From Paramoeba atlantica (lineage: Eukaryota; Protista; Discosea): 64,000 bases of DNA. Every line of letters begins with the position of its first letter. Position 1 is the stretch's first letter. The notes beneath the pieces are model-generated. The model worked only from the letters and a program-made list of their open reading frames with translations, did no database searches and was not told the origin of the DNA. Positions 1 through 64,000 of this stretch are shown here, one piece after another. The stretch lies in NCBI GenBank assembly GCA_977017575.1, contig CDRNVI010000036.1:1-64000 (forward strand), read 5' to 3'. A program made the position numbers and the translations under genes.

Positions 1-700
1 GAGAGAGAAGACATTGTTCCTCAGGTTGGAAACAGTTTTTGTTGATTCACTATTTAATATTTATTATTTATTATTTATTTCTTTATTTCTTTATTTCTGA
101 TTTTTTTTTTCTTCTTCTTATTTTTTGTTGAATTTTTGATTTCTTTTCGAAAAAAATCAGATTTAAAATTGATATTTCTTTTTTAGAGCGTTGAATCCAA
201 AAAAGAAGAAGAAGGAGATTGGATCACAGAAGAAGATCTTTACCATATGTTTTGTTGTCACAGAAAAATATTTGAGTCTTCACTCTCCCCTTCTCTTCTC
301 CCTTTTGAATCTCTTTCTCCAGTTTGTTTCTTTCTCATTTTCCCTCTCTTTTCTTTTTTCTAACTTCTCTCTCTTCCCAAAGATACGAGAAGCCGAAAAA
401 GCACAAGAGATTGGACACAAAGTCTCTTCTGAACTCTTCCGTGACACCCCCACATTTTCCTTATTTGGAGGTCATATGGACTCCATTTCTATGTCATCTC
501 ATATTATTATGGCTTCTCAGATGTGTTCTAATATCTCTTCCTCTTCCTCTTCTTCTTTCTCTTCTTCTCCTTCTCCTGCTTCTACTTTCTCTTCTCCTTT
601 TGCTTCTCTTTTTGACGAGGGTATTCGTCACAAAGGGGCCTTAATTGGAGCAAGGAAATGCTATGATATTTATCGAGATCCAAATCAAAAAGAAGCTCAG
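1..700 (+). CDS. Fragment of a spliced eukaryotic gene (exons 1-24, 187-321, 383-700), possibly midasin-like; probably host amoeba DNA
   Basis: GT..AG introns at 25-186 and 322-382 (the second has a CTAAC branch point and pyrimidine tract) and a CAG|GTAAG donor at 700/701. Exons join in phase 0 without stops (EREDIVPQ|SVESKKEEEGDW...SLSP|IREAEKAQ...YDIYRDPNQKEAQ). YDIYRDPN resembles a midasin linker motif; this is weak. Confidence 0.65.
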
Positions 701-1405
701 GTAAGCCCAAGAAATCCACCCTATGAAACACCCCATCATAATTGCCAAAGACAGGGTTGAAAATGCATAGGCCCATAGTTTCATGGAAGCTGGCACAAAT
801 GGCTTATAGTTGGACAACCACGTTATTATTCTACGGGCTGGAACCTGTGTTTTTATCAAATTGGCGGTAGCACCATATTCTTGTCGCCATTCTGGCTTGG
901 CAGCCAATTCTTGAATGGCATCTTGTTTTTGTTCAATCCTATCAATGTCATTGGACTGGAGCAATTCCGCCAATTTTTTGGAGCCACTTTCCAAAGCGGT
1001 TCTATTCAAGTATTGGTAAAACGATCCGCTGCCGAACAAATCGATATCTACTCCATACCAATGGTTGGGGTCCTGGAACTCCTTTCCTTCCGGTAAATCG
1101 GAGAATTCCCTCCGGAGTACTCGAAGCTCTTTTTGATTTCTTGCCAGGAGCTCCCTTTTAAGGTGTTGCTGATATTTTATCCGATCATGTCGAATTACCA
1201 AAAAAACAAAAGCTCCCACACCAACAAGGAATATGGAAACAACTAGCTCTATTGTTCCCCACGCGAAATAAATTCCCAAAAAGGCAGCTATGGCCACCAA
1301 TAGCCTAATGGCACTGGAAAAATCTAGCTTTTTCCTAATGGCCCCTAATTCATCTGCAAACTTTGGTAATCGAGCTTCGTAAAACGCTTTGGGATCAGTA
1401 CTCAT
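701..1405 (-). CDS. MutS-related membrane-anchored protein, N-terminal part only (ATPase domain lost at the junction)
   Basis: N-terminal TM pair and DIDLFGSGSFYQYLNRT...GSKKLA motif typical of Bacteroidota MutS-related proteins; the last ~18 codons of the ORF are antisense to the eukaryotic exon. Confidence 0.75.
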
Positions 1406-1483
1406 AAATCGTCCATATATTTCCTAGAACTCTTCTTCTAACCAAGAAGCGCAAATTTAGACGAATTCCTGCCCGTAGGTAAC

Positions 1484-4400
1484 TTATTCCTGCACAAATA
1501 AATAATTCAGGTTTAAACTGTTGAATTCTCGATTGAACTGTTCCATCTCCTTGTCCACCAAAGCATCAAAGGCATCCAGTTGGGTGTTGATTTTGGCGGT
1601 AAGCTCATTCTTTACAGCAACATCCTGTTCCGTGGGCGGAAAATCATCAATGGAAACCAAGCTGTTCAAGTGACCTAATTTGTTGGTCAAGCGAATCGGG
1701 AAATTCAAAGGATCCTGATTGCTTCGGTTTTTGGTTTGGTAAAGGGCTTTTTCAATGGCTCCAAAATCTTCCTTCATTTTTTTGGCCTTTTCCACCAACT
1801 CTTTGGTCCGTTCGTCATCCTTGTATTGGTTGCTAAAAGCATCCAATCGCTCAGTTATTTTCCTGATTTTTTTAATGGACTGATGTGCCCTGTCCACGGT
1901 GGTATTGATATCCGTTATGAAATCATATTGCCTTTGCATATCTGCAACAGAAACCTCCGCCCTTGGATCAGGCAGGATTTTGAATTCTTGGGATTGGGTA
2001 GTACCATTGGCGGTTAAATGCACCTGGTAATTCCCCGGAACCGCTTTTGCTCCTTCCAAATTGGCCCACCAAAGAATCATTCCTTTCAATTTTTCAGCTC
2101 CTTTTCCTCGGGTATCCCAAACATGGGTGTTGCCTCCCTTTTTTACTTTCAACTTCTTTTTGTCATCTTTTGAAAAAGAGCTGTAACTAGCAAGGGTATC
2201 ACCGTTCATACTGGAATAGGTTAAACTGATGCTGTCCTTTTCGGATACATTTTTTAGATAAAAATGGGTGACAACTCCGTTAGGGTGATTTTGGCCTTCG
2301 GTCTTTGAAGGCTTTTTGGCGGCCCTTCCCTTCGTACGATAGCTATCTTTGGGTTGGTATACAATGGAATTGACCGTTTTTCTTGGAATTATCCAATTGA
2401 TGCAAGACCGTTAAATCATCTATGACCCATACGCTTCTGCCTTGGGTTGCTACCACCAAATTGTTATCCTTTATAGTCAAATCGGTAATGGGAACTATGG
2501 GTAAATTCAATTGGAAACTCTCCCAGTTTTGCCCATCGTTGAAGGAAACATACATTCCAGTTTCTGTCCCTGCATATAACAATCCCTTTCTTTTAGGGTC
2601 TTCCCGAAGCGCGCGGGTAAAATGCTCATTGTTTATACCATTCGTTATTTTTGTCCAGGTTTTTCCATAGTCCGTGGTCTTGTATAAGTAAGGTTGAAAA
2701 TCACCTAACTTATATCTTGTAGCAGCTACATAACAAGTTCCCTCATCAAATGCCGAAGGTTCAATACTATTGATCATACTCCATTCCGGCATAGTAGGAG
2801 GAGTAACATTTTCCCAAGTAGCACCTCCATCCTGTGTAATATGCACCAGTCCATCATCACTTCCCACCCAAAGTAGACCCTCTTTTAAAGGACTTTCATT
2901 GCCGGCAAAAATGGTACAGTAATATTCTACTCCTGTATTATCTTGGGTAATTGGTCCACCGCTACTGACCAATTTATCTGGGTCATTACGGGTTAAATCT
3001 TCACTAAGCAATTCCCAACTTTGACCTTCATCAGTACTCATATGCACATGGTTGGAAAACGTATACAGTTTTTTGGGGTCGTGTTTGCTAAAGACAATAG
3101 GGAAATTCCATTGAAATCTATATTTCATGCCTTCAGCACCATATCCCATGGGGTTGTCTGGCCAGACATTGATACCACGAACGGTTCCCTTGTCATGGTT
3201 TACCCTCGTCAGAAAACCTCCGTAACTTCCGCCATAAACAATATCATTGTTGGTTGGGTCTACCGCAATATGGGCAGATTCACCCCCAGCTGTAGGCTCC
3301 CAATCGTCCTCTCCAATAGAGCCATCATCACTTCGATGATTGATTCGGATTGTGGAATTATCTTGTTGGGCTACGTAAATTCGATAGGGAAATGCATTGT
3401 CCGTGGTGACCCTATAAAATTGTGCAGTGGGCTGATTGTAATATGTACTCCACGTTGTTCCTCCATCATAACTTATCTGCGCTCCTCCATCATCCCCTAT
3501 AATCATTCTTTTTGAATTTTCTGGTGAAATCCAAAGGTCATGATGATCACCATGGGGAGCATTAAAGGTGTTAAAGGTCTTCCCTCCGTCAGTGGACTTA
3601 TGATATCTTACATTTAGTACATAGACAACATCTTCATCCTCCGTATCCGCATATACGCGAGTGTAATACCATGCGCGCTGACGTAATTTTCTTTCCTTGT
3701 TAACTTGCGTCCATTTTTTGCCACCATCATCGGATCGATACAATCCACCCTTTTCCTTGTTTTCCACAATGGCCCAAACACGATCACTGTTTTTTGGGGA
3801 TACGGTAACCCCAATTATTCCTAAAGTATCTTTTGGAAAACCTTCATTCTTGGAAATCTCCGTCCAAGATTCCCCACTGTCCGTGCTTTTCCAAAGTGCA
3901 GAACCATCACCACCACTGCTTAGGCTGTAAGGTGTTCTCTTTGCTCTCCAGGTAGAAGCGTATAAAATTCTAGGGTTATTTGGGTCGAAGGTAAGATCAA
4001 CGGCTCCCGCTTGATCATTGACAAACAAAACCTGCTTCCAGGTATTACCGCCATCGGTGCTTTTGTAAACTCCCCTTTCTTTTGTGGGCTTATAAATATT
4101 GCCCAGAACTGCTGCATATACAGTATTATAGTCTGACGGATGAATTCGAATTCGGGGCACATGCCTGCTTTTTTCCAAGCCTGCTTTTTTCCAAGTTTTT
4201 CCCGCATCCTCAGTTTTCCAAATACCATACCCGCTGGAAACATTTCCCCGAAGTGTTTTTTCACCACCTCCAACATAGATTACATTGGGATCACTTTTGG
4301 CCACTTCCACCGCACCAATGCTTCCTCCAAAATAGCCGTCAGAAATATTTTCCCAAGAGCGTCCTCCGTCAGTGGTTTTCCAAACACCTCCACCAGTGGC

Positions 4401-4619
4401 TCCAAAATAAAAGAGATTGGGTTCGCCTGGAACTCCCGTTACAGCCGCGGAACGGCCACCCCTAAAGGGTCCTACCAAACGATACTCCAAACTAGAGTAC
4501 AATTCTTTGGGGTATTCTGGTGATGTTTGATTCGATTTTCTTCTTTGGGACTGAATTGTTGTTGCAAAAAGGCAAAAAACCAGCAAGAGCAAGCCGGCTT
4601 TGGAAAGCTGTAGTTTCAT
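1484..4619 (-). CDS. Secreted BNR/Asp-box (Vps10/sortilin-like) repeat protein, glycosyl-hydrolase-like, ~1045 aa, split by a +1 homopolymer frameshift
   Basis: Signal peptide and many Asp-boxes (KTTDGGRSW, KSTDGGNTW, RSDDGGKKW). Removing one T from the T5 run at 2367-2371 fuses ORF 2343-4619 to ORF 1484-2209 (..SKKTVNSIVYQPKDSYRTKG..). Confidence 0.85.
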
Positions 4620-4844
4620 TTTCTATACGATTGAATTAGTCGGTATTAAATGTAGGGAAAAAGTCGGTATTCTTTTGGTCATATTCTTCGGAATCCAAAT
4701 TTCGCTCGGCTTGGTCTATCATGATTATATAATCTAAGTCAAGAAACCTTTGTAACAATGTGGATAATTTTATACTAATGCATTGGAAGATGCAATCGTC
4801 CATTTTTCTTAGTTTTAGAAAACAATTTTTAAAAACACTATACC

Positions 4845-5978
4845 ATGGATATTTTTAGCAAAATCAAAGAGAAACTCACGCATGAGTTTATTGACATTAT
4901 TGAATGGCTGGATTTTACTGATGACACTATTGCCCATCGTTTTGAACGCTACCAAAATGAAATAAAGAACGGAGCCAAACTTATTGTTCGGGAAGGACAG
5001 ACCGCCGTTTTTGTGAACGAAGGACAGTTAGCCGATGTCTTTGAACCCGGAACCTACGACCTCACCACCAAGAACCTTCCCATTTTAGCAACCCTTAAGG
5101 GCTGGAAGTACGGTTTTAACTCTCCTTTTAAAGCGGAGGTTTACTTTGTGAACACCCATTTGTTCACAGACGAAAAATGGGGCACTAAGAGTCCCATTAC
5201 CCTAAGCGATGAGCGTTTTGGCTTAGTGGAAATTCGAGCTTTTGGCACCTATGCTTTTAAAATTTCCGACGCTGGGAAATTTATTGTGGATATTGTTGGA
5301 ACAGATAACAACTTTACCAATTTTGAAATCAATGAGCATCTAAAAAGTCTCATCGCCACTAGATTTACAGACACCGTTGGCGAGGCCAATCTACCCATAG
5401 AGCTATACGCCGCAAACACTTCGGAACTTTCGGAAACTTGCCAAGAGGTCATGGCGCCAGAATTCCAAACTGTAGGTATTTCACTGGAGAAATTTTACAT
5501 CGAAAATGTCTCCATGCCCGAAGATCTTAAAAAGGAAATCTTTGAGTACAGCCGTATTGACAAATTGGATTTGGACAAACTTACCAAGTTCAAAACAGCC
5601 AAAGCCATTGAAGCGGCCGCCAAAAACGAAGGCGGAACCGCTGGAGCTGGAATGGGAATGGGAATGGGCTTTGTTTTAGCGCAACAAATGGGCGGCTTGA
5701 TGAGTCCGCAAATGGGAGGTAATGCCCAAATACCGCAGGCTGGAGCACCAATGCCACCACCAATGCCAGCAGCAGTTCAGTATTTTTATGCGGTAAATGG
5801 AACCCAACAAGGGCCTGTTTCCTTTGAACAGTTGCAAGCTCTTTTTGCAGGTCGAACCATCAATCGAGACAGCCTTGTTTGGAAGCAAGGAATGGCCAAT
5901 TGGTCCGCTTTGAAAGATGTTGAAGAATTAAAGTCGTTCTTAGGTGGAAATACGCCGCCACCATTGCCAAATAATTAA
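4845..5978 (+). CDS. SPFH-domain protein (YdjI-like) with C-terminal GYF_2/DUF4339 domain
   Basis: GAKLIVREGQTAVFVNEG, KWGTKSPI, IRAFGTYAFKI; GMGMGMG linker; C-terminal QQGPVS...LVWKQGMANW. Confidence 0.85.
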   Translation: MDIFSKIKEKLTHEFIDIIEWLDFTDDTIAHRFERYQNEIKNGAKLIVREGQTAVFVNEGQLADVFEPGTYDLTTKNLPILATLKGWKYGFNSPFKAEVYFVNTHLFTDEKWGTKSPITLSDERFGLVEIRAFGTYAFKISDAGKFIVDIVGTDNNFTNFEINEHLKSLIATRFTDTVGEANLPIELYAANTSELSETCQEVMAPEFQTVGISLEKFYIENVSMPEDLKKEIFEYSRIDKLDLDKLTKFKTAKAIEAAAKNEGGTAGAGMGMGMGFVLAQQMGGLMSPQMGGNAQIPQAGAPMPPPMPAAVQYFYAVNGTQQGPVSFEQLQALFAGRTINRDSLVWKQGMANWSALKDVEELKSFLGGNTPPPLPNN

Positions 5979-5981
5979 TCT

Positions 5982-7076
5982 TTGGGACCATCAATCCAAA
6001 AAACAGAGCTCAAAAAACCTTGCATAAACTGCGGTGCGGAGCTCAAGTATAAACCTGGGACCACCAGCATAAGCTGTGAGTACTGTGGGCATCAAGAATC
6101 CATTCAAATTGACGAAAACGGGTTTGAGGAGCTTGAGCTTTACCCCTATTTGAAGGAAATGGGTGCCCAAAAGCACAGTGAAGAAATTTCCATGCTGCAC
6201 TGTAAAAATTGTGGTGCCAACCAGCATGTGGAAGAAAACTACAAGTCGCTTCATTGTGTGTTTTGTAGTATGCCCTTAATTCTTGAGGATGCCTATAAAG
6301 AAGAATGGATTTTACCCGGTGCTGTCTTGCCTTTTCAAATCGAAAAAGGAAAGTCTTTTCTCATTTTTAAAAAATGGGTAGACCGATTATGGTGGGCTCC
6401 CAATAAACTAAAAAAGGCGGCTTTGGACCCACAATTTACCAAGGGGTTGTATCTGCCTTACTGGACGTTTGACGCGCAACTATCGGCACGCTATTCAGGT
6501 CAACGCGGGGAATATTATTATGAAACCAGAAGGGTACGGGATGCCAATGGAAAGATGGTTACTCAACAAGTTCGGAAAACGAGGTGGTATCCAGCCTCCG
6601 GAAATGTGTCCGGTTTTGTGGATGACACGCTAATTGAAGCCTCAAAACAACGGTCTGGAAGAATCCCGCGTAAAATAGCTCGATGGAACTTAAAAAAATT
6701 GAAGCCCTTCAACAGTAGTTTTCTTTCTGGTTTTGTTACTGAAAAATATACGATTCCCTTAAAGGAAGGTCATCTGCATTCCAAGGAAAAGGCAAGGGAC
6801 ATTGCTCATCGCTGGTGCAGACAAGACATTGGCGGGGATACCCAAAGGGTAACCAGCATGGATATGCAACTGTCGGAAGAAACCTTTAAACACATTTTGC
6901 TTCCCGTGTATGTGAGCGCTTACCGTTATAAAGGGAAGGAGTACCACTTCTTTATCAATGGAGAAAACGGACAGATCTCCGGGTCCAGACCCTATAGCTT
7001 TTGGAAAATATTTTTTGCAGTAATCTTCGGACTTGCTATCGTAGGCATACTGGTTTTCCTAGGAAAAGGAAGCTGA
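5982..7076 (+). CDS. Zn-ribbon membrane protein (YdjG-like)
   Basis: Two double-CxxC ribbons (CINC..CEYC; CKNC..CVFC), YLPYWTF, LLPVYVSAYRY..YHFFINGENGQISG, C-terminal TM; TTG start. Confidence 0.75.
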   Translation: MGPSIQKTELKKPCINCGAELKYKPGTTSISCEYCGHQESIQIDENGFEELELYPYLKEMGAQKHSEEISMLHCKNCGANQHVEENYKSLHCVFCSMPLILEDAYKEEWILPGAVLPFQIEKGKSFLIFKKWVDRLWWAPNKLKKAALDPQFTKGLYLPYWTFDAQLSARYSGQRGEYYYETRRVRDANGKMVTQQVRKTRWYPASGNVSGFVDDTLIEASKQRSGRIPRKIARWNLKKLKPFNSSFLSGFVTEKYTIPLKEGHLHSKEKARDIAHRWCRQDIGGDTQRVTSMDMQLSEETFKHILLPVYVSAYRYKGKEYHFFINGENGQISGSRPYSFWKIFFAVIFGLAIVGILVFLGKGS

Positions 7077-7140
7077 AAAAAGCTGTTTAAAGACCGTTAA
7101 AGTCTTCCCAGTCCATCTGTTTTTCCATTACATTTATCAT

Positions 7141-7884
7141 ATGTCTAGACGGATTTCGCATATCAGCATTTTTGTTTTGCTAAATATGGGCCTGGGTCGC
7201 ATGTTCCAAGAAAGCCTAGGGGTCAGCTGCTTTTCCGAACTCTCCATTTTGGCCATTTCCAGCTTCCTTTTCTGGAACCTTTCGGCAAAGCAAATCAAAC
7301 AATGGGGAGGAAAATGGGCAATCAACGCGTCGCCCAAAAATCTAATGATTCAAGGAGGTCTGGGATTGTCCGCTTCTGTGATGAACATTTTTATTGGTCA
7401 AGTCTTAGTAGTGTTTTTGATGACCACAATTTACAATTGTACTTCTCCTAGCTTTAATGTGCTCAATGCGAGTTTAACCAATAATGTGGCTGTGAACCTG
7501 CTTTGTTATTTCGCACTCCTCTTTTATTTTCTTCAAAAAGAAAGAATTAAGGTTCAAAAGCAAAGCTATATGCGAATTTCTGTTTCTAAAAAAGGGTTTC
7601 AATTTCAGCTGCATCCAACGGAAATCATTTATGTGGAAACCAGCAACAATTGTGTGGTGCTGCACACAGAGAAAGGAAAATTTGTAAAGTACCAAAGTCT
7701 AAAATCGCTTTCCGAAATACTGTGTCCCGAAACTTTTAAGCGGGTTCATAGATCCTATTTGGTCAATTCTAAATTCGTGGATCATATTCAAAAAAACCAT
7801 AGCGGAGATGGTAAGCTTCATTTGAGAACCGGCGACTCCATTAAATTTAGTAGAACATATTTGGGAGCTATTGCGCACATTTAA
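7141..7884 (+). CDS. Membrane-bound LytTR-family regulator
   Basis: N-terminal TM helices and C-terminal LytTR domain (EIIYVETSNNCVVLHT, FKRVHRSYLVN, FSRTY). Confidence 0.85.
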   Translation: MSRRISHISIFVLLNMGLGRMFQESLGVSCFSELSILAISSFLFWNLSAKQIKQWGGKWAINASPKNLMIQGGLGLSASVMNIFIGQVLVVFLMTTIYNCTSPSFNVLNASLTNNVAVNLLCYFALLFYFLQKERIKVQKQSYMRISVSKKGFQFQLHPTEIIYVETSNNCVVLHTEKGKFVKYQSLKSLSEILCPETFKRVHRSYLVNSKFVDHIQKNHSGDGKLHLRTGDSIKFSRTYLGAIAHI

Positions 7885-7988
7885 TCCAGCAACTAACCCC
7901 TTTTTTTCCGCAGCTTGCCCCTACCAATCTGGTTCCGTATTAACTAACTTCTATTTTAGAGGTTTTTATTTGTTTAAACTTTTAAATC

Positions 7989-8296
7989 ATGAAAAAACCA
8001 ATTAGTATTATTTCTCTGTTTTGCATTTTCTCTTCTTGCCAACAAACCCAGGTAGAGCCCAGCCCAACAAGTTTTGTGACTGCGGAAGATGTAGGTATCC
8101 TAACAAATCTCAAAGAAGTACAATGGCCAAAAGCGTATCGGGAACAAGACACCTTATTGCTGGACAAAATTCTAGGGGGAGGACTTTCAAATGATTGATG
8201 CTGGTGGAACTTGGTCGGATAAAGCTGGCGAGCTGGAGTGGATTAAGGAAAATGCCATGCAGCACGATTCATTCCATTACGAAATAAAAAGATTAG
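7989..8296 (+). CDS. Lipoprotein with NTF2-like/DUF4440 domain; frameshifted at a G5 run and truncated at the junction
   Basis: Lipobox-like FSSC. Removing one G at 8175-8179 gives ..LDKILGEDFQMIDAGGTWSDKAGELEWIKENAMQHDSFHYEIKRL, after which the sequence becomes unrelated. Confidence 0.7.
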
Positions 8297-8689
8297 CGGG
8301 GAGGGAGGAAGCTGCAGTCCGGCCCTTCAGCTGCTCGTTCAAAGCGAGCTGACCGTAGCGGTCCTGAGGGTCTTCATCGCTTTTCACTGCTTTTGCACAC
8401 GTTCGACAGTAACGCCCGCCGCAGCCCAATAATGTTTGCGAAGCTCTTCGAGAGAAAGAACCTAATAAGAATATAACGCATAGTAAGAATCACTCATTGC
8501 GGGGGTTGCTTACAACCTCTGCCTCGCCTTTCTTTATGGTGTCCGAGGCAGGGTGGATCCAGCAGGGTGAGAAAAGGGGGTCCAACCCTCCCCTCTATCC
8601 TCGATTTGGGCAAAAGTCACGGTGCCCAAAAACGCGGGACTCGAGTTCTTGGTAGCTGTCCAAAAATTCAAAAAACGACCCCATTTTTT

Positions 8690-9590
8690 TAAAAAAGCCC
8701 ACCCATGGGCACCCCATTTTTTTGATTTTTTTTCAGTTTTGGACCACCGGGTTTTCTTGTTTTTTTGGACCACCGGTTTTCTTTTTTAGGCTCTTCGTTA
8801 AACGCGGTGGTTGTTTTCAACTTAGAAGTCACTCATGCTGCGCGCTTCGCGTTGAAAACTACCTCCGCGTTTAACGAAGAGCCTAAAAAGAAAAATCGCG
8901 AAAAGATCATAAATAATCTATTTTTTTGGGCAGAAAACCTCGATTTTTCGGCAAAAAATGCGAAATTTTAACCCGAATTTAGGCCGTTTTTGATGCCTTA
9001 CCAGAAGGGGTAGGAGGCGAATCTGACAAAAAAAACGTCGCAGAATGGTAGCTGGGGTCCCAAACTCTCCAAATACGGTTTAGGAGTCGATTTTGGAAAA
9101 ATAATATTTTTACTTTTTTTCGGGTCAAATACTTTTTTGGTCATCCCAAAAATTTCCGAATTTTTGACCTTATCGGACCCCTCCCGCGCGTACCAGGGGG
9201 GGTTACCCCCTGGTGGGGGGGTGGAAAGTCATCGCCGCGTCCTACTCTACCACTTCCCTACGCTCGATTTCGAAAATCAACAGGGGTAGAAGGCGAATCT
9301 GTTGAAAAAAACTTCGTACAACGGTGGCTGAGTTCCCAAACTCTCAGAATGCGTTTTAGGAGTCCATTTTGGAAAAATGATATTTTCACTTTTTTTGGTC
9401 AAAAATTTGTTTTTGGGTCATCCCAAAATTTTTAATAATTTCGGACCACTCCTGCGCGTGCCAGGGGGGGTCACCCCCAAATGTGGGGGGTGGAAAATCA
9501 TCGCCGCAGCATACTCTTTGAAAAGAAAAAAAATCAAAAAAAAGTTTCGCGACGTATGCCCCCCCTGCCCCCCCAGACCCCATTTTTTAA
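8690..9590 (+). repeat. Dispersed hairpin-headed repeat, copy 1 (internal partial duplication ~9003-9290 / 9291-9520)
   Basis: Directly alignable by eye to 48852-49580 and to the reverse complement of 9600-10800. Confidence 0.9.
8783..8889. repeat. 107-nt hairpin: 25-bp perfect outer stem, inner stem with two T-T mismatches, 29-nt loop
   Basis: TTTTTAGGCTCTTCGTTAAACGCGG (8783-8807) pairs with 8865-8889; GGT and GTTTTCAAC pair with ACC and GTTGAAAAC; loop TTAGAAGTCACTCATGCTGCGCGCTTCGC at 8822-8850. Confidence 0.95.
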
Positions 9591-9716
9591 AAGAAAATAT
9601 AAACTGGAACACAGTAATAGAAGAAAAAAAGTTTATAATACAGAAGAAAAAATGTAGAAGAAAAAAATATAAAAGGGGCCCCGATGGCCCAAAACTGAAA
9701 AAAAAATTCAAAAAAA

Positions 9717-9835
9717 TGGGGGGTCCATGGGGGGGTCCAGGGTGGGTCCATGGGGGGGTCCAGGGTGGGTGCAGGGGGGGGTCCAGGGGGGGGTCCAGGG
9801 GGGGGGTCTAGGGGGGGGTCCAGGGAGGGGGCATG
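9717..9835 (+). repeat. G-rich minisatellite (G5-9TCCA[T])n with G-quadruplex potential
   Basis: About ten GGGGGTCCA-type units in tandem. Confidence 0.85.
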
Positions 9836-10005
9836 CGTCGCGATTTTTTTTCGAAATTTTTGCTTTTCAAAATCGAGCGCGGCGAAGTGGTAGAGTGTAT
9901 GCCGCGGCGATAATTTTCCACCCCCCCACCCCCCACCTGGGGATACCCCCCTGCTACGCGCAGGAGGGGTCCGACAAGTTAAAAATTTCCGAATTTTTTG
10001 GTGTA

Positions 10006-10430
10006 CCGTTACCCCCCCCTTACTTCGCCTCCCCCACATTTAGTCGCCTTCACCACATTTAGTCGCTGGACGTGTGGTGAAGTAAGGGGGGTGTCGGAAT
10101 TTTCTCAGACAACTTACCACCTCTTTACACAGCCGGAGGGGTGCACTGCAACCGACCGTTGCATCGGGGTAAGGCGAGGCAGAGTCACGCCCAGTGGTCT
10201 TCAAGGAGGGACACAGATGGCGCACAAACATCGATGAACAAAGGTTCTTGGTGCACACGTCGGTGAAGACGACGCCGTCATACCGGGATTTTAGACCACA
10301 GTCCGGTTTAACGTTCCGGGGGGAAATGATAACGGTTACAGGAATGCTACGTAGCTGCAGGAATGAAGTTCACCACAAAGTACGGGTCTTGGGCCAAAAA
10401 GTGGGGGCTAAGTAAGCGGGGGGGTAACGG
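10006..10430. mobile_element. MITE (~425 bp) with ~30-bp imperfect TIRs and a TA target-site duplication (Tc1/mariner/pogo-type)
   Basis: Left TA|CCGTTACCCCCCCCTTACTT; right end reverse-complements to TA|CCGTTACCCCCCCGCTTACTT. Removing it restores repeat sequence that is contiguous in copies 1 and 3. Confidence 0.8.
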
Positions 10431-10935
10431 TAACCAAAAAATCATTTTTTTGACCAAACAAAAAGTAAGAATATTATTTTTCCGAAATCGACTCCTAAAA
10501 TGTATTTTAAGAGTTTTGGACCTCAGCTACCATTCTGCGACGTCTTTTTTTTTTGACAGATTCGCCTCCTGCCCCTACTGGTAAGGCATCAAAAACTGTC
10601 CAAATTCGGGTTAAAATTTCGCATTTTTCGCCGAAAAATCGAGCTTTTTTACCCCCCAAAATAGATTATTTATGATCTTTTGACGATTTTTCTTTTTTAG
10701 GCTCTTCGTTAAACGCGGCGTTTTCAACGCGAAGCGCGCAGCATGAGTGACTTCTAAGTTGAAAACAACCACCGCGTTTAGCGAAGAGTCTAACAAATTT
10801 ATTACTGTGTTCCTCTTTATATTTTCACTGTTTTTATTCACTTTTTTTTCCAATAATCGAGGGTAGAGCGGTAGTTGTACAACCACCGCAATTTATTTTA
10901 TGATGAAGTTATTCTAAAATTCTAAAACAAGTCAC

Positions 10936-12036
10936 CTAAAAATTGAAGCGCATCATCCGTAATTGCGACATTGTAGATGTGGCCTGATCAAGCTGGTCCA
11001 TTGAGTATCGTGTTCGTTCTGGAGGTAGAAAACCCCACTGTAGCAACCATAGGTCGTGCCCACTGGCTCTTGATGGGTATAGCGTATTTGACGTTTCCAA
11101 GGGATCCATGTCGCTATAAGCAATTTCGATCATCTCCCTTGGTAAAATTTTGCGTAGCGCGTATGTGTGCATGTAAGATTCGCTAAGCCTAGATAACGGA
11201 ACTCCATTCATATAATTTTCTATGACATCAACTACTCGCGTTCCAGTTGAGGCAGGCATTGTGCTGTGTGCATTTGGAGTGCTGCAGTGATTAAAAAAGT
11301 CTGCGTACGGTATAATATAGGTAGAGAATTTACGACCAAGGGCAGTGCTGAAGGCCCACTTTCTTGTATCCAATGAAGTGCTTTTAGAAAAGTATCCCAT
11401 TTTTTGTTCAACGGCGAACTGAATCCTGTTCAAAAAATTTAAGCCACCGGAGCTGCTTAATTCCTTTTTACTCAAATAAGGACCGTTTCTAATTGCAGGA
11501 GACTTCTCCAAGTTTAAAGTTGCGTATTCAGGGCAGCTGCTCTGTAAATATGAGCGATATGTAGACAACCTTGTAAAATTTTCACTACAAATGAGACGCG
11601 CAAGGCGGCATGAAAAATCGAAACTTCCCCTAATCCTAAGGGTTGAACGTTTACATGAAGGTTTAATTGAGAGAGATAAAGGAAAGGAACAGATGGGTTT
11701 TCCGGGGAGCACAATTTGTTTTCCAACATTTAACCAACCAATGCCACCGAATCGGTCAGTATCCAGCGCAATTCCTTCATGGAGCAGAATACCGGCATTG
11801 TGCGCTTCTTGCGTCATGGTATGAAGGAAAGATTTTGAAGTGTAACTATTACAGCAAAAACGACTACTTTGTGTCCGTGTTTCTCTTAGTCTTCTAATGT
11901 CACATTTCAGAACATCAGCTATGAATGTCTCATCTAACGTAAGGCCTTTATTTGTGCAGTGTAAGGTATCTATGAAGCAGTTCAGATTATTCCGTGCCTC
12001 GGACACAACCTGCTCATACGACCTCGTTGGTATCAT
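10936..12036 (-). CDS. SET-domain lysine methyltransferase (Rubisco-LSMT/SETD3-6-like)
   Basis: IPYADFFNH..PNA, ALRKILPREMIEIAYS, LWLLQWGF. Confidence 0.75.
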   Translation of the reverse strand: MIPTRSYEQVVSEARNNLNCFIDTLHCTNKGLTLDETFIADVLKCDIRRLRETRTQSSRFCCNSYTSKSFLHTMTQEAHNAGILLHEGIALDTDRFGGIGWLNVGKQIVLPGKPICSFPLSLSIKPSCKRSTLRIRGSFDFSCRLARLICSENFTRLSTYRSYLQSSCPEYATLNLEKSPAIRNGPYLSKKELSSSGGLNFLNRIQFAVEQKMGYFSKSTSLDTRKWAFSTALGRKFSTYIIPYADFFNHCSTPNAHSTMPASTGTRVVDVIENYMNGVPLSRLSESYMHTYALRKILPREMIEIAYSDMDPLETSNTLYPSRASGHDLWLLQWGFLPPERTRYSMDQLDQATSTMSQLRMMRFNF

Positions 12037-12356
12037 AGTCAGATTCCTTAGTTTCGAAGTTTGAGGAAAACCAGATTGTGTGGAGATTTGATTCTCAGAA
12101 AAGCGACTTCATAATGTTTGGTAAAGCAAAAATAGATTTTTTATACTATTTTTCTAGAATACAGAACGAGATGAGAATTATTTAAGATAACATTAGAAAA
12201 ATCTACACTAAAATAAGAGTACTACTACTGAAGTGAGCACTAATCATTTCGAAGAGAAAGTAGAAAATAGTACAGGTTAACTTGAGCACAAAAAGGATGA
12301 AGGAATAACATACATGTACATGTAAATGTATGTTGTACATCTAAATGTGAGCTGTG

Positions 12357-12794
12357 TCAAAAATGATCAAAAGAAGAGACAAATCCAGGATGTATCCTCC
12401 CAATGTTCGCTTTGGAATCACTACAGCTGCGATCATGAGGTGTAACGCCCATACTTTGCTGAGCAGGTTCCTGTGGCCAATCTTCGTCGTAACTTGCTGA
12501 AGTAGAATCGGTGACGATAAGAGTCTCAGAAGAATTTTTTAAGTCACGTAAACGTCCATCTTCATAATAGGAAATATCATCAATTGATTCACACTTGCTT
12601 TCTTCCTCTACAACAGAATTTTCATTCTCAATATCGTTATCTTGCACCAGCGTGCACAACAAATTACACCCCCTATTCACAGGACCAGGAAATGAATACG
12701 CACCTAGAAGAAGAAAAAACGTAGCACTTAGGACCATTTTGAAGAACGACATCATGCTAAGACAACAATTCGGTGGTACGTTGCTCTCATACAT
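12357..12794 (-). CDS. Hypothetical protein, possible signal peptide
   Basis: 145-aa ORF on the coding strand; hydrophobic N-terminus followed by an acidic region. Confidence 0.45.
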   Translation of the reverse strand: MYESNVPPNCCLSMMSFFKMVLSATFFLLLGAYSFPGPVNRGCNLLCTLVQDNDIENENSVVEEESKCESIDDISYYEDGRLRDLKNSSETLIVTDSTSASYDEDWPQEPAQQSMGVTPHDRSCSDSKANIGRIHPGFVSSFDHF

Positions 12795-13153
12795 AGATCA
12801 TACGTACAGAGAACACAGGTTGAAAAGCTACACTAAAAACACAGTTGAAAACTTTTCGCCAAACTAATGTGATTACGAACGAACAGATAAAAATAGATAA
12901 AAGCATGCGCGTATATACACAGCCATCTTGATTGACAGAACAAAGAAAATTTCTTTATTGTCAATAATTTCATAAAGAAATTACAAGGCAGTCATAGTAT
13001 GACTACCACGATGGTCTTTCAGTACCGAATCTTTTATGTGGACCTGCTTGCCTATAAACAAATAGTATCATCGTGACCGACACAATTAGTAAATGTGAGC
13101 GAGATTACAATGCCATGTACTGAGTAAAATCAAGGTCTCAATATCAAAAAGCC

Positions 13154-14359
13154 TTAAAAATTTGATAGAGAATGTGTATGATCTTGTGGCAGATAATCGA
13201 GTAAATAAGCAACTAATTCTTTTACTATCATGTCGTAATTTAAAACGGGAGCAATGGAGAAAGAACAAAGTAGTCGAGATGTGAGTGTATTCCACAGTAT
13301 TTCATTCTCCTGTCGCTTCAACACTAATGCATGCTTTGCCAAACGAGGATCGTTGTAGCATCTAAGATGCTTTGAGCTATCCCGTGCGGTTTGCGAGAAA
13401 TTTTCTTTTGAGTCAGAATCATTGGATTCGCTTGCATAGTTATCCACTGCTTCTTCTGTGGACGATGTGAACGATATATCGTATACCTCAAGAAGTGTTT
13501 GGAGAACTCTGTGGTATGCCTTTCGACTCAAAGGATTTTCAAAGATTTCGTAGTAGTCTTCGAGTGTGATCAAATCCTTAGATGTAGGCATCCCTGGAAG
13601 AGGAAGGATCCGTGAGATAAGAGAAAATGGTTCCGGATGATTTACGAGCCAGCTCCACACATTCGCGCGAACCTGCGTCAAAAAAACTTTATGTATGGTT
13701 TGTTTTATTGCTGAGCCGTTCTGCGTAGAAATTCCTCCAAAAAATTCTGCGAGGCAATATTTCTGTACCTTTTGGTGTTCTATATGTCTGGCTTCCAGAC
13801 TTCTCGGTATATTATTGGCACGATGCTTGCGTTCTGTGGGTCCATGTGCGCCGAGAAGAAAGTCCTCCAATTGCTTTTGTAAATTCCACAACGCCATCTT
13901 TCTATTTTCATGTAGAGACCTAAACTTACTGCATCGCACTCGAATGCCAGTATTGAGGTGATGAAGGGTTACTGCATTTTTGCATTTATTTCGCGCACCT
14001 CCACCTGGACCTGACCCAAGTGACACGTGTTCTTCTACTTCCTTATCAAAGTCAAAAGTAACGGAGCGCCGCAAAATGTCGTTGCGAAATGGGCAAGGTA
14101 AGTTAGGCATAACTCTATAGGTATTTTCGTGCCTTAGAAAATAGTATGTAATTGGAACGCATATTCCCGTAAAAGCTGACCTCTCCACGTGAGAGCATTT
14201 GTGTCTTTGAAAAGTACACCATAACCGTGAATCATGTAGTATGCGTTTGAGGCTTCCGCGCTGCAAAGTCATGCTATGAACAGGAGAATTGACAATTTTC
14301 CATAATAATATGGTTCTAGAGAAATTACATAGGAAGAGGCTTACATGTCGGTGGGTCAA
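13154..14359 (-). CDS. RF-1 (peptidyl-tRNA hydrolase) domain protein, C12orf65/ICT1-like, with GGG in place of GGQ
   Basis: EEHVSLGSGPGGGARNKCKNAVTLHHLNTGIRVRCSKFRSLHENRKMA; start codon uncertain. Confidence 0.75.
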   Translation of the reverse strand: MTHRHVSLFLCNFSRTILLWKIVNSPVHSMTLQRGSLKRILHDSRLWCTFQRHKCSHVERSAFTGICVPITYYFLRHENTYRVMPNLPCPFRNDILRRSVTFDFDKEVEEHVSLGSGPGGGARNKCKNAVTLHHLNTGIRVRCSKFRSLHENRKMALWNLQKQLEDFLLGAHGPTERKHRANNIPRSLEARHIEHQKVQKYCLAEFFGGISTQNGSAIKQTIHKVFLTQVRANVWSWLVNHPEPFSLISRILPLPGMPTSKDLITLEDYYEIFENPLSRKAYHRVLQTLLEVYDISFTSSTEEAVDNYASESNDSDSKENFSQTARDSSKHLRCYNDPRLAKHALVLKRQENEILWNTLTSRLLCSFSIAPVLNYDMIVKELVAYLLDYLPQDHTHSLSNF

Positions 14360-14511
14360 AAAAAGCGTGTTTGTAAGGATACAATTTTACGAAATACAAG
14401 GTCATATCTCCGAGCAGATTGCTTGCGGTACAAATAACCCAAGTTACATATTAAGAAGAAAACTAATGAGCTTACTCCATTGTCGCGGGCCGGTCATCTT
14501 ACGGTATAAGG

Positions 14512-14808
14512 TCATTGACTAAATGCCTCGCTAACTCGAAACACAGGTTCCTCCTCCGTCGCGAAATATGGTTCATGCAAACGCTCCAGTAATTGACATC
14601 TCACGCGTTCGGTATTCGTATTCGTTGAGGTTGCTATGTACATTGTAGAGGGAAGAAAAAGCAGCAGGTGCGACAGCTGATCTCGTTGATGCTGACAAGC
14701 AAGTTCTTGTGCGGTAGTGTCGGGATGGCCAGTGCCGCTGACTTTGTGTATGAGATGAGCAGTGTGATGCGAATGAGGCTGTCCAGGACGAATAAACGGA
14801 TCCGCCAT
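14512..14808 (-). CDS. SF3B5: Splicing factor 3B subunit 5 (SF3b10/Ysf3)
   Basis: GTGHPDTT...QRD...RVRCQLLE; 98-aa size matches the family. Confidence 0.75.
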   Translation of the reverse strand: MADPFIRPGQPHSHHTAHLIHKVSGTGHPDTTAQELACQHQRDQLSHLLLFLPSTMYIATSTNTNTERVRCQLLERLHEPYFATEEEPVFRVSEAFSQ

Positions 14809-15214
14809 ATATTTATACAGAGATACTTAAAAGAAACTTTAAATTTCAAGAGAGTAAAACTAGAGGATTTTTACCTAAAAAAGCAGAAATCAGAACATTC
14901 TTATAACTATTGCGATGATGGGGCTTTTAAATATCGGAAAGTGTCGGACGATGAATCCCTTTGCCTGTTTTTCTTTTTCAATCTTTTCATTGAGCATGTA
15001 ACTATGAGGTTCTAAAAAACAAATATCATCGAATCACTTACTAGTGCAATAATTTGTTATCGGTAATTGGAATGTTCCCTACAAAAACTTTCGTACAAGA
15101 GAATTGTAGTATTTTTGTATGATACTTCACCTAATACATTTTAATATCCATTTCGTATGATTATACAATGTGCTTTAGTCTGTATCCTAATATGTACGAA
15201 CTCTATTTTTTCCC

Positions 15215-16942
15215 TTACACGGCTCGTTTGCAACTGTACAACAGGTTTTTGAGGGCGATTTGTTCCTTTTCCGATTTCATGCTGTTCATGCGGGATTGGT
15301 AGTGCTGCAGAAAGATCGACGTATGCGTTTTTAGCATGGCGTTTAACTCATTTTGAAGGACTGGGGAATTCAGTGTCAGTATTCGAATAATGTAATTGAG
15401 GTCATTTAGATACATGTAGAAGAATCTGTTTTTAGCTGCCCCGTAGAGTATGCCCAAGTCTTTGTTCACAAGTAGATACTCATAGAATTTCACGTACTGC
15501 AACTTTACATCATCCATGTACCCGTGAAGACATGCATAAAGAGACACTAAAGCATGCATAAAATAGGACGGCCCCTTCTGATTGAACAACGCCACAAAGC
15601 GCGCACCACGAATCATGGGGATCGTCATCACCTGCTGTCCTCCAACGGAATCGCTAGCAAGTTTTCGGTACTCAGCCAATATCTTCTTCAGATCACCTGC
15701 AATCTTTTTCATCGCCACATTTTGAGCATTGGAACCTACCCGGGAGACAGAGAGCCCAATGTTCACAGCGGGACGTTGTCCCCCGGTGAACAACTTCGTA
15801 TCAAGATAGATCTGACCGTCCGTGATAGAAATCACATTGGTCACAATGTACGCCGTGACGTCGTTGGACAATGTCTCCACTACAGGCAGCGCCGTCAGCG
15901 AGCCTCCTCCTTTCCCGGGGGACAACATCGCCGCACGCTCCAGCAACCGGGAGTGGAGATAAAACACATCTCCGGGGTACGCCTCACGTCCCGGAGGTCG
16001 TCGCAGCAGCAGGGAGAGCTGGCGGTATGCCACAGCCTGCTTCGAGAGGTCGTCGTAAACGACCAGACAGTGTCGTCCACGATGCATGAAGTATTCCCCC
16101 ATCGTGACCCCACTGTAAGGCGCAAGGAACTGCAGACCCGCCGGCTCGGCAGCGGTGGCAGCCATGATAGTGGTGTAGCGCAGAGCACCGTAGCTGCTGA
16201 GGAGCCGGTGGATACGAGCCACATTGGAGCAACGCTGGCCGACGGAGACGTAGATGGACAACACAGCGTTCTTGGACAGAATCTGACGATTCACGCGGAC
16301 CTGATTGATAATCGTGCTCACTGCCAAAGAGGTCTTTCCGGTCTGACGATCCCCCACGATGAGCTCTCGCTGGCCTCGACCTACCGGAATAAGCGTGTCT
16401 ACGCTCTTAAAGCCTGTAAGGAGGTTGTAGTTCACAGGAGAACGCGATACAATATTCGGCGCATTGGTATCCACACGACCCATTTCCTTGTCGCCCGCAA
16501 AGGACACCGTTGCGTCGTCCTCATTTCCCGTGGGAATCTCATGACCTAGCGGGTTGACTACTTTCCCAAGCACACTGAACCCACAGGGGATGGAGAGAAG
16601 CTCACCACTGGCGGTTACTTTCTGCCCGGACTTGACCTCGTGAATGTTATCCATGAGAATAATACCCACACGTCCATCCTTCTCCAAGTTGAACACAAGA
16701 CCCGATGCGGCAAGATTCGCCCGTACGTGGATCTCAATAATGGTGTTGTACGCCACCCCCGAGCTTCCCGGAGAGGGAAGCACCGTGGCAATGGTGCCGT
16801 CAATGCTGTGAATATGTCCGATTAACTCACTGGAGGTCACCGCCTTACCGGCTGCACGTGCCACCGAGGGATTCGTCAGACGTCGTATGGGAAACGCCAG
16901 GGAAAAAGGCGCGCGAAAAAACGGAAGTGAGAAACGTCGCAT
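15215..16942 (-). CDS. ATP1: Mitochondrial F1-ATP synthase alpha subunit, kinetoplastid type
   Basis: GDRQTGKT, PPGREAYPGDVFYLHSRLLERAA, and the kinetoplastid-type C-terminus LKNLLYSCKRAV. Confidence 0.98.
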   Translation of the reverse strand: MRRFSLPFFRAPFSLAFPIRRLTNPSVARAAGKAVTSSELIGHIHSIDGTIATVLPSPGSSGVAYNTIIEIHVRANLAASGLVFNLEKDGRVGIILMDNIHEVKSGQKVTASGELLSIPCGFSVLGKVVNPLGHEIPTGNEDDATVSFAGDKEMGRVDTNAPNIVSRSPVNYNLLTGFKSVDTLIPVGRGQRELIVGDRQTGKTSLAVSTIINQVRVNRQILSKNAVLSIYVSVGQRCSNVARIHRLLSSYGALRYTTIMAATAAEPAGLQFLAPYSGVTMGEYFMHRGRHCLVVYDDLSKQAVAYRQLSLLLRRPPGREAYPGDVFYLHSRLLERAAMLSPGKGGGSLTALPVVETLSNDVTAYIVTNVISITDGQIYLDTKLFTGGQRPAVNIGLSVSRVGSNAQNVAMKKIAGDLKKILAEYRKLASDSVGGQQVMTIPMIRGARFVALFNQKGPSYFMHALVSLYACLHGYMDDVKLQYVKFYEYLLVNKDLGILYGAAKNRFFYMYLNDLNYIIRILTLNSPVLQNELNAMLKTHTSIFLQHYQSRMNSMKSEKEQIALKNLLYSCKRAV

Positions 16943-17131
16943 GGAAACTCAGAAGGAAATAAAAAGAAGCGCAATATTTATGAAATTAGAGGGTTTAGAT
17001 AGCCGCACTCACGAAAAAGATCGTCAAAAATCCGATTATCAAGGTCGTTCCCTTTGATAAAACATTGAAAGTAGAAGCGAGGGAAAGTGAGAAATAAATG
17101 TGATAAGGTTATGAAGTTATCAACTTTATCT

Positions 17132-19222
17132 CTAACTGAAAAGAGCATGAGGAGATGACGCTCGAAACTCGTTATTTTGCCGGAATTGAGCTATGCCCTC
17201 TCTTAAAGCTACCGTACGCGTTGTATGCTCTAGCAAAAGGGCATCAAGTGCATCGACGTAGTGATGAAAAGAGCATTGTTTCTGTTCTAAGGCAGCAAGG
17301 TGACCCATTTCTGCTTTGGTCCGCTCCAGCATTTCATCGATATAGTGGCGATGTGATAAGACCAATCCTTCTTGATCGCTTGAAATACTGTAGCGTTGTG
17401 AAGAATCACGACGCGAACATTCTGACAATGCAGAACACGTGCTATCTCGGGGGCGTGGAGAATTTTCGAGTGAAGGTTCATCGAAGTGAAAACTATTAAC
17501 AGTGTTTCTATGTGAAGAAGTGGGGGGATCCCGAACCGTGAGAAGTGAATTGCGCCTATTCTGAGAAACGGTAGATCGTGTGGTTCGAATTTGCTCTCCA
17601 TGAATACTCAGTCTAGATTTACAGGAAAGCCTCTGACGAGGCTCTTGGCGTGTGTTGGAATAAGGACTTCCTTTGGGACGAGAAGAACGTAATCCCTCTT
17701 CGAAACCGCGCGATGTTAATGGTGGTCTATGTCCTACAGTTGGACGTGTCCGTGGTTCGTATCGCTCGGATTGAACGACTTCCGTGGGTACTTGCCCAAC
17801 CATGCATTCTCCAGTCGGCTCTGATCCGATCTTCCTCAATTCCTTCACTCGATCAGCATACCTTAGTGTATTTAATGTATGCTCCGAGCTAGATGATGCG
17901 GGGCTAACATTACCGATCATCACTGTACGAGAGTTTCCAGCAAAAGAGTCTCTCAAAACGGCGGTAAGCTTAGATCCCCTAAAAGGCACATGCCGATGCC
18001 CTTGGTCGAGTGACCGGATGCACTCCTTCAGGGCAAGCAATGATCGGTTGATCTCCGATCCTTCCATTCGTGTCTGTCTGTCGGAATCCAAGGTATCAGC
18101 TCCGCGTTCGCTTCCGGCCAAATCTATGAAGGAAAAGCGTCCGAATACGTCAGAGTCATCCTGTCGTAAGTTTATTCTCAATATTGCGTGACTACGTGAA
18201 GAGTCTGCGTTCATTCCTGTTGTGCCAGATGCGCGAGTGCAGTTACCATACGCCACAACTTCCATAAGTTGTTCCGGGCTGTCGATTCGGTGCTCAGAAA
18301 GACCTACAATGTTAACCACCCCTTTTCCGTCTTCTCGGCAGTGGAGTGCATTACGTTCGTTCAGAAGATCGTATAACTTGCCAGAGTATATCTCAAAAAA
18401 GCTAGACGTCACATATAACGTGCTGCCAAGTTGTGACCAAATATCTCGTGCGGCCTGAAAATAGATACCGTGATCCTCACCTTTCCCCAGCATAGTGTGT
18501 GTTTTTCCACTTCCTGTTTGACCGTATGCGAAGCAAGTTGCATGTCCCCCTGACATGACGGTTTCTACCAGAGGTCGTGCAGTCCTTCGATAAACTTCCG
18601 CATTATCGACGTCCTCGCAGATCACTTCATCAAAGTTAAAGTGATGGCGATCCAAGTATTTGCTCATGTCGACTCGGTGTTTCGTCTCCACGAGAGTAAG
18701 AGAAGTGTCGTTTTCCGTGAAAATAATATCCTCGTGACCGGTCATTCGTTCTTCAGTACTCAGCGGTCGCTTACGTATGGCAACCGTAATTCGGCTCCGA
18801 CGCTTTTGAGGTATGGCACGTTCTGAACTACATGCATTCGACATCATGGTAGATACGCTATCTTCCGAAATCGTCTTATTGGGATGACGAAACGGACTCG
18901 GAGAACTTTGAATGGCTTCACTGTTTCGGGGTGTCTCTTGGATGTCTCTGAAGTCAGTTTTTTTTTCTGCACTAACGAAATATTCATTTGAAGAATTATC
19001 CGGTACGCCAGATGCAGTGTGATGCTTTCTTTTACGCTTCAAATTTTGAATCGTGTCAAAAAGCTTGCGTCGGTCCGTCACAGATGTCACCCCAACCATG
19101 GGGTAATCCTGCATGGTGAGTTGTGTGATATTGTCTTCGTCTACTCCACGTTGGAGAAATAAGTCGTGAAAATCGTGTAAACCTGCGTCCTCTAAAATAT
19201 CCTGCAGCATATCGTGGATCAA
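17132..19222 (-). CDS. Kinesin-13 (MCAK-like) with N-terminal SAM domain
   Basis: SAM-like N-terminus; VAIRKRPL, KHRVDMSKYLDRHHFNFD, GQTGSGKT, SSRSHA, FIDLAGSER. Confidence 0.93.
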   Translation of the reverse strand: MIHDMLQDILEDAGLHDFHDLFLQRGVDEDNITQLTMQDYPMVGVTSVTDRRKLFDTIQNLKRKRKHHTASGVPDNSSNEYFVSAEKKTDFRDIQETPRNSEAIQSSPSPFRHPNKTISEDSVSTMMSNACSSERAIPQKRRSRITVAIRKRPLSTEERMTGHEDIIFTENDTSLTLVETKHRVDMSKYLDRHHFNFDEVICEDVDNAEVYRRTARPLVETVMSGGHATCFAYGQTGSGKTHTMLGKGEDHGIYFQAARDIWSQLGSTLYVTSSFFEIYSGKLYDLLNERNALHCREDGKGVVNIVGLSEHRIDSPEQLMEVVAYGNCTRASGTTGMNADSSRSHAILRINLRQDDSDVFGRFSFIDLAGSERGADTLDSDRQTRMEGSEINRSLLALKECIRSLDQGHRHVPFRGSKLTAVLRDSFAGNSRTVMIGNVSPASSSSEHTLNTLRYADRVKELRKIGSEPTGECMVGQVPTEVVQSERYEPRTRPTVGHRPPLTSRGFEEGLRSSRPKGSPYSNTRQEPRQRLSCKSRLSIHGEQIRTTRSTVSQNRRNSLLTVRDPPTSSHRNTVNSFHFDEPSLENSPRPRDSTCSALSECSRRDSSQRYSISSDQEGLVLSHRHYIDEMLERTKAEMGHLAALEQKQCSFHHYVDALDALLLEHTTRTVALREGIAQFRQNNEFRASSPHALFS

Positions 19223-19650
19223 TCAGAGTAACGATCAAAAGAAGCTTTGAACTTATAAAGATATTTTTTTTCAGTGGTTTTACGCGCTACGGTAGTATCT
19301 GTAATAAAATGGATTAGCTTAGCATGCGTAACGTAGTTGATAAATCATACACGTACATCTTGGTTATGACCTTTATATCAATGTAGATGTTGATTAAAAA
19401 CGGGTTACTTTATTTTAGAAAATCTACGTTGAATCATTGTGCGATGCCCAGCGTACATAGCCCATTTCCTTTTGCTTGGAAAGAAAGAAAAATATACCCT
19501 GTATGATCACAGAAAAATGAAATTCGGTGTGCGTATAATGTGTTTTTCCTCCTCGACTGACGTCGTAGAAGAGAAATGATAAACTACTAAGTTACCTACT
19601 TCCCCATAAGAATTTCCAAAAAAAATCCAAAATTAATATTTTTGCGTGAC

Positions 19651-20415
19651 TTATAGTTTACTATTAATCGGTTCCTTCTGGTTACCTATTTGGGAGGGAG
19701 AAAATGCCATAATCGATGAGAAATATTCTAGCTGCTGCTGGCAATGATTGGCGACTACATCTGGGGCGTGTGTGCCGTCAAGGTGAATGAAATGTGGTGC
19801 ACATCGATACGGAGTGTGATCCAGCGTGAGATCGGGACCTCCAAACCGAGAGGTCCCGCGTCGTAGTTCGTGTATAATTTCGCGTAGATTCCTCTCATAG
19901 GAGGCAAGACGACGGCGGATGGTCTCCGGAAAATCATCCGGGCGCTGTCGCAACCGTTCCTGTATCTTTTTCTCCGATGGCATGTTAGTCTTTAAGTTGT
20001 AGATCTTACCCGTTACCGGATCCAGCCGGCGGTTTGTTAAACGACTCACCAAGCATTCCGCGGGGACATGTAACACAATGACAATGTCCACCGAGAGTTG
20101 TAGTCCTTTGACTTGATTCGGAGTTCGAGGAATCCCATCAAGGATAAAGCCGCGAGATTGGCAATCCGGTTGTGAAACACGCTGATGTATCAGAGAGGTT
20201 ACGACATCGTCCGGGACTAGCGATCCCTGTCGCATTTTTGACTCCACTTGTTTGCCTAATTCAGTTCCTTTGCTGATTTCAGCTCGCAACAAGTCTCCAG
20301 TGGAGAGATGTACATAACGTTGGGCTAACGTATCGCACAAGGTCCCTTTTCCGCCTCCTGGCGGACCAATCACTATAATGTGTGGAGCATTAACTTCGGG
20401 GCTTTGTTCTGACAT
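19651..20415 (-). CDS. ADK: Adenylate kinase
   Basis: GPPGGGKGT, HLSTGDLLR, GFILDGIPRT, RRLDPVTG lid. Confidence 0.92.
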   Translation of the reverse strand: MSEQSPEVNAPHIIVIGPPGGGKGTLCDTLAQRYVHLSTGDLLRAEISKGTELGKQVESKMRQGSLVPDDVVTSLIHQRVSQPDCQSRGFILDGIPRTPNQVKGLQLSVDIVIVLHVPAECLVSRLTNRRLDPVTGKIYNLKTNMPSEKKIQERLRQRPDDFPETIRRRLASYERNLREIIHELRRGTSRFGGPDLTLDHTPYRCAPHFIHLDGTHAPDVVANHCQQQLEYFSSIMAFSPSQIGNQKEPINSKL

Positions 20416-20656
20416 GAGTGGAAACTCGGTATAGGAAACAATCTAGCACTTAATTCAGCGATATTTGGTGTTAAAATGAATGAAAGCAAAACACCCCATT
20501 TTTTTACACTAGCGATATTCCTGTATGATAGCGAAATACAAACCAAAGTAAAGCGCATCATTAGTACTTCACAGGGTTAGTATTCCAATTCGTGAAAAAC
20601 AAAAATGTACTTTTTTTTGTACTCGTTATTTTGCAGTTGTAAGATCCCCAATCTCA

Positions 20657-21037
20657 TTATTCATATAATTTCTCCTTCTTTCTCTTATTACTCGTGCGTC
20701 GCCTTTTCTTTCTTTTGGTTGAGATTTCTTCCATAAATTCCTGTGGTGGTTCTGAATTAATGATGACATTGACGTCGTAATCGTTTGTTTCATCGAATTC
20801 TCCATTTTCGCTCATAATTTTAGAAAACTGTATTAAAGGGTCCAAGCAATCTGATGTCACATCGTTTGAGCCGGAGGCCCAGTTTAAAGTGTACTTTCCA
20901 TCAGTGGCTTTCCAAACGATTCCACTTTTTGGAGGTGCTCCGCGAATTTTTAGGGAGCAACGAGTACGGCTGGGATTCTCTTGATACAAATCTGCAGAGG
21001 CGTTGACGAAATCCTGAAGAGAAGAGAGGCGCACCAT
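20657..21037 (-). CDS. SRP9: Signal recognition particle 9 kDa subunit-like
   Basis: MVRLSSLQDFVNASADLYQENPSRTRCSLKIR...IVWKATD follows the SRP9 pattern (W.EF..S..L..P..TR..KYR....KVTD); basic tail. Confidence 0.7.
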   Translation of the reverse strand: MVRLSSLQDFVNASADLYQENPSRTRCSLKIRGAPPKSGIVWKATDGKYTLNWASGSNDVTSDCLDPLIQFSKIMSENGEFDETNDYDVNVIINSEPPQEFMEEISTKRKKRRRTSNKRKKEKLYE

Positions 21038-21689
21038 AATATTACAAAAAAAGTCAAATCAGTAAAATTGTATAGGTGGCATCGCAGATCCATAATAAAA
21101 TAATATTCTTAACGTGCAATTCGGCATGTAAATTCCTGGAGAACACACTAAAAACTGGAAAAAAGGCAAGTTGAAAGCAGATTACACCCCCTCTCATAAA
21201 TAATGATAATGATAATAATAAATTTTCTGAGATTATCATTATCATTATTATTATCATTATTTATGAAGGCAATAAGGGGAGATCCGAAATAAACATACAT
21301 GTGTGTAGTATGATACTTTGTCTACGAAGGGAAAAAAACAAGACAAGATTAAAGGGGAGTTACGATAGAATGAAACCTTTTTGATAATTTTTGAGTAATT
21401 TTCAGTCCGAGGTAAAAATCTTTTTTCAATTATCATTATTAATGAAAGGGGGTGTACAGTCCAGAAATTAGTCCCCCCAGGCTACAGAGGACATCGTGAA
21501 AGTTTAAATTTCGCCCCCCTGAGTAGATTCGTAGTTCAAATAAATTTAGTGTTTCCTACAATATCCTTTTTGGAAGTAGCGCGTTACACAGCTTAAAGCC
21601 GAGGTGCCTGGTTCTCACTTCAAAAGGGTATTGCAACGTAGGATAGATTTTCTGTGCATCAACAAGGCACTATCTCGCCCCACCTTATT

Positions 21690-22631
21690 CTAATCATTTG
21701 TGGGATGAAATTTTCCACAGAAAGCGTTCCGAACTTCATCGGCCATACTAGAGGGCTGGAATACACCCATATCTGTAAAATATAGAGTAATATTGCTGGG
21801 GTCTACATATTCAAGTGGCCTCGAGACGGTGTGATCTCCGCATGAGGAAGAATAGATCTGCTCATCGTGAAGACTTATGGGAGATAGCTCCGTAAAGCGG
21901 AATGTTTCTGCTATGACATAGACGTCCACTTTTGCGCAAGCTGCTAAAGTTGCAACTTGCGAGGCTCCTGTAGAACACATGCATCCCCCTTGCGGTGTTA
22001 CAGCATTTGCTGCTAATACCACACACTGTACTTCCGAAAGAAAGGACCAAACGGATACGTCGTGTATAACGTGACACTGCGTTTGACGGGTAGAACTGTT
22101 CCTTGTACCCAAATACTTGCCCGAAAGTCCACCAAGGTTTAACGGAGTACACTGGGTGAAATATACCTTAAAATTGGAGTTGTGCGTGGCATCGCACACA
22201 GCCTCGCAGAGCGTTTCACTATGACCGTGGACAAGAACACCTTTGCATTTTTCTAGGAAGGGTTTTGAAATACGCAGAATTCGAGTACGAGAGGAACCCC
22301 ACAGTCGCAACACGCGTTCACAATATCTGTCAAGTTCTTTCACTATTTGGCGGCAATCGCAATTTTGATTTAAGAACTTCGCAAATTGAGCTCTCAGTGA
22401 GCGGAATAAAATTTCCAAGGGCTCTTTTGTGTCAGGATAAATTTCTTTCGTAGATAAAAGGATTTCTAATTCCTCAACAGTGAAACTTGCGGATTTAGTA
22501 GTGAGCGTTTCGCGCACATCGCCAATAATAGAACACACACGTTTTTCATCAACTAATTCGGCTGAAATTCGTAGAGACGACTTTTGAGGAATCATCCAGT
22601 CAGTGTATGTGATAAGGTTGATACTGAACAA
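21690..22631 (-). CDS. Translation initiation factor eIF2B alpha-like subunit
   Basis: VLVHGHSETL, VVLAANAVTPQGG, VYVIAETFRF, LEYVDPSNITLYFTDMGV. Confidence 0.85.
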   Translation of the reverse strand: MFSINLITYTDWMIPQKSSLRISAELVDEKRVCSIIGDVRETLTTKSASFTVEELEILLSTKEIYPDTKEPLEILFRSLRAQFAKFLNQNCDCRQIVKELDRYCERVLRLWGSSRTRILRISKPFLEKCKGVLVHGHSETLCEAVCDATHNSNFKVYFTQCTPLNLGGLSGKYLGTRNSSTRQTQCHVIHDVSVWSFLSEVQCVVLAANAVTPQGGCMCSTGASQVATLAACAKVDVYVIAETFRFTELSPISLHDEQIYSSSCGDHTVSRPLEYVDPSNITLYFTDMGVFQPSSMADEVRNAFCGKFHPTND

Positions 22632-22746
22632 TGCTATGAGAAATAAAACAGTGAGCGTACAGTAAGAATATTGACGTGAAAATCAATAGTAGGACCCATC
22701 ATACATAAAATGACTTGTCATGGGGAGAAACCTATTTCTATTCTAT

Positions 22747-23475
22747 TCATTCATACGCAGGTTCAATTTTCATCCCCCTTGTAACCATTTTTTGACAACT
22801 CTCGTGGATCTTTTGACGCAGACTTTGCGTATCACGTGCAATGGCCTTGTGATATTCTTCTAAAATATCCAACTGGGCTTGTTCCTCCTCGAACACCTGT
22901 CTCGGAGGTAAGCGCAAGAGAACCTCTTCCTTCACCATACGAGTAGGAATGAAGAGTTCCTCAATCGTGTCGGATTCCACGGGACTGGAACTCATTGGAG
23001 GAGCTGCATTCGGCTCTGTGGGCTTCACACGCTTGGACCCCACCGGAGAGTTTGCATGTTTAGAGAGAGTAAGGGGAGGAGGGGTGTGAGGAGTGAGGCG
23101 CAGCGCATGGGTAGTGCGGTATACCTCTCCATGGGTTAAGTACAGACACACACCCATGTCGAACTGCCCCCAGCCCTCCTCAGTAATCACGTAGGGCCCA
23201 GGAGAGGATACCGACCGCAGAGGAGTGTCAAAAGTTGGATGGAGTTCAAAAACAACTCGCTCAAGGATTGAGGAGAGAAGTTCTTCGTATCCTTCCAAGG
23301 GTGTGAGTTGCACTTTCCAGTCATAGAGACGATGAGACTCAACCCCGGTATCTTTTTTTACATGGGCCGTGCTATGTATTCGAATCAGTAGGGAGATGTG
23401 TCGAGTGGAGTTAAGGGGTGCTTCCTCGTCAGTTTGCTTTTCCATATTTCTCACTAGTTCCTCAGTGGTGGACAT
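22747..23475 (-). CDS. YEATS-domain protein (Yaf9-like)
   Basis: LERVVFELHPTFDTPLR..PYVITEEGWGQF; C-terminal coiled coil. Confidence 0.88.
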   Translation of the reverse strand: MSTTEELVRNMEKQTDEEAPLNSTRHISLLIRIHSTAHVKKDTGVESHRLYDWKVQLTPLEGYEELLSSILERVVFELHPTFDTPLRSVSSPGPYVITEEGWGQFDMGVCLYLTHGEVYRTTHALRLTPHTPPPLTLSKHANSPVGSKRVKPTEPNAAPPMSSSPVESDTIEELFIPTRMVKEEVLLRLPPRQVFEEEQAQLDILEEYHKAIARDTQSLRQKIHESCQKMVTRGMKIEPAYE

Positions 23476-23784
23476 TATTCATAGACCTGAGTGACTAGCC
23501 ATACATCAATATTTCTTACCTTCTAATTCACCACTGTAGGGAACAATTCGATCATTTACTAATCATTCACTGCTTAGAGAAAGGAAATGATTGGTTCAAA
23601 ACACAGCCGTTGTGTTTTCAGATCTCCCCTATGCAAAAAAAGATGTATCAGAGATGATAGTTTGAAGTAAAATATTCTTGCCACTCACCTGTTGACAATG
23701 TCAACTTTACATGATAAAAAAACCGTAGGCGTGTAAAAAAAATTCTGCAGCAGGGCATGCGAAATACAGGAATGATGGCACCAT

Positions 23785-25809
23785 TTACAGAAAATCTTCA
23801 ATAAAAGCATCTCTTCGCACCGATGAAGTCGTAGCGACGCTAGGCTTGTACCGAACCTTATGTACCGTAACTATGCTTGTATTTTTCGAGTCGGAGGGGC
23901 TATTTCCGTCCGATGATTCAACAGCGACCTTCCTAAACTTATGAAAAGGATCCCTTCGCTTTTGTACCTTTTTCGGTGGCTCTATGATCTTATCGCTCTG
24001 TGCCTCACGTGTCTTACTTACTGAGTTACCCATCGATTTCCTTTGGCCAGATGCGGATGAAATTTCTGTCGAAGTACCGGAACCGGCCTTATGCTTTTGG
24101 TCTCGGTTTCCTTGCCTAGCATAGGCTTCGCACAGAAAACCCTGCACATGCACAGGAAGAAGAGAGGAGCCAAGTAGATGCACGGAATTCGCAGCATCTG
24201 ATTCTACCTCCACTTTCTGATTGGCGAATCGGTTCTTCGCGGACAGACGCGCGGTAGACGCTGCATGTATCCCAGAAGTGAGTAGGGACGGGGCGTAGCA
24301 CCGCAACACTTCCGCGACATATGAAACGTATGCGATCCTTTCCGCGGATAGCATGTCCAAATGAGAAACCGATCTCGCAGAGGGAATTTTCTCTCGTAAG
24401 GCCGTACAGAGGGAATGCACACACGGTACGTACTCCAGTAATACATCCCACGGGCTCATAAACACGCCTCTGTTCACGGTGTATAACTGAGAGAGCTCGG
24501 TTAGCTCGCCTTGTCGTATTCCGCTAAGTGAGGTGCATGCGCTCGCGCAGCGAGGCCAATGCAAGGAGGGTGTGGCGGTTCGATGGCCCTGGCAAGAAAT
24601 ATGAGTGGCGGCTACAGCCGCACATACCATATCCGTGTCAGCAACTGTTTGTTTTCTGCGATCGCTGGTTGTCCACCATTCCGCTGCCCTACATGTGTGT
24701 AATCCGCGGTCATATGTGTAGTCCCCAGTGCCCAAATAACTCAGATAGTTCTCGTACACCCCTGCGGCGGCTAAAGCAAGGTCTTCAAAATTCCGAAGTT
24801 TAGCAGCCAGTTCACGCACATGCACCAGCTTTTTGGTGGCCTCATCCTCCAACGACCCTCTTCGGAATACACGTTTCCAGAGATGAAATGATGTGCTTGT
24901 GAGAGCTGAGCCTTCGACTTCATCCGTTTCTGCGGGAAAAAAAGCAAACTGAAGAAGATTGAGACCTTTTCGCATATCCCCTTCGGAGGTCGCCGCAATG
25001 CGTTTTACTAACATGGACTTCTCTGTAGGCCCGAGAGAGGGATATAGCCCCTCACTAGTGATGATGCGAAGAAATCGAGAGGCCATACGTGACTCCTGGA
25101 CAGCGGGAAACTGTATGACCCCAACCACGCTCTGTTGCCTCAATGTGCGCAACGTGGGTGTGTACAAGTCATTTGCAATGCATATAATCGGGACCGGCAC
25201 GTTGGACTTTAGCCCATGGTTCGTCAACGCGCTGAGTCCACTGGGAGAAATCCCATCTACCTCCTCAATGAGAAGAAAGTTTTTCCCTTCACCCTCCGCA
25301 ATAGACTGATTCTTTGCGGCCTGCAGGACGGTTTGAAGCGTCTTTGCGAGGGCCCCCTCACTACGCTCCCTACTCGCGTTGATCTCTACTGTGTGGAATC
25401 CCCAGTGGGAGGCTATGACGTTACACACAGTACTCTTACCCACTCCAGGGGGTCCGGTGAGTAACAATGCGCGATAAGGAACGTCCGCATCCTCCTCGTG
25501 CCGTGTGGCTGTCGATTGCTTTTGGAATAGTTCAGCGTATGATTGAAAGTAGGCCATAACTTGCAGGTTGCAGGTTTCATCGCTGAGGAGTTCGGTATAC
25601 TGTGAAGGGCGCCACTTCAGTGCTAACAAGTCTGGCGGCAAGCAGATGTCCTCCGTCGGTTGGACAGGTTTTCGTTTTGCTTTGAGGGCATCTGGAAGAC
25701 GTACAGTATGCTTCGAATTACGATTGAATTCCTCAGATGGCAACTCTTCCTCAGAAAAATCTATCCAATGTACACCACTCACATCGGAATATAGCGCAAG
25801 ACGTCCCAT
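23785..25809 (-). CDS. CTF18: Chromosome transmission fidelity protein 18 (RFC-like AAA+)
   Basis: KWRPSQYTELLSD, GPPGVGKST, VEINAS, LIEEVDG, C-terminal VRY..SVRR..EDFL. Confidence 0.85.
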   Translation of the reverse strand: MGRLALYSDVSGVHWIDFSEEELPSEEFNRNSKHTVRLPDALKAKRKPVQPTEDICLPPDLLALKWRPSQYTELLSDETCNLQVMAYFQSYAELFQKQSTATRHEEDADVPYRALLLTGPPGVGKSTVCNVIASHWGFHTVEINASRERSEGALAKTLQTVLQAAKNQSIAEGEGKNFLLIEEVDGISPSGLSALTNHGLKSNVPVPIICIANDLYTPTLRTLRQQSVVGVIQFPAVQESRMASRFLRIITSEGLYPSLGPTEKSMLVKRIAATSEGDMRKGLNLLQFAFFPAETDEVEGSALTSTSFHLWKRVFRRGSLEDEATKKLVHVRELAAKLRNFEDLALAAAGVYENYLSYLGTGDYTYDRGLHTCRAAEWWTTSDRRKQTVADTDMVCAAVAATHISCQGHRTATPSLHWPRCASACTSLSGIRQGELTELSQLYTVNRGVFMSPWDVLLEYVPCVHSLCTALREKIPSARSVSHLDMLSAERIAYVSYVAEVLRCYAPSLLTSGIHAASTARLSAKNRFANQKVEVESDAANSVHLLGSSLLPVHVQGFLCEAYARQGNRDQKHKAGSGTSTEISSASGQRKSMGNSVSKTREAQSDKIIEPPKKVQKRRDPFHKFRKVAVESSDGNSPSDSKNTSIVTVHKVRYKPSVATTSSVRRDAFIEDFL

Positions 25810-26057
25810 TCACTTTCCAATCACGATGTGAACAGTCTGTGCTATAAAAATGACATTGATTTCTCGTGAAAATACGACAGGTAGGTAAAGATTTTCCAAA
25901 CAGAAGAAATGAGTTAGCGTTGTTATTTAGTGTAGTCAAAACAGAACAACAATTCGCACCGTGCATTAAAATCTTTAAGGCTTCACCCTCAAGTGTAGAA
26001 ATCAAATAAATCAGAAAAAAAGATACCCAGCATACTTTAGTCGCGTGCAACCCATGC

Positions 26058-26831
26058 CTATGAGTATTGCTCCTCTAGAAGGATGTACGCGCTCTTGTTG
26101 CCACCTTCGATATTGTGAGACGAGGTTGACATTGAATGGTGTCTTAGTGCGTAGGTCCTTTGAACGTGCATCGCTTTCGTAGCATTGTTGAACAGCTCAC
26201 ATTGATCTTTGCGACGTGGTTGATGCTCGGACTTCGCATCATACGTGACGTGAAAAGGAATGGATGGATGGTGCGATCTTCCGACTACATCATTTGAGGT
26301 ATTTGTCTCACTGCTCATATTCCTAGAGAGTGTTTCTATGACGAAGCAGCATACGTTCAATGTCGCGTTTTGAGCATACTTTGATAAAGCTTCCAACTCA
26401 GCAACTTCACATTGTTCATCTACGGATCCCGTTTCAAACTTTTCCAACATGCGCGACAAAAGATTCAACTCTTTGTATGAGTTCGATGTTACATTAGATA
26501 AAGATTCATATGAATCTAATAGCAATTTCAATTTATTCACAATGTCTATTTCTTTTAAACGTTGACACATGTCTCGGAGAGCAGTAATATCCGATACGTT
26601 CTTTCGAACGTCAGTCAGAATGATGTACACGCTGAACATGCGCCGATAATCTACAGAAAAGTCTTCATACGTATCTAACGCCCGCAGTCGATGCAAAAAC
26701 TCTGCTGCACATCGTTGGGCTACACCGTCACCTAGTTTGACATCTGCCTGTATTAAATCAAAGAGAAGGTGAATCAAGGAACAATCTCGATTTCGAGAAG
26801 GCTGCGATGAAAATAGAAGTGGGCAATTCAT
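26058..26831 (-). CDS. Hypothetical protein
   Basis: 257-aa ORF on the coding strand; no recognisable motif. Confidence 0.55.
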   Translation of the reverse strand: MNCPLLFSSQPSRNRDCSLIHLLFDLIQADVKLGDGVAQRCAAEFLHRLRALDTYEDFSVDYRRMFSVYIILTDVRKNVSDITALRDMCQRLKEIDIVNKLKLLLDSYESLSNVTSNSYKELNLLSRMLEKFETGSVDEQCEVAELEALSKYAQNATLNVCCFVIETLSRNMSSETNTSNDVVGRSHHPSIPFHVTYDAKSEHQPRRKDQCELFNNATKAMHVQRTYALRHHSMSTSSHNIEGGNKSAYILLEEQYS

Positions 26832-27191
26832 TGTTCGGTACGTGTTTAAAAAATCTAATGGAGAATACTCAAGGAAACATTTACAATAACCAAGTAGTGT
26901 GACTGCTTTCGAAGAGGACTTATCCTGTATATGAAAAAGAAGCGCCTAATCGTTTTTACGATACAAGTGGTTTGCCACACGTAGCCCACCGCACAACATC
27001 TACGCAAAAATCAAGGAAAGAAAGAAGGGAAGAAGAAATAATGCAAAAGCTAAATAAGCAAAAGAATGTGATTAGCGTTACAAAGAGAGATTAAAAAACA
27101 TGCATTAGGGATCTCAACATACATACTGTAAAACTCGTATAAAAAGCGCATGGTTTAATAATTAGAGCCACTGGCTTTATTCGCTCGTTTT

Positions 27192-27803
27192 TTATTCGGT
27201 CGACTCCGATTTTTCTCTTCGTCGCTCTGCGCGAGAGGGCTTCGCATTTTCCTCTGCACCTTGCGTCATTCGAAGCAGCGCATTGGGTTCAGCAAAAGGG
27301 CGCTGTAGATTATCATAAGCACGTTTGCCCAACGTGTGGATTTGGAAAATCGGACTGTTGTACAACGTCATGGGGTGATGGACGCACTGATACAGCAGCG
27401 GCGGCACTACGCCCCATTTGTAGTGTACGAAGCACAAAATAAGCACACCAAGAAAAAGTCGAGAAAAGGCCAACTCGCGCCATTTCGCGAGATCATAGTT
27501 CATATGTGTCGTCTCGGTGTTTCCGTACCCTTCCTGTGGTTGAAGTCCGGAGCCCAATGACTTCGGTTCCTTGTAGCAAAGTTTCGTGTGATCGGCTCGT
27601 CGGATAATACGGAAATACAAATCAATCAGGGCGAGAGCCAGTAGACCGTGCACTGTGGCATATACAAGGTAAATGCGGTGAAGCGTTTCGATCTTTGTCA
27701 TGTCAACGGTACGGAGCACGACGATCATGAAAATCGTCATGAGTAATGTAGAGGAGGGGCGAAACATTGCGGTACAAAAGGGCTGACGAAAAAAATAAAT
27801 CAA
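27192..27803 (-). CDS. Pho88/Snd3 ER membrane protein
   Basis: TTHMNYDL, VHYKWGVVPPLLYQ, LQRPF. Confidence 0.8.
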   Translation of the reverse strand: MIYFFRQPFCTAMFRPSSTLLMTIFMIVVLRTVDMTKIETLHRIYLVYATVHGLLALALIDLYFRIIRRADHTKLCYKEPKSLGSGLQPQEGYGNTETTHMNYDLAKWRELAFSRLFLGVLILCFVHYKWGVVPPLLYQCVHHPMTLYNSPIFQIHTLGKRAYDNLQRPFAEPNALLRMTQGAEENAKPSRAERRREKSESTE

Positions 27804-27922
27804 TCAAGAATATCTAGAATCTCATGTATCTCAGAGGCTTAAATCACAAACATTGCGATGTAGTATGAAAAAAAGCAGGCCAAACAGTAAGTCTTTTGAA
27901 GTCTCAATACACAGAAATGAAA

Positions 27923-28756
27923 TTATGGAGCTTTCGTCGACGGGACAGAATAAGAGCATTCTTCGCTATGACAAAGCGAATATTGCAGTCTTTTGTACAC
28001 CTTTTGTAGGAGTGCAATGCGAGGCAATGTTTCTTGGAAAGCGACACTTGTTCGAATATGAGACGTGGAATCTCTCCATACTATGCAAAGGACATAAATT
28101 ACCTGAAAACGATGAAAGTTTTCGTTGATGTACACTCCATGTATACGGTCCCAAGGAATAAAACGGTGATAACATTGTAATCCGAAGTAAGAATATCCTT
28201 CTAGTTGCAGTCCAACGTCTTCGTACAATGCAAGAGATTCCGATGCTACGTAGAAAAGGAAGGTATAAAGTAGAGTCCCTGTAATGCTGGCAATTATCAG
28301 ATTGTTCAGTAGGAGCGGAATATAGGACGGAACTTGGAATCGGTGGAGCCAGGTATTCCAGATGCCCGCACCACACGTTACGTGCTTTTTTCTCTGAAAC
28401 AAGTCGTACCACGATTTCAACTCATCAAAGACACTATCGCTAAGGGTGTTTAGTAACAAGAAAAGTTCAATCACAATTTCGTTGAGGTAGAAGCCTTCGA
28501 GCTTCAATTTTTCACTACCTGTGGAACTAAAATTGAGCGCATTGGAGGAGTGTTGATCATGTTCTTCTTGTTCAGGATTCCTATAAGATTTCCTATGATT
28601 TACGCGATCGAATCTGATGGAACGAAGAAACGTGAATTGCAATACAAGAATGGACGAGAAGAACATCAACAGAAATTTGAGCACCTGTCTTGGTGGTTTT
28701 CGCACATCATAGTAAACTGAAGTTAAGGTCAGTTCCTGACTCGAAACTTCACACAT
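27923..28756 (-). CDS. PIGH: GPI-GlcNAc transferase subunit H (PIG-H/Gpi15)
   Basis: ESLALYEDVGLQL..RFIPWDRIHGVYINENFHRFQVIYVL; two TM segments. Confidence 0.75.
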   Translation of the reverse strand: MCEVSSQELTLTSVYYDVRKPPRQVLKFLLMFFSSILVLQFTFLRSIRFDRVNHRKSYRNPEQEEHDQHSSNALNFSSTGSEKLKLEGFYLNEIVIELFLLLNTLSDSVFDELKSWYDLFQRKKHVTCGAGIWNTWLHRFQVPSYIPLLLNNLIIASITGTLLYTFLFYVASESLALYEDVGLQLEGYSYFGLQCYHRFIPWDRIHGVYINENFHRFQVIYVLCIVWRDSTSHIRTSVAFQETLPRIALLQKVYKRLQYSLCHSEECSYSVPSTKAP

Positions 28757-29129
28757 TTACAAAATAAAGTACGATGATATCGTAGTCAAAAATCCTTCTT
28801 AGGATAAAACAGAATACATAAACTGAAAAAAAGCAAAAAAGACTTCAAGCGCGTTCAGGGAAATAGCATGCAGTTGTGTTGTAGTGAAGGAATAACAATT
28901 TGAATCGCCAATTAAATTAAAATTAAGAAAAAAAAGATCCTGTGAGCAAAATGTAAGCCGTTCCAGAATATTTAGCAAGAAAGCATCCATATTTTAACCA
29001 AAAACCGGGCATCAGAAAGTAACATTCGCTATAAATGTTGAAATTAATGACTCCAGAAGCGCATCTTCTACTTCATCAACCAATAGTTCTAGGATCCCGC
29101 CTCTAGGATACACCTCTAATTCACAAATT

Positions 29130-29861
29130 CTACTCAGGTGAAGCCTTCTGTTTGTGAAACAAATCCTTCACTGAGGGTTGCCCTTTAGACGCTGTTTCGT
29201 GAAACAAATCATCAAGGATAGGCTGCCCCTTTCCTAAACTATTGCGGAATGGATTGTCGTTATACCGAACGGTACAAGGTGTCTCGGCCGACTCCAAAAG
29301 TGTAATTTTATTGTACTGAACGTCTAGAAGAGACAATGAAGCGGGAACATCAGACATACGAAGGGTACCTGTAAAGCTGTTGTGATGCAATATCAGATGT
29401 GTAAGTTGTCGCGGGAGATTCCGCATCTCCAAGGGCGTTCGAAATCGATTTTCTGACAGGTCAAGGATTTGTAACGACTGCGGCAACACCGACATATCCA
29501 AGCCCGGACCAAATGAGTTATGACCGAGTTTTATTCGATGACAACAGGACGGAACAAACGCCAAAGTCACATTCCCGCGTAGTTGATTGGCTGTCAGATC
29601 AAGAGAAACGATATTCGGAGGAATACACTCCCAGTACAAGGATCCGCGAAGATTTCGATTACTCCAATGTATGTGATAGTGCGTCCCGTGCGATCGGCGG
29701 ATTCCGCTCCACTCACTAATTTGAGTCTCCCCGTCCCAGGAGGCGTAGGGGTTCTGAATGTCTCGAATAAAGCGTACGAATTCGATTTCGACAGGCAAAG
29801 AAATGCTCGAAATTTTTCCTACTCGTGACCTTTTGGTAGGAGGTTCCTCGATGTCGGACAT
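29130..29861 (-). CDS. Leucine-rich repeat protein (lineage-expanded family)
   Basis: W..W.GI cap followed by LPxxLxxLxLxxNxFxG repeats. Confidence 0.88.
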   Translation of the reverse strand: MSDIEEPPTKRSRVGKISSISLPVEIEFVRFIRDIQNPYASWDGETQISEWSGIRRSHGTHYHIHWSNRNLRGSLYWECIPPNIVSLDLTANQLRGNVTLAFVPSCCHRIKLGHNSFGPGLDMSVLPQSLQILDLSENRFRTPLEMRNLPRQLTHLILHHNSFTGTLRMSDVPASLSLLDVQYNKITLLESAETPCTVRYNDNPFRNSLGKGQPILDDLFHETASKGQPSVKDLFHKQKASPE

Positions 29862-30096
29862 AAACGAGTAAAACCTATAAATTCAATTATGGAAAAAAGG
29901 TTTCAGGAATTTTGGTGCGATAAATATTGGGTTTTGTCTATAGAGAAAAAACTTATGTTTGTGAATGCGTACCGATGTACACGCATCTAATGCTAGCAAA
30001 GCTCAACGTATAGGAAGCGAGCCCATTCACATCATTCATGCTCTTACAAGGAACTCTTCCAGGTGATTCAAAACGTGCACAGTACTTTCATTTTTC

Positions 30097-32769
30097 TTAT
30101 TTTTCAACCAACTTATCCTTCACGGTTTGTGCCACCTGTTTCACCATTGCATTCGTTTCCACCACCGCCTTACACATGGCATCCAACGCAAGCCCCTGAT
30201 CCTGTTTCGCCTTCACATGGTTCTCCACCATCGCCTGCAGTATCGCATTCGTGGCCTGCTGAAACCCCTCCACCACTTTTTGCAGTGCCGCAACATCACT
30301 ACGTAACGCACTCACGCGTTCCTTACTCTCCTCTAACGCTTGTTTGAGTGTGTCCCCCCCGTACTGTTCCCCAACTTCCCGAACTCTACTTGTGTCTTTC
30401 ATTCCCTCCCCATGGGATCCCATCACCGTATTCTCTGGACTTGTATTTGTATCTTGTATCCCCTGTGAGCCCGGATTACTTTGTGTGGGGCTACCTATTG
30501 TACTGGGGTTAACCATTGTAGTGTGGCTACCCATTGCATTGGGGTTAACCATTGTTTTGTGGCTACCCATTGCATTGGGGTTAACCGTTGCATTGGGGTT
30601 AACCGTTGCATTGGGGTTAACCGTTGCATTGGGGTTAACCATTGTATTGGGGTTAACCATTGTATTGGGGTTAACCATTGTACTGTGGTTACATGTGTTC
30701 CACAGGGCATAGGGGGGTGTGTGCACTACGGGGTACACACAGGGGTAGACACCCAGGGGGTAGATGGGGGGGTAGGGGACATGTGGGTAGGGGGGGTACC
30801 CCGGGGGGAGGGGAGGGGGAGGGGTTGTGGGTAGGGCCGGGGGTACGGTGGGGGTGTCGTGGTGTCGTGGAGAAGCGGCGGTTGGGGGATGGAGAGGGGG
30901 AGTTGAGGGGTGGGAAAATTTCGGAGGGGAGGGGGGTGGAGGGGTGGGGGAGACGGGGGACGTCGTGGTAGGCGTGGAGGGTGGGGAGGAAGATACGGTC
31001 GGGGCTTCCGACGTTGTGGGGGTTCGAAGACGAGGAAGGGTGAAACGGCGTGGGGTGGGTTCAGGGGCTTTCGGTATGGCTTTTGCCGGTGTAGATGTCG
31101 AGGTAGGGTGCGGGGGTTTGGTGTCCGAAGGAGAAGGCATTACGCTCTTGGTCTTAGTTTTCATTGGAATGTGCTTTTTGGGGGTTGCTCCTTCCGTAAT
31201 GTGCAACGCCCGAGAAAGAAAGTACTCAGCGCGAGTAGGCTGATGATTGCATCGGGGGAGCAAATTGCGGACCGTGACCCCTACTCGGTACTTCCGTGCA
31301 AGTTTTGTTGCTGTGGGCGGAACGCAGTGCACAACGCTTCGATTCACAATCGGACCCGCATGCTCCTCTAACAGCGAGTCTTCCAATTTATCGGTAATCC
31401 CATGAGGATGCAACCAGTAGGCGTCGCTCGAAAAGACAAGCAAGGAGCGTGGCTCCAGTATTAAACTTTGGATCGGTCGCTCCTTCGCGATCTCCCCATC
31501 AAATTTGAACGTGTCATCGTAGTGGTCCATGGGGTTGGCATAGGGCTCACGGCGAGGGTAAAACGAGATAAGCGTAGGGGCGGCAAGTGAGAGAATGGCA
31601 ACACGCGGGACGTAAATCGGACCGTCCACGTGGGGTGCGATCCCTTCTCCCGGCTGATACTCATGCACTCGTACGTTGTTTGGAAATGTCGCAGGGGTAA
31701 AGACAGAGCTTTGCAGCAATCCGTCACAGACCTGGTTGCACCACGTGGGCAGGTTGCCCTCCGATACAAAGCTGGTATTGCAAGTGGAACACATGGAGCC
31801 ACCGTACTCCTGGACCAGACGCTTCTGAAGTTTTGACTTTACCTCCGATGGGGTATTTTTGAGAATACGCAGCATGGTGGATTCCTCCTCAGTGGTCACC
31901 CATTCGGGTACATAGTACACATGAGGAATCGTGCCAACGGAATGCTTAGTGAAGTCCACACGACGACGGCGAGGAAAAGACTCGATCGGGGGTATCACTT
32001 TCTCCAGCTCCCGCATCAGCTCCTCATTGGGGGCATACGGAGGAGGATTTTGCGTCTCGGCGTTCCAATTTGCCATTTTTGCCATCTGGAATTCCCCAGT
32101 GGCCATGTCGCTTCCCTCCAACGCTACTTTTCCGTTACAAGTGTAGATCTCAGCATTGTGCGATCCAATTTTTGCGTTTTGTACAATTCCTTCAAAAGTA
32201 AGAATTCGTGAGTTAGTCGCAGGTTGCTTGGAAGTCTGTGCGTAGACATAGATTTCCAAGCGCATTTGAAGCATGCCGCCAGCCGTTACCTCAAATTTTC
32301 CGACACCATAGCCTAACTCTGCACCTGGACGGTAATAAGCCGTACCGCAGGGAAGCATCAAAAGTTCTCCGGAGGGAATGGGCTGGCTGTCCTTTCCCCC
32401 CGAATAGTCAAGTTCCGGAAGGATCAATAGCCAGGGCCCGTGCATCTCGGAAGCGTTGAGGTCCGACAAGGCGTGCATGGAAACATTGGACACCTCGACT
32501 GGAGTACTGTTGCTCGATCCAGTTGAGGTGGGTGGAACCAAAGGCCCAAAACTAGGTGTTGATAGGGTCTCGAGAGAAGACAAGCTCCCACTTGTGCCAA
32601 ACGACACAGTATTCGTACGAATCAAGCGAGAGAACGCAGGAAATGCCAAACATCTATTTTTCAGAATGCCAAGTGAAATTGGTCTACCGCGCGCAAGCAT
32701 CACTCTGGACGAGAAATATATTTGTCCTATATTGTACGTTCTAAATTGTTTGTGATAAAAAGTGTACAT
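30097..32769 (-). CDS. AlkB-family 2OG-Fe(II) dioxygenase (ALKBH6-like) with Pro-rich linker, NPN repeats and coiled-coil tail
   Basis: YYVPEWVT, HEYQPGEGIAPHVDGP, LEPRSLLVF, HPHGI, RVGVTVR. Confidence 0.85.
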   Translation of the reverse strand: MYTFYHKQFRTYNIGQIYFSSRVMLARGRPISLGILKNRCLAFPAFSRLIRTNTVSFGTSGSLSSLETLSTPSFGPLVPPTSTGSSNSTPVEVSNVSMHALSDLNASEMHGPWLLILPELDYSGGKDSQPIPSGELLMLPCGTAYYRPGAELGYGVGKFEVTAGGMLQMRLEIYVYAQTSKQPATNSRILTFEGIVQNAKIGSHNAEIYTCNGKVALEGSDMATGEFQMAKMANWNAETQNPPPYAPNEELMRELEKVIPPIESFPRRRRVDFTKHSVGTIPHVYYVPEWVTTEEESTMLRILKNTPSEVKSKLQKRLVQEYGGSMCSTCNTSFVSEGNLPTWCNQVCDGLLQSSVFTPATFPNNVRVHEYQPGEGIAPHVDGPIYVPRVAILSLAAPTLISFYPRREPYANPMDHYDDTFKFDGEIAKERPIQSLILEPRSLLVFSSDAYWLHPHGITDKLEDSLLEEHAGPIVNRSVVHCVPPTATKLARKYRVGVTVRNLLPRCNHQPTRAEYFLSRALHITEGATPKKHIPMKTKTKSVMPSPSDTKPPHPTSTSTPAKAIPKAPEPTPRRFTLPRLRTPTTSEAPTVSSSPPSTPTTTSPVSPTPPPPSPPKFSHPSTPPLHPPTAASPRHHDTPTVPPALPTTPPPPLPPGYPPYPHVPYPPIYPLGVYPCVYPVVHTPPYALWNTCNHSTMVNPNTMVNPNTMVNPNATVNPNATVNPNATVNPNAMGSHKTMVNPNAMGSHTTMVNPSTIGSPTQSNPGSQGIQDTNTSPENTVMGSHGEGMKDTSRVREVGEQYGGDTLKQALEESKERVSALRSDVAALQKVVEGFQQATNAILQAMVENHVKAKQDQGLALDAMCKAVVETNAMVKQVAQTVKDKLVEK
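30495..30685 (-). repeat. In-frame 18-bp coding minisatellite (NPNTMV/NPNATV/NPNAMG)
   Basis: Eight GGGGTTAACC-centred units inside the AlkB ORF. Confidence 0.9.
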
Positions 32770-32903
32770 AAAATGTTTGTAACAAAAAGTATACGTTCTG
32801 CTTCAATCGCATATACAGTAAAATAAGTACAAGCATGTAATTCGGTTCTGGGGCAATATCTCATAGCAACCTCATAGGAAAGAACTAGAACACTGTTTAG
32901 TGC

Positions 32904-33689
32904 CTACTTAGTTAATTCGCTATATTGTTTTTGCCTCCACTGTTCTATACGTGATCCCAATGCTTCATTTGGAGATATGAAACTTGTTGGGATGGGCTGA
33001 TTGATTTGTGATGATTGATTTGTTTTCGGTAGTCCTACAGGTGTTGTCCATGCAGGGAAAGACTCATGTGCAGTAGATGGAAAAGTTCCTACTTCGTTCG
33101 GAACAGAGTCACCATAGGCACCGAACAAGTATGGATTTACCTGCATTGTATCCCCTTCGGTACGATGTTCATCCACATCGCATGAATTTAGATCTTGTCG
33201 TACGATCAGTTTATTGGCCTTCGCAATTACACGTGCGTATACCCGTTGCTCCAGTCCACTGCCAAAGTCGTTTGTTGTGCCTTTCCAAGATAGTATTTCA
33301 TACGGTGTCTCCGGTGCGATATATTCTTGTTCGTTCGCATTTAGGTTGTCATTCTCTTTTGCTGTATGTTCATTGAGGGTGGTGCTGTCTTCCATTTCAT
33401 TTCGCCAACGTTTCAGATGTAGGTTTCGATGTGATACGTCATATTCTAGTGGTGCACTTACAACCGAAAACATCCATGGTTGTACTTCCTCCCAATCAAT
33501 TGAAGACCGATTCGATGATTCTTCATCGTCTCCAGTGTCCGAAATTTCATATGGGAATTCCGCTAACAGGACTAAGGCTTCTTCGAAATTCTCATCTGTG
33601 TAAAGATCACACGCTGCACAGTTTTGCACTTCATTACTTTCAGTTAGGTTCATTTTTCGACGCTTGTCGCAAGAGTGATGTAAAGGCAA
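32904..33689 (-). CDS. Hypothetical acidic protein
   Basis: 261-aa ORF on the coding strand. Confidence 0.55.
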   Translation of the reverse strand: MPLHHSCDKRRKMNLTESNEVQNCAACDLYTDENFEEALVLLAEFPYEISDTGDDEESSNRSSIDWEEVQPWMFSVVSAPLEYDVSHRNLHLKRWRNEMEDSTTLNEHTAKENDNLNANEQEYIAPETPYEILSWKGTTNDFGSGLEQRVYARVIAKANKLIVRQDLNSCDVDEHRTEGDTMQVNPYLFGAYGDSVPNEVGTFPSTAHESFPAWTTPVGLPKTNQSSQINQPIPTSFISPNEALGSRIEQWRQKQYSELTK

Positions 33690-33972
33690 TGTTGTACTCT
33701 ATTACAAAATAAATAGTCTGAAACTAGTTATCCAAACATAGAAGTTAAACGAATTAAAAAAAATGGATTCTTATGTTGCTTTTGTTTTTTGTGAAACTTT
33801 TACTGCTCCCTTGACAAATAAACCAAAAGGTTACGGCAAGAAAGTTGCTTAAGGTGGCTAGATTCTCAAGATCGAAAACTATGTGTCGTAAAACACGACC
33901 CCTTCACACACAACAATGTGTAAAATGTAAGAATCAGGGATCACACACCCTCGCCTTTTCTCGGAGAGCCCA

Positions 33973-34794
33973 TCACCGCACATAGTTCCCATGCAGGTAT
34001 TCCTTGGTGCCATCGAACAGCGGGAGTGCAATAATCGCATTTAGTGTGGATCGAGACACCGCGAGGTGATATCCCGTCCAGAACCCCAACACTCCTTTCG
34101 AACGGTCGGTCTGGGCAGCACAATCCCAGTACCCCTTATAGCGGTAGGGCGTGGCCTGCAGTTTGGTCTTCACCAAGTCCACGGAAAAGATCACCGTCCA
34201 CCCGGTGACTCCGGTAACCGTGGCCGCTGCCATGGAGTGCCACCACCGTCGCTCCGTGGGGTTTGTCACAAACAACGATTTCACCCCCTCGTAGCTTCCA
34301 AAGTAACACGCCCGGCCGATCGAGCATGCCGTCATCTCGGCAGGAATGCCTCGGTACATCCCGCGGAACCTCAGCAGCTTTATGGCCTCTTTCAGCGAGC
34401 CCCCATGGATCTGCAGCCGTGCCTTTGTGCAGTTCGTGGGGCACAGCACCAGGGAGCCGAACAGCCCGCTGAGAAATCCAGCGGCTATGGGGATCTGGAG
34501 CCCCGTGAGTGGAGTGAGACGCGCGAGTTCTCGTTTCCACCCCTCGAAAAGGGTAAAGATCAGGGAGACGATCACCCCGTTGAGCAGCAGGCTGACCTGA
34601 ACGCCGCGGTAGAGCCCGAGGACCCCGAGGGTGGATAGCGTCTGTCGGGGGTTACTGTTGTTGGCCTGCCAGAATACTTTTAGTGTGTCAAGGGGGAAGG
34701 TGAGGAAGGTCGTGGAGGTGGAGGTGACCCAGGAGGCGGTGAAGTCCGCCTGCCATGGGTCCATTAAGGGGCCACGGGGGAATAACGCTAACAT
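33973..34794 (-). CDS. Mitochondrial carrier family (SLC25) protein
   Basis: Three repeats with PLDTLK, PTNCTKARLQ, SVDLVKTKLQ; high GC. Confidence 0.9.
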   Translation of the reverse strand: MLALFPRGPLMDPWQADFTASWVTSTSTTFLTFPLDTLKVFWQANNSNPRQTLSTLGVLGLYRGVQVSLLLNGVIVSLIFTLFEGWKRELARLTPLTGLQIPIAAGFLSGLFGSLVLCPTNCTKARLQIHGGSLKEAIKLLRFRGMYRGIPAEMTACSIGRACYFGSYEGVKSLFVTNPTERRWWHSMAAATVTGVTGWTVIFSVDLVKTKLQATPYRYKGYWDCAAQTDRSKGVLGFWTGYHLAVSRSTLNAIIALPLFDGTKEYLHGNYVR

Positions 34795-35009
34795 GCGGGA
34801 ACAGAGTGGGGAAAGGAAAACAAAAAGTAACGGCGAGATTGTGAATAAAAAGTAAATAAAAGTAAGAATGAAGAGTGTTATACTGTACTAATCATTGCCT
34901 ACGATATTGCGTACGTGCGTTTTTGTCTTGGGTGGCAGAATCACCAAAACGAGAATTAAAGTGGATCATACTTTTTTAACATTATCTCCACAGCTGTATG
35001 GAACTCATT

Positions 35010-35441
<432 letters not shown>

Positions 35442-35445
35442 GAAC

Positions 35446-36186
35446 TCATTCTTGAAGAACTATTTTAGTATCAGAATAAAGAAAGCTGTTTAAAATGGTT
35501 GGCAACGTTGAGACATCCACTTTACCACATAATTGTTTATTGCCATGTACATCTATTGCCTGTAAGCTTTTCGGCAAGTTATTCATGATTGCAGTACCCG
35601 AGAACTGATTGTTAGGCAAAGATAAGTCGACTAGATTAGGTGGAAGATTTGTCAAATTTAAGGGGCCATACAGTTGGTTGTTACCTACATGGAGCATCAT
35701 AAGACTTGCGGGAAGGTGACTTAGGTCAACCTCTCCTTCAAATTGGTTGTAGCTAAAGTAAAGCCGCTTTACCGTCTGGGGTAAGTGTCGAAGCTCCAAT
35801 TTCCCACTGAAAGCATTGTCCATCACATTGAAATGGAGAATACCCGAGGGCAGGGCATCGAGTTCGACAGCCCCCGTAAGCTGGTTCGTACTTACTAGAA
35901 AGATCTGCAGTGACTGCGGAAGCGAGGGCCATCGAATGGACCCGAAAAGACTTTGTCCTATCCAATCTATCTTAGTAATACAACTGCCCTCACACTTGAC
36001 ACCTTTCCACTCACAAGCAGGGACTGATGGATTCCATGTGGGATGCTTATTTCCGATATCCTCAATAAGTTGCATAAGTTCATATTCAGGTGGTAAATTT
36101 GCTCTTCCGACTTTGCTGGCATGAGAATTAGAACTTTGTTCGGACGAGCTTGAATCGTGACAACTGAATAAATAAGCGTGCTTCAT
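35446..36186 (-). CDS. LRR protein (tandem paralog A)
   Basis: HPTWNPSVPACEWKGVKC cap plus LRRs; same length as and nearly identical to 36551-37291. Confidence 0.9.
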   Translation of the reverse strand: MKHAYLFSCHDSSSSEQSSNSHASKVGRANLPPEYELMQLIEDIGNKHPTWNPSVPACEWKGVKCEGSCITKIDWIGQSLFGSIRWPSLPQSLQIFLVSTNQLTGAVELDALPSGILHFNVMDNAFSGKLELRHLPQTVKRLYFSYNQFEGEVDLSHLPASLMMLHVGNNQLYGPLNLTNLPPNLVDLSLPNNQFSGTAIMNNLPKSLQAIDVHGNKQLCGKVDVSTLPTILNSFLYSDTKIVLQE

Positions 36187-36550
36187 TTTACAAATAATTT
36201 TACAAGTAAAGGAGCATGTAATGGCACTACTGGTTGTGTATTACTGAGCATGTAATGTTAGAAAAGAGAATGTTGTGCAGAAAATACCCCCCCCCCCATT
36301 TAGGCGCACCTCGTTTTCAGTGAAGAGTGCGGTACGGAAAGACACCTGTACTACTTCGCACTGAAAACTGCTTCCAAATTGAATGAAGTTTGACCTTAAA
36401 AAAATAAAAGTAAGAGTGAAGAATACTATACTAGTCATTGCGTACGATATTTCGTACATGTAGGTTTTTGTGCTGGTTGGGAGTGTCACCAAAACGCTTA
36501 TTAAGTATGGAGAATATTTTTTGAATATGATCTCCACAGCTGCATGTAAC

Positions 36551-37291
36551 TCATTCTTGAAGAATTATTTTAGTATCAGAATAAAGAAAGCTGTCTAAAA
36601 TAGTTGGCAAAGTCGAGGCGTCAACTTTACCACATAATTGCTTATTACCATGCACATGCAGTGCCTGTAAGCTTTTTGGCAGGTTATTCATTATTGCGGT
36701 ACCCGAAAATTGATTGTTAGGCAAAGATAAGTCGACTAGATTAGGTGGAAGGTTAGTCAAATTTATAGGGCCAGACAAGTGGTTGTAACCTAAATGGAGC
36801 CTCGCAAGATTTATAGGAAGGTGATTTAGGTCAACCTCTCCTTCAAATTGATTGTAACTGAAGCTAAGCCGTTTTACCGTCTGCGGTAAATATCGAAGAT
36901 CCAATTTCCCACTGAAAGCATTGTCCATCACACTGAAATGGAGAATACCCGAGGGCAGGGCATCGAGTTCGACAGTCCCCGTAAGGTGATTCGTACTTCC
37001 TAGAAAGTTCTGCAGTGACTGCGGAAGCCAGGGCCATCGAATGGACCCGAAAAGGCTTCGTTGTATCCAATCTAGCTGAGTAATATAAGTGCCCTCACAC
37101 TTGACACCTTTCCACTCACACGCAGGGACCAACGTATTCCATGTGGGATGCTTATTTCCGATATCCTCAATAAGTTGCGTGAGTTCATATTCAGGTGGTA
37201 AATTTGCTCTTCCAACTCTGCTGGCACGAGAATTAGAACTTTGTTGGCACGAGCTTGAATCGTGACAACTGAATAAATAAACGTGCTTCAT
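36551..37291 (-). CDS. LRR protein (tandem paralog B)
   Basis: 246 aa; the duplication includes the UTRs. Confidence 0.9.
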   Translation of the reverse strand: MKHVYLFSCHDSSSCQQSSNSRASRVGRANLPPEYELTQLIEDIGNKHPTWNTLVPACEWKGVKCEGTYITQLDWIQRSLFGSIRWPWLPQSLQNFLGSTNHLTGTVELDALPSGILHFSVMDNAFSGKLDLRYLPQTVKRLSFSYNQFEGEVDLNHLPINLARLHLGYNHLSGPINLTNLPPNLVDLSLPNNQFSGTAIMNNLPKSLQALHVHGNKQLCGKVDASTLPTILDSFLYSDTKIILQE

Positions 37292-37766
37292 TTTAATGAT
37301 TCAAGTAAAAGAGCGTGTAATGATACTCCTGGTCATGCACTACTGGGCGTGTAATGTTAGAAAAGAGAATGCGGCTCAAGAAATACATGTAGGTTGTTTC
37401 AACCCACTTGAATCTGCAGATTTTATTTGAAATCACTGTCGAACGGCAAACGTTTCTATCTCTTTTTTTTCTACCTTAAATGGGATACGAAAAGAAACAT
37501 GTAAATGTATAACTAAAATACATACATACCCGAAACAAGTGGGTAATCATTCAACATTTAATGTCATTAACGTTGTTGACTACTCAGCAGTCCAACTCTA
37601 AAAAATATTTAAATTCATAGCAAATCAAGTGCTAGGTATTGCTAGCAGGTAATCAAAGAAATAAAAGCTTATACATGTATGTACAGGTATGTACAAGTAA
37701 ACTAATCAAAGGGTCCACTTAGCATACTTGGTTGTTTAGCATGTTTAAAAACACTTCTTAATCGCT

Positions 37767-38150
37767 TCACGTCTCCATAACGCATATTTTCGTATATTTG
37801 TGACGAAAAAATGTTAGCGGTGCAGGAAGATATGAAGTTCGAACGATACCCCCAAGCTCTTTGTTTCCGTTCACCATTATGAATTCCAGGCCTGTAGGAA
37901 GTGCGTCAAGCTTAGATGCACCGGAAAAGTCGTTGTATTCCAGGTTAAGGCCTTTTAATGTAGCCGGTAAATGCTCCAAATTCAGCGTCCCAGTCAAGTT
38001 GTTATCGCCTAAGTTCAGACCCCTTAAACTTGAAGGCTTTCGAGATCAATGCTCCCAGAAAATTTGTTCGAATGTAGATTGAGCGCTTCCAAGCTCTCAG
38101 GAAGGGAACCGAGTTCTATGCTGCCGTTCAACATGTTATTGTGTAAGATT
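37767..38150 (-). pseudogene. 3' half of the LRR gene interrupted by the retrotransposon (with an extra frameshift near 38030)
   Basis: LHNNMLNGSIELGSLPESLEALNLHSNKFSG... continues the repeat left open at 43341. Confidence 0.85.
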
Positions 38151-41100
38151 TGTTTGTTCATACTATTGCATAATAGCAGAGAGTTTTCAGGGTAAGGCCC
38201 GCATACAACGGGATAACCCTTTTTATTTAGCAAGCAGAGCGGTTTTCCTCGTCCGTCCATTCAGCTTCGTTCCTCCGAGCCCAGATAATATAGCTGGCCC
38301 GACCAGCCATTAAACTCATGCTTTCTCTGCATGATCTGGCTCGTTTTCGTTCCCCTTGGAACACGGCGTCAAGATAGCGACAGGATCCGCTAGGAAGTCC
38401 CCGTGCGCCGATCTCGAACGCTAGGGCGTAGCAGTTCGGGTTCTCGATTCTGTGCTCGTGGAGAAGTGAGTTATACTTCTCTGACTTCCGCCGGTGTGCG
38501 TTTTCGCAGTTCTCCTCCCACGGGACAGTTAGCTCAATGATGAACTCGGTCCCGTTCCGTAGTTTGATCCAGCCATCCGGGCGCAGTAAACTGTCGCTAC
38601 TGGTGTACCACGGGGGTGGGTTCCGTTCACCCGTGAGGTCAAAGTGGCAAGCTTCGGTGGCAGGGGATTGGCGTACGTGTCGTGCGAACTCGCGGAGAAC
38701 CATGTCGTGTCTTAGTGTGTACCTCCCTTGTTGTAAGGATGTGTTGCATGATGAAAGGACGTGTCTTGTTGTTTGTCTCGGCATATGGGACATTTTGTAT
38801 CAGAGTGATAGTTGCGACCCCATTGTGCAAGGGATACTCGGGAGGGCAGGGGGGTTAGAGTCATGACGGAGGACATGAATCGCGAGAGTTTCTCGTTTCG
38901 GATCCCATGGATGGCAGATGCAAATTCTTGTGCCATTTCTGGGTCTGACGGAAACTGCCACCAGAGGGCAGCAACAGGAGCACGTTGTCGTAGACGTGTA
39001 ATCATTTGTTCTTCGTGGGCATCACGGAGTATTTGTCGTGCGCGCTGTGGGTCGTTAAGATGATCGGCTATCTGTGCAGAATGCGGATTTGACCTTTCGC
39101 ACGCTTCCTTTGCTCTTCCTGGATGCGGAAGCGCAATGCCTTGAGCACGTTCGGGTCTCGTGATTGATGCATTTGGGTAAGTGACGTTCCGGTGCACTCG
39201 TACCAGAGTTCTGTCAGACTTTTGAGATTCCAGCCGCGGCAGGAGTATAGTACTTCTGTGCTACCGGCACGAGCCATGTTAATCCATCGTCGAAAGTGTG
39301 CTGTGACTCGCTTCTGAAGCCGCAGAACCGAGCTGAAAGAGATGCAGGGGTGGATGGTAAACTGAAACCGAAGTCGGGAAATTATAGCGTGTCTGTAGAT
39401 CCACAGCTTAGCCGGGAGATTATGGGCGCTGGCACTCGTGTTTTCGAGCCATCCCTTCAGCTTTGAGTTTAATTTCTTGAAAAGTTCGTTTAGCTGCTGA
39501 GATCCAGGGGCGAGGGTCATACCAAGAAATGAGCTTCCGGCGTCACAAATATGTGGAATTTTTTCTCCGTATGTGGTTACTGCAGGTCTTCTCGTCATGT
39601 ACCCCGGGTGCTCTTCGCCTTTCCGCGTGCTCATACATTGGACTCGACTTTTTGTGACGTTGATTTTTAATCCGATTTTGGAGAGCACCGTGGTTAGTGC
39701 GTTCAGCGAAGTTTGCATGTCACGGTCACTTTCGGTCAGAATGGTTAAATCATCGGCATACGCTTTCAAGAAGTTGTTATCGCCGTTGGGAAGGCGCATG
39801 CCAAAGGTTGGACACGAGAACCGAACGTATCGTAATACGATTTCCATGACTACTAAGAATATAGTGGGGGAGAGTGTATCGCCTTGTAAGACTCCCTTCT
39901 TTACATGTATGGGACGCGTTAGACCTTCGTAACATTTAACTCGTATGTGTGCATCAGTGAGGCTGTCTTTGATGTAGTCGACAACGTTGCAGGGTATGCC
40001 TGCCCAACCTAGGGAAGCTAGTATAATGTTATGCGGGATCGAACCAAAGGCGTTAGTGAGGACCAATTGGGCAAGACAGTACTGTCGTTTATGTCGCTGG
40101 TAGTGCTGGAGGAGGGTGCATAGAGTTTGGGTGTGCTCCAATGTCCCATTGATTTCGGGAAGAAACCCTTTCTGTATTTCTGGGTCAATCACATTGTGTC
40201 CAATAAGATGTTGGGTCAGGCGATGCGATATGATTGTGTGGAACGCTTTACCAAGGGCGCTCGTCAGTGAAATGGGGCGCCAATTTTTGGGGTTTTCCGG
40301 TGCTCCGCTCTTATGTATCAGCCTAGTGATTGCAGTTTTCCATGATGGAGGGCAGGTCGAGAAAGTCATCAGATTATTGAATACCTTAGCAAATTGATCA
40401 TGCATGGATGGACATTTCTTAAGAATCAGATTGGTGATCGTGTCTGCACCGGGTGAGCTGGAGTTCCGTTTCATATTGATGGCTGCCGTGACATCGTCTC
40501 GCGTGATTGGGTCCCAATGCATGGGTTGGGCGGCTCCTGGTCCGAGTACATCTGGAGGAGGCAGTTGGAAGAGTTCTTCACTGGGTTTAAAGCTTGACTC
40601 GAAGTATGTCTCTATGGTGTTCCGGTCGCAGGTCGGGTAAGTTGTATTCTGTACTTCATTAGCGTCAGGTTTGTCGATCGTTTCTGAAGCTGCTGTCCAC
40701 GGATTTCTGGAAAATCGCTCGGAGGCCCAGCGCTGATCGATTTCTTCTCTTTGTTTCGTCGCTTCTTCCTCACGTATCCTGACTAGCTTTCGACATTCTT
40801 TGATTTGTGCTCGTAATTCGTCTCGTTCCGTCCTACTTCTCGTATAGCGTAGCGAAGTTTTCAAGGTTGTGAGATGGTGTTTCAGTTCTTGTGCGACTCT
40901 CTCCGTGGCGAGTGGTCGATACCTTCGTCGGGCGTGTCCGGTGCTAGCTCTGATGAGGAAGCCCCTTGTCGGATTCGCTTCCGTCGCTATTTCGTAAGCA
41001 GATACGGCTAGGGCGGCGCTAAGAAGTTCCGCGTTACGTATAGCTGTCTTCCTGTCCGTTGTATCGCTTAGAAGTTCGTTGCAACGTGCACTTGCTCTCG

Positions 41101-43340
41101 CTTCAACCTGTCGCCATTGCTCTTCGCTGAGTCGTATGGTAACCTTCCCGCCAAGTATTGCATTGTGCTTTTGCAGGAGTTCTACTGCTTTTTGACTTTG
41201 AGAGGCGTCAGATTGCACTGTCGGCGTGGATGGTTCAACTTGGGAATGTATGTTATTGGGTACTGTTGTTGGGGATTCACAACCGGTTTCGTTCCCTGGT
41301 GCATAGGGTGGCCCAAATACTTTGCAACATAGGTGTGCGCACTCAAGTTTGTTTCGACACGTGTGGCGGCATGGCTGTACAGTGCGCAGTGTCGGTGCAC
41401 TACGGTTCTGTTGAATGCGACTCGGTGATGCTTCTCTGCGTGAAATACGTTCGTAACTGACTTCTTCCGCTTCCTCCAGTCTTCGATGTACTGTAATGCG
41501 TAGATGTCTGAGATGTGGTATATCCATTCCGTTAAGCGCCTTCATGACTGCACGGCCTAGTGCTCCCGCTGTTGCATACTTCTCGTTGAGTTTAAGTGTA
41601 TTATCTTGGAGAAGGGATGTCCAACTGGCATGCCGACTGATGTGTTGACTATTTTGCTCTTCGATATGTATGTAGTCGCATCCGCGGTGGTCCATGAGTT
41701 CTTCAGTTGTGGAAGGCTCGACAACCAAGTCATGAGAATTGCTTTTACCAGATAACATTTTCGAGAGTGCCGCTTGTGCTGCTTGGAGAGAAGTTATTCT
41801 AGCCCGGACGAGAGGAGATTCGCTGGCACTTCGAATATCTGGAAAGTATGTCCAGATCAGGTTTGCTACTGTTCGCACTTTCACGGGGCGGGCTCTGCTC
41901 TGGACAAAGTGAAGGTATTGCTTTTGCCGTGGTTCATGTTTTGTGTCAGGTGGTGCGGATTCGTCCCGGTTCTGTGTCGCGCTGCTTTGAAATACCCAGC
42001 CAGGGACTTCATCGTTTTCTCCTTCCTGTTCCCTGGGACAAGGCATGATTAATTCTTGCTTTTCCGTCAGCTTTTCCACCTCGTACATCTCATTGTGGTT
42101 AAGCGTGACTGTTGGGTTTGCTGGTAAATAGGGATTGCTTTCTTTCTCGACTGCAGTCGTGAATGGCTGGGATGATGTGCATAGTTTCGTGGGGCTTGTG
42201 GTTGCGGGTTCTGGTTTTCCGTCATTTTGTGGCATAGTGTCTATTTGTATATAGAAAAGCCTGATATACCAGAGAATTATTCGTTGTGCAAGTTTCATGA
42301 TGTCAAGAGCGGTCATGCTCAGTGGTTGCTTTTTCAACCGTGCGACGTTTGAACAAAATTTCTCGTGCATTATTCGTATCCGGGGCAGTAAAAGCAGAGG
42401 CGATGGGAAAATGTCATACGTTTTTCTGCAAGAAGAAGTAATGAACCTGATGGTACTACCTATGCACACATATACCATGTTCATACATTGGACAATGTGT
42501 AATGGGTTTGCTGCTTCAGAAAGCCAACCAGTTAATAGGGACAATAGGGTTTGAGTGTTCCTTGTGATGACTAGTAGTACGTGACCAAAGGGTCCATTGT
42601 TTGTTGGCACCACATTTATGACTTTCTTCTGGGAGTGTCGTATATGACGTTTGCAACAAGGGTGTTTGCAGGTGACTTTGTTCAGACAGATGTGCCTACA
42701 CGGTTTTGTCGTGATACTTTGTGTGCCAACATTTCGACGGAAAGGATTGAGGGCGTTGGGTGACGGGATTGCGCGGATGGGTGCTACTAGGAGGTGAACG
42801 GCGAGGCTAGATATCCATCTGAAGACGCTAGATATGATGATGCCAATATTCCGCATGTTGTAGAGAGTTCTGAATACTAGTATAATTGATCGGGCCATGG
42901 CAAGCGGGGAGACTTCAAAATTCCTTCGTTTCTTTGACATAACGGTATGTGATGTTACGGTGTCGCTATCCGTTATACTTTGCGCAGTTAAGTGACGCTT
43001 GCAGCACAAGTGTAAGCATTCACGTTTATTCAGACACTTGTGCTTACAGGGTTCCGCTGGGGACGATGCGGTGGTATTCGCCGAATTGCCAGTCACATGC
43101 TCGGTTTGCGTGACGTTTAGCAGATTGTCGGGAGTACTTCCGTTCTCGTTGGAAGAGGCGTCAGGAAGGGTGGGAGTTGCGCTTTGCTTGCGAACGCCGC
43201 GTGGTCCTCGTGTAAGGTCCTGCGGCGCATTCGAGTGGGATCGTTGCGCGCGGTGTCGCGCCATGTAGATTTAAACGATAAAGAAATAAAGCAACAAGGT
43301 ACAGAAACAACAAGGTACAGAAACTGTATCTTTATCGTTT
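38148..43340 (-). mobile_element. Non-LTR retrotransposon, RT + CCHC + restriction-like endonuclease (HERO/NeSL-like), ~5.2 kb, probably inactive copy
   Basis: RT motifs NWRPISL, QKGFLP, NAFGSIPH, GVLQGDTLSP, YADD; CPIC..HVLSSC; GRYTLRHD, LRPDG, IELTVPWE, RKSEKY. Single ORF broken by frameshifts near 39100 and 38770. Confidence 0.95.
43292..43340 (-). other. Spliced-leader-like exon (43308-43340) plus a truncated relic SL (43292-43307) at the 5' end of the retroelement
   Basis: AAACGATAAAGATACAGTTTCTGTACCTTGTTG + TTTCTGTACCTTGTTG. Contains the conserved kinetoplastid SL core CAGTTTCTGTAC and ends in TTG; no GT intron follows. Confidence 0.8.
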
Positions 43341-43680
43341 GAAGAATACGGAGAGTGTCCGGCAGGTGTGCTAAATCAATTTCACCTGTAAAAGAGTTCT
43401 CCGGTGCAATAAAAACAACCAGTTCTTGCTGTAAGTTATCAAGGGGAAGCTCGCTCGTCAGCCCGTTTATCGTCAGGTCCAACTTTCGTACTGTACTGGG
43501 CAACCAGTCCCATTGGACTGATCCATGAAGCTCCATATTTTCCCAAAAGATTTCTGTAATGTCGCCACCGTCCTCGCAAGTGACTCCTTTCCAATCACAG
43601 ATGGGTACCGATGCATTCCATGTGGTATGTGGATTCTCAATGGATTCTACGAATCGAATCAGAAAAAATTCCGATGGCAA
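43341..43680 (-). pseudogene. 5' half of the LRR gene interrupted by the retrotransposon
   Basis: HTTWNASVPICDWKGVTC cap; the LRRs stop at LPDTLRIL(Q). Confidence 0.85.
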
Positions 43681-44189
43681 GTTGGCTCCTCGTACTAGTA
43701 GGACACATACATGTATACGTATCCTCGAAAAAGAGGAAAGTTTCGAAAAAAAGTGGAAATTTTGACCTTCGCAGATTCCAGGAGTTTATACGTCATACAT
43801 GGCAATGGGTCAAAAAAACCAAAAATAATTAAATGTCAACAATAACCGATTGCCAGCAATAGGTGTTTTTATTAGTTTGCCAACAATAGATGATTGCCAA
43901 CAATAGACGTACCCCCCCTTTACTTATACTTTATTTCTTGATTTTTGAGTGACCTACCAAAACAAGACATTATACAATGAAAAAAATTAAAAATCCTACA
44001 ATATATTTCTTATCGTCATGCAAAATATGCGTGAGACATGGTTTGTTGAGGTTTAGTAAAAGAGCATACTACAGGCTTAGCCTGTAGTATCAGTGCGTAG
44101 CCTGGCTATAGCAATGCCGCAACCGCGATACACAGCAGTACAGTCGAACCATCACATGTAATGCGAGAAAATCAACGTTAGATGAGGAA

Positions 44190-45044
44190 CTAAAGTTCGA
44201 TGTTACTTTTACGTAATTCTCGAAAAGTTTCATTTGACGCGCTTGGAGTATGCGTTGAGGTGTTCGGTTTCGCCTCTAATTGAAAATTCCACTCGTCCCT
44301 GTGATTCATTGCATTTGAAGTTCTATTTGCACCTGAAATACGCATGTTGAAAGTAACGTGAAACTGTGCGAACAGTGCGGTAATAATTTCACTCTTAATC
44401 ACATGTTTATGCAACCAAAAACAAAGTTGCATGATTCCTACGTATGCACCCCACACTACGTAATACATTGAGCGGTACAAACGGAGACGAGAGAGCCACA
44501 CATGGGCACACACCATCACAAACAGGAAAATGCTGTACCTTAACAATAGAGCATCGCTCCTCCACACACGCTGCAGTCCCCGGAGTGCTTGCTGGGTATG
44601 TCGGGCGGTTGCATCATACACGCCGTAGCTGTGGTGCACGCCTCGAATGAGGTCGCCACCCTCTTCGAGCGTTCGAAGACTGGTCTCCGCACGCGCGACT
44701 TCTCTCTCGATCACTCGCTGAGCTTCGTGCGAGAATGCAGAGGGTGTCGTTCTGTCATCCACCGCATGGCTTTCGGATTTTTTCGATGAGAGCTTTAACA
44801 ATTCTTCTCTTTTGTATTTCGACAACAAGGCGTTTGACTTCCGATACAAGGGTCGTAAGAGGTGAAGAAAAACATCCCTTTGCATGCTATCATAGCTGTT
44901 TAATTCGTCCAAGAGCTCCAAATATTTTTTCTGACACACGATTAAGTCCCTAAAATTTGTTTCTTCAGGAGAGAATTCTTGCAGGCATGTAGCATATCTC
45001 TCCTTCAATGCATTCATATCTTTAGAACAAGAGTAGGGAATCAC
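44190..45044 (-). CDS. Sec20/BNIP1-like ER SNARE
   Basis: SLRTLEEGG...coiled coil...RSDALLLRYSIFLFVMVCAHVWLSRL TM. Confidence 0.6.
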   Translation of the reverse strand: MIPYSCSKDMNALKERYATCLQEFSPEETNFRDLIVCQKKYLELLDELNSYDSMQRDVFLHLLRPLYRKSNALLSKYKREELLKLSSKKSESHAVDDRTTPSAFSHEAQRVIEREVARAETSLRTLEEGGDLIRGVHHSYGVYDATARHTQQALRGLQRVWRSDALLLRYSIFLFVMVCAHVWLSRLRLYRSMYYVVWGAYVGIMQLCFWLHKHVIKSEIITALFAQFHVTFNMRISGANRTSNAMNHRDEWNFQLEAKPNTSTHTPSASNETFRELRKSNIEL

Positions 45045-45223
45045 TTAAGATGCTCAGATTATTAACTTTGAACAGCTAACTCTTACTTTGAATACAGTTA
45101 CATGTACGAATAAGATGAGAACGTAGTCGCAATCCTACAGTTAGTGGAAACATCAGCGAAGAAGACATTCAACAGAACTTGTGCTCCGTTCAAAGTCGTA
45201 GTCTACTCAAACTTGCACTCTAA

Positions 45224-46300
45224 TCAAAATTGTGCTCTATTCCCCGAGAAATTTCTTGTGGCATTACTCTTCGCCTTCCATTCTTCAAACTCTTCAGGAG
45301 TAATGCTTGCTTTCCTTGTCGACAAAAGGCGGGTGAGAAGCTGAGGGTTTGCGCGCTGCATAGCGCGGTACATGCGCCTCATTTCCTTCCGAGAACGCCC
45401 GGGGAACATGTAATTAATTATCGAGAAATCCATTCCGAATTGCTGAATGCAGTCGATGTACCGTCGCTTCTCGTCCAGCGTCCAGGGCTCTGGTCTTGAT
45501 TTTGTTGTCATCGAAAACATCCACGCTGGTGGACGAGTCTCATTCTCGTCGTCTTCCCCCTCAACATCTTCAACGACCGGGTTTTCGGATATCGCGTCCT
45601 CTAGGCTAAATGTATTTTCATCCGGCACAGTTTCATTAGCCCACACCACAGCCTTTTTCGAACTCTCCAGGGCTACTGCCTCGGACTCACACACATGCGA
45701 GAGTGTTCGTTTCATCCAATCTGTACGTGCCGATCGACGTTGCTCTTTATGTTCCTGTAAAATACTGCGGACGCAGGTGAGATAAGAGGGTGAATTCTCT
45801 TTATCGATTCCGGAGTCAGGGGTGTTGGGCGGGAAGGTACGATCCGGGATACGCGAAAGCGTAACATTGGGTAACGTTCGGGCAGTTTTCCGTGCCATTT
45901 CCGAACCTGAGGATGTAGTCGTCATTTCGTTTAAAGGTCCCGAAACGCCTGTGGCACGAGGAGTCACAAGGTCCTCATCCCTTAAGGAGGTGACGTCTAG
46001 TAATTCTTCTTCTTCGACGCTCATTTTCCTGTTTTTCTGAGTCTTCTCTCTCTTCGCAATGTCTCGCTTTCGTGTTTTCGTGGGGTTTGATGATTTTTGA
46101 ATAGATGCTTCCTCCGGCGCAAGCTGAGCAGCTCCAAGCCTTACTTTTGCCATCGCAAGTAGAGAGAGATCCTCGGAAGTAGAGGGCGAAGCCTCGTCAT
46201 CTGAACTCACATGGGTCTCAGAACAGAGAACAGAATCAAGGGGAGTAGCATCCTCCAACCAATCTAAATCAGAAAGCTCTTCGTCCATCATGTTTATCAA
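45224..46300 (-). CDS. BDP1: TFIIIB subunit Bdp1 (SANT/Myb domain)
   Basis: PWTLDEKRRYIDCIQQFGMDFSIINYMFPGRSRKEMRRMY..ANP. Confidence 0.8.
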   Translation of the reverse strand: MINMMDEELSDLDWLEDATPLDSVLCSETHVSSDDEASPSTSEDLSLLAMAKVRLGAAQLAPEEASIQKSSNPTKTRKRDIAKREKTQKNRKMSVEEEELLDVTSLRDEDLVTPRATGVSGPLNEMTTTSSGSEMARKTARTLPNVTLSRIPDRTFPPNTPDSGIDKENSPSYLTCVRSILQEHKEQRRSARTDWMKRTLSHVCESEAVALESSKKAVVWANETVPDENTFSLEDAISENPVVEDVEGEDDENETRPPAWMFSMTTKSRPEPWTLDEKRRYIDCIQQFGMDFSIINYMFPGRSRKEMRRMYRAMQRANPQLLTRLLSTRKASITPEEFEEWKAKSNATRNFSGNRAQF

Positions 46301-46675
46301 AGAAATACAGTAATTTAGATTGATTTCGAACTACATACAGTATGCGATTTCTGTGTACACGTAACGAATATATTGAACCGATAGCAAATTTTACAGAAAA
46401 CTTGAACTTGAATGTGAAGATTTTAATTCGAATACCACCATGAAGCCGGATATAACCTCCAGATAAATGACTTGGGACACTAATCCTACCGATCTTCGAA
46501 CGAAGTGCAAAACGTTTGAAATCGACACCGTAACACGGGGAGAATAAACAGAGCTCGAAAGAACTTTTCTGCACCTTGAGAGCCACATAGTACGTACCAT
46601 ATGACGTGGTGAAATGTCGTGTAATATCGTTATTGTGGCGTACTTAAAGTTGTGTCCTTAAAAACGTCCGTATTT

Positions 46676-47185
46676 CTACGCAACGACTTCCTCCTCCCCA
46701 CCCTCCGAAGCGGCTATCATCTCATCCTCATACGTATCACTGGAGCCTGCAACACTCTCACTGTCGCTTCCCTCATCCTGGGTCAGCAGTCGCATGGCGT
46801 AGAGCCCGGGAGTCGCGCACTGCTGCTGCAACCCCACACTGGAGGCCACCCAGGACCCCTTTGGGTTCATCAGTGCAAGTGTTCCATCAAAGTGTGAGGT
46901 AACACGTCGCTCCAGCATACGTGTATTATAACCCCGGGTGATACCAACAGTTCCTTCCCGTAGATTACAGTTCATGCATCCCTGACGCCGAAAGCTCTCG
47001 AGGGGGAGGATCAGACGACACTCACGACAAGCCCGGAGCTTTTGAGGGTCCACAGAGGGAAACACCAGTCGGTAGGTGTCCTGGGAAATGGGTTGCATGT
47101 ATTTTGAAGAAAAAAAGGAAACGTGTGCTTTTTTACTCCCTACGAGGCTTGAAATACATTGAAATACACCAAACTTGAAATACAA
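46676..47185 (-). CDS. SPT4: Transcription elongation factor Spt4
   Basis: LRACRECRLI..FRRQGCMNC, TSHFDGTLALMNPKGSWVA, PGLYAM; the start may be internal. Confidence 0.88.
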   Translation of the reverse strand: MYFKFGVFQCISSLVGSKKAHVSFFSSKYMQPISQDTYRLVFPSVDPQKLRACRECRLILPLESFRRQGCMNCNLREGTVGITRGYNTRMLERRVTSHFDGTLALMNPKGSWVASSVGLQQQCATPGLYAMRLLTQDEGSDSESVAGSSDTYEDEMIAASEGGEEEVVA

Positions 47186-47375
47186 ATGTATTGATAAAAG
47201 GATTCATTGATCAAAAAATGGTAAAATGTTCCCAAACGAATAAAAATTTGAGGGAAAAACCGTACAACACCATGATCTCTACAATATAAGCGAAAAAACA
47301 CTACAAACCATGCTCTCTTCACTTTTCAAACCCCCGCATTTCCTCTCTTCCGCCACCCCACCCCCATCACACCCC

Positions 47376-48047
47376 CTAACCTCCCTCCACCCTGTGCCTC
47401 TTAAACTCCTCCGACACCACCGCCTCCGTCGCCCACCCCCCCTCCCCCCGCATCCCCTCCACCACCCTCCCGACCGCGTCCCCCGACCCCACCCACACCC
47501 GCACCACATCCACCCGCCGCCGCACCGACACCCCCACCCCGCACACCTCCCCGGGGCGCGCCCCGAGCCCGTGCCGCAGGAACCCCACCAGCGCGGCCTC
47601 CCACGCGCGGTCGGTGTGCCCCTTGGCCACGCGCCACACGTACTCCCCCCCGCGGCGGTTGCGCTCGTGCTCCCACGTCGGCGGGACGTGCTGGGCGAAC
47701 ACGAAGCGGTCGGTGCCGCAGGGGAGGCGGGAGGGGGGGAGCAGCCGGGGGTGGAGGGACCAGAACTGCTCGACGGTGTGGAGGTCGAGCAGGGGGTGGA
47801 GGTGGTGGAGGAAGTCGTGGGAGGAGGGGGGGGGAGAGGATGAGGAGATAGGGGAGGGGGTGTTGGGGGGTACGAGCGGGGGTCGGTGGTGGTGCCAGAG
47901 GGTACAGGGGAAGGGGAGGGGGTGTTGGAGGGGGAGAGGGGGGAGGGGGGAGAGGGAGGGAGGGGGGTGGGGGGAGGGGGGCTGGGGTGGTGGGGGTTGT
48001 GGTTGTGTTGGGTTTGTTGGGGAGGGGGGAGGGGGGGAGAGGGTCAT
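47376..48047 (-). CDS. eIF4E-family cap-binding protein
   Basis: HPL..TLW, TVEQFWSL, PTWE..NRRGG, VCGVGVSVR..VVRVW; very GC-rich. Confidence 0.85.
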   Translation of the reverse strand: MTLSPPPPSPTNPTQPQPPPPQPPSPHPPPSLSPLPPLPLQHPLPFPCTLWHHHRPPLVPPNTPSPISSSSPPPSSHDFLHHLHPLLDLHTVEQFWSLHPRLLPPSRLPCGTDRFVFAQHVPPTWEHERNRRGGEYVWRVAKGHTDRAWEAALVGFLRHGLGARPGEVCGVGVSVRRRVDVVRVWVGSGDAVGRVVEGMRGEGGWATEAVVSEEFKRHRVEGG

Positions 48048-48851
48048 GGGAAAGGGGAGGGAGACAGAGAGAGAAAGGGAAAGATAGGGTGAAAAAAAGG
48101 AGCGAAGTTTATAGGGAAGAGTATAGGATTCTAAACGGTTTAAAACGTAGTCAGCTACCGTGTTACGAGGTGAAAAGTTTCAGGTAGATAGTAAAGATGA
48201 AAAATATGTATCACATCAAGTATACTTTGTTTATTAAAATCAGTCATTGGTAGCCGATGGACTCAATGATACGTCATATGTGTATGTGTAACACATTAGA
48301 CTCGTCTTCTTAGTTTGTCCAATTCATCATAAAGATTGATATTTGAATTTAGGCATAAATACTTTACCGTGCAAAGCGATATACTGTGCCCCCCACTTAT
48401 AGTGCCGCAGGTTTTAGTCAAATGGCCCTATGTAATGTACCATGTAAGTATGTACCGTGTAAGTGGGTGGTACCAAAAATTCAAAAAATAATTCATCGAA
48501 AATCTTTACTGTTACGAAAGAAAACTAAATGGTAAAAACTAAATGGTAAATGATAAAAAACCGAACGGTAAAAAATCAATAGTAAAGCCAAAAATCAGCC
48601 AAACTTGACAGGTTTCTACCATCTACAGTAGGGTAAGTAGGGGGGGTTGAGCTACGACGAATGCGTGGAGGGTAGCAGGAAACAAATATTTTCTATTTTA
48701 GTTGTTTCGTGAAACGTGTTTGCTTGACGTTGAAGGTTTTGTTACTGCGCTGAAAGTTTTGTTACTGCTTAAAAAGCACCGCTAATGAGGGGGGTTACCG
48801 AGGCAACGGTGGGATAGGGGGGTAGTGTTTAAAAAATGGATTGTTTTTTAA

Positions 48852-49580
48852 TTTTCTTTTTTAGGCTCTTCGTTAAACGCGGTGGTTGTTTTCAACTTAG
48901 AAGTCACTCATGCTGCGCGCTTCGCGTTGAAAACTACCTCCGCGTTTAACGAAGAGTCTAAAAAAGAAAAATCGCGAAAAGATCATGAATAGTCTACTTT
49001 TTTGGGTGAAAACGCTGGATTTTTCGGCAAAAATTACGAAATTTCAACCCGAATTTGGGCCGTTTTTGATGCGTTACCAGTAGGGGCAGGAGGCGAATCT
49101 GACGAAAAAAACGTCGTAGAATGGTAGCTGAGGTCCAAACCTCTTAAAATGCGTTTTAGGAGTCGATTTTGGAAAAATATTATTTTGGCTTTTTTTCGGG
49201 TTAATTTTTTTTTTTTTTGGTCACCCCAAAAATTTCGGAATTTTTGACCATGTCGGACCCCTCCTGCGCATACCAGGGGGGGGTACCCCCAGGGGGGGGG
49301 GTGGAAAATTATCGCCGCGGCCTACTCTACCACTTCCCTGCGCTTGGTTTCGAAAAGCAAAAAATTCGAAAAAAAATTCGCGACGTATGCCCCTCCCCTT
49401 GGACCCCCCCTAGACCCCGCATTTTTTTCAATTTTTTTTTTCAGTTTTGGACCACCGGAGCCCCCTTTTATATTTTTTTCTTCTATTATATTACTGTGTT
49501 TCTCTTTATATTTTCACTGTTTTTGTTCACTTTTTTTGCAATAATCGAGGGTAGAGCGGTAGTTATACAACCACCGCAAT
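48852..49580 (+). repeat. Dispersed hairpin-headed repeat, copy 3 (most complete, ~730 bp)
   Basis: Hairpin at ~48857-48965, A/T-tract body, G/C boxes, terminal palindrome GCGGTAGTTATACAACCACCGC at ~49556-49577. Confidence 0.9.
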
Positions 49581-49812
49581 AATCAAGGGTAGAGCAGTAG
49601 TTGTGTAACCAGACAAATATTGGCTAACAAGTGATCCGAAAAGAAACTATTATTCTTGTAATGCGAGTAACGTAACAAAAACTCATGTATGTGTGTAGGG
49701 GATTCTGTCCGTGGACAATGTTCTATGTCGAATCGACATAGGAAATCAGATACAAGTAAAGTCTATAAGCCCATGGTGCGCAGAATAAACTCGTGAAAAG
49801 CAAGTGCGCCTT

Positions 49813-50670
49813 CTAGAGATGTTGTGTCACTTGCCTTTGACTTGGAGGAATATACTTCGGACGTCCTGATCCCGAAGTAGAATCATTGGACGCCAACTTT
49901 AAGTTTAATGGTAAAGCACATACATTTTCCTGGTGTTTGGTCTCGTGTTCTGCTGAAAGAGATGCCGTTTTCTTTGCATATTCGTTTTTATCAGAGCTCG
50001 CCGATTCAATTGCTCCGGTATTATTTCCTGACTGTCTCTGGCTAGGTGGCACATACTTTCCTTTAGCAGACCCCGATGGGGATACAACAGGCGCTGTGAC
50101 GTGGGTTTTTCCCTCTTGAACCCCTACAGGTGAATCATATCTCAGCTCTTCTTGGAGGGTTCGAGATAGCACGAGCTCTGTGTCAGTCCCAGAAGCGTTT
50201 CCCATCTGATTTCCCTCATTCTTTCGTATGTTCTTAGGTTTGTTTTCCCTACTTTCTGTGTCGCCCAATGCAGGCCAATTTATAGCGTCCATGCGGGCCT
50301 CAGAGGTTTGACCACCACGAGCACGAAAGAGCTTAGGACCAGAGTCGACTTGCAATGCGGATATAACATCATCCAGAGGCTCACTATCACTGGGGCTTGC
50401 ATGCTCAATTGGAGAATGTACAGCTTCCTTTTCAATAACCTGAATATCAGAAGGTTCGTCAAGGTGTATCGATACACTGGATTGTGAAAAAGACGACTCA
50501 CCTGAAAAAGCATCTCTACGGGTCACTGAATCTCCAACGCCGGCCTTGGCCTTCTTTTTATCTGTTTTGGCAAAGAGGACACTAAGCTTATTGGACATAG
50601 ATAAGTGGTGTACTCGGACTATAAAAAACAATTCCCTATGCCATGATATCCGCCAAAAAATTAGAAGCAA
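49813..50670 (-). CDS. Hypothetical low-complexity protein, possibly CDV3-like
   Basis: LFAKTDKKKAK near the start, INWPAL, two KY(V/I)PPSQR motifs. Confidence 0.45.
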   Translation of the reverse strand: MLLIFWRISWHRELFFIVRVHHLSMSNKLSVLFAKTDKKKAKAGVGDSVTRRDAFSGESSFSQSSVSIHLDEPSDIQVIEKEAVHSPIEHASPSDSEPLDDVISALQVDSGPKLFRARGGQTSEARMDAINWPALGDTESRENKPKNIRKNEGNQMGNASGTDTELVLSRTLQEELRYDSPVGVQEGKTHVTAPVVSPSGSAKGKYVPPSQRQSGNNTGAIESASSDKNEYAKKTASLSAEHETKHQENVCALPLNLKLASNDSTSGSGRPKYIPPSQRQVTQHL

Positions 50671-50919
50671 GTTTGTAGTGCCTTTTAAATGACAAGATAC
50701 AGGGGGGATCAGCTCGCTCTGGGGGGGTCTAAAAATTTTAATACATGGCCAATTTTAGAAAATAATAGCGCATTCGAGAGCTCTCACATAGCCCTCTAGT
50801 GGAATACATATCGTTTACCGTATATTTAGCAGTATCGTAAAATGGTAAGAGGGCCAAAAACGTCAATTGCAAATTTTTTAAGAAATTTCACCTTTTTGGC
50901 ATAAAATTGAGCAGACGAA

Positions 50920-51110
50920 CATAGTACCCACAGTGCCCCCCCCCTCCTTCTCCAGAACAATCCTCATTCTGTTTGGCAGACTTTTTAATGTGCGTTCAAC
51001 GAAACCAACTTCACTAAGCAGCTTATTGTACGAAGCTGTGATGGATTCTTTCAATAAAATGACCCTTTCAATAAAATGACCCTGTTTTCTCGAAATCTTC
51101 AACTAACAGC
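50920..51110 (-). pseudogene. Relic of an IS630/Tc1-mariner transposase C-terminus
   Basis: ESITASYNKL..ERTLKSLPNRMRIVLEKEGG resembles the SMPxRxxxVxxxxGG terminus; 17-bp tandem duplication at 51048-51081. Confidence 0.5.
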
Positions 51111-51323
51111 ATTCTGTGTGTCAGTTTTGTTTTTCCTGAGGGTGAGAAATGGGTCTCAGAGAACAGGAAAAATCCTCTAAGATTTAGCCTCCTCTAATCA
51201 CCTCTCGATCAAAACTTTCTCCCTCAGACTACGCTAAGATCCCATCTGTCATTGTTGAAATTTGACAACAAAATTCTTCCATTTTACTAATACGAAACAA
51301 AAATGAGTGATGGTACATTATAT

Positions 51324-51620
51324 TTAGCGGACACCCGCCTTCCACCACTCTTTTACCGCGGAGGATAGTATCGCGGCGTTGCCTTTTTGAACAGCAACAT
51401 TAATGGCTTGTAGTGCATGACGCAGGAAACCTTTCCTGTCATACGTACACCTTGCGATCTCCTTTAGGAGGAGTACGGTGCGCTTCCCTGCTACACCATA
51501 AACGGTAAATGCAACGGGGTAGAAATGCATACCCCTTTTCGTGGCCATTTCACTACGCTTTTACTTTCAAGCTTTCCACCTTTTCTAGAGTGTTGCCAGG
51601 CGCTACCCATTCAGCCTTAA
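51324..51620 (-). pseudogene. Relic 3' end (RLE domain) of a CRE-like non-LTR retrotransposon
   Basis: FYPVAFTVYGVAG...LQAINVAVQKGNAAIL; stops and a frameshift upstream. Confidence 0.7.
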
Positions 51621-52069
51621 CATAAAAAGGGGCGAGGGGGTTCCATTTTTGACAATGATAATGGATGTAATCCCCAATTTGGCATTGATATAATGTAGTA
51701 TAGAAAAGAATATTAAGAAACTTGGATTCTAAATAAACGAACTTTTATATTCGAAAACACACCAGTTTCCACTTCTTGTAGATAAACATTCTTATAAATA
51801 AAATACGGCTGTTTCTTAATATAGGCCTTCCATTCAATATACTTACGAATGGGTTTTAAATACATGTTCAAAAATTTATCACTTGTAAATATGGGAATAA
51901 TAGTCCTACAAATATAATTAGAATATAAATTCAAGTATGTTTATTCGAGTTCTATTCACACGTAAATAGCCATATAGAGAAATGGGGGATTACTAACACA
52001 GGTTCACATTCTATCATGGCCAGCAAAATGATCTGACTTCGTGTAAGATTATTGATGGCATATTTACTA

Positions 52070-52362
52070 CCAGCATTCCGGGTTATTGTGCCCCCCCCGG
52101 CACAATAACTAGCCATCATAAAAGGGTTTACTATCATGGACAAAAACACCTCTGAAAAGTGAAAGCTATGTGGTGATTTTTTTTGACTTAAATAGTGCTT
52201 TGACTACCGCAATATCGTACGTGCCTGGTCGGCAGCAGTGGCGAAAACTTCTTGGTCACCTCTTTTCTGTCGGGGGGGGGCACAATAATAGCGGTCGTTC
52301 CGACTTATTGTGCCCCCGCCGGTACAATAATTGGCTATAGGCACATTAACCCGGAACAGGGT
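52070..52362. mobile_element. Putative MITE (~290 bp)
   Basis: TIR core TTCCGGGTTA(T/A)TGTGCC at both ends; internal TTATTGTGCC..GGCACAATAA palindromic repeats. Confidence 0.6.
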
Positions 52363-52575
52363 TTAATAGCATATTTTTCAAATAGTGGGGGCATGTTCTG
52401 ATCATTCGGGGAAATACAGCCGACGTCCAGAGCTCCAGAAAAAGGCATTGTGATGCTGATCAATCAAACGGCTGAGAATCCACCGATTTTTGATACAGTA
52501 CTATTTTTATGAGAGTTTGTTGCTTTTTGGAAAGCCGAAGAAGTAGCACCAAAAACAAACACAAGGTCATTCGCC

Positions 52576-53307
52576 TTAACTAATATCCTGATATTTATCC
52601 CGAGACAAAAATTGGACGCTTGTCCCCAGATATTCTAATAGTGATTGCAAACACTGCTCTAGACCTGAGTGCGTGCCGACGGGTAGAGTACCATAAAAAG
52701 AGGCGTACTTCTTTAGAATATGGGGCAGAAGGGAGATTAAGCGAACAAGATACTCAACGGGAGCAAGTGTCGCCACTTTCTCTACCTCAACGCTACATTT
52801 GTATTCTTGTTCTTCGGAACTCATGTCCTTGTCTACGCTTCTTTTGTGTTTCTCCCCTTTTTGTGATTTACTTTGACCGTGCCGTGCTGTATGTAAATGG
52901 GTAGTGTCAATGAAACTTGCAAAATATCTTTGTTCAGCCGACGTGCTTGCCAAAGAATTAGGAAGCGTAAAGAACAAAAGTTCCTTCAAGAAACATATAA
53001 CACTGCGAATTGTGCAAGCTTCAGCTTGTCGTATCATTTGTTCATACCACTCTTCCAGAACATCAGCAACAGATACGTATGGAGCCCTTTGCATCTGCAC
53101 GTTAAAATGCCTATCTTTTCCTTCACACTTAGTCGAATTCTGAGTAAATGGTATGCAGCTTTCCTCTACTGCCGCATTATATGCGCCACGTAATACTTTT
53201 TTGAGCTTCAATGAAAATGTTAAGTGCATGCTGTTCGACTCTGTTTTTTTGACAGGAACTTGAAATTGGTCCAATAAGCTCATGCTCCAAGAAGGTAGAG
53301 AATACAA
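52576..53307 (-). CDS. MRG-domain protein (Eaf3/MRG15-like)
   Basis: LKLKKVL, SVADVLEEW, AEQRYF, PVEYLVRLISLLPHIL, LQSLLEYL. Confidence 0.55.
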   Translation of the reverse strand: MYSLPSWSMSLLDQFQVPVKKTESNSMHLTFSLKLKKVLRGAYNAAVEESCIPFTQNSTKCEGKDRHFNVQMQRAPYVSVADVLEEWYEQMIRQAEACTIRSVICFLKELLFFTLPNSLASTSAEQRYFASFIDTTHLHTARHGQSKSQKGEKHKRSVDKDMSSEEQEYKCSVEVEKVATLAPVEYLVRLISLLPHILKKYASFYGTLPVGTHSGLEQCLQSLLEYLGTSVQFLSRDKYQDIS

Positions 53308-53809
53308 TGAATTGATAATGCTTAAGAGTCAATGTTCAATCTTTCTTATGTAGCCTTCTTAGGTAGTCAATCGTCTTATGTAGAGTAGTACATACAGTGT
53401 GTAGAACATGCATTATTACCACCTACGTAAACACGCTAGATACCGGTTCCAAGCCCGGCGTCGCTTTGTTGATAATTAATAGCATTGAAGCGTGAGGAAG
53501 ATACATGTAGAACTACATGATGAAAATACTGCATGTACTAGATAATATTATCTTGAAAGATGATATTACCTAGGAAGACAATTATATTATCTTGCGCTGA
53601 CTATTTATGATTTCGATATGTCTGATCATACAATGTAAGTGTGTAAGCACCAATTAAATGCGTGCGGTCACGACGTCTCCATTATAGCGAGGATTGAGTC
53701 AAAAAAGATCGTGTTAGAACTTTACTGACCATTCCTGCATCTCACATTTTATGCGGCTTGCGCAAGTACAGATTAGTATGCAGTGATAGATAAACCGTTT
53801 ACGCAAATG

Positions 53810-54277
53810 TCAGACTAGTAAAGCAAAAATCAAAAGCAAAGTAAGTATTAATATGCCAATAATGATACAAACTAGCTTCGTTTTCGTCGATTGCCGACTA
53901 AGAAACTTGCTCACTCGAAGATTCAGAGATTGTACCTTGGACATTAATTTATCTAAAGAGCCTTCAAGATCTTTTCTTGCTCCTTCATCCTCTTCTAAAG
54001 CGAAGCGAATATCCTCGGCTGCCTCACGTACTCGCTGTACACCCCCGCCAAGAGATTCAATCTGTGCTTCTTGCTGGACCAGCATTTCCTGCGTCGAAGC
54101 GGGAGGATGAACTCGATCGATCTCGTTCTGACTCATGTGTTCATTCCATCTTACGCTAGATATAGGAAGCCCATTAGGTTGATTAGGCAAAGAATCTTCT
54201 GAAGTCATATAAGTTCTGTAAATGTGTAGTTCGCTCCTGCTATCAAATCCCTTTGTAGTAAAATCCTTAGGTGTCAA
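53810..54277 (-). CDS. Qc-SNARE (Bet1/syntaxin-6/8-like)
   Basis: QQEAQIESLGGGVQRVREAAEDIRFALEE heptads plus a C-terminal TM. Confidence 0.8.
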   Translation of the reverse strand: MTPKDFTTKGFDSRSELHIYRTYMTSEDSLPNQPNGLPISSVRWNEHMSQNEIDRVHPPASTQEMLVQQEAQIESLGGGVQRVREAAEDIRFALEEDEGARKDLEGSLDKLMSKVQSLNLRVSKFLSRQSTKTKLVCIIIGILILTLLLIFALLV

Positions 54278-54435
54278 AGCTTAAAATCTTTCATGGAAGA
54301 AATACGCAATGTAACTACAAAGTAGCTATATCATGAAGGACAGCTTAAACCTTTTGTCGTCTTAAGTGAATTGGTTTATAGAAAGCATGTCTATAAGAAG
54401 TGGGGAGTAGCTTCATAATTCTATATCAGTCTCGG

Positions 54436-55617
54436 TCAGGCTTGCTTCCCAATTTGGGCTTTTTTGCGCCAGTGATGCATTCCATAATGACACAAAGATT
54501 CAACCACAGACAATGCGACATAAACCCCGGCAGCAATTGAACTAAGATACAGCAGAAAGTGGAATATGCTACGATACGGCGAGCGTTGCGTAACGCGAAG
54601 AAGTAGTGGACTAAATTCATAGCTTAGGTAAACTCCAGGAATGTGAGGTGCCTGCTCCGTTATTTTTTTTACATGCCTCGCTACACTGTACTGTGTGTGA
54701 TTCCACACCGTACCGTTGCGGTTGCATAACATCGTGCGTACGGCTTGCAGAATATAGTGATGCACATACGAATGGCCTGACTCAGGGGTAACAAATCCCG
54801 AGATGGTGGATGCCACTGTATCTGGCGTATCCCCAAAACTCAGGTGGTGAAACGAGTGACGAACATCCACATCGGGTCGAGCCTCTCTTTCAGTTTGATT
54901 GTTTGTATGAAGTTGAGCGTCCAGTACGGTGATACCCGCTACCGATCGCATCGGTCCCGCGTGAATGCGAAGGCTCCCTTTCGGGAGTGTCACGGGTATG
55001 CAAGCCGAGACGCGACAACCGGAGCCCTCGTGGGTGTACGGTACCTCGGCCACACACTGTGAGTAGTGTTCCAAAGGAAGTGGCATCCACCCTTTCGTGA
55101 GATATGCGCGGATTATGTCCTCACAACTCTCACAGCACTGTAAATCGTTCGACTCTGCACCGTAGCATGAACCACACGTATGAGGTTTAGGCTTTTGAAC
55201 GGGACGTGTCGATTGCGCATTGAAGGGCGTGAGCAGCGGGACACGCGAGACGTTGTCGTTAATATTGCGGACAACCCCCGAGGCGTCGTGAAGCTCAAAG
55301 TAGAGTTCGTCACAGTGTGCTGCTGGAAAGGTCATGTTGAAGTTGAGTGGGATTTGGTGTTCGACCTCGAGGGAGTTACTAACGTGTGAGATGGTCTCGG
55401 TTGAGAGGTAGTAGTCGGTCTCGATCCACAGAACAAGGCCCATGAAAAGACATAAAAGAAGGGTAAAGGAGGCACCGCGAAAAGTTTTCGTGCGTGCCTC
55501 GTCGTATCGCGAGTGATAGCCTTCGTAGAGTGAGGACAATGACATCGGTGCGTAGGAGTGTCGACTTTTCTTTCGCAAATTAACTCGGTGGCATCTTAGG
55601 ATGAGGCTTTGGTCCAA
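54436..55617 (-). CDS. ERGIC3/Erv46-family COPII vesicle protein
   Basis: TKTFRGASFT, NFNMTFP..C, CGSCYGAE..CCESCEDI..AY..KGW, PGVYLSYEFSP. Confidence 0.88.
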   Translation of the reverse strand: MDQSLILRCHRVNLRKKSRHSYAPMSLSSLYEGYHSRYDEARTKTFRGASFTLLLCLFMGLVLWIETDYYLSTETISHVSNSLEVEHQIPLNFNMTFPAAHCDELYFELHDASGVVRNINDNVSRVPLLTPFNAQSTRPVQKPKPHTCGSCYGAESNDLQCCESCEDIIRAYLTKGWMPLPLEHYSQCVAEVPYTHEGSGCRVSACIPVTLPKGSLRIHAGPMRSVAGITVLDAQLHTNNQTEREARPDVDVRHSFHHLSFGDTPDTVASTISGFVTPESGHSYVHHYILQAVRTMLCNRNGTVWNHTQYSVARHVKKITEQAPHIPGVYLSYEFSPLLLRVTQRSPYRSIFHFLLYLSSIAAGVYVALSVVESLCHYGMHHWRKKAQIGKQA

Positions 55618-56049
55618 ATAGTTTCATTCGCTTTCAACAGGAAAGCAGATAAAATCTGAAAAGTGCATAAAATGAAAAAGATATGGCAGATATAGAAGAG
55701 GCCACATTTACGGACTTTCTATTTCGCGTTGTTTAGTTTAAGGAGCACAATCAGACGCAAACAAATCAATTTCTCTCAATTTTTTAAGATGTGTTTTTCA
55801 TAGTAGGTTTTACTTGAATTTTGAATTGTAAGAATAAGAAATGGTGGGTAACAAAAGGTACGATAAAAAGAGTTTTATACGAAGTTAATGGGATCACTGC
55901 ATATTCACACAAGCTAGTTCTGCGCGTAATCAGCAACATAGAATAAATGAAATACCTGGTATATCGGTCTTTGTACACGTACGATCGGTATTCACGAACG
56001 TACGAGAATAATAGTAGTCATTTTTACATTATTTGTACACATAAGGCTT

Positions 56050-56475
56050 TCAATCTCCCACCACAGCGCCTTGATTCTTCAAAACCCACCCATTTCGCAT
56101 CATCTTCGTCATGTAGACCGCGTAACCTAGACCCCCGCCTATAATCCCTGTCATGGGTAACCACGAGTACATTACCCAATACGACTTTCGAATGTTATAA
56201 TGTCCAGCGCCAAACCATGAGCCAGGATGGATCGTCTCCACATGCCTGCTCGGCCGTTTGGACTGGAATGGTAGGAACGGGTCGGTATAGTTGTACGCCT
56301 TCCAGCCCAGACGCTCCTTTCGGTAATTCATCTCCTTGTGGGATGTGGCACACATGCGGAAGCCGGTGAGAGGTCCCCCTTTGGGTGTGAGTGACGCGCG
56401 AGCGGTGTGTGGCCTTCCGGAATCCTCCACAACAGCAACAGTTTCACCATAGAGATAAGCGGAAGGAGAGATCAT
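56050..56475 (-). CDS. Small single-pass membrane protein, possibly a mitochondrial complex subunit
   Basis: 141-aa ORF, aromatic-rich, one C-terminal TM. Confidence 0.5.
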   Translation of the reverse strand: MISPSAYLYGETVAVVEDSGRPHTARASLTPKGGPLTGFRMCATSHKEMNYRKERLGWKAYNYTDPFLPFQSKRPSRHVETIHPGSWFGAGHYNIRKSYWVMYSWLPMTGIIGGGLGYAVYMTKMMRNGWVLKNQGAVVGD

Positions 56476-56942
56476 AAATATCGATGATGATCAAGATAGG
56501 TTGCGGGTTCGTTTATCGTCGAGTTCGCTGTATCGATCCGAAGAATAGAATAGAATTAAAAAAATCTTAGCTAAAAAAAATGGAAAATGACATGATCAAG
56601 TTTGAAATATGGTTCACAAAACGGGCTCATAAAATTAGAAATGTATGTTCGAGTATCTTTCGGGACCTGGAATGTAGATTCAGAAAGAATCAAAAATAAG
56701 GCAAAAATTTGCACGCCATTCTACAAACAGGTGTGTAGACAAGTTCGCTTAACCACTAAATTCATTTCATTGATTTTTAGGACACCACAGAGGCCAATGA
56801 AGATTAAAAAAAAACAAGAGTAGGTGAACATCACGGCCTCAAGGCAACCATTTACCCTACACGATTTACAACAGGGAATAAAGTATCCAGAGGACGCGTC
56901 CTTCCATAATATCATTGATTGAGTGCAGAGTGCCTTCCGCTT

Positions 56943-58976
56943 TCATTCATTTTTTGGCTGAGTGACTCCAATTTTCTTCCAAAAAGCTGCACTGTTGGGA
57001 TCCCGACCTAAATAGCGTCGTAACATAATGCTGGGGTGTGAGGAACCTCCGACTCCGATGATGGCTTTTACATAGTTTTTACCTTCAACAGGACTAAGAA
57101 GACCTTTTCGTTCGTGCAGAGAATGAAAGACATCAGCGGCAAACACTTCTGCATACAAATATCCATAGTACGCAGCGCCGTAACCCTCAAGATGACCAAA
57201 GCTGCAAGTGAAGTGAGAATTCGGGAGTGTTTCAATGCCGGGTAGGAGTTCTTCGGTGAGTTTTTTCATCTCCTTCTCGGGTTGCATCATGCTGACGTCT
57301 TGTGCGGCAAACTGGGCATTGTAGAGACGTAACGAAAGAGTAGCAAAGATAATTTGTCGTAACGTATCCCTCCCAGCGAAAAAATTCCGAGCATCAATTT
57401 TAGCCTGAATCAGTGCATCTGGCAAGGGCTCTTTCGTCCTGTAATGACTTGAGATTTCTCGCAAAATGGACGATTCCCACATCCAGTATTCCAAAATTTG
57501 TGACGGCATTTCGACGAAATCAGTTTTTACGTTATACCCTGCCATCGTACACATCTCGCTACGCCCAAGTAACATGTGGAACGCATGCCCCATCTCGTGA
57601 AAGAAGGTTACAACATCATTGTGCGTGAACAGTGCTGGAGTATCGCCCACAGCTACAGGAAAGTTGGCTAACACCACCGCTACAGCGGGGGTGAAAGACT
57701 CACCATCGTTCACACTTGGGACAATCCCACAACAGCATGCGTGGGAGTATTTCCCCTCCCGGGGAAATAAGTCCAACACGATGTGACCAACGAGATTTCC
57801 TGAGGCACGAGAGGTGACGCGAAGCGCAAAAACTTGGGGATCCCAGAACTCGACGTCGTGAACTTTTTCCAAGTGCAAATCTAGAAATGAGCTGAGCACG
57901 TGGAACAACCCGTCCACCGTGACCGACAGGGGGAAGTACTCCTTCAGTAGATTTTCGTCCACCTGCAAGTGCTTCGTCTTGTATTGATGAATCACGTACA
58001 TCAGATCCCACGATTTTATGCGACCCTCCGAGGAGAGGGTAACGCCGCCCGGGAGATTGTCTTTAAGAATTTCATATTCTTTGCTCCATTTTTTGCGGAG
58101 AGGTGGGATTAACTCTTGCAGGAAATCCTGTGCGGCAGTCGGAGACCCCACCATTTTGTCTTCCAAATCAAGGGAGGCGTAACTTTCGTAGCCAACAAGT
58201 TGTGCCAGGACGTGTCTGCAGTGAATCAGCTCTGCGAGGATTTTCTCGTTCGCTGGGAAGGCTCTGCTGTCAAAGGCCTCTGCAAGACTTTGCCGCGTAG
58301 ATTCCACTTGACAGTTTCGCATGATGGAAAAATACGTTGGATAATCGGTACCTACAAGGTAAGAATCTCTGTTCTCGGAATCCATCTTCAACGTTTGTAT
58401 CGTGTCTAAAGGTACACCTCGGAGCTCATCTACGGATACAACAATTTTTCGGGTATCTTCAGCAATCTGTTTCTGGAAATCGGTTCGCAGTTGTGATATT
58501 TTGCGTTGAACCTCGAGCACCTTTTCAAACTGTTCCTCGGGCAATTCCAAGCCCAACCGACGATAGACAGATGCTGTCTCCTGTACGTAGTACGAGCGAC
58601 ATGCGTTCGTACTATATTCTGCGACGCATGACTTCGCGCACTCATTAAATTTTTGATATAGCTTTCGATTACATTGAAACTGCTCGATTCCGAAGTTCTC
58701 AAGTTCAAGGTAGTAGCTTCGTGCCGACTCGCGAATCTCGGCATTCGGTGAGGTTTCTTTAATCACTCCAAGAATATTTTGTGTCACCACAAAAGAAGCC
58801 AGGGAACGATCTTGTTGCGATATTACGGAATCCCATGTTGTGGAGTTCGTGCCCACAATGGAACGAATACATTGCAGTGCCTCGGTTTGAGCCGTCGTCG
58901 CAATCTTTTTAATTCCTTCCACTGTGTTCGGGAACAACTTCGCGACCTGAGTTAAATTTCGTACCTCGGGAAACAT
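56943..58976 (-). CDS. Thimet oligopeptidase (M3A metallopeptidase)
   Basis: LDLFPREGKYSHA, FFHEMGHAFH, DFVEMPSQILEYW, YYGYLYAEV. Confidence 0.95.
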   Translation of the reverse strand: MFPEVRNLTQVAKLFPNTVEGIKKIATTAQTEALQCIRSIVGTNSTTWDSVISQQDRSLASFVVTQNILGVIKETSPNAEIRESARSYYLELENFGIEQFQCNRKLYQKFNECAKSCVAEYSTNACRSYYVQETASVYRRLGLELPEEQFEKVLEVQRKISQLRTDFQKQIAEDTRKIVVSVDELRGVPLDTIQTLKMDSENRDSYLVGTDYPTYFSIMRNCQVESTRQSLAEAFDSRAFPANEKILAELIHCRHVLAQLVGYESYASLDLEDKMVGSPTAAQDFLQELIPPLRKKWSKEYEILKDNLPGGVTLSSEGRIKSWDLMYVIHQYKTKHLQVDENLLKEYFPLSVTVDGLFHVLSSFLDLHLEKVHDVEFWDPQVFALRVTSRASGNLVGHIVLDLFPREGKYSHACCCGIVPSVNDGESFTPAVAVVLANFPVAVGDTPALFTHNDVVTFFHEMGHAFHMLLGRSEMCTMAGYNVKTDFVEMPSQILEYWMWESSILREISSHYRTKEPLPDALIQAKIDARNFFAGRDTLRQIIFATLSLRLYNAQFAAQDVSMMQPEKEMKKLTEELLPGIETLPNSHFTCSFGHLEGYGAAYYGYLYAEVFAADVFHSLHERKGLLSPVEGKNYVKAIIGVGGSSHPSIMLRRYLGRDPNSAAFWKKIGVTQPKNE

Positions 58977-59348
58977 GACACAAAATTTATGCTGTAAAAA
59001 ATATTATGATAGAGGTACTAGAGATATGAAACAGGGTTCGCGGAAACTTTAATAAGTACGAAAATGAAGAATTTAAGGTTTTTAATTGTAAAAGTGAGAC
59101 TCAGAATTATAATTTCATTAAATTTCTATAAACGATCCCTTTAATGATTTTTAGAGGTCTATAATTATTACTGAGAGGGGGAGTATCATGTTTAATAGAA
59201 AGATCGTAACATAGCCTTTTACCATCCACATCTAGCAGCGATATGTACTGGTAGGAGTAGTCGGAGCAGTAGGTGTACGAGTAGATTACAAGCGTCGGAG
59301 CATACGGATTGGCTACGACTCGACAAAATGAAGAAGCCAATAAAAGTG

Positions 59349-60218
59349 TTATGGAAGTTGCACCTCATACCTCACACTTGTCGGTAACCTCCCGTTGGGA
59401 ACGTAACCTGAAAAACGGTTTTGTCCCACGTCCACACTCACAAAATGTCCGTTCTTTAAAGCTGGGAGATCAAGAACAGGATTGAGGTCAACAATGCCAC
59501 AAAACCGGTTCCCCTGAATCAACAGCACTGACAAACTTTGCGGCAACCCCTCCAAGGCGACGTTACCTTCCAAATCGTTGCAGAACAACAGAAGGTGAGT
59601 GAGTCCCTCCGGAAAATGTGCGAAATCTACCCGCCCATAGAACTGATTATGCTGCAGGCATAACTGCCGCAACGAAGGGGGGAGTCTGTTTCCCCATTCC
59701 AACAGGCCGCTCAAAAGATTCCCATGGAGATCAAGCTCCTCCAGGGTCTCCGGGAGCTGGGTTAAGTCAACTCCCCCCTGAAATCGATTTCTGGAGAGCA
59801 CGAGACGTTTAATGCCATAGGGGAGATTCGCCAAGTTCAGTTCTCCCTCCACTGCGTTGTGTTGCACACGAAGATCACATAAGGATGTGGGAGGGGAATC
59901 CAGCGAGAGGGTTCCACGAAGAAGAGGATGAGAGGAAATTCCCGCCGCGGTGAGTTGGTTGGGGAGATACTCCCAGCTCAGGTTCCCTTGCAGCGGGAAG
60001 ACCAACGGGACCCATTTTATAAAGGTGACGTGCTCGTGGGAGTTACAGCTGAGTCCCTTCCACGTACACACGGAGATCTCGTGAGTTACGCCACACCAGT
60101 CTTTGTAGTCGCGATTCCAGCTTGGGTGTCGTGTATGGAGTCCCTCCACAAACTGCATCATGAGCTCTTTCTGAGGGATGAGGTCTTTCGTGGGCTTACC
60201 GCGACGAGAGACGTACAT
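59349..60218 (-). CDS. LRR protein (lineage-expanded family)
   Basis: HPSWN..CTWKGLSC cap plus LPxxLxxLxLxxNxFxG repeats. Confidence 0.9.
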   Translation of the reverse strand: MYVSRRGKPTKDLIPQKELMMQFVEGLHTRHPSWNRDYKDWCGVTHEISVCTWKGLSCNSHEHVTFIKWVPLVFPLQGNLSWEYLPNQLTAAGISSHPLLRGTLSLDSPPTSLCDLRVQHNAVEGELNLANLPYGIKRLVLSRNRFQGGVDLTQLPETLEELDLHGNLLSGLLEWGNRLPPSLRQLCLQHNQFYGRVDFAHFPEGLTHLLLFCNDLEGNVALEGLPQSLSVLLIQGNRFCGIVDLNPVLDLPALKNGHFVSVDVGQNRFSGYVPNGRLPTSVRYEVQLP

Positions 60219-60698
60219 GGTGGTTATTTAGACCAATGGAGTTTGCGACAAAGAGATATGAAAAAGTAGAAAATTATGACAAGAAATCAACGCTTGTCTA
60301 CTGTATCCCCTTTAAAAGTATGCCGATTTCGGAAAAATAATGAGGGGGACATTCTAAGGAAACCTAATAGTTTTTAAGAAGGAATGCTACGTAAAGCCCA
60401 TTATGGAAATGGTATACCTGAAAACCAATGGCTTCGTGACCGGTACATTACTTTCTTTATACGTTATGTACAAACGACAAGGTCAACTAAATCCCCTCCG
60501 AATACTGTAGCTAAGGATGTTTTAACTGCTTCAGCTGCACTACACCTGTGGTACCGTATATTGCAACTGTCCTATACTTGTATTATGGTTACCAAAATTT
60601 ACTTCCCGCGCGCTTTGTGAATTACTTGTTAGTTCACGTTTGCGTCAATTGTTAGCTATAATATTCACCGTGTCTAAATATTCAACACATGCCTTGTG

Positions 60699-61304
60699 TT
60701 ATTTCTTACGTTTACTAAGGGAAACCATGCCCTCACAAAGTTGAAGAAAATTGACACATTGCTTCAAAGCGAACAGTACAAAGATAGCCCCGAGCGCCCA
60801 ACTCGATACTATTTGAGATATCAAAGTTATTGTATCTTGACTGTAATATAACCACAAGTAAAAAGCCTCCTGTCCAACGCAAAGTGCACCCATTACTATA
60901 CGAGAAGTGTAGTAAATGCGCAACAGCGCTGAGGATGACTTTTTCACCGATTTGTGAGACGTTACTCGTTCACTAAATGAAACGTACATACGCGTGTAGT
61001 GGGACGTTAAGTCTAGTGTGGCTAGAGCTGTAAATGCCAAGGAGAAGGTCGGATGTATTTTGAGAAGCGCCATGACGAGAGCTAATGTGGCAGCGCGATC
61101 AGTGATCATATCTAGTACCGCACCGTACGTGCTAGACTGCGAGAAGTATCGTGCTGCCCACCCATCCACAGCGTCTAATAGAAATGAAAACGCATAAAGC
61201 GAAAGGAACAGTTCTTTCTCAATGTTTTCAGCGACAAAAGCCCACAGTAGCAGTGCAATACGCAAATATCCTATTAAATTAGGAACATAAAAGATGACAC
61301 CCAT
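60699..61304 (-). CDS. PIS1: Phosphatidylinositol synthase (CDP-alcohol phosphotransferase)
   Basis: YVPNLIGYLR, DAVDGWAAR..QSSTYGAVLDMITDR; ATG at 61304 is likelier than the upstream TTG. Confidence 0.93.
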   Translation of the reverse strand: MGVIFYVPNLIGYLRIALLLWAFVAENIEKELFLSLYAFSFLLDAVDGWAARYFSQSSTYGAVLDMITDRAATLALVMALLKIHPTFSLAFTALATLDLTSHYTRMYVSFSERVTSHKSVKKSSSALLRIYYTSRIVMGALCVGQEAFYLWLYYSQDTITLISQIVSSWALGAIFVLFALKQCVNFLQLCEGMVSLSKRKK

Positions 61305-61775
61305 GAAGTGGAATAAAAAATAAAATGCATTATCAGCCAATTAAATATGCTAAATCTGCTTACCATGGGAACGGAAATAAAATTAAGGGATTTTTTTTTT
61401 AAAATATATTTTTTTTTTTTATAAAAATAAGAAAACCTTTATCAGGGAAACAGTTTTCTGCCACTGTCTTTCTTTTCGAATTTATTTCGAATTTTCTTTA
61501 ATTATACTTACTGCATACTCCATGACTCCGGCTCAATAACTTTTGTGTTTCACGCCGGGTTTCTGAAATTGTTGAGCCTATCGATGCAGTCAAGTGGTGA
61601 CATTGAAATAGATATGCTCGAAGGGTACGAAAGCGACGTATATAAAGAAACCTGAAACAAATTACTGTCACCCCCCCCCCCTTTATACTTCCGCCGGTTT
61701 CGGTACTTTTGGAAGTATAAAGGTCTGATTATAGTCCCCTATTTAGCGTTTAGTAGAATTGGGCAAAATTAAGCA

Positions 61776-62448
61776 CTAAGTAGGGGAGCGGAAAGATCAA
61801 TGAAAAAGACGTGAAAAACAGATTAAAAATGAAAAAATGAGTGGAAAAACACGGAGCCGCTTTGCGGCGCCGTGTTCGTTTATGCCGAAACTACTCTCGA
61901 AAACTTTCGAAACGAACCAGCTGATGTTCTCCGTGTTTCGGGCTCTATGAAATCCTCCACACTCTTTCAAGAGTTCTAATCTTTCGTTTATTCTTGCAGA
62001 GCTTGTTAAGCAGCCTCTTGATAATTGCATCCTTGGCATTGATTTTTTCTCCAACGACTTGAATTGTTCGTCACTTGGATCTGAAATTAATTGTGGAACG
62101 GGTGCTTCCTTTTCAGGGGACAAAGAGTCAAGGCTGATATCGTCATCTGCTCCGCGCGATACATCGGAGTTAAGACCCTTTATTTCCCGTACCGCTTCTA
62201 AAAGCTTTGCGCCTAACCCAGGCGACAATGGCCCATTTCCTTGCGCTTCGGCACTATTTTTTCGGTGTTCTCTGTGGTAATCTGAGTATGCCTAAAAAGA
62301 AATAAACTAAAAACAAGTCTCGCTGCTCTTTCAAGGTTGGTCCCATTTTTCGTGAACGGAGGCTTCGCGGCGCCAATTTCTGCGAAGCCTTGAAATTAAA
62401 CACTAAATAGGGGGGGCAAGGTACTAAATAGTAAATAGGGGGGGACGG
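61776..62448. mobile_element. Putative TIR-bounded insertion (~670 bp) with a degenerate ORF, abutting the 3' end of an LRR gene
   Basis: Ends read CCGTCCCCCCCTATTTA..(TTAGTG) and CCGCTCCCCTACTTAGTG inward, resembling the 10006-10430 MITE TIRs. Confidence 0.4.
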
Positions 62449-63070
62449 CACCTGTTATCTCAAATCCGGTAATCTTTGAACCCTTCAGGTATGAAAGATC
62501 GACAAAGCCAGTAAACTGATTTACAGAGATGTTCAAAGTTCGCGTGGTGGGCGGCAGGTCATGAAGGTGAAGCTCACCTGTAAACATGTTGTTTTGGAGC
62601 CACATGCTTTCAAGTCCAGGAGGAAGCGATGCAAAACTTACGCACCCGCTCAATTGGTTGTCGCTCAAGTCGATGTATGTCACAGAACGTGGTATTGAAC
62701 TCCAATGCAATGTACTACACAGTCCCCGACTTTCCCAAGCAATGTGGAAGACTTCGCCCTTGTCATTATACGTCACGCCATCCCACTCACATGCCGCTGT
62801 AGCGCTATTCCATGAGTCGTGCACATTTACAACATTACTAATAAACTTTGCGAGTTCACATTCCGGAGGGAGAAACATGCCCCTGACATCACCTGCACGT
62901 GTTGTGCTGCTCTTCGGAGCATCTGTGGCTTTGCAAATGGAGTGTGCCAGAAAGCCGCGAATCACATAAAAACAATGCAAAGACGTTGGTTTCGAAAAAG
63001 AGAATTCTTTAAACGCGAAGAAACGTAACGCTAACCAAGCACAGTAAGAAGACAACAGAATCCTACCCAA
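62396..63070 (-). CDS. LRR protein, probably 3'-truncated
   Basis: HDSWNSATAACEWDGVT cap and three LRRs, then reads into the putative insertion. Confidence 0.75.
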   Translation of the reverse strand: MGRILLSSYCAWLALRFFAFKEFSFSKPTSLHCFYVIRGFLAHSICKATDAPKSSTTRAGDVRGMFLPPECELAKFISNVVNVHDSWNSATAACEWDGVTYNDKGEVFHIAWESRGLCSTLHWSSIPRSVTYIDLSDNQLSGCVSFASLPPGLESMWLQNNMFTGELHLHDLPPTTRTLNISVNQFTGFVDLSYLKGSKITGFEITGAVPPYLLFSTLPPLFSV

Positions 63071-63157
63071 GTGGCTGCTTTTTTACGCTTCCAAATCCAA
63101 TTGTCAATTTCGATAAGTATTCCTTTGATAACATTTTGTGGCCGTCAAGAAGAAAGA

Positions 63158-64000
63158 CTACCCCGTCGATATAAATTTAAGGCAAGGGTTTTGCAGCTTC
63201 CAGTACGATTCACAAGGAACCTCAAAGCACATGCGCTGTAACGTTTTCGGATGCAAAAAAGAAAGTTTGGAAGCGTGGAGGAGTTGGTGAGGAATCTCGC
63301 CGTAACAAAGGGGTCTAGGTGAGCCTCCAGTATTTCTTTCATTGGAATGGGACGAATAAAATATTGGTGGCTCCTCCCCTCGTGCAAACTGCCAAAATGT
63401 TTCTTCACTCTGCCCATAAAGTTTATCACCAAGGATGGGAAGGCCGAGAGCTTCCATGTGCACCCGAATTTGGTGAGTTCTACCTGTTTGTGTTGATATT
63501 CTCACTAGAGAAAGCTTTTGCATCGTATCCGTACGAATAATTTGTATCGAAGTGTGAGATTCTTTTGCTTTTGCGTTGTGTGGATAAATACGCCCGTTTG
63601 CTTTAGAATGCATGTATTTATGTGCCGCACAAAATTCTGTACTGCAACACACCATTCGAATTTTGCGAAGCGCTGGAAGATGAGACATGTAATCCTTTCC
63701 GAGTACTTCACATGCCTTGGCAATGCCATGTGAAATACGGTAACTAGGGCATTTGCTTTCGTCGGACAAACGGAACGCATCCGCTTGCACACATTTGCAT
63801 TCGGAGCTCAACGTGTCGGATGGTGGCAGACCGACCAAAACCGCCTGATACTCTTTTTGCATATGATTTATCTGTTTCGATAAGGAACGGGCCGATTCCG
63901 CATTGAGAGCCAGGACTAGGATGCCGGACGTTTCCTTATCGAGTCGATGTACCACAAACGGCCTCCGAGGTGTCATGCCTGTTGTATGCAAGACACCGCA
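63158..64000 (-). CDS. RluA-family RNA pseudouridine synthase (5' end outside the window)
   Basis: VHRLDKETSG, KEY, TGRTHQIRVHM..LGLPILGDKLYG, LHASKLSFLHP. Confidence 0.93.
   Translation of the reverse strand, partial: CGVLHTTGMTPRRPFVVHRLDKETSGILVLALNAESARSLSKQINHMQKEYQAVLVGLPPSDTLSSECKCVQADAFRLSDESKCPSYRISHGIAKACEVLGKDYMSHLPALRKIRMVCCSTEFCAAHKYMHSKANGRIYPHNAKAKESHTSIQIIRTDTMQKLSLVRISTQTGRTHQIRVHMEALGLPILGDKLYGQSEETFWQFARGEEPPIFYSSHSNERNTGGSPRPLCYGEIPHQLLHASKLSFLHPKTLQRMCFEVPCESYWKLQNPCLKFISTG

What the first reader, a model, noticed from the sequence alone, without database searches (positions are those of the whole stretch)
43265..43340. Retrotransposon capped by a spliced leader plus a relic SL: apparent record of two trans-splicing/retrotransposition cycles
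Seen: on the minus strand the element starts AAACGATAAAGATACAGTTTCTGTACCTTGTTG (33 nt), then TTTCTGTACCTTGTTG (16 nt), then 27 nt and the ORF ATG. The 16-mer is exactly the part of the 33-mer that follows its internal AG. No GT donor follows either copy, so this is not an SL RNA gene. Known: GATACAGTTTCTGTAC matches the Trypanosoma cruzi SL exon core, and kinetoplastid SLs end in TTG seven nt after GTAC. Dinoflagellate retrogenes carry tandem relict SLs cut at the internal AG of the leader. Inference: the element RNA is trans-spliced, copied to DNA with its SL, then re-spliced at the AG of the old SL and copied again. An element inserted in the sense of a polycistronic unit would then need no promoter or ribozyme (unlike ingi/L1Tc) and would carry its own splice acceptor. 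I know of no such description in kinetoplastids.
Basis: partly seen in the sequence, partly recalled or inferred. Interest (0 to 1): 0.93.

Follow-up and report, generated by a model that had tools for sequence, protein, structure and literature searches.

The report
Spliced-leader-capped retrotransposon with leader relic
A young jumping gene that landed in a leucine-rich-repeat gene of a kinetoplastid-type protist begins with a DNA copy of the cell's own spliced leader plus a second copy of its last 16 letters; the leader is genuine, but a genome-wide count shows the extra piece need not record two rounds of splicing and copying.

Summary
On the minus strand, 43339..43308 is an exact copy of nt 7-38 of the organism's true spliced-leader (SL) exon. 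I found that exon in 38 SL RNA genes (exon | GTATGAGAAGC intron, tandem ~2.56 kb arrays). 43307..43292 repeats SL nt 23-38. A 27-nt UTR and the ATG follow.

The element (38148..43339, 5192 bp) is an R2/NeSL/CRE-type retrotransposon with a restriction-like endonuclease. It sits in an LRR gene with no target duplication and no poly(A). A paralogous empty site fixes its ends. It is not an SL RNA gene and not a SLACS/NeSL-style insertion into one.

The "two cycles via the internal AG" reading is only partly supported.
- In 84 relic loci, only about 15% of relics start cleanly after an AG of the leader (16 nt and 22 nt).
- 10-nt (37%) and 7-nt (19%) relics dominate, and neither follows an AG.
- Some relics are separated from the leader by 1-9 extra letters.
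- About 150 copies simply begin at the same nt 23 next to unrelated flank, which splicing cannot produce.

I favour a restart or template switch of reverse transcription at a hot spot in the leader (about 0.5) over AG re-splicing (about 0.3).

This scan had already noted SL-headed elements elsewhere in this genome. The relic census is new.

The parts
38148..43339 (-). Whole retrotransposon copy, 5192 bp. It has no target-site duplication and no poly(A), and ends ...GAACAAACAAAT.
   Evidence: the paralog G000:C41 joins the two flanks directly (197832|197833); alignment of the junctions; an X1 contig joint 38147->43340 skips 5192. It is 99.2%, 99.1% and 97.8% identical to copies L005, L008 and L006.
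43308..43339 (-). DNA copy of spliced-leader exon nt 7-38 (32 nt, exact).
   Evidence: Searches give the SL RNA gene exon (38 nt, AACTTTAACG...CCTTGTTG) followed by the GTATGAGAAGC intron at 38 loci.
43292..43307 (-). 16-nt relic, a second copy of SL nt 23-38. It starts right after the position of the leader's ACAG.
   Evidence: The same structure is seen at 11 loci in the census.
43265..43291 (-). 27-nt 5' UTR of the element. It starts 4 nt later than in copy L005.
   Evidence: comparison of four copies.
43274..43284 (-). 11-nt segment TCTTTATCGTT, perfectly complementary to SL nt 7-17. It gives a predicted 11-bp stem with the leader head.
   Evidence: MFE -12.9 kcal/mol, z -3.3. (0 of 200 shuffles reach 11 nt; found only in this family).
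39068..43264 (-). ORF of 1398 aa with the reverse transcriptase domain. In this copy it is cut short relative to the 1619-aa open frame of copy L008.
   Evidence: (best solved relatives are R2 proteins, 8gh6, E 1e-25).
38227..39067 (-). Out-of-frame remains of the C-terminal CCHC zinc knuckle and the restriction-like endonuclease (RPD...E..K). In this copy they are separated from the RT frame by two frame-breaking indels.
   Evidence: three-frame reading. table 4: another copy has +1 nt at 39082 and +7 nt at 38765; motifs read in the intact L008 frame.
38148..38226 (-). End of the 3' UTR, shared by all copies. It has a fixed terminus (...GAACAAACAA) and no A-tail.
   Evidence: 3' junctions of seven copies.
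43340..43680 (-). Upstream half of the split host gene (leucine-rich-repeat protein), in the same orientation as the element.
   Evidence: LRRNT_2, E 2.7e-5. The intact paralog L011 has LRRNT_2 and LRR_1.

Best explanation
This is a recently inserted, now frame-shifted copy of a low-copy R2/NeSL/CRE-type non-LTR retrotransposon (RT plus a C-terminal CCHC and restriction-like endonuclease).

Shown: its RNA template carried the host's genuine spliced-leader exon joined to the element's 5' UTR. Reverse transcription copied the leader back into DNA as far as nt 7.

Inferred: the extra 16-mer arose at the reverse-transcription step. cDNA synthesis tends to break off after copying SL nt 23, at the loop/5'-arm boundary of the leader's TACAG-TTT-CTGTA palindrome. 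It then either joins the target, giving the roughly 150 copies that simply begin at nt 23, or restarts on a second leader 3' end, giving leader + 16-nt relic. On this reading the relic is one member of a genome-wide class of leader 3'-end duplications (lengths 7, 10 and 16 nt, with or without filler). It is not proof of a second round of trans-splicing and retrotransposition.
For: Shown:
- Leader identity.
- Exact element ends and the empty site.
- RLE-type architecture.
- The four independent full-length copies have four different 5' structures: SL+16; SL alone; SL+10; GATACAG+flank duplication+SL.

Relic census of 84 loci, a 75% sample:
- 10 nt at 31 loci.
- 7 nt at 16 loci.
- 16 nt at 14 loci, 3 of them behind filler.
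- 8-9 nt at 10 loci.
- 15 nt at 3 loci, 17 nt at 1, 22 nt at 2 (one event).
- Arrays 16+10, 15+10, 10+10, 10+9 and 9+7.
Only the 16- and 22-nt classes follow an AG.

Other points:
- Fillers of 1-9 nt sit between leader and relic. In 4 of 4 tests no parent copy was found whose flank could have supplied the filler.
- Plain truncated heads: the 16-mer preceded by a non-G base next to unrelated flank gives 86 sampled sites (about 150 in all). The 15-mer gives 37. Positions nt 17-22 together give at most about 90.
- The relic 16:15 ratio does not differ significantly from the truncation ratio (p 0.28; 0.18 for filler-free relics).
- Template switching between leaders is directly visible upstream of some heads, where partial leader pieces are joined through TTT microhomology.
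- Relic lengths cluster at 7-10 and 15-17 nt, either side of the 3' arm of the leader palindrome.
Against: - The 16-nt class is a sharp peak exactly where the AG model predicts it. The only clean relic longer than 17 nt (22 nt) follows the leader's other AG.
- With a rough correction for ambiguous T flanks, the excess of 16 over 15 among relics becomes marginal (p 0.05-0.07).
- The restart model needs an acceptor whose 3' end is exactly SL nt 38, such as a free SL exon. Nothing here shows that such an acceptor exists.
- The hot spots at 7 and 10 nt are explained only after the fact by the weak leader hairpin (-6 kcal/mol, z -1.4).
- Plain truncations at nt 29 are not frequent, so the relic spectrum does not simply mirror the truncation spectrum.
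- Counts of truncated heads may be inflated by families that inherit a 16-nt head.
Confidence: 0.5

Rival explanations
1. A parent copy that already carried a DNA-encoded leader was transcribed by read-through. It was then trans-spliced at the ACAG inside that leader and copied back to DNA, leaving new leader + 16-nt relic. This would be a record of two cycles.
For: - The relic starts exactly after the AG.
- There are 11 filler-free 16-nt relics, against 1 of 15 nt and 1 of 17 nt. The single 22-nt relic event follows the other AG, at nt 15-16.
- Sister copies with plain SL|UTR exist in the same families.
- The element lies in the sense orientation within a minus-strand gene run.
Against: - It cannot make the 10-nt and 7-nt relics (56% of loci), the filler cases, or the roughly 150 heads that begin at nt 23 without any new leader.
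- If this were how copies propagate, relics should accumulate. More than 90% of heads have none, and only one 16+16 case was seen.
- The AG is preceded by the A-rich first half of the leader and often by A-run flanks, not by a polypyrimidine tract.
- No parent with an SL|CTTTATTTC junction exists in the assembly.
- There is no RNA evidence.
Confidence: 0.3
2. The leader is inherited as DNA, not re-added each cycle. Source copies are transcribed from their own first base, either by an internal promoter or by a captured SL RNA gene promoter. The relic would then be an old duplication carried along, or one made by polymerase slippage.
For: - One LINE copy of another family is fused exactly at the exon end to 963 nt of SL RNA gene upstream sequence, 99% identical.
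- All 13 listed copies of that family share the identical SL|UTR junction, with no AG.
- No leader-less master copy was found for that family or for this one.
- Several families have members that all begin at nt 23.
Against: - Only 1 of 34 SL-gene upstream regions is fused to an element, and none belongs to this family.
- The four copies of this family have four different heads, so the head is remade at each insertion.
- A complete leader upstream of a partial one shows that a leader was added afresh.
Confidence: 0.12
3. A SLACS/CZAR/CRE- or NeSL-like site-specific element that inserted in an SL RNA gene and carried part of its target along.
For: - The element belongs to the same endonuclease type as those families.
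- SL arrays do contain other leader-headed insertions nearby.
Against: - The flanks are an LRR gene, with an intact empty paralogous site.
- No SL intron or SL repeat-unit sequence lies next to any of the four copies.
- The leader is complete at its 3' end and lies upstream of the element. This is unlike an insertion inside the exon.
Confidence: 0.02
4. Assembly artefact, or a tandem duplication that arose after insertion by replication slippage.
For: The leader region is a k-mer hub. The short contigs of runs X1, X3 and X4 break there, so they cannot confirm the tandem arrangement.
Against: - The same precise structure is present at 10 or more other loci in different families.
- The duplication always ends at the leader/UTR boundary, which means nothing to a DNA polymerase.
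- The related 10-nt relic copy is reproduced in a second public assembly.
Confidence: 0.03

Closest known systems
Relict spliced leaders of dinoflagellate retrogenes (mRNA recycling; Slamovits and Keeling 2008, cited from my own knowledge)
   Same: A full leader is followed in DNA by a leader fragment that begins after the leader's internal AG. Arrays of several relics occur.
   Different: - Here the carrier is an autonomous endonuclease-bearing retrotransposon without poly(A), in a kinetoplastid-type genome.
- Most relics in this genome (7 and 10 nt) do not follow an AG.
- Some relics have filler letters.
- The same break point is frequent as a plain 5' end.
SLACS, CZAR, CRE1/CRE2 of trypanosomatids and NeSL-1 of C. 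elegans (site-specific RLE elements in SL RNA genes; from my own knowledge)
   Same: Both are single-ORF elements of the RLE type: RT followed by a CCHC and a PD-(D/E)xK endonuclease. Both have a physical association with spliced-leader sequence. One copy of a sister family here is fused to an SL gene promoter.
   Different: Those elements interrupt the SL exon and are flanked by SL gene sequence on both sides. This one is dispersed, sits in an LRR gene, and carries the exon's 3' 32 nt as its own 5' end.
R2 elements (solved structures 8gh6, 8ibw, 9nl2)
   Same: They are the best solved relatives of the RT (E 1e-25). Both have a fixed 3' UTR end, no A-tail, and variable 5' junctions. R2 RT is known (from my own knowledge) to jump from the 5' end of one template to the 3' end of another.
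   Different: This element does not insert in rDNA. No 5' ribozyme was tested. Its 5' end is a host spliced leader.
ingi/L1Tc with the Pr77 internal promoter/ribozyme (PMC8190864, abstract only)
   Same: Both are kinetoplastid non-LTR elements whose 5' end solves the problem of making a translatable RNA in a genome with polycistronic transcription.
   Different: Those elements have an APE-type endonuclease and a 77-nt promoter, and give unspliced transcripts. Here the head is the SL exon itself.

Membership tests
RLE-type non-LTR retrotransposon (R2/NeSL/HERO/CRE supergroup) | Reverse transcriptase domain of non-LTR type | tested here: met
   Pfam RVT_1, E 1.5e-28. Best solved relatives are R2 proteins. 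YADD motif present.
RLE-type non-LTR retrotransposon (R2/NeSL/HERO/CRE supergroup) | CCHC motif and PD-(D/E)xK restriction-like endonuclease C-terminal to the RT, in a single ORF | tested here: met
   Read by eye in the open 1619-aa frame of copy L008: CPIC...H....C at residue 1494 and RPD...E..K at 1566. In the window copy the same motifs are out of frame. No profile or structure test of the endonuclease was run.
RLE-type non-LTR retrotransposon (R2/NeSL/HERO/CRE supergroup) | Defined 3' end without a poly(A) tail | tested here: met
   Seven copies end at ...GAACAAACAA(A) next to different flanks.
SLACS/CZAR/CRE/NeSL (SL-gene-specific elements) | Insertion inside the SL RNA gene exon, with SL gene sequence on both sides | tested here: not met
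   The flanks are an LRR gene and other unrelated DNA, and an empty paralogous site exists.
SL RNA gene | Exon followed by a GT donor and the conserved intron, with promoter-bearing repeat unit upstream | tested here: not met
   Both leader copies are followed by T or C, not GT. The real genes (38 of them) have GTATGAGAAGC and a conserved upstream region.
Dinoflagellate-type relict-leader retrocopies (mRNA recycling) | A relic that begins right after the leader's internal AG | tested here: met
   The relic is SL nt 23-38, and nt 21-22 are AG.
Dinoflagellate-type relict-leader retrocopies (mRNA recycling) | Relics genome-wide are explained by AG acceptor use | tested here: not met
   13 of 84 relic loci are AG-defined and filler-free. 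The 10-nt and 7-nt relics account for 47 loci.
Dinoflagellate-type relict-leader retrocopies (mRNA recycling) | Transcripts of leader-bearing DNA copies are re-spliced | not testable with these tools
   Only assembled contigs of five runs were available. The one possible RNA run lacks the element.

The most novel reading that the evidence does not exclude
Kinetoplastid-type genomes recycle trans-spliced retrotransposon RNA as dinoflagellates recycle mRNAs. A dispersed copy is read through and re-spliced at the AG inside its own DNA-encoded leader, then copied again. Each copy therefore brings its own acceptor, and the 16- and 22-nt relics count the cycles.
Probability: 0.3. Interest if true: 0.8.

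Novelty: new variant of a known kind. Interest (0 to 1): 0.6.

Why it matters
About 900 DNA copies of the spliced-leader exon head retroelements in this genome, so their RNA intermediates carry the normal mRNA 5' end. In my three paper searches I found no report of this for kinetoplastids.

The relics are a natural experiment on how that leader gets there. Three sets of data give concrete, testable signatures that distinguish spliceosomal re-use of an encoded leader from template switching by the reverse transcriptase:
- the length spectrum of the relics (7, 10, 16 nt);
- the hot spot at nt 23;
- the single fusion of a LINE to an SL gene promoter.

If re-splicing is shown, it would extend mRNA recycling from dinoflagellates to Euglenozoa. 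If template switching is shown, it would point to a free-leader or leader-RNA acceptor, and to a block to reverse transcription at nt 22/23 of the leader.

Tried and rejected
- **Rfam:** a scan of an SL gene locus and a SINE-like locus gave no meaningful hit.
- **Paper searches:** three searches (the leader sequence itself; leader + retrotransposon + relic; leader + template switching) found no description of this. One paper that looked promising was about intron loss.
- **Read data:** only Logan contigs were available. They confirmed the element's ends and the very high depth of the leader, but could not show RNA 5' ends. The possible RNA run X5 has the leader at high depth but not the element.
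- **Test of "filler = parent flank downstream of an AG":** four filler+relic+UTR strings were each unique in the genome. A fifth search was badly designed, because its leading wildcard excluded the known site, and it means nothing.
- **Search for a leader-less master copy:** none was found for this family or for family F.
- **SL intron behind the promoter-fused LINE:** absent, so that copy is not a simple insertion into an SL gene.
- **Anti-leader complementarity in the UTRs of other families:** not above shuffles.
- **5'-truncated copies of this family (L009, L010, L012):** they carry no leader.
One Pfam call had inverted coordinates.

Full report
**1. Observation**

Read on the minus strand, the window shows flank ...CGTATTCTTC, then AAACGATAAAGATACAGTTTCTGTACCTTGTTG (43340..43308). 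This is followed by TTTCTGTACCTTGTTG (43307..43292), then 27 nt, then the ATG at 43264.
- The ORF 39068..43264 has 1398 aa and a reverse transcriptase domain.
- The 16-mer is expected 0.06 times per window by chance.
- It occurs 963 times in the 45.7-Mb genome, against 0 for the reversed control.
- The 23-mer GATACAG...TTG occurs 700 times.

**2. Is it the organism's spliced leader? Yes.**

Among the sites where the leader is followed by GTA (171), two kinds exist.
- One kind is a dispersed SINE-like family that continues GTAC(A/T)TTTT.
- The other kind has a conserved upstream region, the exon AACTTTAACGATAAAGATACAGTTTCTGTACCTTGTTG, and the intron GTATGAGAAGCTTCG....

There are 38 genes of the second kind, mostly in tandem arrays of about 2.56 kb (12 on C97, 9 on C107). 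From my own knowledge, the intron start is the canonical kinetoplastid one.

Window 43339..43308 equals exon nt 7-38 exactly. The relic equals nt 23-38. In the contigs of the public runs, the leader region stands about 100-fold above the element's depth in the DNA-like runs. It is very deep in the one possible RNA run, which lacks the element.

**3. The element**

A BLAST of the region against the whole genome gives several copies at 98-99% identity. It also gives a paralogous locus on C41 in which the two flanks are contiguous.
- Alignment of the junctions puts the insertion at 38148..43339 (5192 bp), with no target duplication and no A-tail. All copies end ...GAACAAACAA(A).
- A contig of run X1 shows the same 5192-bp skip.
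- The flanks encode a leucine-rich-repeat protein in the same orientation.
- Copy L008 has one open frame of 1619 aa with YADD, a CCHC motif and an RPD...E..K endonuclease motif.
- The nearest solved proteins are R2. Database relatives are RLE-type elements.
- The window copy has two frame-breaking indels relative to the other copies.

Only four independent full-length insertions exist. L006 and L007 are the same insertion on two contigs, and it is also present in a second public assembly.

**4. The four copies have four different heads**

- Window: SL nt 7-38 + 16-nt relic + C + TTTATTTC...
- L005: SL nt 7-38 + ATTTC + TTTATTTC...
- L006: SL nt 13-38 + 10-nt relic TACCTTGTTG + A + TTTATTTC...
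- L008: GATACAG + 9 nt of duplicated flank + SL nt 16-38 + T + TTTATTTC...

So the head is remade at each insertion. The 10-nt relic of the sister copy does not follow an AG. Three 5'-truncated copies carry no leader.

**5. Genome-wide relic census**

I searched for a leader end followed within 26 nt by another leader end. This returned 89 matches at 84 loci, a 75% sample. Twenty of the loci were read in full.

| Relic next to the leader | Loci | Notes |
|---|---|---|
| 10 nt | 31 | does not follow an AG |
| 7 nt | 16 | does not follow an AG |
| 16 nt | 14 | 11 precise; 3 behind fillers AA, CCTCTA, ATTACCTTG |
| 8 nt | 6 | |
| 9 nt | 4 | |
| 15 nt | 3 | |
| 11-13 nt | 4 | all behind fillers |
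| 17 nt | 1 | |
| 22 nt | 2 | one event; follows the leader's other AG at nt 15-16 |

- Arrays of 16+10, 15+10, 10+10, 10+9 and 9+7 occur.
- Clean AG-defined relics are therefore 13 of 84 loci.
- At least 6 precise SL+16 events lie in families whose other members are plain SL|UTR.
- All relics end at the exact leader 3' end, whatever the UTR that follows.

**6. Plain 5' ends**

- The 16-mer preceded by a base other than G, next to unrelated flank, gives 86 sampled sites, about 150 in the genome.
- The 15-mer preceded by a non-T base gives 37.
- From the totals (963 16-mers, 700 23-mers), heads beginning at nt 17-22 together number at most about 90.
- Genuine heads beginning at nt 29 are few, and the control for that short pattern is high.

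So nt 23 is the commonest break point even when no second leader is attached, and splicing cannot produce that. The relic ratio 16:15 (15:3, or 11:1 without filler) does not differ significantly from 86:37 (p 0.28 and 0.18). It becomes marginal (p 0.07 and 0.05) after a rough correction for T-flank ambiguity.

**7. How do single-leader copies keep the same junction?**

In an abundant sister family (UTR AATTATTTTCTTTATTTC...), all 13 listed copies have the identical SL|UTR junction, and there is no AG in front of the UTR. No leader-less master was found for that family or for this one.

One copy of that family, on C41, is preceded by 963 nt that are 99% identical to the SL RNA gene repeat unit up to the last exon base.
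- That amounts to an SL gene promoter driving a LINE.
- Its 3' flank is not SL gene sequence.
- It is the only such fusion among 34 SL-gene upstream regions.

This shows one splice-independent way to make a leader-headed RNA, but it does not cover the window's family.

**8. Weighing the models**

Points for the AG re-splicing model:
- It predicted the 16-nt and 22-nt positions in advance.
- It has a precedent in dinoflagellates.

Points against the AG re-splicing model:
- It cannot make 56% of the relic loci, the fillers, or the nt-23 heads.
- It predicts accumulating relics, which are not seen.

Points for a reverse-transcription model (break at hot spots, then restart on another leader end):
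- It covers all relic classes.
- Leader-to-leader switches with TTT microhomology are visible upstream of some heads.
- In 4 of 4 tests no parent copy was found whose flank could have supplied the filler.
- The relic lengths cluster on either side of the 3' arm of the leader palindrome TACAG-TTT-CTGTA.

Weaknesses of the reverse-transcription model:
- The acceptor ending at nt 38 is unproven.
- The hairpin is weak.
- The 10-nt peak does not match the truncation spectrum.

I put the reverse-transcription origin at about 0.5, AG re-splicing at about 0.3, and an inherited or promoter-driven leader with an old duplication at about 0.1.

**9. Family-specific detail**

The UTR holds TCTTTATCGTT, the exact complement of SL nt 7-17.
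- Two of the four heads, the window's and L005's, stop at nt 7, the foot of that stem.
- The same complementarity would let the nascent cDNA fold back once nt 7-17 are copied.
- This is inference, but it fits the view that structure at the reverse-transcription step shapes these 5' ends.

**10. Relation to earlier notes of this scan**

Several earlier reports on other pieces of this genome already described leader-headed LINEs, SINEs and a tyrosine-recombinase element. First readers also noted the antisense segment and the RLE element in this window. I re-derived those points here. The relic census, the nt-23 hot spot and the promoter fusion are additions.

Noticed in passing
G000:C41:279916-280877 (L020 116-1078), element from L020 1043 on: A LINE of another family is fused, exactly at the last base of the SL exon, to 963 nt that are 99% identical to the SL RNA gene repeat unit, promoter region included. 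The element carries a nested 5.8-kb insertion. Its 3' flank is not SL gene sequence. It is a candidate promoter-driven master copy for that family, whose 13 listed copies share one junction.
   Followed up: partly
window 43274-43284 (-) paired with 43329-43339 (-): The 5' UTR of this family contains an 11-nt perfect antisense of SL nt 7-17. The predicted stem has MFE -12.9 kcal/mol, z -3.3. Two of four heads end exactly at nt 7. Other families show no such complementarity.
   Followed up: partly
genome-wide, e.g. G000:C4:247640, C44:23829, C42:13182: About 150 element copies begin exactly at SL nt 23 (TTTCTGTACC...) next to unrelated flank. This is at least tenfold more than at each of nt 17-22. 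It is either a hot spot for the end of reverse transcription or a fixed 5' end of some families.
   Followed up: partly
L001-L004, L014-L016, L018 (e.g. G000:C2:38802): About 130 dispersed SINE-like elements have the leader followed by GTAC(A/T)TTTT and a conserved hairpin. The junction therefore mimics a 5' splice site (TTG|GTA). One copy (L018) has a 13-nt leader + 16-nt relic in front of it.
   Followed up: no
G000:C11:3782 and 6675; C97:23382 and 25926; C11:274151; C24:3424: These SL RNA gene variants have changed exons: CTGTCCCTTGTTG, AAAGGTACAG and GATGCAATTTCTG. Pairs of genes lie only 297 bp apart inside the 2.6-kb units.
   Followed up: no
G000:C1:9711-25074; C18:35308-43738; C44:23829-39980; C4:247640-266426: There are head-to-tail tandem arrays of leader-headed units (periods about 5.09, 2.09, 5.37 and 4.9 kb). 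In each array the unit starts with a leader or a 16-nt leader remnant directly after the previous unit's 3' end.
   Followed up: no
L030/L032 (G000:C20:57.4 kb, C63:378.8 kb); G000:C1:55096, C3:807172: Partial leader pieces (for example nt 9-22, or nt 6-14) lie upstream of a nearly complete leader and are joined through TTT microhomology. This is direct evidence of switching between leader templates at the 5' junction.
   Followed up: partly
L008 (G000:C54:~215.9 kb): In the 5' junction of this sister copy, GATACAG is followed by a 9-nt repeat of the flank (TACGAGTGG) and then by GATACAG... again. This is a typical template-jump scar.
   Followed up: no
L006 (C60) = L007 (C51) = L047 (ENA ERZ24900291 ctg4008l); many C1/C3 and C2/C12 pairs: The same insertions with the same flanks appear on two contigs. 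The assembly therefore holds haplotigs or recent segmental duplications, and copy counts overstate the number of independent events.
   Followed up: partly
window 39082 and 38765: Relative to another copy seen in run X1, the window copy lacks 1 nt and 7 nt at these places. This puts the CCHC/endonuclease part out of frame, so the copy is dead.
   Followed up: yes
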